A stretch of DNA of 64,000 bases from Vitrella brassicaformis CCMP3155 (taxonomy: Eukaryota; Protista; Chromerida), in NCBI GenBank assembly GCA_001179505.1, contig CDMY01000451.1, positions 10,155 to 74,154 on the forward strand, in the 5' to 3' direction. Within the stretch, counting starts at the first letter, position 1. The number at the start of each line of letters is the position of its first letter. The translations under genes and the position numbers were made by a program. Under the pieces are notes generated by a model that was not told where the DNA came from, made no database searches, and saw only the letters and a program-made list of their open reading frames with translations. Positions 1 to 64,000 of the stretch are shown here, piece after piece.

Positions 1-2097
1 CTCCTCGGGACCCGTACAGTTGTAGAAGAACATCGGCATCTCCTTGCTGCATGCACACAGACAGACAGACAGACAGACAGAAGATTCGTGATGCTCCCTT
101 GTCGGTCCGAGTGTTCTGTGTGGTGTGTAGTTGTGAGAGGTACTTTGGCCATGGGAAGTCGAGGCCGTCGTAGCTACGTTCCTTGATCGTGACGCCGTCC
201 TGCAGTGAGCCCTCGTAGAAGGACTGCGAAGGGAACTCACTCAAGCACGGATGCATCCGGTACTGGACCTGACACATGACCAATCCACGACACAAAGAAC
301 GTTTTGCCATCCATTCTTTCTTCTCTTGCTCTGTTTGTGACCAACGATCAAATGTTGTGTATGTGTGTGTGACCAGCATACTTCGAGTCTGACGGGCTTC
401 TTGAGGGCAATGAGTCGCTACAAATAGGGACTGGGACAAGCCCGCCTTGGCTGCCTCTTTGCACATCACTACAGGTCCAAGCTGACACTGATCACCGACG
501 AGCATCAGCTTCTTGGCGCCCATGACGATCGGCACCAGGCACTCCGGCTCCATCGCCTGCGTCGCCTCGTCTATCAAAACCTGATTGGTAGGGCCATCGA
601 TGGATGAATGTTTGCATGACTTAAGCCAACGCACTGACCTGCTCGAATCTGAAGCCATCGAGCCGCTGGTCGGCTGCCCCGATGCATGTGCAGCAGATGA
701 CGTCGGCGGCGGTAAGCAGTTCCTTCTCGAGTGGTTCCCGCAGCCTCCTGAGCCTCCACTCATCCGCATCCTCCAACTCGCCTTTCTCCTTCTGTCGTTC
801 CATGAAGAGGTACATACTTAACGAGAAATGACGCAATTGGATTCGTGTGTGCTCTGTGCCTGCGTACCTTCAGTCCCTCTAGATCGGCTATCTCCGCCTG
901 CACGGGGCCCCAACCGTCCTTGGTGACACATTTGATCTGTCTGTGTAGGGCCAGATGCTCCACACTCGACTGCGCGTCCTCGCGGCGGCGAGCGTACAAA
1001 CGAATCACCTGCAAAAGTGGGCGGGGGGATATGTGCACAGATTGCTCGCTGCATCGTCATCTCTCTGTGTGTACAGACGAGGCTCCTCTGTGTATCACCT
1101 TGAGGCCTGTGCGATGCAGCCGCTCCGCCAGGTTGTCCACAGCGACGTTAGATTGTGCGCACACCAACACCTGACCCCGATGCAAAGATGGATGCACACA
1201 GCAACGAAAGCTGTGCCATGGGCTGCTACGTACCTGTCCCTGTTTGCACAGATGGTAGACGATCGTGGCCGATGTGAGGGTCTTGCCAGTGCCCGGCGGC
1301 CCCTGGATGAGGCACAGCGACGACTGCAGCGCCGTCTTGATTGCTAAGGTCTGCGAATCTTTCAACTCGGCCAAAGCGGAGACAGACAAGTCACGCCGCA
1401 GCGTCGGCCTGACACATATGCACATCACATGGCATCAAATGTGAACGAAAGCCGTATGTTGACGTACTCAATAGTTGGTTCCTTGACTTCGTCATAGCCG
1501 ATCAAATGGCCCCGCAGTTCACGAAGAAGAGACTTGCTCACCGCGGTCTCGTCACGGGCGAGCAGATTCAAGGCAGACTTCATTCTGAGTGTGTAGGCGG
1601 CATGTGTGTGTGTCTGTTGCGTGTGGGTCTGTGGGCCGCCCACCTGTTGATATTCACAGCTTTCGGCCCGAACTCCACGCTGTAGGGCCGTGTGATGTTG
1701 CGGTCCCACGGACCCTGATCGACAAAAATGTGGCCATCCCATCCCATCCAGCGCTGTGCTACGCCTTGTCCATGCACGTACGCTTTGCTTAATGGGACAG
1801 CGCAGCTCAAGGACTACTTCGTCATGTGGCGTCATCCACTGAGGTGTGATCATCTTGACGTGGCCCTCCTGCATCCACTCATTACCACCTGACACAACGC
1901 CAATCAGCGCACACCAATACGTCACGCGTAGTCAGGGAGTGGCATGATGCCTACCGGTGTAGGCGTATTTGATGGCGAGTTCATCGCCCACGGCAGGACG
2001 CACATTGCTCTCGTCACGGGGATAGAGGAAGATGGCCGTAGGACGACGATTCGACGCAACTTCCCAACGGACAGTGATGTTGGTCTGCACATCCAAT

Positions 2098-2142
<45 letters not shown>

Positions 2143-2270
2143 TGCCAGCGTGAGCTGGCATGTTGCCACCCACCCACCCACCTGTCTTTGCGACTCTTTG
2201 CGACTCCTCATATCCTCGGCCTCGGCATCGATCAGTGAGGTGTAAGTGTCGTAGTACTCGCCGACATCCA
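1..2270 (-). CDS. UPF1: UPF1/RENT1-type SF1 RNA helicase core (multi-exon; runs off the left end of the window)
   Basis: Spliced minus-strand exons give [84 protein letters not shown] (Walker A), [49 protein letters not shown] (Walker B), [26 protein letters not shown] and EMPMFFY. These are in UPF1 order. It is probably a paralog rather than the canonical UPF1, because no CH domain precedes it. Confidence 0.92.
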
Positions 2271-2340
2271 CATACCTACACAACGACACACACCATGATC
2301 AGCGTCATATACTCGTTTCTGTGTGTGTATGCGGCAGACT

Positions 2341-5300
2341 GACCTTTTTAAGACAGACATCGGCTTGGCGCTGACGGATGAGACGGATGAAGTGGGAGCC
2401 TCGGCGTGGGCCTCAAGTGGTGGATCAAACAAAAGTACGGGATAAAAGCGAAGTCTTGATTTGTCCTTTACATGTGCTCTAGCTGACCTGTGTCTGCTGG
2501 TCGTACGATATGATGGCAGGCTCACCACCAGACAGACCGTACGACGAATAATCCTGATGATGGACTCATACAGACGGATAAAATGAGGCTGGAAATGGAC
2601 CTGCTGCTTCTCTCGGACCTGACCTCTTGTATTTCACTGAGGGCATCATCAGCTGTGACGCTGACGACAGTCTCACCACACGAACGCGACACAAGCTGCA
2701 CAGGCAGAAACAAAGGCTGCCCGCCTACATGCATTCTCTTCTACCGACCGAATAGGGTGGAGCCTCTCGATGACTGCGCTTGTCGCTCCTCTGGATCTTC
2801 GCCGGCGGTCTCACGCCAGTCAGCCTGCTCTCAGACGCTGTCATCTGCTCGGATAGAAACATTAAACCCATGCCTGTTGCCAATAGAGTGAGTGTCGGCA
2901 TGGCTCACGCTCATGGTATTGCGTCCCTCAGAGGGCGGCCACTGGTGCTCCGACTGCTGGTCGGCAGCAGCAGCTGACTCGCTTTCCGCTCCACGTCTCG
3001 GTGCCTGCAATGAATCAGCTCACTTCCAGGTCTCTGCCTGCTTGGGCGTGTGGGTGCTGTCTGTACCGTGTCGCTGCTTTGTTCAAGTGGGCCGATGAAG
3101 CCATCCGCTATGCGTAAATATGCAGATTGAGTCTCCTCGTCGGACGCTTGACTTGGTGCTTGTAACATCTCCTGATGAGGGAGTGGTCTTGGCGGTTTAT
3201 GGGCGTTGGCAGGCTGCATTCGAGGATGAATGGGGAAAGGTAGAGGCTGCGGGACGGACTCGGCCACAGCCGAACTCTCATTTTGCTTCTATCACACACT
3301 CACACAACAAGCGATATGCGTGCATGGGCCACGGCCGATGAATCCATATGTCATTCGCACCGCTGCCGACTCGTCCATCGCAAGGCCCTGAAGTGCAACA
3401 CAGACGCGCTCAGGGATTGTAAAAGGAAGTCACACATTTGCTGGCGTCCTACCTGCGGATCGCCGTGCCTGTCGCCGCTGGTTGGTGGTGCGGGAGCAGA
3501 CGCGGCGGTCTGCGAGAAGCGATGCACGTCGCTGAAAGCACAAGGGGCTCTGTGTTGCGTACCTGTCTGCTGAGGTCACTTTGGGATAGCTGGTCCGCTG
3601 CTGATGGTGTTGGTGGTGGTGCATCTGTCGTCGGCCGGACCTGTTCTGTGCGTGTCGGCATCGCCTCGGTCAAGCAATTGTCCACATGACCTGATGACGC
3701 ACATATGACAACGGACAGCCCCTTTCCCCTCGCCGTCTACACTGTCTGGTTGCATACTTTGAAAGCAGAGTAGGCGCAGTTGATCTCTGATGCGCGTAGC
3801 ACGGAAACGGACCTGAATGAGTACACAGGGATCCCCAGACACGCTCATCGAAACTTCGATTCAGGTCTACTTACGAAATCGCTTTCTGACGCATCGATAC
3901 TCAAGAGATTGAGTTGCCTCAGCAGCGACTCAATGTCCTGATGATTGGCCAGACACTAACCAACTCATGTACAGACACGTGCACCTTTGTGTCGCACCTG
4001 AGCGTGCATGAGTTGGTAAGCGATGGCCTCCTCACCGACCGACTGTTGGCTGGCTTCATGCAGGTACTCTTTGAGCTCGTCCAGCGCCTGCATCACACAT
4101 ACATCCTATGTGCGTGGCAACGGGGGTTCCTTTCCTACCTCTGGCAGGTGGGCGGCATCACTGGGATTTTGCGTCCCATCCCCTCCTCCACCAAACGCCA
4201 AGTCCTCCTCCACTTCCGGACGGTTGGACCGGGTAAGTGGGACGGGCTCGTCGCCCTTGCAGACGTGTGACTCGCCATCTTTGGCAGCCCTCTCCTCGCT
4301 TTTAAAAATAGAAGAAGCAACGAGGGCACCACTACCAGCTGCTGGTGCTGCCGGCTCGCACATGAGGGGATACGGCAGAGGGTGTGGATGACTCGGGTGT
4401 ATTGGAGCCGGATGCAGCCGAAGCTGTGCATGTGCAGCCGCGGCGGATGGCGTCAGTGACGGGAAAGTGCTCTGCAGAGAAACATATGACGGGCGAAGGG
4501 CAATTTATCGAGCTCTCTCTGTGCCTGCCACCTGTGCATGTGAGTGTGCATCCCCCTTGTGTGGTGCAGGTTGATCAGTAACACTCTGCAACAAAAGGAA
4601 AACAACCGACATGAAGGAATGACCGTGGGTGTGGCGGAATGACCAGGTGCTGTGTCGGTGTGAGTGTATACCTGGCGTAGCCGTTGACTGATGCGCGCAG
4701 CAAAGAGGCGGTCCTGCGTGAAGTAAAGAGAAGCAAGCGTACAGACGCTGATGACCCCTCCCACGCACTTACCGTGTTGCTCTGTGACTCATCAGCACAC
4801 AAACCCTCAAGTCGCCAGACCAGCAGGCCAATGTCCTGATGATCACCAAGACATGCCCTCTCCTCATGCGTGTGCTGAGCCCACCTGAGGCGACTGCATC
4901 TGCAGCTGGTCGATGAGAGCATTCTCACGGGCTGGGTCATCGACGGCTGCACGCATCGCCTGCAGAAGCTCGTCAAAGGTCTGCATTACAGGGAGGTTAA
5001 TGACATTCTGGAAGTCATGTGAGAGGCAGAGGTACCTCTGGCGGTCGCAAACCATCACTCCCCTCCGTCGGCTACACAACACACATCCATACAGAGACAG
5101 AGTCACACCGGTCCGTTTCCCTTCCCTTACCGCCACTCCGTCGATGTCGTCAGGGGCAGGCAGGGCGCCGGCGACAGCAGCGCATGGCAAAGGAGGATGC
5201 TGACCAAGCAAAACACATTTATCGATGAAAAAGAATATGTCCAGACCTCGGTGCCTTTCCTGCTGTGCTCCCACCTGTTGACATCGTTCCCTGAACCCCG

Positions 5301-5898
5301 AGATCCAGTCGTCGCTCGCCCCGAATTTACTGATCTTCAACCGAGCGGCGATTTCCAGCGCCTTGGCCTTGATGTCCTTCGCGCGCACACTCGCAGGATC
5401 ACCCTGGGTTGCTACCCACTGACGCATCTCGTCCTCGATCTGCGGATGCTTCGGGCCTTTGGTGCGCTTCTTGCTCAGGTCGGCATCATGCTCGCCCGAC
5501 TCCCTCTGCTTTTTCACCTTAGAGCACCATTTCTTCAGTTGGTCGAGGGTCACGCCCTTCTCTTGTGCGAACTGAGGCATCGAGATCTTCTCCCCGCTCT
5601 GCTTGCGTCGATTGAATTCCTCCACCACCTGCAGCCGCTCTCCAAGGTACACCTCCCCCGCCCTCCCAGTCGTCACCTGGACAAACACAAGAGTGCGATG
5701 ATTCGACGAAGTGTGCGTACGTCTGTCGGTTCATACCATATGTGAGGACGGCGCTGTCGTTGCTGTTGTAGGCAGCAATGGCGGGAGAGACTGAAGGCGA
5801 TTGCGTGACGACCCCGGCGTGATGACCATCCCATGACCGATGTGTGGCATGGCACGAGGAAGTGGGGAGGGCTGCCAAGGGTGTGGTGCGGGAGGATA
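2341..5898 (-). CDS. CENP-B/pogo(Tc5)-type HTH DNA-binding protein exons plus a duplicated helical module; probably the N-terminal part of the UPF1-like gene
   Basis: Exon 5676-5275 encodes ERLQVVEEF...KRTKGPKHPQIEDEMRQWV...KDIKAKALEIAARLKISKFGASDDWISGFRER, which fits the CENP-B tandem-HTH consensus. Phase-compatible GT-AG exons run from 5898 down to about 2900. The joins from 2900 to 2340 are ambiguous but feasible. The start lies in the gap at 5927-6226. Confidence 0.75.
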
Positions 5899-5926
5899 CT
5901 GACAGACACATATACACATAGCGGAA

Positions 5927-6226
5927 NNNNNNNNNNNNNNNNNNNNNNNNNNNNNNNNNNNNNNNNNNNNNNNNNNNNNNNNNNNNNNNNNNNNNNNNNN
6001 NNNNNNNNNNNNNNNNNNNNNNNNNNNNNNNNNNNNNNNNNNNNNNNNNNNNNNNNNNNNNNNNNNNNNNNNNNNNNNNNNNNNNNNNNNNNNNNNNNNN
6101 NNNNNNNNNNNNNNNNNNNNNNNNNNNNNNNNNNNNNNNNNNNNNNNNNNNNNNNNNNNNNNNNNNNNNNNNNNNNNNNNNNNNNNNNNNNNNNNNNNNN
6201 NNNNNNNNNNNNNNNNNNNNNNNNNN
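5927..6226. other. Assembly gap (300 N, placeholder size)
   Basis: Run of N. All four gaps are exactly 300 nt, so the true size is unknown. This gap must hide the 5' ends of two divergent genes. Confidence 1.
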
Positions 6227-7516
6227 GCGCCGAGCGCCTCATCGGCAAGCCAGGCTACCGGGTGGCCCTCCTGCCGGCGGCCATCGACGAGAAGGGGCGG
6301 CAGCGGCAGTTCCGCCACCTCTATCGCCTGCAGGTCTTTCGCAAGCCGGCGATGGACATGGCCGAGCAGGCGACTGACTACGACATCCAGTGCTGCGTGC
6401 GCGTGTACCATGGACAGCAGCCGGTGTGTGCGGTGCCGTACGTGCCCGTCGAGAAGAGCAGACAGGCCGACAAGCTGTGTGCCACATGTCTGGTGCCGTG
6501 TGCTGGCGGTGGCGGCATCTGCGGCAAACAGAACACCTTCCGCAATATGGTCAACTCTCACCTGCGCAAAACACACAAACTGACAGAGGCCGACCTGCTG
6601 CAGGTCAGTGGACAGACAGACTCACATGGACGGAAACGCTCTCATTTCGCTGTGTGTGTGTGTAGGGTTTTGCTACCGTTCGCGGCCCATCGGTGCCGGA
6701 GACGCCCACCAACACACGTACACAACGAAGCCGCTCTCTCTATCGCTTATCATTCCACGGTGTCTCTCTGCTGTTGGTGTGCAGCTTGCCAGACCTTTTC
6801 GTTTGCCGGCATGGTGATCGACAAGACGCAGGCCGACACCTATGGCAGCCACATGTCGGCTGGGTCATCGACCACCGACACACAGACAATGCCGTGAGCA
6901 CACACAACACCAGAAGCACCACAGATGCAGTCATCCCATTCCTCTGTGTGTGGTGCTACTGTCTTTGAGTGCAGGCCATCCCTCGTCGACGTGCTGCCGA
7001 TCGGCGGCAAAGAGATGCCGCAGCCGCATTTGTCCGACATGATGCCTCTCGGCAGCTATGGGGCTGCAGCTGGAGTGACCGGCAATGTCAACCAGATGGA
7101 ATTGTAAGCAGCACTGAATCAGCAGCGATGAGGACAGATGGGCAGATGTGTATGGTGGCATGTGCATGCAGGCCATTTTTGGACTACTACCAGCCGAACA
7201 GCAGCGACTCCTGGATGGCATCCAACAGCGACAATGAGGAGGACGGTAAACGGCACTGACGACACGAGGACAGAAAGGCGGCTCAAGTGAAGCGTCAGGT
7301 TCGATGATGTGCTCGTTAGGTTTTGGTGGCAGCGGGCTTGCTGCTCCGCCCCCGACGCTTAATGGCGGCTGCAAGCCCCTCGGTCGCGCAGATGAAGAGA
7401 TCGACATTGTGATGCAGCAGGTAAGCAAGACACACGAAACGACCTGTGAGGGAGTTCAGCCGTCTGTGTGTGTTCTCGTTCAGTCGCTCGATGAGTGGCT
7501 GAATGTGCTCGGCTAG
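6227..7516 (+). CDS. Hypothetical protein with a Cys/His zinc-finger-like motif (5' end in the gap)
   Basis: The first visible exon, 6227-6603, ends LCATCLVPCAGGGGICGKQNTFRNMVNSHLRKTH. Six further phase-compatible GT-AG exons end SLDEWLNVLG* at 7516. Confidence 0.7.
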
Positions 7517-8086
7517 TCGTACCCAGTGAGTCGACACGTTGGAGACGGTTTTTTCTGTACGGGGATGGTGTATCGCGGTGTGCTCGAGTGCCTTGACCGA
7601 GTGCCGTGACGTTTTTACACCGATGACGCCTGTGTGTGAGCGTGTGTGGACGAGGGAACACTCATGGGGCGCATGTAAGAGTTTTCGGGGGAGTTTATAT
7701 CAGTCTATCTGGGAGGGGGGGACGGATGAGAGAGTGATCGGAACAGTCCATGTCTGCAGTTGGCTCCGTATGCGAGACAACCACTGCATGAGGGCATGTG
7801 TGTGTGTGTGTGTGTGTGTGTCCACACTGGGGGACGCTACATATCGTAGGCAGAACTCGCATCTGACAAGAGATCGAATGTACGCGTGTGGCCATGTCGA
7901 CTCCACCCATCAAGCAGTCACACATGCTGGCTTCATTTGCAGACTGACAGATACACATGCAATGCGTGTGTGAAATCGTGCACACACAAGCAGTATGCAG
8001 GAACGTTGACACACAGCTGCTACAGACACACATGCACCTTGCTCATGGATCCGTCCCCTCATTCATTCATTCATTGGATCGGTCTA

Positions 8087-9550
8087 TCACAGCTCGTCGG
8101 GCACATCCGACAGCACGTCAAGGAAATCCTGACACAGATCAAGCATTCCGTACGCCACACAAACAGGTGTGTGTGTGTGTGTGTGTGTTTCTAGGCTGAC
8201 CCACCTGCATGGTTTGTGTGATCTTCTGTTGGCTGGCGAGGAACACCTCCTTGTCGCCAGCTGTCGCAGGCTTGTCCATCGACTCTATCGCTGCACCACC
8301 ACACAACCAGATACATCGGCGAACATCTCTGTCTCTCTGTGTATGTGTGTGTATCGTGATGCACTCGCGCACTTTTCTCGAAGTTCTTGATGAGCTGTTT
8401 GCTCTGCTTGTCCTTCTCGGGGTCCAGACCCTGGACACACACCGGACGCACGTGCAGGCAAGCAGGCGTGACCCATACCCCCGTCTGTGTCAGTGTGCCC
8501 CTGCTTGCCTTGGATATGAAGCGCATGTCGTCGCTCTCTTTGTACATGGCCCGCAGAAAATTCCTAAGGCACATACCAATCGTCAACTCACTCATCCCAT
8601 GAATGAGTGCATGTGTGTTCACCCACCTGAGCCCCTTCCACTCGTCCGCTGTGATGTCGTCAGTCCTCGCACGCAGAGCAGAGCCCATCTCCTCCCACCT
8701 GATTTGATTGACCCACACGGAAGGACAAGAGTGGGTGTCAGCATACCATGGTACATACAGGCGTGTCTGTCTGCCTGCCTGCCTGCCTGCCTGTACCTAC
8801 CTGAGTTTGGCTTTGATAAATCTGTCCCTTTGCAGTGCGCCAGCCGGAAGCGTGTCCCCGCTGTACACATCCGCATACGCACTCACAGGCTGCACCTATC
8901 CGTACCACACACCACACACAAAGCCAGACAAAAAGATGGCCAGTCATGTGTGCGATTGCGCGTGTAACTCGTGTGTGTGTGTTCTTACCTGCCGCAGAAA
9001 TGCCGCAGTGATCCCGTCGACAGGTGCGTTGGTGGTGGGAAAAGAAAGAGGGATGGGGGCGACAAACAACAGGACCGGCAGAACAAGGGAAAACAGGGGG
9101 GAGAGCGACGGCCTCGCTCGGTGACTGCACAAAGACAGAGGGCGACAGCCAACACACAGAGAGAGGGCAGCTATCCATCCATCCCTTTATTCATTTATCT
9201 TACGAGCGATCTGGTGGCTCAGCACCGAGCACAGTCCTCACAGAGTGTCTTGTGTGAGTGCTTGGGAAGGGCAGGGAAGGAACGAACGCTGGTACTGCTG
9301 CTGATGAATGCCGCCTGCATCAGGGGAAAGGAAAGCAGGACAAGATTCGCATTCATGTGAGCTGCCTGCTGGCGGCTATGGGCAGCTACCTGAGCGTCGT
9401 TGGTGCTGCGCCTGTGCATTCTGCAAGGACCATTGCACCTGCATCCAAGCAGCGATAAGGGATACACACAAACAGACGTGATCTGGGCAGCTGAGCATAG
9501 ATCTGCTCCTCCCTACCTCCCAGGGCAAACGTGGACAGCGATTTCACCAT
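8087..9550 (-). CDS. Nucleus-encoded thylakoid-lumen protein, PsbQ-like helical bundle
   Basis: The spliced product has a signal peptide (MVKSLSTFALGGAMVLAECTGA), an AFVP motif, a hydrophobic thylakoid-transfer stretch (PLFSLVLPVLLFVAP) and an AxA site (VSAYA). The mature part reads DVYSGDTLPAGALQRDRFIKAKLRWEEMG...WKGLRNFLRAMYKESDDMRFISKGLDPEKDKQSKQLIKNFEKTIESMDKPA...DFLDVLSDVPDEL*. The gene model and targeting are well supported. The PsbQ-like call is recalled similarity only. Confidence 0.65.
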
Positions 9551-9593
9551 CCGAAAGCGCATCGTTCCTCCTCACACGATCGGCACGCTCTCT

Positions 9594-9602
9594 AAGCTCG
9601 CA
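9594..9602 (+). promoter_or_regulatory. AAGCTCGCA motif in the lumen-protein/CSL4 divergent spacer
   Basis: Exact 9-mer centred between the ATGs at 9550 and 9636. Confidence 0.6.
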
Positions 9603-9635
9603 TTGACGAAACCGCTGCTCCGAAAGGCCAATAGG

Positions 9636-10106
9636 ATGGAAGTGGACGAGCAGAGGGTGCCGGAGGATGAGCAGGACAAAGACTTCCCGCAGCTCCTGCC
9701 GCTCGTCACACCAGGTTACGATCTTCCTCTCTGTGTGTGTTGGATGAATAGATCTACGTTTGTGCATGTGTGTACCGTATGTGCAGGCGAGCGCATCGGC
9801 CACGTGAGTGCGTACAGGGCCGGTGCGGGTGTGTATGAGAGGCGGGGCCACCTGTACGCCAGCAAGGTCGGGGAGAAACTCATCGAACAAGACGACAGCA
9901 ACCAGGTGCAGGCAGACAGACCCATCGATAGGCGCTTAAACCAGTCTCTCGTGTGATGCGTTTCTGTGTGTGGGGGATGGTTGGTGCATGCAGCTGCCTG
10001 TTGTGTCAGTGGAGACTGCAGGACTGTCGGGCAGCCCTTCGGTGCCATTCACTGGGGCGACGGTACTCGCACAGGTGAGCAAATACACCTGCACACACGA
10101 CACACA

Positions 10107-10143
<37 letters not shown>

Positions 10144-10851
10144 GTGTCTGCGTTCTTTCTCGTGTGTGTGTGTGTGTGTGTGTGTGTGCCACTCTGTGTG
10201 TTTAGGTGACTCGGATATCCCCTCGTCGTGTGGACTGCATCATCCTGTCTGTGGAGGGCCGGCCCATCAGGGACACTTCCAACCCTTACAAAGGCATCAT
10301 TAGGTCAGGCAGACAGACAGGCGGACAGGCAGGCAGGCAGGCAGGCAGACAATGAGGGTACTCGGCCTCACACGTGTGTGTGGATGTGCGTGTGTAGGTT
10401 GCAGGACGTCCGGCCATTCGAGATCGACCAGATTGATATGCTCGAGTGCTTCAGGCCCACAGACATCGTCAAAGCGAAAGTGGTACAAACACATTCACCC
10501 AGAAGACTTTCATGGCGTCCCCACGCACAGTACACCATTGCAGGTGTCATTGGGTGACAGCCGGTCCTTCCATCTGTCGACTGCCGAGCAGGACCTCGGT
10601 GTCGTCTTCGCGAAGAGCACATCAGGTGATGACTGAGCCCAACCATCAGGTCTGTGTGGGTATGTCCGTGTGTGTGTCTGTGTGGGTTGTAGGTCATCCA
10701 CTGGTGGCTCTGAAATGGAATGAGATGGAGTGCTCAAAGACAAAAGAGAGGGAGCCACGGTCAGTCACTCAGTCAGCCAGAAAGACGCGTAGGTATGGAT
10801 GTGTGTGTGTCTGTCCGTGTGTGCAGGAAAGTGGCCAAGCCATCCGACTGA
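9636..10851 (+). CDS. CSL4: RNA exosome cap subunit CSL4/EXOSC1
   Basis: LVTPGERIG...YRAGAGVYERRGHLYAS, GATVLAQVTRI, KGIIRLQDVRPFEIDQIDMLECFRPTDIVKAKV, SLGDSRSFHLSTAEQDLGVVFA and MECSKTKEREPRKVAK. Confidence 0.92.
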
Positions 10852-11187
10852 GTGCGCCTTGCCGTGCAGTGTGTGTATAGACATCTCTGTGTGTGTGAGT
10901 GCATATGTACATTTGGTGAATGACTGCAAGGATGCATCAACAATACGTGTGAGTGGGCGAGATGCGCAATTGACGATTGACGGACGATTTGGATGGCCTT
11001 GTCGGACATTGAGCAGCTAATTATCACATCTTGGACAGACAGACAGGGGGATGGCACAGCTGTCCGTATGTCACGTATATGTACACCAAGAACGACCCTC
11101 AGACTCCTGATTGCTTGCTCTGTATCTCTCTCCACTGCTGTACACCGAACCAAACCACCCCCTGACCAGCCTCTAATGTAGGAGGTG

Positions 11188-11483
11188 TCAATCCTCAGCT
11201 TCCCTCAATACCCTCTTGCTGCGCACACACACACACACACACACACCAATGGGAGTCGATCACACACGTGCGGCTTGCGCTTCACTTACAGGAGGGAGGG
11301 TGTCCTGAAGAGTCTCCATCCCTTGGCTGTGGGCATGAGAGGGTAGACGTCCTCAAAGAAGTAGTACAAGTGGCCCACTATGATGCCCATCAGGTGGTCG
11401 TGCAGCTGCCAACCCAATGCAAGCGACATACCCAGCAAAACCCTACACACACGCAAGACACACATCAGTGCACACAGGAAGAA

Positions 11484-11533
<50 letters not shown>

Positions 11534-12172
11534 TGGATGGCTGACCATGAGACGTATGGCGCCCGTATGGTGAAGAGCAGGAAGTGCATGCGCGTGTTGG
11601 GGTTGCGCCGGCCCCATATGTACGTCATCACGTCAATCATCGACGACGCGAAGAAATACGTCGACCCAAAGAAATACGAAATCCCCTGCAGGCCACACAC
11701 CATCCACACACACACACGCATCCTCACTCACACACACTGCCTCTGTGTGTGTGTATGGCTGCATGGCTGCTGGACCAGGAGGAGGCTGCCAGTGACGATG
11801 AGCATCCAGAGGAAGTCGGCCGATTTGCTGCGGAATGCGACGTCCTCGAGGTTGCTGCAGTAGAAGACCAGCACGTATTGGTTCCAGAAGAAGTGGAGAC
11901 CGAAGTTGCCGAAGAACAGAAAACACGTCACCAGCCGCCACACCTAAACCACACACACACAACCACGCACACGACAGCCATATTCCGCTCACAGACAGGA
12001 TCTCTATCTCTCTTCCACTCACTTGTCCTTCTTTGATGAGGTTCCAGTTGAGATAGAGGCTGTACGGCGAGAGGATGTCCAGGCTGCAGAGCAGCATCAG
12101 CCCCGTCGAGAGTATCACATAGCTCTTCGTCACTGGAGGCAGCGACCCGAGCAGCTCGTCCAACTGAACCAT
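11188..12172 (-). CDS. DER1: Derlin (Der1-like ERAD membrane protein), host type
   Basis: LPPVTKSY, QVWRLVTCFLFFG, YCSNLEDVAFRSKSADFLWML, YIWGRRNP, IRAPY and GIIVGHLYYFFEDVYP. No bipartite plastid leader, so it is not the SELMA copy. Confidence 0.93.
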
Positions 12173-12334
12173 TTCTTCTGTTCCTTGCAGCAACAAGAGG
12201 GTCACCGTGGCGTTCCAGACAGGCTACAGGGGTGTCGAGCACGGTCATCCACTCACTCACCTTCGGGTTCGGGAGTTAGAGCGTATGGCGAGGTTCGGAG
12301 AAACAACGACTGAAAGTAGGCCATCCTCGTAGAT

Positions 12335-13854
12335 ATGAAGAAAGAGTACGTGACCAAGACACTCGACAGCCACAAGTGGGACGACTACGTCCCCAAAGAC
12401 GGAGATATCGTCGTGGCCACCTACTACAAGGTGAGTGCACGGGGGCAAACAAGCCAACACGGCACACACGCATTATGGACCACACAGCACAGACGCACGC
12501 TAACAGACAAGGCCAGGAAAAGAGCAGAGATGTGAGAGAAGACCGGAAGGTTCTGACTCACACACACACGAACACACTCCTTCTCTGTATTGTGTTGTGT
12601 GTGGCCAGTGCGGCTCCACGTGGATGCAGCAGATCGTCTACTCGCTGCTCTACCATGGCGAGCCGCCCACAGACCGGCCCGTGACAGAAATGGCTCCGCA
12701 GCCGGAGATGAAGCTCCTCCCATTCTCCTGGGACACACTGCCAGACATCAATGGGCGTCGAATGGTCAAGACCGGCCTCCCTGCTGACGTGGTGCCCTTC
12801 TACTCCAACGTCAAGTACATCTACGTGGGGCGAGATGGCCGGGACGCCTTCATGTCACTGGACAAGTAAGTGAGCACGGCAACAGCAGGGAGGCAACACG
12901 CATTCATTGGTTGTGTGTGTCCGTCGTCTGTGCAGCCATTGGTCGAGCCGCAACGAGAAGTACTACAAAAGCCCGCATGCGCTGCCCCGCTACACCGACC
13001 CGCCTGTGAGCGGCGACACTGGCCGGTTCTTCGATGAGTGGATCAGCAAGGGCAACCCCTGTCTGCCCTGGTTGGTGGTTTCACGGCACGTCACACGACG
13101 TAGATCGTGTTGCATGTTTCTCTGGGTGTGTGTGGCTGGTGCAGGGAGACGGACGGCTGGCCATTCTGGTCGCTGTTCAGGAGCATCGAGAGCTGGTGGC
13201 ACATGCGGGACAAGCGCAACGTTCTGATGGTGCACTTCAAGGTGAGCGTCTTGTGAATGGATGGAAAGGCATGCATCTCTTTCTCCCACTCTGTGTGTGT
13301 GGTGGGTGGGCAGAACCTCAAGCAAGATTTGGAGGGTCAGATGAAGCGCATAGCGTCTTTCCTGGAGATCGACATCGACGAGACGGCACTCAAGCAGGCG
13401 GCTGACAAGTGCACGTTCGCACACATGAAGGTACCCACTTCCACACACACCTATCACGCACACGTCACATACACACACACGAGCAGAATGATATATATAT
13501 ATTTACGTGTGTGGGTGGGTATGTCTCTGTGTGTGTGTGTGCAGGAGAACGCCTTGTCCGTGTTGGGTGAGCAGTTCAGCCAGTCCTGGGGCGAGGGCGG
13601 CCAGGCGGGCGCTCAGGTGAGTCAGTCAGTCAGTCAAGCCAGCCCTAATGAACACACGAAAGACACACACCCCATGTCATGTGCAGACCTTCATCTTCAA
13701 GGGCACCGACGGCCGCTGGAAGAACGTCCTGACCGACCAGCAGATGGCCAAGTATGCTGCCAAAGTGGCTGCGCTGCCGGCGTCCTGCGCCCACTGGCTG
13801 CAGACGGGCGAGATGGTGCCGATGGATGACACCCACGGGGCCTTCATCCACTAG
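12335..13854 (+). CDS. PAPS-dependent sulfotransferase (Sulfotransfer_1 family)
   Basis: DGDIVVATYYKCGSTWMQQIV (5'-PSB loop), KYIYVGRDGRDAFMS (3'-PB), WETDGWPFWS, NVLMVHFKNLKQDL and FIFKGTDGRWK. Confidence 0.9.
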
Positions 13855-14999
13855 CCAAAGGGGGGAGGTGGGGGCAGGGGGCACTGCTTTCATTGCACAT
13901 CTATGGTGTATCGTGTTTCTGAGATGATGTGTGTATTTTTGCATCGCATTCGCCGCTTGCTGATCTGATCCGAACACACGTGGGTATTTGTCAGTCAACG
14001 ATTGTTTGTGTCACCCTTTACAGTGTGTGTGAGTGTGTGTGTGTGTGTGCGAATCCCGCCGCCGTGTTTTCATATTGATCGCATTATTGTCAATGAGTCT
14101 TTTTCACCCTTTACGCAGCTGCAGGGTCAAGGGTGCATGGCCGTCCCGTGGTAGAGGGGCTTGGCTGGCTGGGTTAGGCTGACTGATTCAAGGCACCAAG
14201 TCCGAGTGCGTCGGCTGGGCGGAAAGGCTGCGTGTGGGGGGCTGGTCTGTGTGCGTGTTCGCCGTGGTAGTCTCTCGCTGAACGGTTGCAGCATTCTTTT
14301 TCTCAGTTGTGTCGGTGTCACATCGCCGTAAGTGTTCCCTCCCTTCCACATGTAAGTGCTGTCTCGTGCGTAATGCGTCCATTTCATCACTATATATATG
14401 GCGCCCCCGAGTATGCTTGTGTGTTCTATCGTGTCTGTCTCCGATTGGCTCTGCTGACGTGTTGTCCGCGTGCGGCCGTTCACAGGCGGAGAAGCCGTCA
14501 GCCGAGTCGGTCCGAGGGCCACGAGAGAACAAGCCTAGTGGAAATGCGGATGGGTCAGCATGGGTCGTGTGTGTGTGTGTGTGTGATGTGTGTCTTGCGG
14601 ACAGTCAGCCAATACCGTGATGTGGTGTGCTTGATGCGCGGGACACTGGTCACAATGAGTCCACACACGAGTTCACATCATTGGAGACGTCCCTTTGATG
14701 CACACCTACGTAGCTGTCCATGGACAGTCCACTCGTCGAGGCACTCACATTCGTCACACACATGGACGCCTCCCACCGGGAGACAGACACCAACAAGAAA
14801 AACAGTGAAGACAAGAATCATGCACTCTCCTGATGATCAAGAGAGGCCGCTGATCGCATAACGCACAGCGGCAAGCGGCAAGCGGCAACACACACTAATG
14901 ACGCACCCATGCATTCCACGGACACCTCTTCTCGTGACTTGAGCAAAACGCGAGAAGAGCAGTCCCATAGAGAGATCAATCCATGTACACTTCCACCCA

Positions 15000-16160
15000 A
15001 CTCACATCCACCTATTCACTCGACCGGCGCGCCCCTGGCGGCCTCGGCCGTCTTGACCCGGGGTGCAGCCAGGGAGAAACAGTCGGTCGTAGACGGCCCC
15101 ACCCCCCCGAAGCACCACGCCGCTGCGCTTGGCCTCCTTGACCCGATTGAGTTTCCGTCGTCAAGGGGTCGTGGCCGTCGAAGCAGCCGGTGGTCCACTG
15201 CTTGACGAGCGTGTGGCTGTCGGCCCTCTCGAGCAGCAGTGGTATGTTCGATGAGGGCGAACGAGAGAGGGGTCGGTGAGTGAGTGAGTGGCCGGTGAGG
15301 GAGGCTCGATGCACAGCTATGAGTGGCCAGCAAAGCACCGGTCACCAAATTCGCCTTCGCCCGGCAAGTGAATGCGCTTCCGCCATAGCTCATCGGGCAC
15401 CAAATCAGATCATGAACACGGCCACTCCCTGCCAGACAGCACAAGGACACATACGCGAGAAATGAGCACATGCATCCATGCGCGCCAGATCCAATCCGGT
15501 TCTGCACCTGAATGAAGGGATGGCACCTGTCTGTTACGTCGCCGACGTCGGCTCTTGTGCTGTACTGAGGTGACAGATCTGCAAGCACAGCGATGTTCCA
15601 GGCAAATCCATGCTTGCTTTCCCTGCCTCTTTCACTGTCATGCCACCCTCCACCAACCCGCCTGTCTCATCGGGGTTGAGCGCACCATCTTGCTGTGTTC
15701 TGCAGCACCACTGCACACGATAGCTCGTCCGAATCCCTTAAAGTGGTCCACTGAGATGTTGAGCGGCAAACTCCAAACCGACAGGGCACTCAGAGGACGA
15801 CCCATCCCCGGTGCTTGAATCTTCTTCTGACCGACGGACTGGGGCTGGGATCCTGGTCGACGGCAGCAACACACACTCGACAGGACGGCAGATGCTGGGA
15901 AGGACACACGCACCCGTCGAAGGCAGAGCCGTCGACGGCGCTGCCTTGCTGCTGCAGGCCAAGTCGAGCACATGAATAATGACAGATCTCGGTGCCATAG
16001 CTGCTGTTGACGGTATCGGGCGAATGGCATCGATATCGTCGAGGGCCGGGGAGGCTGACCGGGGCGAGAGGGGCGAGAGGAGGACATGCTGAGATCTCAT
16101 CAGAAGATGAACGATAACATCTCAGCCGATAATGGCGCTTCTCACAGGCACCCTTCCATG
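15000..16160 (-). pseudogene. Degenerate relic of an ankyrin-repeat-type gene, paralogous to 40490-41340
   Basis: Nucleotide similarity to the inverted copy at 40490-41340, e.g. gcctccccggccctcgacgatatcgatgccattcgc, ggtttggagtttgccgc and gcgctcaa.cccgatgaga. Stops occur in the homologous frames. Confidence 0.55.
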
Positions 16161-16552
16161 CGGTCCCATCCGCCAAAGAGCGCCCTGTTCCCCCTCCATG
16201 GTCTTCTTTGAGCTCGCAGATCGAAGAGAGAAGGGAAAGGAGGGAGGGGAAGAAGGAGGGGCAGCCTTGTGCAGCATCGAGGGGCGGCTGAGGTTCTTTC
16301 TCTGCCTTCTACGCCTCAAGTCGATGAGTTGACTGAGCGGCATCGTCGCGTCTGTCCTTCCTGAGGTACGCCAGAAGGGACAGAAAGAAGGCCAATTCGC
16401 CATCGGTGCCGCCCTCATGTGCTCTGTGTGTTTGTGCGTCAGGGGGGGACCGTGAGCATCGCTTATCAGCTGCTGCCCCAGAGAAGGCCTTGGAGTTCTC
16501 ATCGCAGCGGACGGCAGAGAGAGCAGCCGCTGAGTCAGATCTACAGCTAGCC

Positions 16553-18893
16553 ATGGAGGACTGTAGACAGGTGAGGCGACCACAGCACCGCCTGCAATCG
16601 ATGGCGCATTTCAACCGACCATTGTCGATTGTGTGTTTGGTGTATGGGTGCAGGTTAAAAGGTCTCGCCCTGGGAGCGACGCACCGGCTGCTTCTTCATC
16701 GGCTGCAGCTGCAGCGGATGGTGGTTCTGCGAGTGCGAGTGATGAGGCGCGGCAGCGGCGGGAGGAGAGGGAACGGCGCATCTTCTGGGGGAATGCGCCT
16801 GTGAGCCAACCGCACGTACAAGGACATACACACTCTGATAGGTATTCACATCTCTTGCCTTTCCGTGTGCTGTGTGCAGCCCGAAATTCGGAGCTTCATC
16901 ATGGCCTTCCCCTCCCCATCCATCTGCTGATCCTGCTGCCGCCTCTGACGTGGCAGCACGCCGCCCGCAAGCAGCACCACCTCACCATCAGCGCAGCAGA
17001 CGAACACGAGCGGTCGTTTTGGCAGAGAGCCGCCATCGACCCAGCTACATGATGGTCTTCCTGCCCATCCACCTGATGGTGCAGCTGGCCAAGTCCATCT
17101 GGCAGCACGCCGCACCCGAGCTCTCGGACGTCACCATCAGCTCGGCAACCAAGGAGGAGCGGCCCTTTTGGCAGCACGTCCGTCTCGCCTTCGTCGCCCA
17201 GCTGGCGGCCCGACTCACCCACCTCACAGCCATCACCCTCCGCTACCCCACCGGCTTTACCGGTGTCTTCTGCTGGTGTTTCGACGTGTTTGTGGCCATC
17301 ATCGAGGGCCACATTGCCGGCCGACGGGCAGCCAACATGCAAGGAGGGACCCTGCAGACCATCACCTTCAAAGAGGGGGTTCGGCTGACCGGTACGGCGA
17401 GCCAGAGCGTCTCGAGGACTCGTCCGCCCCTCCCCGCTCTGATCGACCCGCCCCCGACTCTCCACGCACTCACGACTATTGGCGGCCTGACCTACCACCA
17501 TGACGCGTTGGCCTACCGACGCTGGCTGGTGCCCTCACTCGCCACTGTGCGGCAGGAGGGTTGGCACGCCGGCAGATTGGGCCAGCTCATCAGCTCGTCC
17601 CGCTCCCTGCGGCGTGTGGACGGCAGCTCTGGGGGTGAGGAGTGGGCGGGGGTGTTTGAGGGGATCCTTGCGGCACCTGCTGGGCAGCAGGGGGGGCCAC
17701 TTAGCAACTTGGGGAGCATCGGCACCATCGAGATCGACTGGACGACCATCGGGCGGCGCGGGAGGGCATAGATCGGCTTCAGGTGAACGCAAAAGACGCA
17801 CGTGTGCAGCAGGGCGTGGGGGTTGGCTCATGATGTCCTTCCTGTGTGTGTATTCTTGCCTTCAGGAAGTGCTCGTTGCGCGTGGCTGCCGACAGTCACT
17901 CAAGCAGCTGCACGTGCGCTTTGGTTCCTTCTACCGCATCGACCGCCACACCTTTCCCGTCTTGCTGGCCCTGGACCGGCTGGTCGGCGCGTGCTGCCGA
18001 CAGGACGCCCCACTCACCTTTGAGTCCCCAGACGCCATATTTGACCTCGCCATCTTCTACCACACCGAATTCCCCACCGACCCGTCACCCTCATTTAAGA
18101 CCATGATCCAACAGCTGGCCCAGCAGGCCACATCGGTGGAGTACCTCTTCACTCAGGACGGCCTCGCCGACCCGCACACCGACCCGAGCCAACCGGCCAT
18201 CGACATTGCGTCCAGCCTCTCATTCGACGAGGCCGTGTGGGTTGAGGTCAGGGATGCCCTCGGCTTCCATCCCCCGGCCAACACCCCATCGCCCCGTCCC
18301 ACCATCATCACCCACCTCAAGCCATTCCCGAAAGCCTCACAGCTGGTCGTCGCGAGCGGATTGGGTGGTGCTGTTGGCGAGCTGCTGGCCGCCAAGATGC
18401 CCAAGGAGGTGCGGGGGGTGGACGTCGAAAGGGGGTTGGGTGGTGAGGAGAAGGTGGGTGTGTTGACGGCGCTGGGGAGGGAGAGGGAGGTGGATACGGT
18501 GGTGATGGGGGAGGTCGGGGTCGACCAGCTGGTGGGGGCGGCCGACAGCTTGCCGACTATCAAACGACTACAATTCAACATCACACGTACGCCGGGAGAG
18601 GATGGCAGTGTGTCCTTCCGTTCTCATCTCTCCCGTGTGTGTGTTCCCCTTCAGTGCCCGATGATGTGGAGGACACGGGCAGCTTCGTCCGCACCCGCCT
18701 CTCGTCGGTCATCCCGCACATCAGGGGCCTCCAGGGCGTCACGCTGCGGGTCCAAAAGACGACAGCTGAGCAGCATGATTCCATCACCGCGTCCCTCCCT
18801 GTGGGCGTCAACATCGGTGCCTTCTGCGTCTCAATCAGAAACGTGCACCGCGGGAGGGACTTCACGAGCATTCATCTAGTCCTCAATGCCTAA
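16553..18893 (+). pseudogene. Lineage-specific F-box-like family, copy A (chimeric, frameshifted)
   Basis: Same five-exon layout as copies B and C. Exon 3 has a B-type start fused to a C-type start, an in-frame TGA at 17050-17052 in the B-type frame, and a 1-bp deletion near 17740. Confidence 0.8.
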
Positions 18894-19766
18894 AGGTGAG
18901 TGAACGGCGTTCATTCAAACGAAGGTCGGTCTGATTGTGTGACCATCTTCACGTCTGTCTGTGTGTGCAGGGTGGTGGTGGTCGTGTCTGTCAGGCCGAC
19001 CATTGTGTGTGGTGGATCATTCGCAGCGGAGGGGCAGTGGGACCCTTCTTAGCTGACGACATTCACTGGCTGCATAGCATAGCTGCGATGTGTGTGTGTG
19101 TGTGTGTGTATGTGTGGGTGCATGGCTGTACAGATTGCCGGACGGGAACCGCCTGATGCGGGCGTGGGAGTGAGCACATCACACACAGACTCCTGCTGTG
19201 TGTGGTGGTGCTGCATGATGGATGCGTCGATGGTATATCTCGCTCGTCTGTCTGTCTGTTTGTCTCTTGGCATTTGCTCGTATCAGTGTGCCTGCTTGCC
19301 TGCCTGCCTGTCTGCCTCGCTCGATCCTTTGTGCCGTCTGGCCCCTTCCTCTCCTCAGTCCCCCTTAGTGGCAGACAGCAGCGGCAGAGGGGAGATGGAC
19401 GAGCACAGGAAGGCAAGGCACACACACGGTGGGCAGATTCAAGTGTGAGGGCGGTAGCCGCCGATTGGGGACCCGCGCACACACAAACAGACAGACAGAC
19501 AGCCACACAAACAGACAGACAGCCACACAAACAGACAGACAGAGAGACAATCAGACAGACGGAGAGACAAATGGATGTCTTTGCTCGCCATGAATGAGAG
19601 AGACGGTGCGCCTGTCCGTTGGTTGGGCGTGTTGCACTTTTGTGTTTGCGATGGACGGAATGCCCGGCTGTTGTCAGAAGTGAAGAGCCTTCGCTGATCG
19701 CATCCGCCCAGAACGAACACGCCGACATCACACGGCGTCTTCCTGTCTATCTCTTCTGACGCGCTC

Positions 19767-19891
19767 GCTAGATGAGAGACATCAGAGCTTTGCAATGGTT
19801 TGCAATGAACCGTTGCTTCAACAGGCGAATGGTCTCGTTTGTCTGTCATCGATATGCAAAGGCATCATCATGCAACGCACCCCAACCAACC
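19767..19891 (+). repeat. 125-bp dispersed repeat, copy 1
   Basis: Aligns without gaps to 25119-25243 with 7 mismatches (about 94% identity). Confidence 0.95.
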
Positions 19892-20386
19892 TGCGGGCCG
19901 TGTGAATGTGTGTGCGTGTATGTGGATGACTTTGAGGGGGGCTGACATGTCACACACACACATCGTGCGCCGCATGGCCGGTGACCCACTCGCCCACGAT
20001 CCTGCAGGTACAGAGAGAGAGATCAGAAACACCAGGAGAAGCGCAATCATTATGCCGAGGGCGCGGTGTGTTTTGCTGTGGACCTGCATGTCGAAGATGC
20101 ATGTGCCGCCTCTCTCAGGGCCGGTCCAGCCGGTGCAGGTCATTGGCAGGGAGAAAACTCCGAAGCGCATGAATGCTCATCGTTTGACGGCCAGTTTCCG
20201 AAAGAAGTTCGGCGCGGCAGCCTTTGCATCAAGAAATGAAGGTCACACAACGACACGCATCCATGTCTCTACCTATCCCTCCCCCCATCTCCCCTTCCTC
20301 TGGACAGCTCCCAGATCGTTTGCTGCCGGACACACGCCACATAGCAATCATTGCCACCGCACAAAAACCCAACCAATACGAGTCAG

Positions 20387-21907
20387 TCATGGCACTGGGC
20401 CGAGCGTCGCATCTTCGAGCCCGAATCGCCTCAGCAGCTGCCGCACACGAGCCATGGTGACAGGGAACCGCTCCCCATTAGTCACCCCACCGGCCACCTC
20501 TACCTCGCTCGTCCTGACCACAATTTGCAAGTCGATAAGACCTCCCAGGTGTACGGAGGCCACCAAACCACCAGCCAGTAGTAGCACCACAACACGTCTG
20601 GGCTCGTACGAAACTGGCTGCCTTGGCGGCTTCTCCTCTGACTCTCGCATGTCGATGACGACAATGTCAGGCTCGCAGGTGAAGGAATCGCTCAGGACTA
20701 GCGCTGCGTAGTGTCGGAAAGCACGACAGCTCGTCCTGACTTTGAGGGTGATCTTCCTGGCGCGATTGACATGGTTGAGTCCCAGCAGCTTGTCAAGGGC
20801 AAAGGCGCTGAATGAACGGTAGACGCGATCGGTCCATTTGGATGAGAGTGGGAAGCGGCCCCCGCTGTTGACTGGCGGGTCACTGGGGCAATAGATAAGC
20901 CGGCCGAGAATAAGCCGCCACAGCTCGTTCCTCTCGACGATGCGGAACTGCCTCTCGCCGATGGCATACCACTGCACTAGCCTGCTCCTTGCGTGCAGCA
21001 AGAAGACCATGAGCGACACATAGAGGAGGCAGGCCGTAAGGATCACGCCCGCGTCCGCGTAGATGCAGGTAAGGCCGGCACCAATCCACCGCAAGGCAAG
21101 CAAGTTGTCATGCGGAGCCTTGAGGATGTCATCAAGATAGAAAGACAGCGTAAGGCGCACGAGTAACCAGACCCACAGCAGCACATAGATCACGTAGACG
21201 GCTGCCGTCAGGAGTCGCTGCAGCAGGCTGGTGGGGATAACAAAGACATCGGTCTTCCGTCTGCAGCCCTCGGTCAGCTGCAGTTGCAGCTGTTGACTGC
21301 TAGCCCCACTGCAGAGCAGACCGCCAAATGTCGTGTAGACGGCCATGGCAGCGGGCAGCCGATGGAAAGTCGCCTTGTCGGGCACATGAGCCGCCACACT
21401 CTCAGCCGACAGCACCATAGGCAGCTGGCCAGCCGCACCCCAGGCACTCGCCACCCTGATAAATGTGGCCATCATGCGCCACTCAGCCGCCCGCTCGATG
21501 ACATAGGCACAGCGAGCGAGATATCCAAATCGCGAGAGGGATGGTGGCAGGACAGGAGCCGACGGGTCGACGCCGCGGTCCCTCTCCACATCGATAAGGC
21601 CGGTGAGCTGCTGCTGGGCCAGGCAGCTGTTGATGCGACCGAGAAGGAACGCTTCATCGATCAGCCGAGCGCCGTAAGCCTTGCCGACCGCCCGGAGCCT
21701 CACGGCATCGTCGACAGGCAGTAGAGGGATGACCACACGGGCGAAGACGTCAGCAGGAAGCCCTTGGTCAGCTCCAGCACTACCGATGGCGACCGATAGC
21801 TCAGTGGTGGAATCATCCTCCTCAGTGGATGTCGACAGCAACTGACGATGGTCGGCCACTCGCCGATAAGAGAAACGAGACGTCCACCACCGCAGCAGCC
21901 AAATCAT
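20387..21907 (-). CDS. Intronless lineage-specific F-box-like protein with an inserted transmembrane block (506 aa)
   Basis: Uninterrupted ORF. It has an N-terminal LPADVFARVVIPLLPVDDAVRLRAVGK F-box-like motif and a hydrophobic segment, LLTAAVYVIYVLLWVWLLVRL...VILTACLLYVSLMVFLL. Confidence 0.8.
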   Translation of the reverse strand: MIWLLRWWTSRFSYRRVADHRQLLSTSTEEDDSTTELSVAIGSAGADQGLPADVFARVVIPLLPVDDAVRLRAVGKAYGARLIDEAFLLGRINSCLAQQQLTGLIDVERDRGVDPSAPVLPPSLSRFGYLARCAYVIERAAEWRMMATFIRVASAWGAAGQLPMVLSAESVAAHVPDKATFHRLPAAMAVYTTFGGLLCSGASSQQLQLQLTEGCRRKTDVFVIPTSLLQRLLTAAVYVIYVLLWVWLLVRLTLSFYLDDILKAPHDNLLALRWIGAGLTCIYADAGVILTACLLYVSLMVFLLHARSRLVQWYAIGERQFRIVERNELWRLILGRLIYCPSDPPVNSGGRFPLSSKWTDRVYRSFSAFALDKLLGLNHVNRARKITLKVRTSCRAFRHYAALVLSDSFTCEPDIVVIDMRESEEKPPRQPVSYEPRRVVVLLLAGGLVASVHLGGLIDLQIVVRTSEVEVAGGVTNGERFPVTMARVRQLLRRFGLEDATLGPVP

Positions 21908-22230
21908 TATTTGTCAGCTGTCGGTGAGGGAGGGACACAGAGACCTCAGCAAGCAGCAGAAGCTGAGAAGCTTCCATGCTGTGTACCTGTTCGGCTCTCT
22001 CGATGATAGGGCTCGTGTGCGTGTGATGCTCTCTATGCTCTGTTGACCTTCTTCGCTCAGCTGGGGCTCACACAGACTTCCCTCATCGCAGCTGCGCCTG
22101 ACAGGACATGAACAGACATCGCATGTTTTGGAAGATCCCACACACGTGTGCATTCATGGTTCCTTTGCTCCCATTTCCGACCCCTCCTCACCTCCAGAAA
22201 CGCCATTCGGCTCCATCTCTGGCGATCGCA

Positions 22231-22239
22231 AAGCTCGCA
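22231..22239 (+). promoter_or_regulatory. AAGCTCGCA motif in a divergent spacer
   Basis: Exact 9-mer between the ATGs at 21907 and 22520. Confidence 0.55.
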
Positions 22240-22519
22240 GCAGCGGGCATAACGCGGCTCTGCTGGGCTTTTCCTCTTCCCATTCATCGCAATGGACAGC
22301 CTCACAGAGCGAACGGGAAAAAAGCTTCGTGGTCCGTCGAGAATCAGAGACGGGGAATGATGATAAGTTTTAACGCCAAGCCATGATAAGCTTTTTTCCG
22401 ACGGATCCGATTCTTGCGCTTACCACCCTTCTCCCCGCGCTTTCCGTTCCCCGCTCACTCCTGTTCTTCTCGCCTCTCTACCGGCCGCAACGTCGCCGAC
22501 AGCCCGCTATGATTAATCA

Positions 22520-24327
22520 ATGGAGCAGACCACCCTTGCCGAGCAGTCACAGCAGCCAGAAGAGCCCACCACCGAGGAGCAGTCACAGCAAGAGCAGCAA
22601 CAGGCGGGGCGGCGGGGCGGCGGGGAGGCGTCGAGTGCGGACCGACCTGACATGACGAATGGCTCGCACAGCCAGTCGCTCCCTGCCGGCCGGCCGTACC
22701 GGCCGATGCCCCATGACCGGACGTTCGGGGATTTCATGAAGGCGGCGAGGCGAGGCGGTACATGCAATCAGCAGAGAAAGGAAATGAGGCTGAAGCGCCG
22801 GGAGGAGGAGCAGGAGAGGAGGGCGGCGGCAGCAGCTGCTGCAAGTGCGGAGGACGCCGCCGAGGTGAGAGGAGTCACCGCTTCACTATCGATTACCTTC
22901 CTGCCCATCCACTCCCGTACATGCCTCGTGTCTTGGTTGTCTGTATCTGTCTGTCTGTCTGTCTGTCTGTCTGTGTCTCATATGTATCTCAGGAGCCCCC
23001 CGCTCGTGGCGAGGAGGGTGAAGTTGAAGATGCGCAGTCGCAGAACGGCGTCACCGAGGAGGCAGCAGCACGGGCCGACGAGCAGGCAGGAGAGGGAGAG
23101 GGAGAGGAAGATGGAGAGAGGACGGCCGAGTCGCGAGGAGAGGCTGAGGGCGAGGGCGAGGGTGAGGCTGCCGAGGACATCACCTCCCCGCTCGACGACA
23201 GCACCGGCATCTCCGCACCGGCGGCTGCTGGCGACATCTCCCACTTCCCTGCGCCCACCGTCCAGCCCTCCAAGTCGTCCACGGTGCCCCCGCCCGCCCC
23301 TGCTGCTCCCACCCCTCCGGCCGCTCCCCTCTCGCCACCCCCAGTGCGCGCCAAGGAGGATGAGACGGGCGGTCCACCCCTACCAGCATCTTCTGCCTCT
23401 CAGCCTGACGACACTCGACAGCCTGACGGGCCCGTGACCCCCAACACCGACAGAGATGCAGCCCACCAGCCCCCTCACCACCACCAGCACCACCACCGAG
23501 GTTCGCCACCCCCACGACGAGGCCGAGGGGGCCGCCCACCGCCCGGCTCTCACTGGCGGCCTGTGCGCGAGGGAGGAGACGACAGCCCCCGACAAGCCGA
23601 CCGGGAGGAGCCCAGCAGCGGCGGCTACGGGCATGTCAAGCGAGGGACGGGGCGGGGCGGCGGGGAGGCGTCGAGTGCGGACCGACCTGACATGACGAAT
23701 GGCTCGCACAGCCAGTCGCTCCCTGCCGGCCGGCCGTACCGGCCGATGCCCCATGACCGGACGTTCGGGGATTTCATGAAGGCGGCGAGGCGAGGCGGTA
23801 CATGCAATCAGCAGAGAAAGGAAATGAGGCTGAAGCGCCGGGAGGAGGAGCAGGAGAGGAGGGCGGCGGCAGCAGCTGCTGCAAGTGCGGAGGACGCCGC
23901 CGAGGTGAGAGGAGTCACCGCTTCACTATCGATTACCTTCCTGCCCATCCACTCCCGTACATGCCTCGTGTCTTGGTTGTCTGTATCTGCTCTGCGTCTC
24001 ATATCTCAGGAGCCCCAGGGCAGCACCGCCCAGTCGCAGCACGGCGTCACCGCACCAACCATGACGCAGATGCCCACCGAGAAGGCCGCTCCCCTCTCGC
24101 CACCGGCAGTGCAGGCCAAGGACACCAACACCACGCAGGAGGGGGCAGTGGTGGTGGACGGCAAGGGTGGGGCTGCCGCACCGGCGGCTGCTGGTGCACT
24201 GGCTGGGCCGTGGTGGGGTGCGTTGGGGAGGGTGGTGGAGTGGTTCTTCCCTGCACCGGTGCCCTCCCCATCCAATGATATGTTGACATATGAATGGATG
24301 GGTGCACGTGTGCGTGGCCGTAAATGA
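22520..24327 (+). CDS. Low-complexity, probably disordered E/A/P/R-rich protein with an internal tandem duplication
   Basis: Exons 22520-22864, 22993-23904 and 24010-24327 join in phase 0 with GT-AG introns. Confidence 0.7.
22611..23989 (+). repeat. 339-bp perfect direct duplication (22611-22949 = 23651-23989)
   Basis: Base-for-base identity at an offset of 1040, covering the exon end, the donor site and the 5' part of the intron. Confidence 0.95.
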
Positions 24328-25118
24328 GTAAGTGGTGTGCCCGGTGCCACTGTGCCGTTCATGGAAAGGGATTCATGTATGTGATTTGTGATGTAATGTG
24401 ATGTGATGTGATGTGTGTGCGGTGTCGTGTGCTTTGTGCTTTGTGCGACTGCCTGCCTGACTGCTCGCCTGCCTGCCTGTCTGTCCTTACTGTCTGGCTG
24501 TTTCAATGTTGAATGGATGGATGGACAGGGAGAGGGAGGGAGGGAGGGAGGGAGAGAGTCATCTCTGCCTACATTTTATATCTGACGGCAGTTCAATGAC
24601 TGGTTGGAGACATACATGCAGAGACCTTCCCGATGAGGGGCAAGCATTCACACCGATAACCATGGATGCGATGTCCATATACAGTCGCCATGTGCAAAAG
24701 GGCCCACACACATCCATCCATCCACCCGTCCGTCAGCAAACACGTCACTGCAGACCCTCTGTACATGAATTTGTCGCACTCCCACTGTTGCCCTCCAACA
24801 ACAGCACTATTGCCCGCCGGAGAAAGGGGGTGCACGTGGTGGGGAGGGGGCGATCGTCATAGAAAGAGGTTATGGTGGGTTTGTGAGTGTCAGTGGTCAG
24901 TTTGCGGTTGTGTGTGTAGTGTGTGCCTTTTCAATCTGCCTTCCTGCCTGCCTGCCTGCCTGGGTGTCGGCCTGGATGGCAGACACACACACACACACAC
25001 AGCTAGGGAGCCGCTGCAGCGCGTGTGTCATCTCTATTCTACTTTGCTGCCTACGTGCAGGATGGATTGCCTGGCCGAGGCGTATGGATGGACGGTGGCC
25101 GAGTGTGGCAGAATGAGA

Positions 25119-25243
25119 GCTAGATGAGAGACATCAGGGCTTTGCAATGGTTTGCAACGAACCTTTGCTTCAACAGGCGAATGGCCTCGTTTGTCTGTCA
25201 TCGATGGGCAAAGGCATCATCATGCAACGCACCCCAATCAACC
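25119..25243 (+). repeat. 125-bp dispersed repeat, copy 2
   Basis: Direct-orientation copy of 19767-19891. Confidence 0.95.
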
Positions 25244-27856
25244 GATCAAGCCACTAATGCCACACGCCAGACGCACACTGGATGGATGGACAGACTGCAT
25301 GCTAAAAAGTTATGTTCCTTCTGTCTCTCCCCCTCCCTCTCCCATGTGCAACGACGCAGCAGACGTACGAGCGGACGGATGGAGGGTGGGTGGGTGTGAT
25401 GTGTGATGTGGCACGTGTGCGGCTGACTGACTAAAGGAAGAGTCAGAGGGAAGGCAGACAGACTGCAGAGTGGAGTGAATGGGAAAAAGGGTGGGTGCGT
25501 GGGTGGGTGGATGGATGGACTTCCGCATCGCCACACCACACCACACCACACCAAACGCCCTCACAACACGTGTTGGTAATCTCGCCCCCACACACATGTA
25601 TGTCGAAAGCCTTCCTCCCCAAAGCACCCATCCTTCCCTTGTGTGTGTGTGTCGGTGGTTGTGAGGCGCATCACAACACGACAAACCAGATGAGCCCCTT
25701 CTCAGCACCTTGGATGTGCAGTTAAGTGCGTCATCCGGGCGGCCATGGTATGATGCGCCTCAGCAACATACGACGGCAACAGAGAGGATCAACCAACCAG
25801 ACAAACCGAAAAGCGGCATCATTGTACAACACCAGCCTTGTCTTTGTCCTTCGCATGTGCTGTCTTGATTCCGTTCGTTCTGCCTTCCTGTCTCTGCTGC
25901 CCGTTGCATTGCATTCCGTAGCACAATGGTGGCCATCAGCAGACTCGATGTGCGAGGCTGCCTGTGGCTCAGCATTGAGCCACACAATGAAGAACGCACA
26001 GCAGTGTGGGAAAGGCAAGGCAACACAGCAGACCATCTCACCCCCCCTCCACGTGTGAGTGAGTGTGTCCGTATCCTTGCTATCAACATCCACACATGCG
26101 ACGAAGGAACGGCGGTCTGCGGCCTCTCGTCAAGAGACCCGACAGCCCGGCAACGGTCCGGCGACCAAGTGGCCGACCGCGCCCACCATAACACACGCTC
26201 ACTCCCAATGCCCACTGTGAGAATCAAAAGCGAGGCGGGTGTTTTTGGGTCAGTAAGGGTGAGTAGTCAGGCGGCCTCTCTCTGTTTTGTGCTGTGTGTT
26301 GTGCGTTGGCTCCTTCCTTGCTGATGTCTCATGTGGTCTTCCGTCCATCAATCAGCTGTGTTTGGGTGTCAGGCAGGCAAGTAGTAGTAGAGAGGAATAG
26401 AATGGAAGAGTAGAGTAGAGAGTGGGCTCCAGAACTGCTGTAGTTCTGGAGTAGTAGTAGGAGGGAGGTCAGAACTGCTGTTAGTTAAAAGAGGTCTTTT
26501 TTCATGGTCATAGCGTCCATCCATCCATCCATCCATCTGTCGGTCCGTCACGCACTGATGTGCGACGGACGCTCACCCACACATAGATAGACACACAGGT
26601 AGCTACGGCGTGAAAAACAGACCAGCAAGAGAACCCTACACACAGACACGGACACACGCCAATCAACCAACCATGCCAGACAGACAAAAGGTGAGTGCGT
26701 CCAAATATGGATCGAATCGACAGTGGTGGCTTGGCTTGCCCTGCCCTGCCCCCTCTCTCCTCTCCAGTGGTGGTAGCCCACGGGTTAACCGACACTCTCG
26801 ATGCAGTCATGCAGCATAACACATGAACCAGCAAGTGCCGCCCGGGCAAGCACTGTGCGACCGCCTCACCACCACCACCACCCAAGCACCCACAGCACCC
26901 TCAACACCCTCAAGACACACACACACACACACGCACGCACACGCGCACGACATCCACCCACACGCACACGAAGACATCACAGAGTTAACTCCCTCGCCAT
27001 TTCCCTGCCGCCCTTTCCTACACCACACGAGCGGCGCTTAGCAGATTAGTCTACACGCGCACGCCCGTCACGCACACACGCACATCGGGGCATTCACGCA
27101 GCAAAAGGGCAAAGAGCGGGATATAGCCAGGAACAACGCGAGAGAGCGGTTCAAACGAAAAATACGTCGCGCAAGCGCAACGTATCGACAACAGGGGCAG
27201 TGGGCTAGGCAGGCAGCGACCAGCCGATTGGCTGTCGGCTGCTCGCATCGCTGGGCTGGCCTGGCCTGCCCTAGACGACCCCTCCCCTCTCTCTCCCTCT
27301 CCTCTGCGTGCTGTGCTCACAGCATATGGGCAAACGCACACAGTGTGCCCCTGTCGCTGCTCTGCAACGTACTAGCAGGCGACAGGACATTTGGACCCAC
27401 AGGACCCTCAGACAGAACAAACGCACGAACGAATGAACGATAGATGGATGGATGAATCGCCCCAATCCATCCATCCGTCCATCCCCCCTTGCATGCAAGT
27501 CATGGGCGCCCCCCTCCCCACACACAGACAGACAGACAGACAGACACTTAGGTAGTTGAAAGCATTCTTCGGCAGCCAGACAGCCAGCCAGCCAGAGAGA
27601 GAGAGAGAGGGACGGACGGACAGACGGACACACCGGCAGGGTTTGCAGGGAGTGGGGCGCGCACACGACAGCAACCAAGCACGCAAGGGGCAGGTAGCCG
27701 TATGAACGAATGAACGAATCAGGTCAATCAGTGAATTCTCATCTGATCTGTACACACCAAACACACGGGGAGTAAAAAAGCTCTTTCTGCCCCTCTCCCT
27801 CCTCCTCTATCCCTATGTTTCCTTTCTAGGAGAAAACAGGGCAGGGCGGGGCGGCG

Positions 27857-28778
27857 CTAAAATTCGCACCAGTAAGTGTCGTGCTGGTGCAACCTGGCAG
27901 CAGCGCCGCCCGACGCCATCTGCATCATCCCTCCCCGCCCCTCCCCAAACGCAAAATCACACAGACTATTGACACAGAAAACGTCGCCCTCTCCCCCACT
28001 ACCACCATCACCCACTCCCCCACCCGCCGCCGCATCGACGTCCATCTTGGAGGCCTTGGTCGTGACGAAAAAGTTGTCGACCTCCCTCTCCAGCTCCATC
28101 TGCTGCGCCAGCTGCCGCGAAACCGCCATCTTCTTCAGAGGCCGCCGGTCGTCGCACACTGAGAGCTGCAGAGGGTGCTTGGTGCCCCTCGTGTGGCGGC
28201 AGTCGCGCATGCTCTCGTCGTCGGTGCTGATGGCTTCGTCCTCTTCCATGATGGGCGTGAGGGACGGCAGGGACGACGCGAAGAGGCTGGAGGGGGAGGG
28301 GGAGGGCGGAGAGGGGGTGAGCGGGGAGATGGAGGGTTTGGGGAGGGACAGGGGCGCCCATGTGTCGAGGGGGGTGGGAGGAGGGGCCTGGGTGGTGCCA
28401 GTGACCGCAGAGAGGCTGGTCAGGCACTCGAGAATCGACGGGTGGAGAGAAGCAGGATCTGCATACCCACACACACGCACAAGCAACGAAGCTCACGCAA
28501 GCCCATGTATGAGATCTGAGCTGTCCACTGGCCTCTCTGCCCGTGAGACACAGCATGTAGAGCCTCTCCAGTCACCCTCGCTCACCTATCTGTCCCTGAA
28601 CGCAGTGAATCGAACCATCAGGGGCTCGCACTATCCCAGCCTACAAAAAGGAAGCAACCAAGCACACACACGTCACCATAGCTGTCTCCCCGACGCCTTC
28701 ATGTGCCTCCGTCCCTTCGGTGTGCGGGCGTACCTGCTGCGCAAGCTCGGCGGGCGTCGGGGTGCGAAGGAAACACAT
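27857..28778 (-). CDS. Hypothetical protein (3 exons, about 235 aa)
   Basis: MCFLRTPTPAELAQQ | AGIVRAPDGSIHCVQGQI | DPASLHPSILECL... join through phase-compatible GT-AG introns into the ORF ending YWCEF* at 27857. Confidence 0.6.
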
Positions 28779-28868
28779 TGGCTAGCCAAATGTCGGGCGA
28801 ATGGTCAACTAACGGTGGATGAAGTATGCGGGAGGCCGTCCTTTCGATTCTTTCTCTCCTCCTTCCTC

Positions 28869-28877
28869 TGCGAGCTT
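28869..28877 (-). promoter_or_regulatory. AAGCTCGCA motif in the spacer upstream of PRP4
   Basis: TGCGAGCTT on the + strand between the ATGs at 28778 and 29072. Confidence 0.55.
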
Positions 28878-29071
28878 GGAATTTTCAAGCTTGCGTTTGT
28901 GAAGGGGAGGAGAGGCGAAGACGTGTGTTTGTTGGTGTGCAAACGTGCGTGAGATCCAGTTGGTGCCGTGTGTTGCTCCTCGCACTTTTGAAGACAGTGT
29001 TGAGGGGTAGACAGCCATCTACCCGGAGGGAGGGAGTCTCATATCTTTGCGCCACTGCGCCATTGTGACAC

Positions 29072-33560
<4,489 letters not shown>

Positions 33561-34491
33561 GCGGAATCAACGAGACGACATTATTGGGCCAGGACAGGAA
33601 GGGGAGGCCCATGCTGTTGCTGCTTTGTACCATGTTTGTAGGCTATCTCTGTATCTCCATAGCAGATGGTCAGAGGGAGGGGACCGACCGTGGCCATGGC
33701 TGGCGGCAGTTTTTGAGAAACCGAGACACATTATGCAGTGGGTGACCTTCGTGTGGTGGGGGTGGGCGGGGGTGTGTGGGCGATGGTTCTCTGCTGCTCG
33801 GTGCTGACGTGTTGTTACAGGGGAGCTGTGCTGTGTCGCCACGCGAGCAGCCATTGGACGGATCGTGCACACGACACGAGAAGGGGCGAGGCGACCGACG
33901 GAGGCAAGACAGCAACACGAGCACATAGGCAGCATGGGTGTGTATGCGGGCGGGGGGGTTCGTTGATGGATTGACAATTACAGGAGGGCGGCGGCTGTGT
34001 GTTGGCTCCGCGCGCGGCGACCGGTTCACACATCCATCGACCGACACAGGGAGCCACAATCCATTCATCAAACCGACGAACGAACGAACGAACGACACAC
34101 TCGACGTGTTATCTTCGTGTTGTGTGGTGAGGGCACTGTTCGGCCGACGGTGGGCGTCGAGACGTCAGTCACCCCCCTTCCCTCCCTCTCTATAATGCTA
34201 TGTGATGGTATTTTCCCGCCACAATACGATATCGATCGATCCATACGTTCACACCGACTTGGCTTGGCTTGTATGCTGTGCTCACTGGCTGCAGTCCTCG
34301 AATCCCTACCCACAGAGCCAAGGTTGGGTGGGCACACCTCCCTGACTCACCTGTCCCCCTTCTCTCTGCAGCAGTGTAGATGGCGTGAGGTGGCGTGCTG
34401 TGGTACTCTAGCTAGCGTAACTGAAAGTCTATTGTATATGCCGGCCGGGTCGGTCTGGGTGTCTGTCTGTCTGTCTGTCTGTCTGTTTCCC

Positions 34492-34531
<40 letters not shown>

Positions 34532-35040
34532 TGTGTGTCCTTGCGTGGCGTGCGATTTTCATGGCGCAAGAATGAGTGGACGGACGGAACTGTTGCTGCA
34601 TGGTGCGATGCGCTGCGCGCGTGTGTGTGAGTGAATGCATCTCTACCTACCTGCTTCGCTCTTTCCGGAGCTTCTCTAGCAATTCACTACACTCTAATTG
34701 ACCAAACCACAGCGAGCGTCCCTCCGTCACCCACACGCCATACAAACACACACACACACACACACACAACACGCGCCTTGCGATGCATCTGCTCCATCCA
34801 TCCATCCAGCTGCTCGACGCACATAAGACGGCCTTTCTGTGTTCCTACAAGCCGGCAGCCGTGAGGAATGCGTAAGCGACTGACAGCCACGAAGGCCACC
34901 GCCCCCCTCCCACAACTCCACTGACGATTGCTGCCGCTGCACATAACCGGACACGCAGCCTACACACACACAGATGACACGTGCTCAGCAGAGAGTTCGT
35001 CTGTGTGAGTGTTGGGAGGGCAAGGGGATTCCATGGATAC

Positions 35041-35655
35041 CTGCAGTGACACCACACTGGTGCGATTGGCGTTGAGCGGTGCGAGGGAGGCCTCGAAGGC
35101 CAGCAGCTCCCCGGAACAGCAGTTTGCAGCCGAGAATGGGTTCCTCATGACGCCCTCTCGACACATACACCCCTCATGCAACGTCGTGTTGTCGCCCGCA
35201 CTCTTGAGGCAGTTCTGCAGGGTGATGGCGTCCAGTTCGGCCGTGCCCTTGTATAGCTCCTGACCCAATTTGGCCACGCACATCTCTGCCGCGGGCGGCA
35301 AAGTGCCGTGGAGGTCCCGATATGAGTCGAAGCCCAGCAGCCGGATGACGTCGAGATTGGGGTTGTTGTCGGTCTCGGTCAGCCACGCATTTCCCAGGTT
35401 TGGCTCTCTGTCTTCGTCTGCTGCTGTCGTGATATTTGCGGACTCGTTCTTGATGCCTTGTGAGGTCTTTGCAATGCTCGCCATGGTGGAAAGCTCCTCA
35501 AGGGGCGCCTTGACGGCAAGGATGCCTGCATCTGTGGGTGCGGCCTTGCGGAAGGAAGATGCCGACGGCGGTAGGCGGTTCGCACCACAGCGGATGGCCA
35601 AAACCGCCGCAAAAGTGACGACCAAGAGTGTCGCTGACGACCACGCCATCCACAC
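35041..35655 (-). CDS. Predicted secreted Cys-containing protein (first exon; a further exon probably starts near 34958)
   Basis: Signal-peptide-like MAWSSATLLVVTFAAVLAIRCGA, N-glycosylation sequons (NES, NIT, NTT, NRT), six Cys in the C-terminal half, and a cag|gtatcc donor at 35041. The 3' end is not resolved. Confidence 0.65.
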
Positions 35656-35821
35656 ACACGCGAAAGAGCCGCGCTTTATACCATCGATGCTCCTCCCCCT
35701 CTGTAAACGCTTTGGCCCGGATGGAGCTCGCTAAGCTCCCTGAAGAAAAACCTCTAGATCCTTTCGTTTTCCGCCTTTCCCTCCGTTGTTTGGTCCGCGG
35801 ATCGCACGAAAAGCATCAGGC

Positions 35822-38631
35822 ATGACATCCGCAGGCACCGGTCGTGACCCGCTGCTGTCGGGCGGGCAGCGCAGATCCTCGCTGTTCAAGGTCCTGACGG
35901 CGGGCGCCCACGCCGAGGAGAGGGACGACCGTTTCTGGGAGGACGATGACGAGGAGTACCATGAGAATATGTACGCGGCCACGGAGGATGCGGTGGAGCT
36001 CCACACCCGCACCCACGTCAACACACGGGATATGAGCGTGATGAGCGTCAAGGACCTCGGCAAGTATGTCAAGCGCCACACCATCCTCTCGGCCGGCGTG
36101 CAGCGGGAGCTCGAGGAAAAGTGAGCGGGCGGGCGAAAGATAGATCCATGGAGAGAATGGACGGATGGATGGATGGATGGGGAGGTAGATCTGCGGCTGT
36201 GCGGGGTGGTGGATGGATGTGTTGTGGTGTTTTCGTGTTGTTGTGCAGGAACCCCGGCGCCCTGGCGTTCCTGCAGTCGTTCGGAGGGATGCTCGTGCAG
36301 GTAGGGTATTGTCCCCCTCTCACCAACGCACTCGTGTGTGTGTGGCTTCCTGTCCATGTGTGTGTGGTGTGTGTTGTGTGTCAGTTGTTGATCTTCGCCG
36401 TGTGCGTCAACATCCAGAGCTTCAACCCCAACGTGGCGGCATGGGCCAAAGTCATCCCCGAGACCGGCAAACGCGGCAAACCATTCTTCGACGGTGCGTG
36501 GGAGTGGGTGTGGGGCTGAGTGCGCTGGATTGCATTGCGCGTGTGGTGCGGTGTGGTGTGGTGTGGTGTGTTGTGTTGTTTAGGTGTGGTGATGGCGTCC
36601 GCGAACGTGTTGAGCCTGTGTGTGATGATCAACATATCCTTCCTGGCCGAGGGATTCTCCGGACTCGCCGCATGCTTCAACCCACGGGTCAGTCGGCTGG
36701 CGCAGGAAACACACCCAACACGCAGTCCTTCCCCTTAACCNNNNNNNNNNNNNNNNNNNNNNNNNNNNNNNNNNNNNNNNNNNNNNNNNNNNNNNNNNNN
36801 NNNNNNNNNNNNNNNNNNNNNNNNNNNNNNNNNNNNNNNNNNNNNNNNNNNNNNNNNNNNNNNNNNNNNNNNNNNNNNNNNNNNNNNNNNNNNNNNNNNN
36901 NNNNNNNNNNNNNNNNNNNNNNNNNNNNNNNNNNNNNNNNNNNNNNNNNNNNNNNNNNNNNNNNNNNNNNNNNNNNNNNNNNNNNNNNNNNNNNNNNNNN
37001 NNNNNNNNNNNNNNNNNNNNNNNNNNNNNNNNNNNNNNNNGCGACTGCCTGCAGCTGATCGCTCTCGGTTACGCCGACCCCACCATCGTGCAGATCGTAT
37101 CGCAGTCTAAGATGATACTCACGGCACTCCTCTGCAGGTGGGTACACACACACACACACACACGAGGATGGATCTCTCTGCCCATTTCTCCTTCCCCCTC
37201 CCCCCCTCCTCCCTCTGTGTGTGTGTAGGGTTTTCCTGGGTCGCGAGTTGGCGGCCATCCAGTGGATATTGCTGGCGTGCATCGGCATGAACCTGCTCGC
37301 CTACGTCGATATCGACCTCCTCTTCACCGAGGGAGGGGGCGGCGCTGCCGCAGCGCAGTCCGCCGCAGATACCATGATCGGCATCGGCATTTTGCTGTTC
37401 AGAGTACGTTGGTGGCACGCCCCCCCACCCCCACCCCACCCCCCACCCCCCACACACACACGCACATACGTGAGGTGGGTGTGGGAGCTGTCATTCGTCC
37501 GTCGTGTGTGTGTGGGTGTCTTTGTGTGTGTCGACGGATTGCCTGACCAAACAGATCGTGTTGACCACCCCTGGTGGCGTGTTGTCGGATTTCCTCTTCA
37601 AGAGCACCAAGCGGCCCTTCTACATCCAAATGGCCCAGGTACTACCTAGACTCAAATTACCTCCAGCCACCCACACCACACCACACCACACACGATAGAT
37701 GGACATTTGTATGCGTGTGTGCGTGTGTGTGTGTGTCCCCCNNNNNNNNNNNNNNNNNNNNNNNNNNNNNNNNNNNNNNNNNNNNNNNNNNNNNNNNNNN
37801 NNNNNNNNNNNNNNNNNNNNNNNNNNNNNNNNNNNNNNNNNNNNNNNNNNNNNNNNNNNNNNNNNNNNNNNNNNNNNNNNNNNNNNNNNNNNNNNNNNNN
37901 NNNNNNNNNNNNNNNNNNNNNNNNNNNNNNNNNNNNNNNNNNNNNNNNNNNNNNNNNNNNNNNNNNNNNNNNNNNNNNNNNNNNNNNNNNNNNNNNNNNN
38001 NNNNNNNNNNNNNNNNNNNNNNNNNNNNNNNNNNNNNNNNNCTCTCCCCCAACAGACGATGTTTAGTTGCGTGACGGCGAGCGTGATAGTGGCGTTGATT
38101 CAGTACTGGCGGGGCAACCTGTGGCACATCGGCCTCTTCGGCGGCATCGACTGCGGTGGCTTCGAGCCCTGCGTGTGGAGCGGTCGCGTCTACTTCCTCG
38201 TCTGCTGGTACGCACCGGACACACGGACGGGCACACACATGGTACACACTCTCTCTCCCTCCCTCCCTGTGTGTGTGTTATGGGTGTGTGTGTAGGTATG
38301 CGATCCGCGGGCGATGAACTGCATGCTGATGAAGCGCCTCGACGTCATATGGAAGGGCATCGCCGACACGGTCGCCACGCTCTTCGTCTACATCTACGGC
38401 GTCACCATCTTCGGACGGTCCCCCGGCAAAGGCGTCGAACTGAAGGTACGCCACCCGTCCGCCCGCCCGCCCTTCTATATGTGTGTGCGCATATTGACGT
38501 GTGTGGGTATACGTGTGTGTGTGCAGGTGTCCCTGATATTCGCCATCATCTTCCTGGTACTGGGCTACGTCCTGTCCAAGATGCAGGGGCCCCCCAAGAA
38601 GGAGGAGGGCGGCAAAGTGCAGCCCAAGTAG
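35822..38631 (+). CDS. Nucleotide-sugar transporter, SLC35A (CMP-sialic acid/UDP-Gal) type
   Basis: DPTIVQIVSQSKMILTALLCRVFLGRELAAIQWILL, DFLFKS, GLFGG, LMKRLDVIWKGIA and multiple hydrophobic helices. Interrupted by two gaps. Confidence 0.88.
36741..37040. other. Assembly gap (300 N)
   Basis: Run of N inside the transporter gene. Confidence 1.
37742..38041. other. Assembly gap (300 N)
   Basis: Run of N inside the transporter gene. Confidence 1.
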
Positions 38632-38929
38632 ACTAAGACTACGAGATAGATAAGACCGGCCGGCCGGCAAAAGAACGACACACCCAAAACCAAACACCAA
38701 ACACCACACGCCTTACACACACGTGTACATATCACCCATCCTTATGAGGTAGGTAGCTGCTGAAGGCCGGCGGATAGAAAAGAGACTGAGGGCGTTTTAA
38801 TCGAGGGCCTAAGTGTGCGTGTGCGGGTGCGTGTATGTGTGTATGTGTGAGTGTATGTGTGTGTGCCGGGTGAGTGTGTGTGTGTGCCGGGTGAATGTGT
38901 GCGGTACGGGGTTGTAGAGGATAGGCAGA

Positions 38930-39290
38930 GCTCCTGGATGGATGGCTGCATGAATGAATGATTTGTGGCTTGATGCTTGTGCGATAGGACGGACACACAG
39001 ACACGCGGGAAGGGCACAACACAACACACACGCCTCTCTCTCTTCTTTCTTTGCCCCCTGCCTTTTTCCCACCCCCCAACCACACACGCACACACCCCTC
39101 CCTCCCCCTCTCCCTCCCTCTCTCTCCCCGTCTATGACGTCCCACTTTGTGGCTGCATGTGCATGTGCGTCTGCGTGAAGATGCATGGATGTGTGTGTGT
39201 GCGTGTGCGCGTGTGTGTGTGCGTGTGGATGTGTGTGTATGCAGAGGGAAAGGAGTGGCATGGATGGCTGTCCTGCCTGCATAGCTAAAA
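38930..39290 (+). repeat. Diverged non-coding repeat, paralogous to 41335-41535
   Basis: Shared blocks gatggatggctg..tgatttgtgg..gatgcttgtgcga.aggac and gtgtg..tgca.aggga.aggagtg...at.g.tggctg.cctgcct. Confidence 0.7.
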
Positions 39291-39494
39291 TGGACGCGCC
39301 TCCATATTCCATCAACCGAGCTGACGTAGAAGTGTCACTCGCCTCACGTGTCTGGTAGGTATGTCCACACGATTAATAAAGCACCATTTGAGACTATCAC
39401 AAATCCCGAAGAAATGGACTAGCAGCTGATTTACAGCAGACACGACACACACAGGCAGGCAGGCACACACGACACACAAAGGCCACATGCACGC

Positions 39495-40297
39495 TCACAT
39501 ATGCGCAGTATCAGTCACGACGACTGGCTTCGTAAACAATGCCTCCGGAAAAGTAATCTTCTGTGTGTCGTCTTTGTACGTAGAAGTGATAAGCAAAGCC
39601 GAAGTAGAGCGGGGTGGCCGAAGTAGAAAATCAGGTCCCGGAATGTCACAGATACAGCTACCCGAACAGGTCACCTTCCCATCTCCTTCAGGCATGCCGT
39701 CCTTCCACTGGCCTTCGTAAACAGTACCGCCCGAACAAGTCATCGGGTCGCAAAAACATCCAGAAGGGTCTTTGAAGACAAACCCATCCGGACAAGTCAT
39801 CTTCCCCCATCCCTCACGGGTGCCGCCTTTCCGTTGGCCTTCGTAGACGCTGTCACGCGGAAGAATCACCTTGACTCGGCCATACTGGAAGACAGAACCA
39901 CTCGGCCAAGTCATCTTTACATCTCCTTCACGTTTGTCAGCTTCCACTGGCCATCGTAGACACCATCCGAACAAGTCCACCGCCCAACCCCCGCACGCTC
40001 ATCGTCTTCCCACTGGCCTTCGTAGACACCGCCATCTGAATAAGTCATCCTCCCCTCTCCATCGCGCTTGCCGCCCTTCAGCTGGCCCTCGTAGCGACGG
40101 CCATCGGAGTAAGACACCTTTCCTTGCCCCTCGAAGGCCTCAAACCGCCGTAGACGCTCTTCAGCCTGCTCGCTCCGTCTTCGCCACTCATCCCGCTCTT
40201 CCCGCAGCCTGAGAAGCTCCTCTGCATCGACGGCCTGGACAAGGCTTGATGAAGCCTCAGAGGGAGCGTTGTGAGGGGAAGCCGGCGTGTCGGTCAT
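39495..40297 (-). pseudogene. Intronless MORN-repeat gene with a frameshift
   Basis: Repeats of YEGQWxDxxxxGxGxxT (GRRYEGQLKGGKRDGEGRMTYSDGGVYEGQWEDDERAGVG) follow a coiled coil. Near 39944, TGG AAG CTG replaces the expected TGG GAA GCT (1-bp deletion), and the repeats continue in another frame. Confidence 0.8.
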
Positions 40298-40489
40298 CGG
40301 CGAGGAAGCGGGAAGACGATAAGACGGGGCAGCGGGAAACAATGGATTGGCAGATCCTTGCAGCAGGTGGTTGCAGAGAGCCGAGAGGAGATCCTGGGGC
40401 CGAGAGGGATGCCGTGTGTTGGCGCCTCCCGCTGGTGCTGCAGCGGTTTCATGGAGCACCCTAGGCGCTTGTTGAAATGGCAGAGCAGG

Positions 40490-41340
40490 AGGGTGCCGTG
40501 AGAGGCGCCATTATCGGCTGAGATGTTCTCGATCAGCTTCTGAATGCGATCTCGGTGTGTCATGCTCTCGGCCTCTTCACAGCCCCGGTCAGCCTCCCCG
40601 GCCCTCGACGATATCGATGCCATTCGCGCCCATTATCATCAACAGCAGCTATGCCACCGAGATCTGTGATTCATCTGCTCGTCGGGAAAGCAGCGTGAGC
40701 TAGGGGACCCTCGACAGCTGCTTGCTTGCCTCCCGTCCGCCGACAGTCGGCTATCAAGATCCCAGCCCATCTTCCTCTGAGTTTCCTCTGTCCATGACGC
40801 TGCAAGTTCGGCGTTCAAGAAGATCCAAGCACTGGGGATCAGTCCATCTCTTCCAATGCCCTCTAGGGATGCCCCCTGTTTGGCCCTGCCGGTTTGGAGT
40901 TTGCCGCCTTACATCTCAGTCTACAGGAATCCTGTCAGCAGCTCGGACAAGCTATATCGTGTGGAGGGTCTGCACGACGTCACCATGGCGCGCTCAATCC
41001 CGATGAGAGAAGCGTGTTGACGGCTGGAACGGCTCTCCACACTTGGCGGCGTCACGAGGCATTCCCGATGTGGCAACGGCGCTGGCTGATCATGATGCAA
41101 CGATCATGATGCAACACGATACCCATGCCGTTGCTCATTTTCCGCCTTGTTGTTCCCTCTGGTTGGTGCAGGTACCCGGCAGTGTGTGCCGTCGAGTATC
41201 ATCGTGGCAACGACGAGGCCACCGATGGCGCCCGCGGCCATTCACCAGTAACAGCTGCAGCCACAAGGTCACTGCAGATCAGGAGCAGATGGTGAAACGC
41301 TTCCCGCTGGCGCCTCGCCATTCGGTGCTACTTTGATGGA
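40490..41340 (+). pseudogene. Degenerate ankyrin-repeat gene relic
   Basis: A frameshifted GW-TALH-LAASRGIPDVATALADHDA ankyrin-like unit at about 41020-41100, multiple stops, and homology to 15000-16160. Confidence 0.6.
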
Positions 41341-41891
41341 TGGCTGTGTGAGTGATTTGTGGGTCGATGCTTGTGCGAAAGGACACACAGACAGACGCCT
41401 CTCTATCTTTGCCCTCCGTGTCTCTGTGTGGGTGTGTGTGTCTGTGACGTCCTGGATGTCTCTCTCTCTGTGTGTGTGCGGGTGTGCGTGCAAAGGGAGA
41501 GGAGTGCGATAGCTGGCTGCCTGCCTAGGTAGAGTCTGTGGGTGGATGCCACCATGGACGGAAACATTTACCCGACAGACAGACAGATCGGTCGATATGC
41601 AGTCAGTCCTGCAGATCGGTAGATATTCATGTCAGCAGAGCAGTCTGTCCATCCATCCATCCCGTTTACAAACACATGAAGCCTTCTACTGGTCAGCCAC
41701 GCATCCACACGCACACAGACACACACATGAAGCTATGCTAGGCAGCGACTCAATGTCGTCGGCTAAGAACAACCCCCACTGCCCGTCTGCTACGAATAAT
41801 CCACCACACACAATAGACACACAGCATATACACACACACACACAGAGCAGACAGTTAGCCCGTCTTGTGAATGGGTGCCGTTCCCTCACCT

Positions 41892-44039
41892 TCAGGGATT
41901 GCGAATTGCAGTAACTACCGTCCATCCGCCGTCCGACCCGCTGATGGCTCGGGAGCAGAAAGCACCGATGTTGGCGCCAACAGGGAGGGAAGCGAGGATG
42001 GAATCGTGCTGCCCAGCTGTCGTCTCTTTGACCTGCAGTGTGACGCTCTGGAGGCCTCTGATGTGCGGGATCACCGATGAGAGGCGGGCACGGACGAAGC
42101 TGCCGGCATCCTGCACATCAGCAGGCACTGAGAGGGAGGGAACACACACAAGGCCAGAGATGAGGACGGAGGGACACACTTCCCCTCCCTCTCGGCGTAC
42201 GTGTCGTGGCGAAACGAAGTCCCGAGATTGTAGGCAAGCTGCCGACCGCCCCCACGAGTTGGTCGACCCCGACATCCCCCATCACCACATACCGCACCTC
42301 CCTCTGCCCCCCCAGCGCCGTCAACACGCCCACCTGCTCATCACCACCCAACACCCCGTAGGCGCACACCACCAGCACCTCCTCGGGCATCTTGGCGGCG
42401 AATAGCCGAGCAGCAGCAACAGCCAGGTCGCTCCAGACATGCAGCCGTGAGGCTTTCGGGAATGGCTTTAGGTGGGTGATGATGGTGGGGTGCGGCGATG
42501 GGGTGTTGGTCGGGGGATCGAAGTCGTCGGCATTCTTGACCTCCACCGTCTCGGCCTTGTCGAATGAGAGGCTGGATGCGATGTCGATGGCCAATTCGCT
42601 GGCATTGGCGTGCGGGTCGGCGAGGCCGTCCTGGGTGAGGATGTACTGCACACGCAAGGCCTGCCGGGCCAGCTGCTGCAGCATGGTCTTGAATGAGGGT
42701 GAAGGGTGGGAGGGAAAGTCGGCGGAGTCGAAAATGGACAGGTCGAACTCGGTATGGCCGAGGGTGGCGGTGGTGAGAATGAGTGGGGCGTCCTGTCGGC
42801 AGCACGTGCCGACCAGTCGGTCCAGGGCCACCAGGACGGGCAAGTTGCGGCGGCCGACGTGGGTGCCATAAAAGCACACGTGCAGCTGCTCGAGTGACTG
42901 TCGGCAGCCCCGCGCAACGAGCACTTCCTGCAGCAACAACAAACACAGATACAGGAAGGACATCATGAGCCAACCCCCACGACCTGCTGCACACGTGCGT
43001 GCTTTGTGTTCACCTAAAGCCGATCTATGCCCTCCCGCACCCGATGGTCGTGCCAGTCGATCTCGATTGTGCCGATGCTCTCCAGCTGAGCTAGTGGCCG
43101 TCCCGGTTGCCCAGCAGGTGCCGCAGGGATGCCCTCAAGTACACGCGGCCACACCTCACCCCCAAAGCTCCCGTCCACGCACCGCAGGGAGCGGGACGAG
43201 CTGATGAACTGGCCCAATCTGCCGGCGTCCCAATTCCGTTGCTGCGCGGTGGTGAGTGAGGGCATCTCCCAGCGTCGGTCGGCCAGCCCCTGATGGTCGC
43301 GGTGCAGACCCTCAATGGTCGTGAGTGCGTGGAGGGTCGGGGGCGGGTCGAGACGAGGTGGGAGGGAAGGGTATATCCTCAAGACGGTCCGCAGCTCCAG
43401 GTCGGTCACCCGAACCCCTTCTTCGATGGTGATGCTCTGCAGAGTCCCGCCACCCATGTTGGCTGCACGTCGGCCGGCAATGTGGCCCTCTACCATGGCC
43501 AGAAACACGTCCAAACACCACCGGGGGAAGCCGAGTGGGTAGCGAAGGACGATGGACGTGAGCTGCCTGAGGTATGTGGCCCATTCCTTGACGAGGTCGA
43601 TGGTGGCCGTCTGCCAAAACGACCGCTCGTGCTGGTCTGCTGCGCTGATGGTGAGGTGGTGCTGCTTCCGAGCCGCGTGCTGCCATGTCAGTGGCGGCAG
43701 CTGCAGCTGCATCAGCAGGTGGATTGGGAGGAAGGCCATGACGATGCTAAGGAGACCGGGCTGCACACAGCACAGCACACGGGACGGCAAGAGGTGTGAG
43801 TGTCAGTGTCTGGATCACCATGTCAGTGATTTGTTGCCGAAAGTTGCTTTCCCTCTCAGCGCGACGCTGTCGCTCCTCATCGCTGTCAACACCAGCAGCA
43901 GCAGATGAAGAGGCAGACGAAGAAGACGCTGCTGGTGTGCCCTCACGACGGGACTTCTTGACCTGCACACACGCACCCAATAGACAAACCCATTGCAGGG
44001 GTGCTGTGATGCCCTCACCTGTACATCGTCACCCTCCAT
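41892..44039 (-). pseudogene. Lineage-specific F-box-like family, copy B (nonsense mutation)
   Basis: Five exons homologous to copies A and C. The last codon of exon 3 is TAG (43014-43016), where A and C have CAG before the same donor. Confidence 0.8.
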
Positions 44040-44335
44040 TGCTGCTGTAGATCTAACTCAGCGGCTGGGCTCCGCGATGAGAACTCCGAGGCCTTCTCAG
44101 AGGCGACCACTTAACCAATTCTCCCGGTCCCTCCCTGACATCCAAACACACAGCACATGAGGGCGGCACCGATGGTGAATTGGCCTTCTCCCTCTCTCTG
44201 CCTGGCGTACCTCAGGAAGGATAGACGCGACGATGCCACTCAGTCAACTCATCGATTTGAGCAAGGACGCTGAGCCACCCCTCGATGCTGCACAGGGGTG
44301 GCTGCGTCCCCTTGCTTCGCTTTTTCTCTGAGATC

Positions 44336-44344
44336 TGCGAGCTT
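44336..44344 (-). promoter_or_regulatory. AAGCTCGCA motif in the copy B/SnoaL spacer
   Basis: TGCGAGCTT on the + strand between the ATGs at 44039 and 44451. Confidence 0.55.
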
Positions 44345-44450
44345 AATCTTTGATCTCATGCTGCTGCCCTTTGCTGCCGCCTGCCAGTGCCTGCATTTGC
44401 AGCCGTGCACATTTCAGCACTTCGCTTTGCGCCGCGCCTGTTCGTCATTC

Positions 44451-44932
44451 ATGGCTGTTGACTATGTGGCTCTTGCGCGAGAGTACGGGCGGCTGTCGAA
44501 TCTGCACGACCTGTCTGGCATTTTTCGCATGATCAACGACGATGCCGTCATCTATGGGAATGAGGGGCGGGCGGCCATCGTCGAAGGAATGAGGGCGTTC
44601 AGAAGGAGATACAAAGACGTATACTGGGTGGTGAGCTTATGAGCACACACAATGGACTGACTCACGGAAGCCATCTATGTGTCTGCCTGTGTGGCTGTAT
44701 GCAGTTTCATTCCTTTGAGCTGGTCGGCCCTCGTCAAGTGGAGTTTGCCTTCGACCGCTACTGGCGGGCCGACAGTGGCGATGGTGCTGCTGTTATGGTG
44801 TGCTCGGCTGCCGAAGTCATCACCTTCACGGAAGACGGCCTGATGCAGCGCATCGACTACAGCCGGCGGCCAACAGACCCGCAGCCATCGGCAGGCTATC
44901 CGGAAGGCGCACAAGTGACGCCAACCGATTGA
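44451..44932 (+). CDS. SnoaL-like/NTF2-fold small protein (2 exons)
   Basis: ALAREYGRLSNLHDLSGIFRMINDDAVIY...GRAAIVEGMRAF | ...QVEFAF...EVITFTEDGLMQRIDY fits the SnoaL-like pattern. Confidence 0.7.
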
Positions 44933-45974
44933 TGGATGAGTGGATGAGTGGATGGATTGAGAGGCAGTGACATTCTGAGCCTGGCGATTTGGTGTTGCCT
45001 TGTCTGACGCGACGATTTGCTTTTCCGTCTGTCTGCATTCGAGTCGATCTGTGGGTCCGGGCGGTTGGTGAGAGCAGGGACGCGGGACAAGGAGAGCGCA
45101 GGCAGACAGACAGACAGTCTGATAATAGACCGTGTGTCAAAAACGCTTCGCTTTTGTACAGTGTGTGTTGGTGTCCGTGTCTGCTGACTGGATGCGGTTC
45201 GTCCTGTCGATACAACATACATGCTATGGCAAAGAAAGGTTCAGAGAATTGTGGCCAGACAAATGTGCATTTGTGCGTGAATCTTTCGCTCACTACTACT
45301 TATGGGTTTTATCGAATCGTTTTCAGTCATCCGCGCGTTTCGGTTTCCATACATTCAGTCGTCAGTCTGTACACATCCATCCCACGCACCATGACGAGAA
45401 AGAAACTTTAAGCTCATCCGTCCCCTCCCTCACCCCTCGCTCCCCTGTGCTATCTATCTCTGTGTGGGCCGCTTCCTATCTCCCCCGTGAGCCCATCCCT
45501 GGACGCGCCGCTCACTTGCCAACCAGTCTATCATATCTTGGCGGTTGGTTGGAAGCGGGCAGGCACGGCTATCATGAGTTGCCCTTTTGCATGAGAGCAC
45601 TCCATCTCTCCCCCCATCTCTCTATCTTGTGCTACTATCTTGTGTGTGAAGGCTACCATATCATTCGTATCACGGCTATCGAGCGATGAGGATGGGCAGC
45701 ATGGGCACGGCAAACCACCCCTATCATCTTCTCGTGCCCACTCACCCACCCACCCACCCACCCACCCGAAACGACACACACCAGCCAGCCGTCCAGCCAC
45801 GCACATACATATGCACACACTGACGTCAAAAGGAACACTGCTGCGATAGATGTGCCTCGACACGCCAACCTGACTGACACATGAAGAGAGAGAGACCTGT
45901 GCTGTGCATGTCAGTGCCTCCCCTTCCCATCCCCCCCCCACTCACCGGAATCCATCCATTCGTATCGGTATCTA

Positions 45975-47479
45975 TCAGGTGGAGTGGCGCATGCACGAGA
46001 GGCGGCCGCCCAGCAGCACCCGTACGTCGTCCGCTCCGATGACGTCCCGCGCCTTGGGCACCGACTGGGGGAAGCGGGCCATGCCCCGCTGCCCCTTCTG
46101 CGGCCGCTCGGTCGTGAACAGCCGCACGCTCACGATGTCGGTGAACTTGAACATCCGAAGGTCCTCACTCCTGTGTGTTACGTTGGTGCCACACACACAT
46201 ACACACACACACACACGGACAAATAGCCCGATTGCCTTCGTATTGCTGAGAGTTTTTAGCGACCTACCTCTTTTTGGTGATGGCGATGTGCAGGGCGAAC
46301 GCGTCATCGGGTCCGTCACCGTAGAGCGTCACGACCCGCCCGACCTCCTGGAAAGCGAGCCAGCGGCAAACCGTGGGCCGCCCCCACACGGACGGCTCCT
46401 GCTGCGTGATGATGTCGTTGGCGCGCGTGAAGAGCGTCGCGGACTCCATGTCGCTAAGGTCGATGACCTCCTGCACGGAGACGACCTCACGGCGGCCCCG
46501 CAGCTGCGTGCTGAACGAATCAGGGCAAGACAGAAGGAATGCTATCAATACTGCAGTGGTGGTTGGCTGGTTTGCTCACTGTAGGAGGATCAGTTCCCGG
46601 AAAGCAGCATGAGTGCCGTACCAATCTGCACACACACACGACACACAGACAGACACACAAAGGAAGAAGCACGCATGAATGGCATCCGTAAGGCCAGGCA
46701 CTCCTTCCCAACTCGTCAGCCCGCTCACCGTTGGTGGGCAAGTCGTGTACGAAGTCGACGGTCTGGAAGGTGCCCGGGTACGCCAGGAAGGCGTTGACCT
46801 GATTCCTGTGCAGCCTTATCCCGTTGGCGCACGCAGATCGCTTCTGCATCCCCAGCCCAAGCGGCAGCCGCCCCACCAGCGTCAAATCATGCCCATCCCG
46901 CGCCAGCCGGTGACCCACCAACTGCCACTGCCGCAAACTCACCGGCAGCTCAGTGAACCCCTCGAACGCCTTCGCCTCGTGCGCGTCTTTGGCCGTCAGC
47001 CTGATGGGCAGCTCAGGCAGCCAGCCGTGGTGCGCGGCGATGCGCAGAGGAGCGAACCACCGCTGCCAGGGGCCGCCCGCATCCATGAAGTAAGCCAAGA
47101 GTAGGAGGAATGCCCGTGGGCAGGTGCTGTCGTAGGTCAGCACGCTCGCGAGGCCTGGGTTCTCACGGATAATGTGCTCCAGCCAGTCGACCGCCACAGC
47201 CAAGCCGAGGGCGCCTGAGGTGAAGGCGAGGGCTGCGCGAGACGCCACCGGGAGCAGCAGCACCACCTGCAACAGGAAGTCGGGCGGGAGGCCGTCGCGC
47301 TCGAAGAGTGGCGGTGCGGCGACGGCCCCAGAGGCTCTCTGATTGCGTGGCTGCTCGGAGGGCCCAGGGTGGGCCTGCCGACGACGTGCTGTGCGAGGCG
47401 GAGAGGCCACCCTCTCTGCCGCTGCCGCTGCACCGGTGCGACGGGCTCGTTTGGTCTTGGCCTTGCTTCGGGTCTCCAT
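45975..47479 (-). CDS. Lineage-specific F-box-like protein
   Basis: Long first exon (METRSKAKTKRARR...GLPPDFLLQVVLLLPV...AAHHGWLPELPIRLTA) plus three downstream exons. The LPIRLTA motif matches LPVRLTA in the 55358-57018 gene. Confidence 0.7.
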
Positions 47480-47550
47480 TGCGATAATAGGCGGATACAG
47501 GAAAGCTACAACAGAGCTCAACAAAAGCACGTGAGGCGCTCAACAACCCC

Positions 47551-47575
47551 AGCTCGCAATGGCTTTAAGCTCGCA
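47551..47575 (+). promoter_or_regulatory. Tandem AGCTCGCA/AAGCTCGCA motifs upstream of NTF2
   Basis: AGCTCGCA at 47551-47558 and AAGCTCGCA at 47567-47575, between the ATGs at 47479 and 47669. Confidence 0.6.
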
Positions 47576-47668
47576 CTTGAGTCGCATCTCGCCAGGCTCA
47601 CTTTCGGCTGCCTGGCCCCTTGTGGTTATCCCTTTTCGGATCTGGAGCTGCATCTTTCCAAAGGCAGC

Positions 47669-48571
47669 ATGGCGAGCAACGACTTTGCGTCCGTCGCCAT
47701 GCAGTTCGTGCAGCACTACTACAACACCTTCGACACCAACCGGCAAGCCACAGAGAGATGAAACGAAAATGAAGCCGGCCTGGCTGCTGCCACGCGAGCG
47801 CGTCTGTTATCTTGTGTTCTGTTGTTCTGTTGTCCTGCTGGTTGGTTGGTTGGTTGCATGCGTTTGTGTGTATGTGTGCAGGAATGGCCTTGCGCCGTTG
47901 TACGGCGAAGCGTCCATGCTGACCTTCGAAGATGCCCAATTCAAGGTGCGGACGGGGGAAGGCGAGATGGAACGGAAGGTGCATGTTCTCTTGTGTTGTG
48001 GTTTGTGTGGATGTGTGTCGTGGTGCAGGGCGTGCAGCAGATCATGCAGAAGCTCAACTCGCTGCAGTTCCAGCAGGTCGGTGGGCGGGCGGGCGGTGTT
48101 TGGGCGGGCAATGCTGGCCAGCACACACACGATGGATGGATGGATGGATGGACTGCGTGTGGATGCGTGGATGTGTGCATCAGATCCGCCATCAGGTCAT
48201 CAAGGTGGACAGCCAACCCTCCGTCAACAACGGCATCCTCGTTTTCGTCACGGGTCGGTGAGCGTCCACACACGCGCACCCCCGGGCGGGCGGGCGGGCG
48301 GGCGTACCGCGTTAAATGCATGAGCACTGATCATGTGTGTGTCTGTCTACATCTATATCTGTGTGTGACGGTCAGGGACCTTGATGGTCGACAACGAGGC
48401 GAATCCCCTCAAGTTTGCGCAGGTCTTCCACCTGCAGCCAAACGCACAAGGCGGCGGATACTACTGTACGCAACACTGCACACCACAACTGATACACGCA
48501 CACACCCAGACCGGTGTGTGGGTGTGTTTCATTCAGGTTTCAATGACCTTTTCCGACTCAACATCGGCTGA
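47669..48571 (+). CDS. NTF2: Nuclear transport factor 2
   Basis: FASVAMQFVQHYYNTFDTNRNGLAPLYGEASMLTFE...GVQQIMQKLNSLQF...VDSQPS..GILVFVTG.LMVD..NPLKFAQVFHLQP...FNDLFRLNIG*. Confidence 0.96.
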
Positions 48572-49460
48572 GCAGCATAGCATACCACCGATGTGCCCCG
48601 TGTGCTGACTGTGGTGCTGGTGGTGGTGTCTTTGTCTGTGAGTGGAGTGACAGAGTAGACAAGACAGGACAGGAGAGGACAGGAGAGGCATCAGTTTTGA
48701 TTTTCGCCTTTTTCCCGTCGTCAAGTCAAGGTCGTCTATATGTAGTATGTAGTAGATTCCTTCCCACCACACAGCACAGCACAGCACAGCACAGACCAAC
48801 AAGGCACGCACTGGGGCGCGGCACACCACCCATGCCCCCATCCGCCCTTCCATCATTTGTTTCGCATCTCGCCCCTCCTCCCCTCCCCCTCCCTCTTTGT
48901 CTGTGTACCTCTCTCTCTCTCCCTCTCCGCCTCTCTCTCTGTCTGCCTACGTGTTGGCGTGTGGCGTACGTTATATGCGACGACGGGCGGAGGACCTTTA
49001 TGGCATACACGTGTGTGTGTGTTCCCTGTGTGCGCGTGTATGTGTGCGTACGCGTGTGCGTTGCCGCCGTGAATTTAAGTGGGTGAGTGAGTGCGTGTCT
49101 GAGTGTGTGTCCAGATGGACCTGCAATGGCGTGGCGACAACGCCCACAGCTTTTGCAGCATGGCACAGCATTCAGACTTTATTATCACGAACGAAGCGAG
49201 TCATCAACTCATTCACACAACGAATTGTTGAGAGAGAGAGAGAGAGGGGCATGCAACACCACACCAGCCACTCACACCCCTCTCTCTCCCTCTTCGGCCC
49301 TCACGCGCACACCCAGCAGACCGAAACGCAATGACACGCAGGCAATAGACAGGGCTGCCGAATGAATGAGTGAGAGACCCCAAAGCGATCGATTAGAGAA
49401 GGAAACACAGACAGATGCAGCCCAAACAGGAGAGAGGCGTACGTGTGGACGAGGTTCATC

Positions 49461-50837
<1,377 letters not shown>

Positions 50838-50950
50838 GTTTGGACACAGGAAGGATCGACAGTGGACCGAATGATGCTCTACACCCTCAGCTGTCTGGGA
50901 TGAGCTACACAGTTCCTTCACAAGGGCTTCCACCTAAGCCCAGTGGCTCT

Positions 50951-50968
50951 AAGCTCGCATGCGAGCTT
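50951..50968. promoter_or_regulatory. Perfect 18-bp palindrome AAGCTCGCA-TGCGAGCTT in the Rab11/TRAF-like spacer
   Basis: Two abutting inverted copies of the motif, midway between the ATGs at 50837 and 51069. Confidence 0.65.
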
Positions 50969-51068
50969 TAAAGCCAAAAGGCGCAGGGACGACCGCCTCC
51001 ACTTGGCGCCTCTCCCGGCTGGCTGTGGCCTGCAAGCACAGCCTGCTCATTGCCTCAGTCAGTCTGCC

Positions 51069-53046
51069 ATGGGTCTGGATGAGCACCTGTTCGACTCGGC
51101 GGCGTCCAAACACGGGCTGCACGTCCTCAAACAGGTGAATGATGAACAGATGGGCGGGGTGGTGCTTAATGAGGGAGGAGTGGCGGTGGTCTGTGAATGG
51201 TTGGCGCATCTGTGTGTGGGTGTTTCCGTCTGTCTGTCCGTGTGCGCGTGTGTGTGTGTGTGTGTGATGCAGTTCCAGTGCTCAGGTGATGCTCGCTTGG
51301 ATGCAGATCAGATGAGCCACACGCACAGTCACACACGCCCGCCCGTTGGTGCGTTTCGTGTGTGTGCGTGTTGGTGCAGTGTGTCTGGACGTGGTCGAGG
51401 AGCCGGTCATCACGCGATGCTCGCACCTCTTCTGCAAATGTGACCGACGACCCTCCCATCAGATCAGCACACGGTTCTCTGTCTGTCTGTGTCCTGCAGC
51501 TTGTCTGAAGGGCGACAAGTGCCCCACTTGCCGCTCAGAGCCTGCTGATGTATCTGATTTGCGCGGTGAGTGACTGAGTGAATCCCACAGCACCACACCC
51601 ACACGCACACCCACACGCACACGCACACCACTCCGTGTGACGTGTGTCTGTCTGTCTGTGTGTGTAATGGCGCATTCGTTCAGAGGCGAGTCCTGCGCTC
51701 TATCGCATTTTAGGCGGCTTGTCGCTGCGCTGCCCCAATAGCACTCCCCCCCCACCGCCCATACCTGTCCGCCCATACGTCGCTGACACCGCCACCACCA
51801 TAAGGTACGCATCACCACACACACACACACACACACAAGACCCTTCTACACGCATTCGCATCCCCTTCCTCCCCCTCTCTGTCCCTCTGTGTGTGTGTAT
51901 GTTGCTTCACAGCTCCAGCACCTTGCCGACCCCCGTGGCAGTGCCAGATTTCTCATCCCGGAGGGAGCAACAGCAGCAGCGCAAATTCGACGCCGGCGCC
52001 AACGGCGGGGTCAGCAAACGGAACAAGGGCGGCGGAGAGGAGAAAAATGCCCCAGCATCCGGTGAGCTTGTAAACTTGTTCGTGGGCACCAACGCACCCA
52101 TCCATCCACCCTCTCTCTGTCTCTGTGGATTGCAGCGAGTGAGTCGTTTCGCGAGTTGGGCAGTGACTCGTGTCTGAGCGACGAGGGTGAGGGTGAGGAC
52201 GAGCTCGAGACCCACCGGCAGCGGCAGCAGGGCGGCCGGCAGGATGGCTGTGGGGTGGGAGAGGACGGCGAGGTCCAGTGCACGTGGCGGGGGGTGTACG
52301 CCGACCTGCACAAACACATGACTGAGGTCTGCCCCAAACGCACCGTCATCTGCCAGATCTGCGGCGCAAAGGTACGTGGCCGAGCGAGATGACACCCAAC
52401 AAAGCCAGCGGCGGACCGTCTCTCTTTCTGTGCGTGTGGGNNNNNNNNNNNNNNNNNNNNNNNNNNNNNNNNNNNNNNNNNNNNNNNNNNNNNNNNNNNN
52501 NNNNNNNNNNNNNNNNNNNNNNNNNNNNNNNNNNNNNNNNNNNNNNNNNNNNNNNNNNNNNNNNNNNNNNNNNNNNNNNNNNNNNNNNNNNNNNNNNNNN
52601 NNNNNNNNNNNNNNNNNNNNNNNNNNNNNNNNNNNNNNNNNNNNNNNNNNNNNNNNNNNNNNNNNNNNNNNNNNNNNNNNNNNNNNNNNNNNNNNNNNNN
52701 NNNNNNNNNNNNNNNNNNNNNNNNNNNNNNNNNNNNNNNNAGGTGTGTGCGGTGGACATGGACGCGCACAACGCCAGCGAGGCGTCGAGCCACCTGGCCA
52801 TCATGCAGGAGCGGCTGGCGTCGTGTGCTCGCATAGAGGACCTGGGCGACAGGATCGGCCAACTAGAAGCCAAACTGGAAAGATACGTCAAACACAAGTG
52901 AGCACAGTACGGGAGGAAGGGAGGGAGGGGACAGAGGGGGGGGAAAGCGATCCCCTTTCACTGCACTGTCTGTCTGTCTGCCTGTCTGCAGGCACCCTGA
53001 TGTGTGGACATTCACCATCGAGAATGCTAGCAAGGTGAGCGACGGA

Positions 53047-53081
<35 letters not shown>

Positions 53082-53791
53082 GGAGAGAGAGAGAGAAGGG
53101 CGGGTGGATACTCACAAGTCTACAAGCATCTTGTGCACTGCGTGCCCTCTCTCCGTGTGCGGTGTCTGCAGTTGTTCAGCGACACGGGCGGTGGCAACCA
53201 GGACTTCAACTTGCCCAAGTTTGCCATCGGCGGGCCGCAGGTGGTGGAGGGCTTCTACGTCAATGTCGAGCTCAAGGAACCTGACTGCGACATGGGCATC
53301 TTCCTCTTCCCGCCGCCCGGTAAACAGCAGCAATCCACACACACATATGCCCGCACAGGCACCCACACATTCACTCACTCCCCCTGTGTGTCGACATGTC
53401 AACCAACAGAAATACGTCTGAAGGCCGAGTACAGCTTCTTCCTTGGCCCCGGGCAGCGTGCGTCGCGCTTCACGACGCCCTCGATCAGCAAGGAGTTCGA
53501 CCCGCTGCCAGAGGGCGAAGTGGTCGGCACCGGCAAGGGCAAACTTAGAAACAGGTGTGTGTGAGTGGTGGGATGGGAGAGAAGGAGGGGCAACGATGGG
53601 TGGTGTGGATGTGTGTGGATGTGTGTGTATGTGTTGCACTGACTGTGTCAAAACACAGGGAGCAGTTGCTGAATCTGTGTACGGCTGACGACGCGTTGAT
53701 CATCGGTGTGGAGTTCAAGTCGCTGCGGATCCTCAAGACCATGAACCAACAGAACAAGGAGATCACCATCGGAGAGGAACTCATACAATAG
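51069..53791 (+). CDS. TRAF-like protein: C3HC4 RING, zinc finger, coiled coil and MATH-like domain
   Basis: FQCSVCLDVVEEPVITRCSHLFCKSCLKGDKCPTCR, LSLRCPN...CTWRG..DLHKHM..VCPKRTVICQICG, SHLAIMQERL...IGQLEAKLE, VWTFTIENASK and DDALIIGVEF. Confidence 0.82.
52441..52740. other. Assembly gap (300 N)
   Basis: Run of N inside the TRAF-like gene. Confidence 1.
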
Positions 53792-55357
53792 ACAGACAGA
53801 CAGACAGACAACACGTGACTGACCAGCGTATCTATCGGCCACACCCGATCCGATTCACGTGTGGGCTAAGCTACCTGCCTAGAAAAGACAGACGGATTCC
53901 TCTGTGTGTGTGTGTGCGCGTATATGTATGTCTGTGTTTGCGGTTCGGTCTTTTATCCACGACGTTGGCCCGTTGTTTACGGGGTGAGTGCAGATGTGGA
54001 ACAAACGGTATGGATTGCATGTGTCTGTCTATCCGCGTTGGTGCCATTTTTTTGCGGTACTTTGATTGATACAAAAGAGAGGGAGACGTATAGCAAAGGC
54101 GGCCGGGAGGGAGGGAGGGAGGGAGGGAGACGGTGTGGTTAAAGGACAATGAGTACCCACGTGCACACCCTGGGTGTCTTGCTGTGTCTCTTTGGTGCGC
54201 CTTCTTGCGTTCCGTGTAGGATATGGTCAGACAGCTGACGAAACATCGTCCATCTGTCTGCTCGTATCTGCGGCGCGGCAAGGCCAAGGATGGTACTAAA
54301 GGAACATACGCATCAGCGCACGCATCAATTTCCTTCAAGCGATGGACAGTCAAGGCCTGCATCAAGTCCGCTTGGCACAACACCTGTCTTGCGGACCCAC
54401 AAAGAGACAGGTCCATTCGCCCATGGTGCGGCGGATGCGCGACAATCGACGAGGCATTCAGTGATGGCCAGGCACCCGTAAGACCACCTCATGGGTGATT
54501 AGCTGCACTCCCTGTCGGCCCGCTACCGAGCGGCGTCAAAAGGGAGAGAGACAGAAAGACAGACATCAGGCAGGCAGGCAGAGATCCGTTTTGTGTAGAG
54601 GCCTCCTATATGTGTCGGTGGTGCGTTGTGGTTAGATGCGATCGGCTCAGGCTGTTCATTCGCAATCACATCGCACAAAGCCGTGCACCATCCACAGAGC
54701 CATCCATGCAACACGCCCAACCGACTCGCACACCGTCTCTCCCACTCAGGATCATCTGTCTGTCTGTCTGTCTGTGTTAAGGCTCGCCGAGGGGCTCGGC
54801 AGCCACCGCCCTGACACTTCAATTCCCCCACCGTGTGTGTGCCTTGCCTTGCCTTCTGTCCGCCCATCTCTGGTGCTGTCTGTCCTCTCTCTCCGACACA
54901 CACACACCTCTCCTTACACCTCTCTCTCTGGTCGGCCAATGCACATGAGTGGGGGCAAATGGGAGAGGGGAGCGGAGGGAAGGGGACAGCAGCATGACAG
55001 ACAGGAAGCGCCGAATGAGCCAGACAGACAGACAGACAGACGGGCAGAGAGGTGTAAGGAAACGATTGACAGCTTTACGTGTCATGAGGAGAGGAAGAGG
55101 CATTCCATCCAGCCATCCATCTATCCATGAGCCATCACCATCGCACCACACCACCACACGGCTCGAGGGAGTCCCCGCCCTCCCCCCTCTATCTACCGGC
55201 AACCCACACTGGCAAGATAGAATATGTCGGGCAGATCGTTCCAATATCAACACCACCGCTCGGCCTGACATAAACCGAAAAATATCAGACACATCATTGT
55301 GTACGTCGTGAGCGTATCATCTGCTCGTGTCTGTCGTGTTTCACACACCTCAGCTGT

Positions 55358-57018
55358 CTATTGGCCGAAGATCCTGGCTGAGATGACGGCCCCCAGCACC
55401 ACACGCGCCAGCCGAGTGGTCTCCGGGAAGCGGTCCTTGAAAGCACCACCCACACCAGACACAGCCGACTCGGTCGTGTGGACTGACACATTCACTGGAA
55501 ACGAAGGAGAGAGATGAGAGTGGTCCCGTCTGTGCGCATGGGCTGACCGCTGAGGCCCAGCACATGCTGGACGATGATCCATGCGACGAAGGGGTGGCCG
55601 GCGCCGGTCAGGACGAGACGACGACTAGGGAAGCCGGGAGTGGAGCCGAATGATGCGGTTGTGGTGCATCCCTCCACCGGTGTGTGAGGAGACTGCGTCA
55701 TGAGGGTGTGCAGCCGGTTGTTGTCAGCAAACCTGACACACACAAAAAAAACACTCGTGTGTCGTGACAATGCCCACACAGAGTGGTGCCCCGCCTCACC
55801 TGTCGAAAACGCGGCAAGTGCTGTTGTGCTGGTGAGTCCCCCTGAAGCGGTTGATGATGATCCTCTTGACGCACGACGACACAGACGAGTAGTCCCAACC
55901 GCCAGCAAACAGCGACCGCCAGCTCGCGGACCATAGTAGACGCCGCTGCGGACCGCTGGGTCATGCGGCTGTCGGTGCTGCTGGTAGGGGTGGTTGGGAG
56001 GGAGGGGCGGGTCGAAGTCGATCTCGAAGCCGGCTTGGTCCTTGATGGCCCGCAGTGTGTTGCCGTGCTGGAACAGGTGGAAGGTCCTGTTGATGCCGAA
56101 TTGGATGTGGCGGCCGACCAACTTGAGCTGGGCCAATACACGGGGATCGGCCAAATACGCCTGCACACACAACACATCAACACATCAACACAGGCACCAC
56201 ACCGATTGAGAGCCATTGTCCCTCCCTCGGTTGGCTTACCGTCTTGTTTGGGTATCGGTGCAGATCGGTCGCCGTGAGCCTCACAGGCAGCTGGCAGCAG
56301 CCACACTGCCCCGCCAGCTCAATGACCTCGCTCATCTCACTCCAGCCGCCCGCCTCCGTCACACACAGCGCCGCCAACAGGTCTCCCTCGCCCATCTGCT
56401 GCTGGTCAAATGTCAGCAGCTGCTGTCCTTTGGCCGTCCGCCGCAGCCCCGCCTGTGTGCTGAGTTCATGGCTGAGCCGCTGCCGCAGCTGAGGCGCTCC
56501 GAAGAGCTCTTTGAGCCATCTGCAGGTCTTCCTCAGACGCAGCACGTCTCGCAGCAGAAAATCGCTGCTGCGGTGGGCGCAGACGTACCACACGGGGTGC
56601 TGCTGTTGCTGCTGCTGTTGCTGCTGGGCGGGGGCCGTCAGATCTGCCGACAGTGAGCTGGCACCTCCCTGTTGCTGCTGTGTCGCTGCCGCAGCACCAC
56701 CCGCACCAATCGAGCCACCTGAAGGCACCACACAGCATAGAAGGGTCATGACAATGTGCAGTCCACCAACAGCAGCCGATGGTTGGCGTACCTCCGATAT
56801 GCCCACCATCCGCAGGGCTGACGTCTACGCTTCTTGGCGCCGCCGTCATCAGGCACCTGACCAGCACCTGACCAGCGACCCACATCAATGAGTTTGTGTG
56901 TCTGTGTGGGTGGGTGTGGACTTGTGCGTACCACTCTGTAGCTATGCTGTTTGTTGCTGTCGGTCTCTTCTTGCCGCCCACCTCTGGAGGGAGCCGGGGC
57001 GTCGTGGCTACTGTCCAT
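55358..57018 (-). CDS. Lineage-specific F-box-like protein with a poly-Q tract and an NLS-like motif
   Basis: Spliced exons MDSSHDAPAP... | PDDGGAKKRRRQP | ...QQQQQQQQQHPVWYV...DVLRLRKTCRWL...LPVRLTATDL | AYLADPRVLAQLKLVG... ending ARIFGQ*. Confidence 0.75.
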
Positions 57019-57229
57019 CTGACGAACACGGGTCAACCACCTGCACCAAGGAAGCAGCCACACAGCGAGATGGGATGCAGGCATCAGTGTGCCTGTGCTC
57101 TCAGTCTGCCGACTCACTCACTCCTCTGCAGTGTGTCAGTTTTGGCGTCAGCCTTCGAGTTTTTGAGCCACAAAGAAGCAGCCACAAGAAGCTTGTTGGA
57201 TTGATGTGTGGTTTTGCCAGCCATCCAAC

Positions 57230-57238
57230 AAGCTCGCA
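57230..57238 (+). promoter_or_regulatory. AAGCTCGCA motif in a divergent spacer
   Basis: Exact 9-mer between the ATGs at 57018 and 57548. Confidence 0.55.
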
Positions 57239-57547
57239 AAAGAAGAAGAGACGGGACGATTTTAAGGCAGCGTGGACGTCACCCATATTCTTCGCTGAGG
57301 CCTCTGAAGCACTCGGGGCTGCCGAGCATTTCGTCTTTCTCGGGATCGAGTGAGGATCGAATTCCCATCCTCGCGCCTGTGCTCCTGAGGTACGCCAGGC
57401 AGAGAGAGGGCCAATCTGCCATCGGTGCCGCCCTCATGTGCTGTGTGTGCTTGTGCGTCAGGGAGGGACCCTGAGCATCGCTAAAGTAGCCGGGGCCTCA
57501 GAGAAGGCCTTGGAGTTGTCACACGCAGAATCAGATCTACAGCAGCA

Positions 57548-59686
57548 ATGGAGGACGGTAGACAGGTGAGGCGCATCACAGCACCGCTTGCAATGGCGAA
57601 TGTACATTTCACCCGAGGTGTATGGGTGCAGGTCAAGAGGACTCGTCATGCGCCGGCTTCGTCTGCGTCTGCTGCTGGTGGTGGTTTTGAGAGTGACGAG
57701 GAGCGGCAGCGACGGGAGGAGAGGGAGCGGAACCTTCGGCAACAAATCACTGACACGGTGAGCCAGCCACCGACGCACTGAGGGCATACACACTGATCGA
57801 CATCTCTTGCCGTCCGTGTGCTGTGTGGCTGTCCTTCAGGAGGGCCTTCTGAGCTACATGATGGCCTTCCTGCCCATCAACCTGATGGTGCAGCTGGCCA
57901 AGTCCATCTGGCAGCACGCCGCACCCGACCTCTCGGACGTCCCCATCAGCTCGGCAACCAAGGAGGAGCGGTCCTTTTGGCAGCACGTCCGTCTCGCCTT
58001 CGTCACCCAGCTGGCCGCCCGACTCACCCACCTCACGTCCATCACCCTCCACCATCCCATCGGCTTCTCCTGCTGGTGTTTGGACGTGTTTGTGGCCATG
58101 GTAGAGGGTCACATCGCCGGCCGACGGGCAGCCGACCTCACCGGAGGGACACTGCAGACCGTCGCCATCGAAGAGGGGGCTCGGCTGACCGGCCCGGCTG
58201 GGCAGAGCGTCGCGAGGACTCACCCACCACTCCCAGCCCCTCTCGACCCGCCCCCGACCCTCCACGCACTCACCACCATCGCCGTCCTGCAAAACGATCA
58301 CCGACAGCTGGCTGACCGAGGCTGGCTGATGCCCTCGCTTGCCATCGTGCAGCAGTGCGGGTGTTGGTGGGACGCTGACAGGCTGGGCCAGTTCATCAGC
58401 TCGTCCCGCTCGCTGCGGCGTGTGGTGTATAGACTTAACGGTGAGGACTGGGCGCGTGTGTTTGAGCGCATCCCTGCGGCACCGGCTGGGCAGCAGGGGG
58501 GGCCACTCGCCCAGCTGGAGAGCATCGGCACCATACTTCTCTTCAATAACTCTCCGGCGGGCGTCGAGCGGCTTCAGGTGTGACCACAAAGGGCAGGACA
58601 GCAGCGCCCGTGGATTGGCTCATGATGTCGTTCCTTTATGTATGTTGTTGCCTTCAGCAAGTGCTCGTTGCGCGGGGCTGTCAACAGTCACTCAAGCAGT
58701 TGCACGTGCAATTCTGTTTCGTCTTCTGCATCGACCGCCACAGCTTGCCGATACTGCTTGCGCTGGACCGACTGGTCGGCACGTGCTGTCGACAGGACGC
58801 CCCACTGACATTCAGGACCACCGCCCATTGCGGCTTCGACCTCTCCATCTTCTACAACACCGACTTTCCCTCCCACCCGTCACCCTCATTCAAGACCATG
58901 CTCCAGCAGCTGGCCCAGCAGGCCACGAGTGTGCAGTACACCTTCACCCAGGACGGCCTCACCGACCCGCACACCGACCCCAGCCCGTCGGCCATCGAGA
59001 TGGCATCCAGCCTCGCATTCGACAAGGTCGTGTGGGTGGACGTCGAGAATGCCATTGGCTTCCACCCCCCGGCCGACACCCCACCGCCCCACCCCGCCAT
59101 CATCAGCCACCTCAAGCCATTCCCCAAAGCCTCAGAGCTGAATGTCTGGAGCGACCTGGGCGGTGCTGCTGGCCAGCTGCTCGCCGCCAAGATGCCCAAG
59201 CAGCTGACGAAGGTGTACATCTACAAGGTGTTGGGTGCCGAGGAGGTTCGGCGTGTTGACGGCGCTGGGAAGGGAGAGGGAGGTGAATGCGGTGGGGATG
59301 GGGGACATCGGTGTCGACCAACTAGAGCAACTGCTGGTGGGGGCGGCCAACGAGTTGCCGACGATCAGGGAACTTCGTTTCACCATGACACGTACGCTGA
59401 GAGAAGGGTTCATTAGTGTCCGTCCTCATTTCTGCCGTGTGTGTGTCCTTCTTCAGTGCCCGATGATTTGGAGGATGCCGGCAGCTTCGTCCACACCCAG
59501 CTCTCGTCGGTGACCCCGCACATGAGGGGCCTGCAGTGTGTGGAGCTGGGAGTCGACACGACGACAGCCGAGCAGCATGGTTGCATCGAGGCCTCCCTCG
59601 AGGGCACCAACATCGATGCCTTCAGCGTCACACGCATAGTCATCTCGGCCACACGAGTCACAATAACTGCGGCGCGCACTGCCTGA
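57548..59686 (+). pseudogene. Lineage-specific F-box-like family, copy C (one frameshift)
   Basis: Five exons homologous to copies A and B. A frameshift near 59245 (gag gag g ttc ggc, against gag gag aag gtg ggt in A) moves GVLTALG into another frame. It could be a sequencing error. Confidence 0.7.
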
Positions 59687-60127
59687 GGTGAGGGAACGGC
59701 ACTCATTGATAAGAAGGGCGGCTGATTTTGTGACCGTGTTCATGTCTGACCTCTGTCGGTGTTGGTGGTGGGGTCTGTCAGGCAGGCTTCTCTTCTTGGT
59801 GTGGGTCAGCGTGTATGAGTGCTGTGGACCTCGATCATCCACATGTGGCCCTTCGTAGCTAGCTACCCCGGATTGCCATTATATTCACACGTATGTGTAT
59901 CGGAGTGTGTGTGGTCTATAGGGATGGATGGACGGATGGATGTCTTACGTGAGATGAGAGAGACGGATTGGATTGAGGTAATAGAGACAGACACGTACGT
60001 TTTGTATGTGAGAGGAAATGTTCATTATCGTCACCCACACACACCTGCACAGATCCATCCGTCCATCCATCCCTCCAATGAATGCCACAAGGCCGGCAGT
60101 AAGTCAAATGGCATGTATGTCGCGTCT

Positions 60128-63100
60128 TCACATCTTGGCCTCCTTCACCAAGTCGCGCTCGTCCCAGAAGGCCTCTTCTCTCTTCCACTTGAGCGTCTGC
60201 CGCCTACTCACACACACACACATACACACACAAACACACACACGGAGGGAGGGAGGGAGGGAGGGAGAGAGGGAGGGAGGGAGAGAAGTTTGTGTCGGTC
60301 TGTGTGTGTGTGCGGCAGAGTTAGTACTTGATGGCCTCCTCCCTCCTCTCTTTAGCGGCCAGCTCCTGCTTCAGCAGCGCCTGGGAATACGCACTGCATC
60401 CACACCACACACCACACACCACACACCACAAAACGACACACAGTCAGTCCATTCGTTCGTATAGATCAGCACTGTGGGCGGTGTCCTGACTGACTTGTAG
60501 ATGAGTGCCGTCCGCCTCTTCGACAGGAGTGCCCGCAGGCGGCCCATGACGTGGTCATGGTCGATGTAACAACCTGATCAGGCACACACACACTTCCACA
60601 GGCGAGTGTGTGACGGCGTGTGCGTCGGCCCACCGACCCACCTTGAAGCAGTCTGTTTGTGTCGGTGTAGGCCGTCCGGCCGTGAGCTATCCTGCCCGCA
60701 GCCGCACAGCACGACAGAAGAACATGCCTCGCCCCTTTGTGTGTGGCATGGTGGTTCTGATGGTTGCTGGCGTGCCTGTGGTTGTCAAATATGAGCAGGT
60801 CGCCTTGCTGCAGCCGCACCTTCACCTACACACACACAGAGGGAGAAGGAGATACAATCACCCACATGTGTCTGTGTGTGTGTGTGTGTGCGGAGACCAT
60901 GTATCGGTCGTTGTTGAGCATCGCGCCCATCCTCTGCCACGCGACGTGCTGCTGCTCGTCCGTCGACCCATCAGCCGCCTGAATGCCATGCAGGAATGTG
61001 CGTGTAAGCTGTGTGTTCAGGCGCCCACTCACCCACCTTTGCGGGGCTTGCCGAGCGGTTATTGTAGACGATGCGCCTTACGCGGCCTGCATCCTCTCAC
61101 ACACATAACATAGGTGTATGTGCGTGGGCAGATAAAGTGTGTGTGAGAGGATGCAGGCCTAGGGAGGGGGGGATACCTACCGCGTCGATCCACATCGATT
61201 GGTGGCCTCTCTGCGTACATGTCGACCTCGTTGAACCGCGTGTGTGCGTCGGGGGGGCTCTGGACCAACAGCGGCTCTTCCTTCTTGACCTCTGCACACA
61301 CACCACACACACACACACACACACGAAGAGGCAATGCCCAGATGTGTGTGTGTGGGGGGGGATGTACCGTCTTGTCCGCCGAACTGGTCTGGCCTCTCCT
61401 GCTTGATGCTCTCTTGGAGGGCCTTCAGCCGCTGTGTTGATGCATTCACACACACACGCACACACGCGTGTGCAGGTTTGTATGTGTGTGCGTGCGTGTG
61501 TGTCTCACCTTTTCCATCGGGTCAGTGACGTCCACATAATGAAACGGCCAGGGCCTGCAGCACACACACGCACACAGAGAGAGCCAGAGAGACACACATG
61601 CGGGCTGTGCTGTGCTGTGCTGTGCTCAACTGTGTGAGCGTGTTGAAGTCCTCCGGCCATCTCTCGCGTATGTCGTTGGCCACAGCAAAGCCGTCACTCA
61701 GCAATGTCACCGCCTCATCTTTGCGCACGCACACACAGAGGTAGAGAGAGCGAGAGAGATCGAGAAGGAGCGAGAGCGTCATACCGTTGTGTGCCGGCTG
61801 GATGCAGTGGAGCAGCTGCACGCCTGGGATCGGCTCTGCACGACACACACACACACACACACATCCATCCATCAATCCATCCATCCATTTTGATAAGGAC
61901 GCATGCGCACCTCTGTAAGGATTGTCTGTGTGGCAGCTGAGCGCCCTGTCTGTGTAGGCAAGATTGTTGGCCGCTGTGTCCCCGACTGCATACACAAAGA
62001 CACACACAGAGACAGGCATGCAGAGAAGACAAGACACACTCGTGTCATGTGCACTCACCCACCTGTGCAGACGTCAAAGGCCCGGCCGTACTTGGTCTCC
62101 CGCACATAGCCGAACCACTCGGCCGCTCGCAGCACCTGCACACACACACACACATCGGTGTGTACTGATCTGTATGCGATGCGATGATGTGTGTGCGGAC
62201 CGTGTTTGTGTCGTGTGTGAGTCCCCTGATCATGACGACCCCGTCGCGCCAGAGAGAGAGCAGCACCCACAGCTGACTGTCATAGCTGCCGTTCATTGCA
62301 TTGCCACACACATAGGGGCGGACGGATGGATGGATGAATGGATGGATGGGCAGCTCTGTGCTGTGTGGACGTGTCTACCGCTGTGTGCCGCCGCCGATTT
62401 GATCCCAATCGTACACACAGATGCCGCCCGAATGCTCAGACACCGATGGCACAATCGCACTGCACACACACACACACACACACATATCCGTCCATCCACC
62501 CCTCTGTGTGCGCGTGGTGTGTGTGTGTGTGCGTTCGTACGGTGGCGGCTTCTTGCCGTCGCCCTCTTGATCAGCCTCATCGTGAATGTTGGCGTATCCC
62601 CCTTCCGCGAGCTGCTGCATGGCCGCAGCGAAGGCCTCGTTGCGCACCCGCAGGTCGCCTGACCGCCATGGCGCCCGCACCTACACACATTCGCACACCT
62701 AGATGGATGGATGGATGGATGTGTGTGTGTGTGCGCTTAATACAGAGTCGAGGACGTCCGTGAGCGACTTTTCGTTGCGTGTGAGCATCTCGTCCAGCGA
62801 TTGTGTTGCCGCTGCTGACCGAGGGGGGGAACTGCACACACACACACATGCAGACACACAGACACAGACACAGACACGTGCAGACAGGCACACGAGTCTC
62901 CTGCCTACTTAGGAATGACGTGCTGGTAGAGCCACGATGCAGGGAACGTGGAAAGGCCTGGACACAAACACAATGGCGTATACGCAATTGTGTGGGTGCA
63001 CCGTCCCCCCCACCCTCCCACCGACCCACGCCACTTACCCCTCTCTCCCCAGTGCAGCTGGATGTAGTCCTCCGAGAAGGTCAGCCTGGCCCCGCTCCCC

Positions 63101-63575
63101 AGCACTGAGGATGATGGCAGCTGACATACAGACACACAGACAGAGAGAGAGATGGACGAGCCACGCCAACATCGATCTACTACCCACTACCTGCCATGAT
63201 TCGTGCAGCCGCTGCAGGTTCTCCGTGCGGTTCTGCGGTGCGTTGTCGTACAGCCTGATGGACAGACAGGTACAAAGGTGGACCGATAGACACGGACAAC
63301 ACACACGGACAACACATGCATAGATCTTTGCCTGCTACTCACCATGTGTAGTGAAAGAACGCCTTCTCGCCACTGACCCACTCGACGCTCACACCTACAC
63401 ACACAAGAAAGTGAGAGAGAAAACAAAGCAAAGCGCGTGTGGTGTCTGTCTGTCTGTGAAGACTGCGTAGCGTACCGTCCTGCAGTTTGGTGCATGCCTT
63501 CATGTAGGGCCCGGGCACCAGCCGCCGAATGCCCGACGGTGAGGACGACTGCCGACAGATGCGAGTCAGCCACAT
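60128..63575 (-). CDS. Fe(II)/2-oxoglutarate dioxygenase of the gamma-butyrobetaine dioxygenase (BBOX1)/trimethyllysine dioxygenase (TMLHE) TauD family
   Basis: LWRDGVVMIRG, GYVRETKYGRAFDV, NLAYTDRALSCHTDNPY (HxD), PGVQLLHC, LSDGFAVA, RIVYNNRSA, LQQGDLLIFDN.RIAHGR (distal His) and LLQGCYID. The N-terminus looks like a mitochondrial presequence (MWLTRICRQSSSPSGIRR). Confidence 0.88.
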
Positions 63576-64000
63576 GATGGATTGAAATCAGATCTGCTCC
63601 ACTGCTGCGAGACGCAAGATCTGCGCGTTGGGTTACAGGGTAGGGTTTCGTACCCTGACACTGAACACCTTCCCGAGAAACAGACTCCTTCTCATAAAGA
63701 CTCGAGAATGGCCAGGAAGTGATTGAATGAATGAATGAATGAATGAAGGGGGGGAAACTGTCATTAACCGTAACACTCGTCTGTGTGTCCGTGATACTCA
63801 TACAAATACAGTCCCATCAGCACGCAGACTCAAACAGGCTGAAGGGGAGGAGGGATCAATCCCCGCCCCATCAGCACACCCCAGTCCCGCAAACCCTCCC
63901 CTCCCTCCCCCACGCAGACAGAAGCTAGTCGCACGCGCGAGGGCGATAGACAAGCGAGAGCGAATCCATCCAGACACATTGTAAGAATAGGTGGGAGAGA

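What the first reader, a model, noticed from the sequence alone, without database searches (positions are those of the whole stretch)
1..5898. Apparent fusion of a CENP-B/pogo DNA-binding domain to a UPF1-type helicase
Seen: one minus-strand chain of GT-AG exons. From 5898 down to about 2900 every join keeps the frame open, and almost all are phase 0. The chain passes through a CENP-B/Tc5-type tandem HTH (5676-5275), two copies of a helical module and low-complexity linkers. It then reaches PMSVLKR|YVDVGEYY, the start of a UPF1 core with intact Walker A and B motifs. There is no intergenic space and no AAGCTCGCA spacer motif between the parts. Established: CENP-B-type HTHs derive from pogo/Tc5 transposases and bind DNA sequence-specifically, and UPF1 is an RNA-decay helicase. 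Inference: a domesticated transposase DNA-binding domain could tether an RNA helicase to specific loci, for co-transcriptional RNA surveillance, R-loop removal or transposon silencing. The splice path from 2900 to 2340 is ambiguous, so two tandem genes cannot be excluded.
Basis: partly seen in the sequence, partly recalled or inferred. Interest (0 to 1): 0.85.

Follow-up and report, generated by a model that had tools for sequence, protein, structure and literature searches.

The report
CENP-B-like cassette spliced onto broken UPF1
In the alga Vitrella brassicaformis, a DNA-binding module derived from a transposase is spliced in frame onto the core of the RNA-decay helicase UPF1, but a one-base insertion breaks the helicase reading frame, so the fusion is real as RNA and doubtful as an enzyme.

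Summary
The minus strand of 1-5898 carries one chain of 33 GT-AG exons. It includes a CENP-B/Tc5-type double HTH at 5676-5275 (Pfam E 1.7e-7; best fold match CENP-B 1HLV, TM 0.65). It also includes two copies of a three-exon helical module and a UPF1 core with Walker A and B.

Spliced RNA contigs settle the ambiguous stretch. My exon model gives the 1607-nt length of one contig exactly and reproduces 13 depth bins to within 0.2. That contig joins ...AKPMSVLKR|YVDVGEYY in frame, so two tandem genes are excluded.

- The HTH belongs to a cassette of about 700 aa. At least 20 Vitrella paralogs share its HTH, and several also share its conserved central motifs. They carry other effectors: TLDc, alpha-kinase, SH3, RING, AP2, OHA.
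- UPF1 begins at the same phase-0 intron where the nearest paralog begins TLDc, which points to exon shuffling.
- A paralogous locus keeps the same neighbour gene, the cassette, a TLDc-like stretch and a UPF1 C-terminal remnant.
- New: one extra T near 420, present in DNA and RNA contigs, shifts the frame between motif III and motif IV. The ORF stops at 237-239, before RecA2.
- New: a second 5' end that reads like canonical UPF1 feeds the same helicase exons at 2260. Its DNA is not in the window.

The scan noted this stretch before (s1-252816) and a related chimera (s1-212181).

The parts
5927..6226 (.). Assembly gap (run of N) that hides the 5' exons and promoter of the gene.
   Evidence: Sequence. 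RNA contigs run on upstream of 5870/5901 for 96-167 nt of sequence that is absent from the window. Comparison with the paralogous locus L001 suggests about 1.5 kb is missing.
5737..5898 (-). First visible exon. It is homologous to the region upstream of the HTH in the paralogs.
   Evidence: RNA joint 5674->5735. tblastn of the paralogs reaches 5886-5925.
5275..5676 (-). Exon encoding a bipartite CENP-B/Tc5-type HTH DNA-binding domain (134 aa).
   Evidence: Pfam HTH_Tnp_Tc5, E 1.7e-7. Fold match to 1HLV, TM 0.65. 24 Vitrella paralogs at 40-59% identity.
4672..4980 (-). Helical module copy 1, three exons: 4980-4885, 4835-4773, 4713-4672.
   Evidence: RNA joints. Similarity to copy 2 about 9 sd above shuffles.
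3758..4087 (-). Helical module copy 2, three exons: 4087-3998, 3937-3875, 3812-3758.
   Evidence: Exon sums and depth bins of X5 contig 11. Alignment.
2624..3288 (-). Conserved central motifs of the cassette (ADGFIGP; SRLTxxRPPAKIQRSDKRSHRE; TADDxLSEIQE), on exons 3288-3067, 3004-2909, 2844-2749 and 2695-2624.
   Evidence: tblastn and alignments to paralogs P0010, P0002, P0011, P0021 and P0022. Intron 2908-2845 shown spliced by X6 contig arithmetic.
2488..2553 (-). Last cassette exon (DYSSYGLSGGEPAIISYDQQTQ). It ends in phase 0.
   Evidence: It aligns to P0010 ...DMRQQTE, whose exon ends at the same place in L001 (QQTE|GT).
2412..2487 (-). Swap intron, with an unusual GAG acceptor. The cassette lies upstream of it and UPF1-derived sequence downstream.
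   Evidence: Required by the length of contig 11 and by bin 2377-2574 (15.1 predicted, 15 observed; alternatives give 9.9 or 26.5).
2344..2411 (-). UPF1 linker exon (...AKPMSVLKR, compare UPF1 ...HVLLRY). No CH domain precedes it.
   Evidence: No CH-domain motif anywhere in the window.
2182..2275 (-). First helicase-region exon ([31 protein letters not shown]). A second 5' RNA path joins at 2260.
   Evidence: X5 contig 11 ends at 2231 and a depth-70 contig starts at 2260, a k-1 overlap. An X6 contig carries 255 nt of other sequence upstream of 2260, reading ..PVLLRYKDVY.
1955..2084 (-). Exon for UPF1 domain 1B.
   Evidence: Its only PDB matches are UPF1 chains, E 6e-5.
1234..1408 (-). Exon with Walker A (GPPGTGKT).
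   Evidence: Pfam AAA_11, E 1.1e-18. Model.
382..580 (-). Exon with Walker B/motif II (IDEATQ) and motif III (GDQCQLGP). It carries the 1-nt insertion at about 418-421 (TTTGTAGCGA where TTTGAGCGA is expected).
   Evidence: 84% identical to human UPF1 up to ..SQSL. [12 protein letters not shown] follows in the next frame. The exon is 199 nt. It is contiguous with 0 gaps in X4 DNA and in X5 and X6 RNA contigs.
144..268 (-). Exon with motif IV (VQYRMHP...). It is out of frame with the upstream ORF, and the premature TGA lies at 237-239.
   Evidence: Matches UPF1/NAM7 residues that start 15 residues after the previous match ends. Model.
1..46 (-). Next helicase exon (KEMPMFFY...). The gene runs off the start of the window.
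   Evidence: Sequence. Loose end at 144.
6229..6900 (+). Divergent neighbour gene, a paralog of the DUF8274 gene that sits beside the cassette gene in L001.
   Evidence: tblastx, 77% aa identity over 124 aa. Gene table of L001.

Best explanation
This is one transcription unit of Vitrella brassicaformis. An N-terminal cassette specific to this lineage has replaced the N-terminus and CH domain of a UPF1 helicase. The cassette holds a CENP-B/pogo-type double HTH, two helical modules and conserved basic motifs.

Shown:
- The exons are spliced in frame from the HTH into the UPF1 stalk, domain 1B and RecA1.
- The switch from cassette to UPF1 lies in a phase-0 intron (2487-2412). The nearest paralog switches from cassette to TLDc at the same intron.

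Inferred:
- The gene arose by exon shuffling within a family whose cassette acts as a portable targeting head for varied effector domains.
- A CH-less UPF1 would not depend on UPF2 and would not be auto-inhibited. This rests on established knowledge of the CH domain.
- An intact protein would therefore be a helicase placed by the cassette, probably on DNA or chromatin.

As sequenced, a 1-nt insertion between motifs III and IV ends the ORF at 237-239, after about 1,195 visible codons and before RecA2. The predicted product is the cassette plus a RecA1 stub with no helicase activity. The locus is most likely a recently disabled or decaying member of the family.
For: Domains:
- HTH by Pfam and by fold.
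- The UPF1 identity of the core. Motifs II-III are 84% identical to human UPF1 at E 2.9e-23, against 1e-7 for other SF1B helicases. Domain 1B matches UPF1 only.

Splicing:
- 15 RNA joints, all GT..CAG.
- The exon model sums to exactly 1607 nt, the length of X5 contig 11.
- The model reproduces 13 consecutive depth bins within 0.2. The two alternative paths fail.
- The ORF is open across all 21 joins.

Family:
- 24 paralogs at 40-59% identity, all those checked from Vitrella.
- Their partner domains are TLDc, Alpha_kinase, SH3, RING, OHA/DUF7602 and AP2. None has a DDE domain.
- Cassette motifs are shared beyond the HTH.
- The last cassette exon ends at the same place in L001.
- L001 keeps the same divergent neighbour gene, the cassette, a TLDc-like stretch, the last 99 positions of AAA_12 and a CCCH finger.

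Frameshift:
-. It is present with 0 gaps in the DNA and RNA contigs.
Against: - The N-terminus is unknown because it lies in the gap.
- No protein in the public collections carries this HTH exon at more than 59% identity, so no annotation or assembled ORF confirms the fusion.
- A contig shows that the sequence is continuous. It does not show a single full-length molecule through the whole helicase.
- A second 5' path with a canonical UPF1-like sequence enters the same exons at 2260. It may be the major form: depth 70 after the join against 29.6 before it.
- Contigs drop minor variants, so a copy without the extra T could be hidden.
- DNA binding by the cassette is untested.
Confidence: 0.6

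Rival explanations
1. Two separate tandem genes: a cassette gene that ends near 2850-2350, and a UPF1 gene with its own start site.
For: At the paralogous locus L001 the public annotation calls the cassette and the helicase remnant as two genes. The acceptors at 2412 (GAG) and 2276 (TAG) are atypical, since 15 of 15 confirmed acceptors are CAG.
Against: The spliced form has no in-frame stop between 5898 and 2275. The TGA near 2850 is intronic. X5 contig 11 physically joins 2553-2488, 2411-2344 and 2275-2231, and both its length and the depth bins fit only that path.
Confidence: 0.04
2. The fusion protein is full length and active. The +1 shift is bypassed by programmed frameshifting, is specific to the sequenced cultures, or affects only one of two near-identical copies.
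For: Everything downstream of the shift remains open and highly UPF1-like ([27 protein letters not shown]; KEMPMFFY). Contigs keep only the majority variant (tool note).
Against: The T is present with 0 gaps in the contigs of one DNA-like and two RNA runs from two studies. The site (UUU GUA G CGA) has no 0-frame stop and does not resemble known +1 frameshift sites (my own knowledge). Public protein fragments gave no Vitrella sequence that reads through.
Confidence: 0.15
3. The helicase exons belong mainly to the canonical UPF1 gene, whose N-terminal and CH exons lie outside the window. The cassette-UPF1 transcript is then a by-product. It could come from a rearranged, duplicated and gene-converted copy, or from an assembly that collapses two loci.
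For: An X6 contig carries 255 nt reading ..PVLLRYKDVY|EYYDTY, close to human ..HVLLRYEDAYQY (quoted from my own memory of the UPF1 sequence, not fetched here), joined to the window at 2260. X5 has a fork at the same base, and depth rises from 29.6 to 70 there. Upstream of 2260 the two sequences are only about 57% identical, yet homologous across the window's splice junction. That pattern suggests paralogs with a conversion tract.
Against: X4 DNA contig 2148-2757 crosses 2260 without a fork. DNA depth over the helicase (86-106) is not double that over the cassette (78-130). The adjacency of cassette and UPF1 is shared with the old paralogous locus L001, at about 70% nt identity. The other 5' end is not in the 64-kb window.
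Confidence: 0.2

Closest known systems
CENP-B and other domesticated pogo/Tc5 transposase DNA-binding domains (CENP-B, Jerky/TIGD, POGZ, POGK, fission-yeast Abp1/Cbh)
   Same: A bipartite HTH with a Pfam HTH_Tnp_Tc5 hit and a whole-domain fold match to CENP-B(1-129) bound to DNA. The domain sits in a spliced host gene.
   Different: No DDE_1 or dimerisation domain in this gene or in any paralog checked. Here the HTH heads a cassette specific to Vitrella, with helical modules and basic motifs, and that cassette is joined to many unrelated effector domains. DNA binding and any target sequence are untested.
UPF1 (regulator of nonsense transcripts 1), an SF1B RNA helicase
   Same: Stalk, domain 1B, Walker A, motif II and motif III are present. 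Motifs II-III are 84% identical to human UPF1. Domain 1B matches UPF1 alone among solved structures.
   Different: No CH (UPF2-binding, auto-inhibitory) domain. About 770 residues of cassette stand in its place. The reading frame is broken before RecA2.
UPF1-like helicases with other accessory domains (MOV10, HELZ/HELZ2, ZNFX1, IGHMBP2, senataxin)
   Same: The principle of an SF1B core carrying different N- or C-terminal targeting domains.
   Different: As far as I know (from memory, not tested here), none carries a transposase-derived HTH. In addition, this core is UPF1 proper rather than one of those families (E 1e-7 or weaker to them).
Vitrella 'HTH CENPB-type domain-containing proteins' (for example CEM36121.1 = P0010, CEL98338.1 = P0005)
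   Same: The same cassette (HTH 40-59% identical; shared ADGFIGP, SRLT..RPPAKI.RSD.RSHRE and TADD..S.I.E motifs), the same boundary for the last cassette exon, and the same neighbour gene at L001.
   Different: Those proteins continue into TLDc, alpha-kinase, SH3/RING, AP2 or OHA domains. This one continues into UPF1.

Membership tests
CENP-B/pogo-type DNA-binding domain (HTH_Tnp_Tc5) | Profile match above the curated threshold | tested here: met
   PF03221, E 1.7e-7, 31.6 bits against a cut-off of 22.2.
CENP-B/pogo-type DNA-binding domain (HTH_Tnp_Tc5) | Two three-helix HTH subdomains arranged as in CENP-B(1-129) | tested here: met
   The AF2 model has six helices in two groups. 1HLV_A is the top hit at TM 0.65/0.67 over 136 columns, and the next hit has TM 0.29. 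The first HTH alone gives only a weak Pfam hit (HTH_28, E 0.077).
CENP-B/pogo-type DNA-binding domain (HTH_Tnp_Tc5) | Sequence-specific DNA binding | not testable with these tools
   Needs EMSA, DAP-seq or ChIP.
Active pogo/Tc5 transposase | DDE_1 catalytic domain downstream of the HTH | tested here: not met
   No DDE hit in the window ORFs or in 26 paralogs scanned. The ORF downstream is helical modules and then UPF1.
UPF1 (SF1B) | Motifs I, II and III of RecA1 | tested here: met
   [14 protein letters not shown] and GDQCQLGP. AAA_11, E 1.1e-18. 84% identity to human UPF1 residues 342-393 of 2XZO.
UPF1 (SF1B) | UPF1-specific domain 1B after the stalk helix | tested here: met
   Exon 2084-1956 matches only UPF1 chains (E 6e-5, residues 37-75 of 2XZO). 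The stalk exon alone gave no PDB hit.
UPF1 (SF1B) | N-terminal CH zinc-knuckle domain (binds UPF2) | tested here: not met
   Only about 45 residues lie between the last cassette motif and ..VLKRY. No CH-type cysteine motif in any frame of the 64-kb window.
UPF1 (SF1B) | RecA2 (motifs IV-VI) in frame with RecA1 | tested here: not met
   Exon 580-382 is 199 nt. SQSLF and [12 protein letters not shown] lie in different frames. TGA at 237-239. Motifs V-VI lie beyond the start of the window.
Vitrella CENP-B-like cassette family | Shared cassette motifs beyond the HTH | tested here: met
   Alignment score 309 to P0010 over ADGFIGP...QQTQ, and 202-215 to P0002 and P0022. tblastn.
Vitrella CENP-B-like cassette family | Effector domain begins after the same phase-0 exon boundary | tested here: met
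   Window ...QQTQ|GT at 2488. L001 ...QQTE|GT at 5481.
Vitrella CENP-B-like cassette family | Conserved genomic context | tested here: met
   Head-to-head DUF8274-like neighbour at both loci, 77% aa identity.

The most novel reading that the evidence does not exclude
Vitrella uses a domesticated CENP-B-like DNA-binding cassette as a portable addressing module. The cassette is exon-shuffled onto at least seven kinds of effector domain. The UPF1 member is a working, CH-less, UPF2-independent RNA helicase held on chromatin for co-transcriptional RNA surveillance. Its one-base frame break is decoded by +1 frameshifting or is absent from a second, hidden copy. The canonical-looking 5' end that joins the same exons at 2260 comes from a split or trans-joined UPF1 gene.
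Probability: 0.1. Interest if true: 0.85.

Novelty: new variant of a known kind. Interest (0 to 1): 0.6.

Why it matters
Domesticated transposase DNA-binding domains and UPF1-like helicases with accessory domains are both known. A CENP-B-type HTH spliced onto UPF1 proper, in place of the CH domain, did not turn up elsewhere. The representative search with the HTH exon found it only in Vitrella-type paralogs, none with a helicase. Full-text searches for Vitrella with UPF1 or TLDc found nothing relevant.

The wider point is the family. One cassette sits on TLDc, alpha-kinase, RING/SH3, AP2, OHA and UPF1 domains, with the swap at a conserved phase-0 intron. This is a clear case of exon shuffling in a relative of the apicomplexan parasites. 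It also gives a testable idea: the cassette may direct different activities to common genomic sites.

Two further results bear on how, or whether, this organism runs nonsense-mediated decay. The most UPF1-like helicase seen here has a broken frame, and its exons carry two different 5' ends.

Tried and rejected
- Exhaustive enumeration of splice chains timed out or gave thousands of solutions. It worked only after I restricted acceptors to CAG/TAG and added the length of the RNA contig.
- The window's own annotated protein was not found. The search of 50% representatives gave nothing above 59% identity to the HTH exon. A search for long proteins using the HTH of P0008 found only P0008 and P0002.
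- The search for RNA-derived ORFs that carry the second 5' end found nothing (best E 0.85).
- The search for a Vitrella fragment that reads through the frameshift found only UPF1 fragments at most 89% identical, none matching the window.
- The second 5' end and the exon upstream of 5898 are not in the window, and the window holds no CH-domain motifs.
- Exact-pattern scans of JGI metagenome contigs for the alternative junction and for the shared exon found nothing.
- Three rescues of the frame were considered and rejected. A small intron from about 471 to 418 would delete 18 residues of motif III, a stretch 84% identical to human UPF1. A donor at 421 would delete [12 protein letters not shown]. 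Retention of intron 381-269 keeps the frame open but inserts 52 unrelated residues. The RNA contigs are contiguous over 380-578 and splice out 381-269.
- Placing the canonical 5' exons in the N gap is unlikely. By synteny with L001 the gap should hold about 1.5 kb of cassette 5' exons and a shared promoter.
- The UniRef name 'PARP catalytic domain' for a cluster-mate of P0003 was not confirmed by Pfam.

Full report
**Organism and region.** Paralogs of the HTH exon are annotated proteins of Vitrella brassicaformis CCMP3155. The finding lies on the minus strand of 1-5898. A run of N at 5927-6226 cuts off the 5' end of the gene, and the gene runs off the window at base 1 inside the helicase.

**Domains.**
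- Exon 5676-5275 (134 aa) hits Pfam HTH_Tnp_Tc5 above its curated threshold (E 1.7e-7).
- An AlphaFold model built on 30 family sequences (pLDDT 74) has two three-helix groups. Its one clear structural match is the CENP-B(1-129)-DNA complex 1HLV, aligned over the whole domain (TM 0.65/0.67, prob 1.00). The next hit has TM 0.29.
- The helicase exons hit AAA_11.
- Motifs II-III are 84% identical to human UPF1 (E 2.9e-23). The best non-UPF1 SF1B helicases reach only about 1e-7.
- The domain 1B exon matches UPF1 chains only.
- This is therefore UPF1 proper, or a very recent copy of it. It is not a distant UPF1-like helicase.

**Transcript structure.**
- Of the runs that hold this DNA, X5 and X6 are spliced RNA contig sets. 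X4 follows the genome through the introns and so behaves as DNA.
- Fifteen joints were listed. After the stated shifts all are GT..CAG introns of 49-113 nt.
- Sixteen more joints were not shown, so I rebuilt them from contig arithmetic.
- X5 contig 11 is 1607 nt long. Two of its pieces were given: 4471..4138 at record 190-523, and 3288..3066 at record 943-1165.
- With the fifteen listed introns fixed, one natural chain fills 4138-3289 with exactly 420 exonic nt and an open frame. Its introns are 3997-3938, 3874-3813, 3757-3691, 3562-3510, 3452-3388 and 3360-3289.
- Downstream, the exons are 3004-2909, 2844-2749, 2695-2624, 2553-2488, 2411-2344 and 2275-2231. With these the total comes to exactly 1607 nt.
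- The model predicts the mean depth of X5 in 13 consecutive 198-nt bins from 2179 to 4752 to within 0.2. Examples are 15.1 against 15, 20.0 against 20, 12.0 against 12 and 39.6 against 39.6.
- Two alternatives fail in bin 2377-2574, where 15 was observed. A 27-nt exon at 2370-2344 predicts 9.9. Retention of the intron after 2488 predicts 26.5.
- X6 contig 16 independently shows that intron 2908-2845 is removed, because 95+96+36 = 227 record letters.
- The contig therefore joins ...DYSSYGLSGGEPAIISYDQQTQ | AHAEAPTSSVSSVSAKPMSVLK(R) | [11 protein letters not shown]... in frame.
- The two-tandem-genes reading is excluded at the level of RNA continuity.

**The HTH is the head of a family cassette.**
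- A search of 1.8 billion representatives with the HTH exon found 24 proteins at 40-59% identity. Their lengths are 165-2010 aa.
- All ten looked up are Vitrella proteins or cluster with Vitrella proteins.
- Pfam shows HTH_Tnp_Tc5 together with TLDc (the commonest partner), Alpha_kinase, SH3, RING, OHA/DUF7602 or AP2. None has a DDE domain and none has a helicase.
- Similarity to the window extends well beyond the HTH. It covers an ADGFIGP motif, SRLTxxRPPAKIQRSDxRSHRE, TADDxLSxIxE and a linker exon.

**Where the swap lies.**
- The nearest cassette paralog is P0010 (CEM36121.1). It aligns with the window through ...SEIQEDYSSYGLSGGEPAIISYDQQTQ and then diverges.
- In its locus L001 that exon ends QQTE|GT and the next exon starts a TLDc-like domain. 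In the window the exon ends QQTQ|GT at 2488 and the next exon is UPF1 linker.
- The effector domain thus changes at one phase-0 intron. That is the pattern expected from exon shuffling.

**A paralogous locus, L001 (CDMY01000878.1).**
- L001 has the same head-to-head neighbour, a DUF8274 gene 77% identical at protein level to window 6229-6600.
- It then carries the cassette, a TLDc-like stretch, and a UPF1 C-terminal remnant in open frame with it. The remnant covers AAA_12 positions 97-195 and includes motifs V-VI (...[24 protein letters not shown]...ALTRARYGL...).
- A CCCH finger follows.
- The cassettes of the two loci are about 70% identical in DNA.
- The adjacency of cassette and UPF1 therefore predates an old duplication. 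It is not a recent accident of this locus.
- L001 may be the chimera noted earlier as s1-212181, but I could not confirm this.

**The frameshift.**
- Exon 580-382 is 199 nt long.
- Up to ...[10 protein letters not shown] it reads UPF1 in the frame inherited from the HTH. The next conserved residues, [12 protein letters not shown] (UPF1: ERLVVLGIRPIRLQ), are in the following frame, directly after a TAG.
- The splice to VQYRMHP at 268 is in phase with that second frame.
- In 2XZO numbering the first match ends at residue 393 and the next starts at 409.
- The DNA reads TTTGTAGCGA where TTTGAGCGA would give ..F E R... This is a single inserted base at about 420.
- The exon is contiguous, with no gaps or mismatches, in X4 (DNA) and in X5 and X6 (RNA).
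- The ORF from 5898 therefore ends at a TGA at 237-239, after 1,195 visible codons and before RecA2.
- The downstream exons are still intact and conserved. The break is therefore recent, or bypassed, or confined to one of two copies that the contigs cannot separate.

**A second 5' end (unexplained).**
- An X6 contig lies on the window only from 2260 downward. It continues upstream for 255 nt of other sequence whose last 30 nt read ..PVLLRYKDVY, then EYYDTY. This is the canonical UPF1 sequence that follows the CH domain.
- In X5, contig 11 ends at 2231 and a contig of depth 70 starts at 2260. This is a 30-nt overlap, as expected for neighbouring unitigs at k = 31. It marks a fork with a second inflow.
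- The alternative sequence is homologous to the window's spliced mRNA across the 2344|2275 junction, at 17 of 30 nt, and is identical to it from 2260 on.
- It is not in the 64-kb window, and no CH-domain motif is in the window.
- However, X4 DNA contig 2148-2757 crosses 2260 without a fork, and DNA depth over the helicase is not doubled.
- I could not reconcile these observations. The options are a gene-converted paralog that the DNA contigs hide, alternative or trans-joined 5' exons, or differences between cultures.
- The reads tool was exhausted, and the searches of public proteins and metagenome contigs found nothing.

**Assessment.**
- The functional reading, a DNA-tethered RNA helicase, is reasonable for an intact protein. 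Loss of the CH domain removes UPF2 dependence and auto-inhibition, on established knowledge.
- That reading is weakened here by the broken frame.
- It is also reframed by the family context. The DNA-binding head is a general-purpose cassette, and UPF1 is one of many partners.

Noticed in passing
window 9594, 22231, 28869, 44336, 47567, 50951, 50960, 57230: The 9-mer AAGCTCGCA occurs 8 times against 0.44 expected by chance, on both strands and once as an adjacent inverted pair (50951/50960).
   Followed up: partly
L001 (CDMY01000878.1:115425-124081), 3001-8312: A paralogous locus. It holds a DUF8274 gene (divergent), the cassette gene P0010, then one open frame that runs from a TLDc-like stretch into the last 99 positions of AAA_12 (UPF1 motifs V-VI), followed by a CCCH finger. 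The public annotation splits it into genes of 481 aa and 407 aa.
   Followed up: partly
window 2227 and 5648: At 2227 the X5 RNA contig has C (changing D to E in ..SLIDAEAE..), while X4 DNA and X6 RNA have A. At 5648 both X4 and X5 have C where the assembly has T.
   Followed up: no
window 5425-5644 and 4917: X6 holds a contig 95% identical to the first half of the HTH exon that then diverges (..EMRKWMAGLD). This is a close expressed paralog. X6 also has a contig that joins the window at 4917 after 59 nt of unrelated sequence.
   Followed up: no
window 3289-3360: The intron after ..GLAMDESAA still encodes VRMTYGFIGR, which is exonic in paralog P0021 (..DESAAVRMADGFIGR). Part of an ancestral exon appears to have become intron here.
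   Followed up: no
window 2090-2147: A (CT)n(GT)n microsatellite fills much of intron 2181-2085 and breaks the contigs of the DNA run.
   Followed up: no
window 6229-6600 (+) and P0014 residues 1253-1377: The neighbour gene's large exon is also 54% identical to the C-terminal part of P0014. P0014 is a 1750-aa Vitrella protein that carries the same HTH cassette plus DUF7602 and OHA domains.
   Followed up: no
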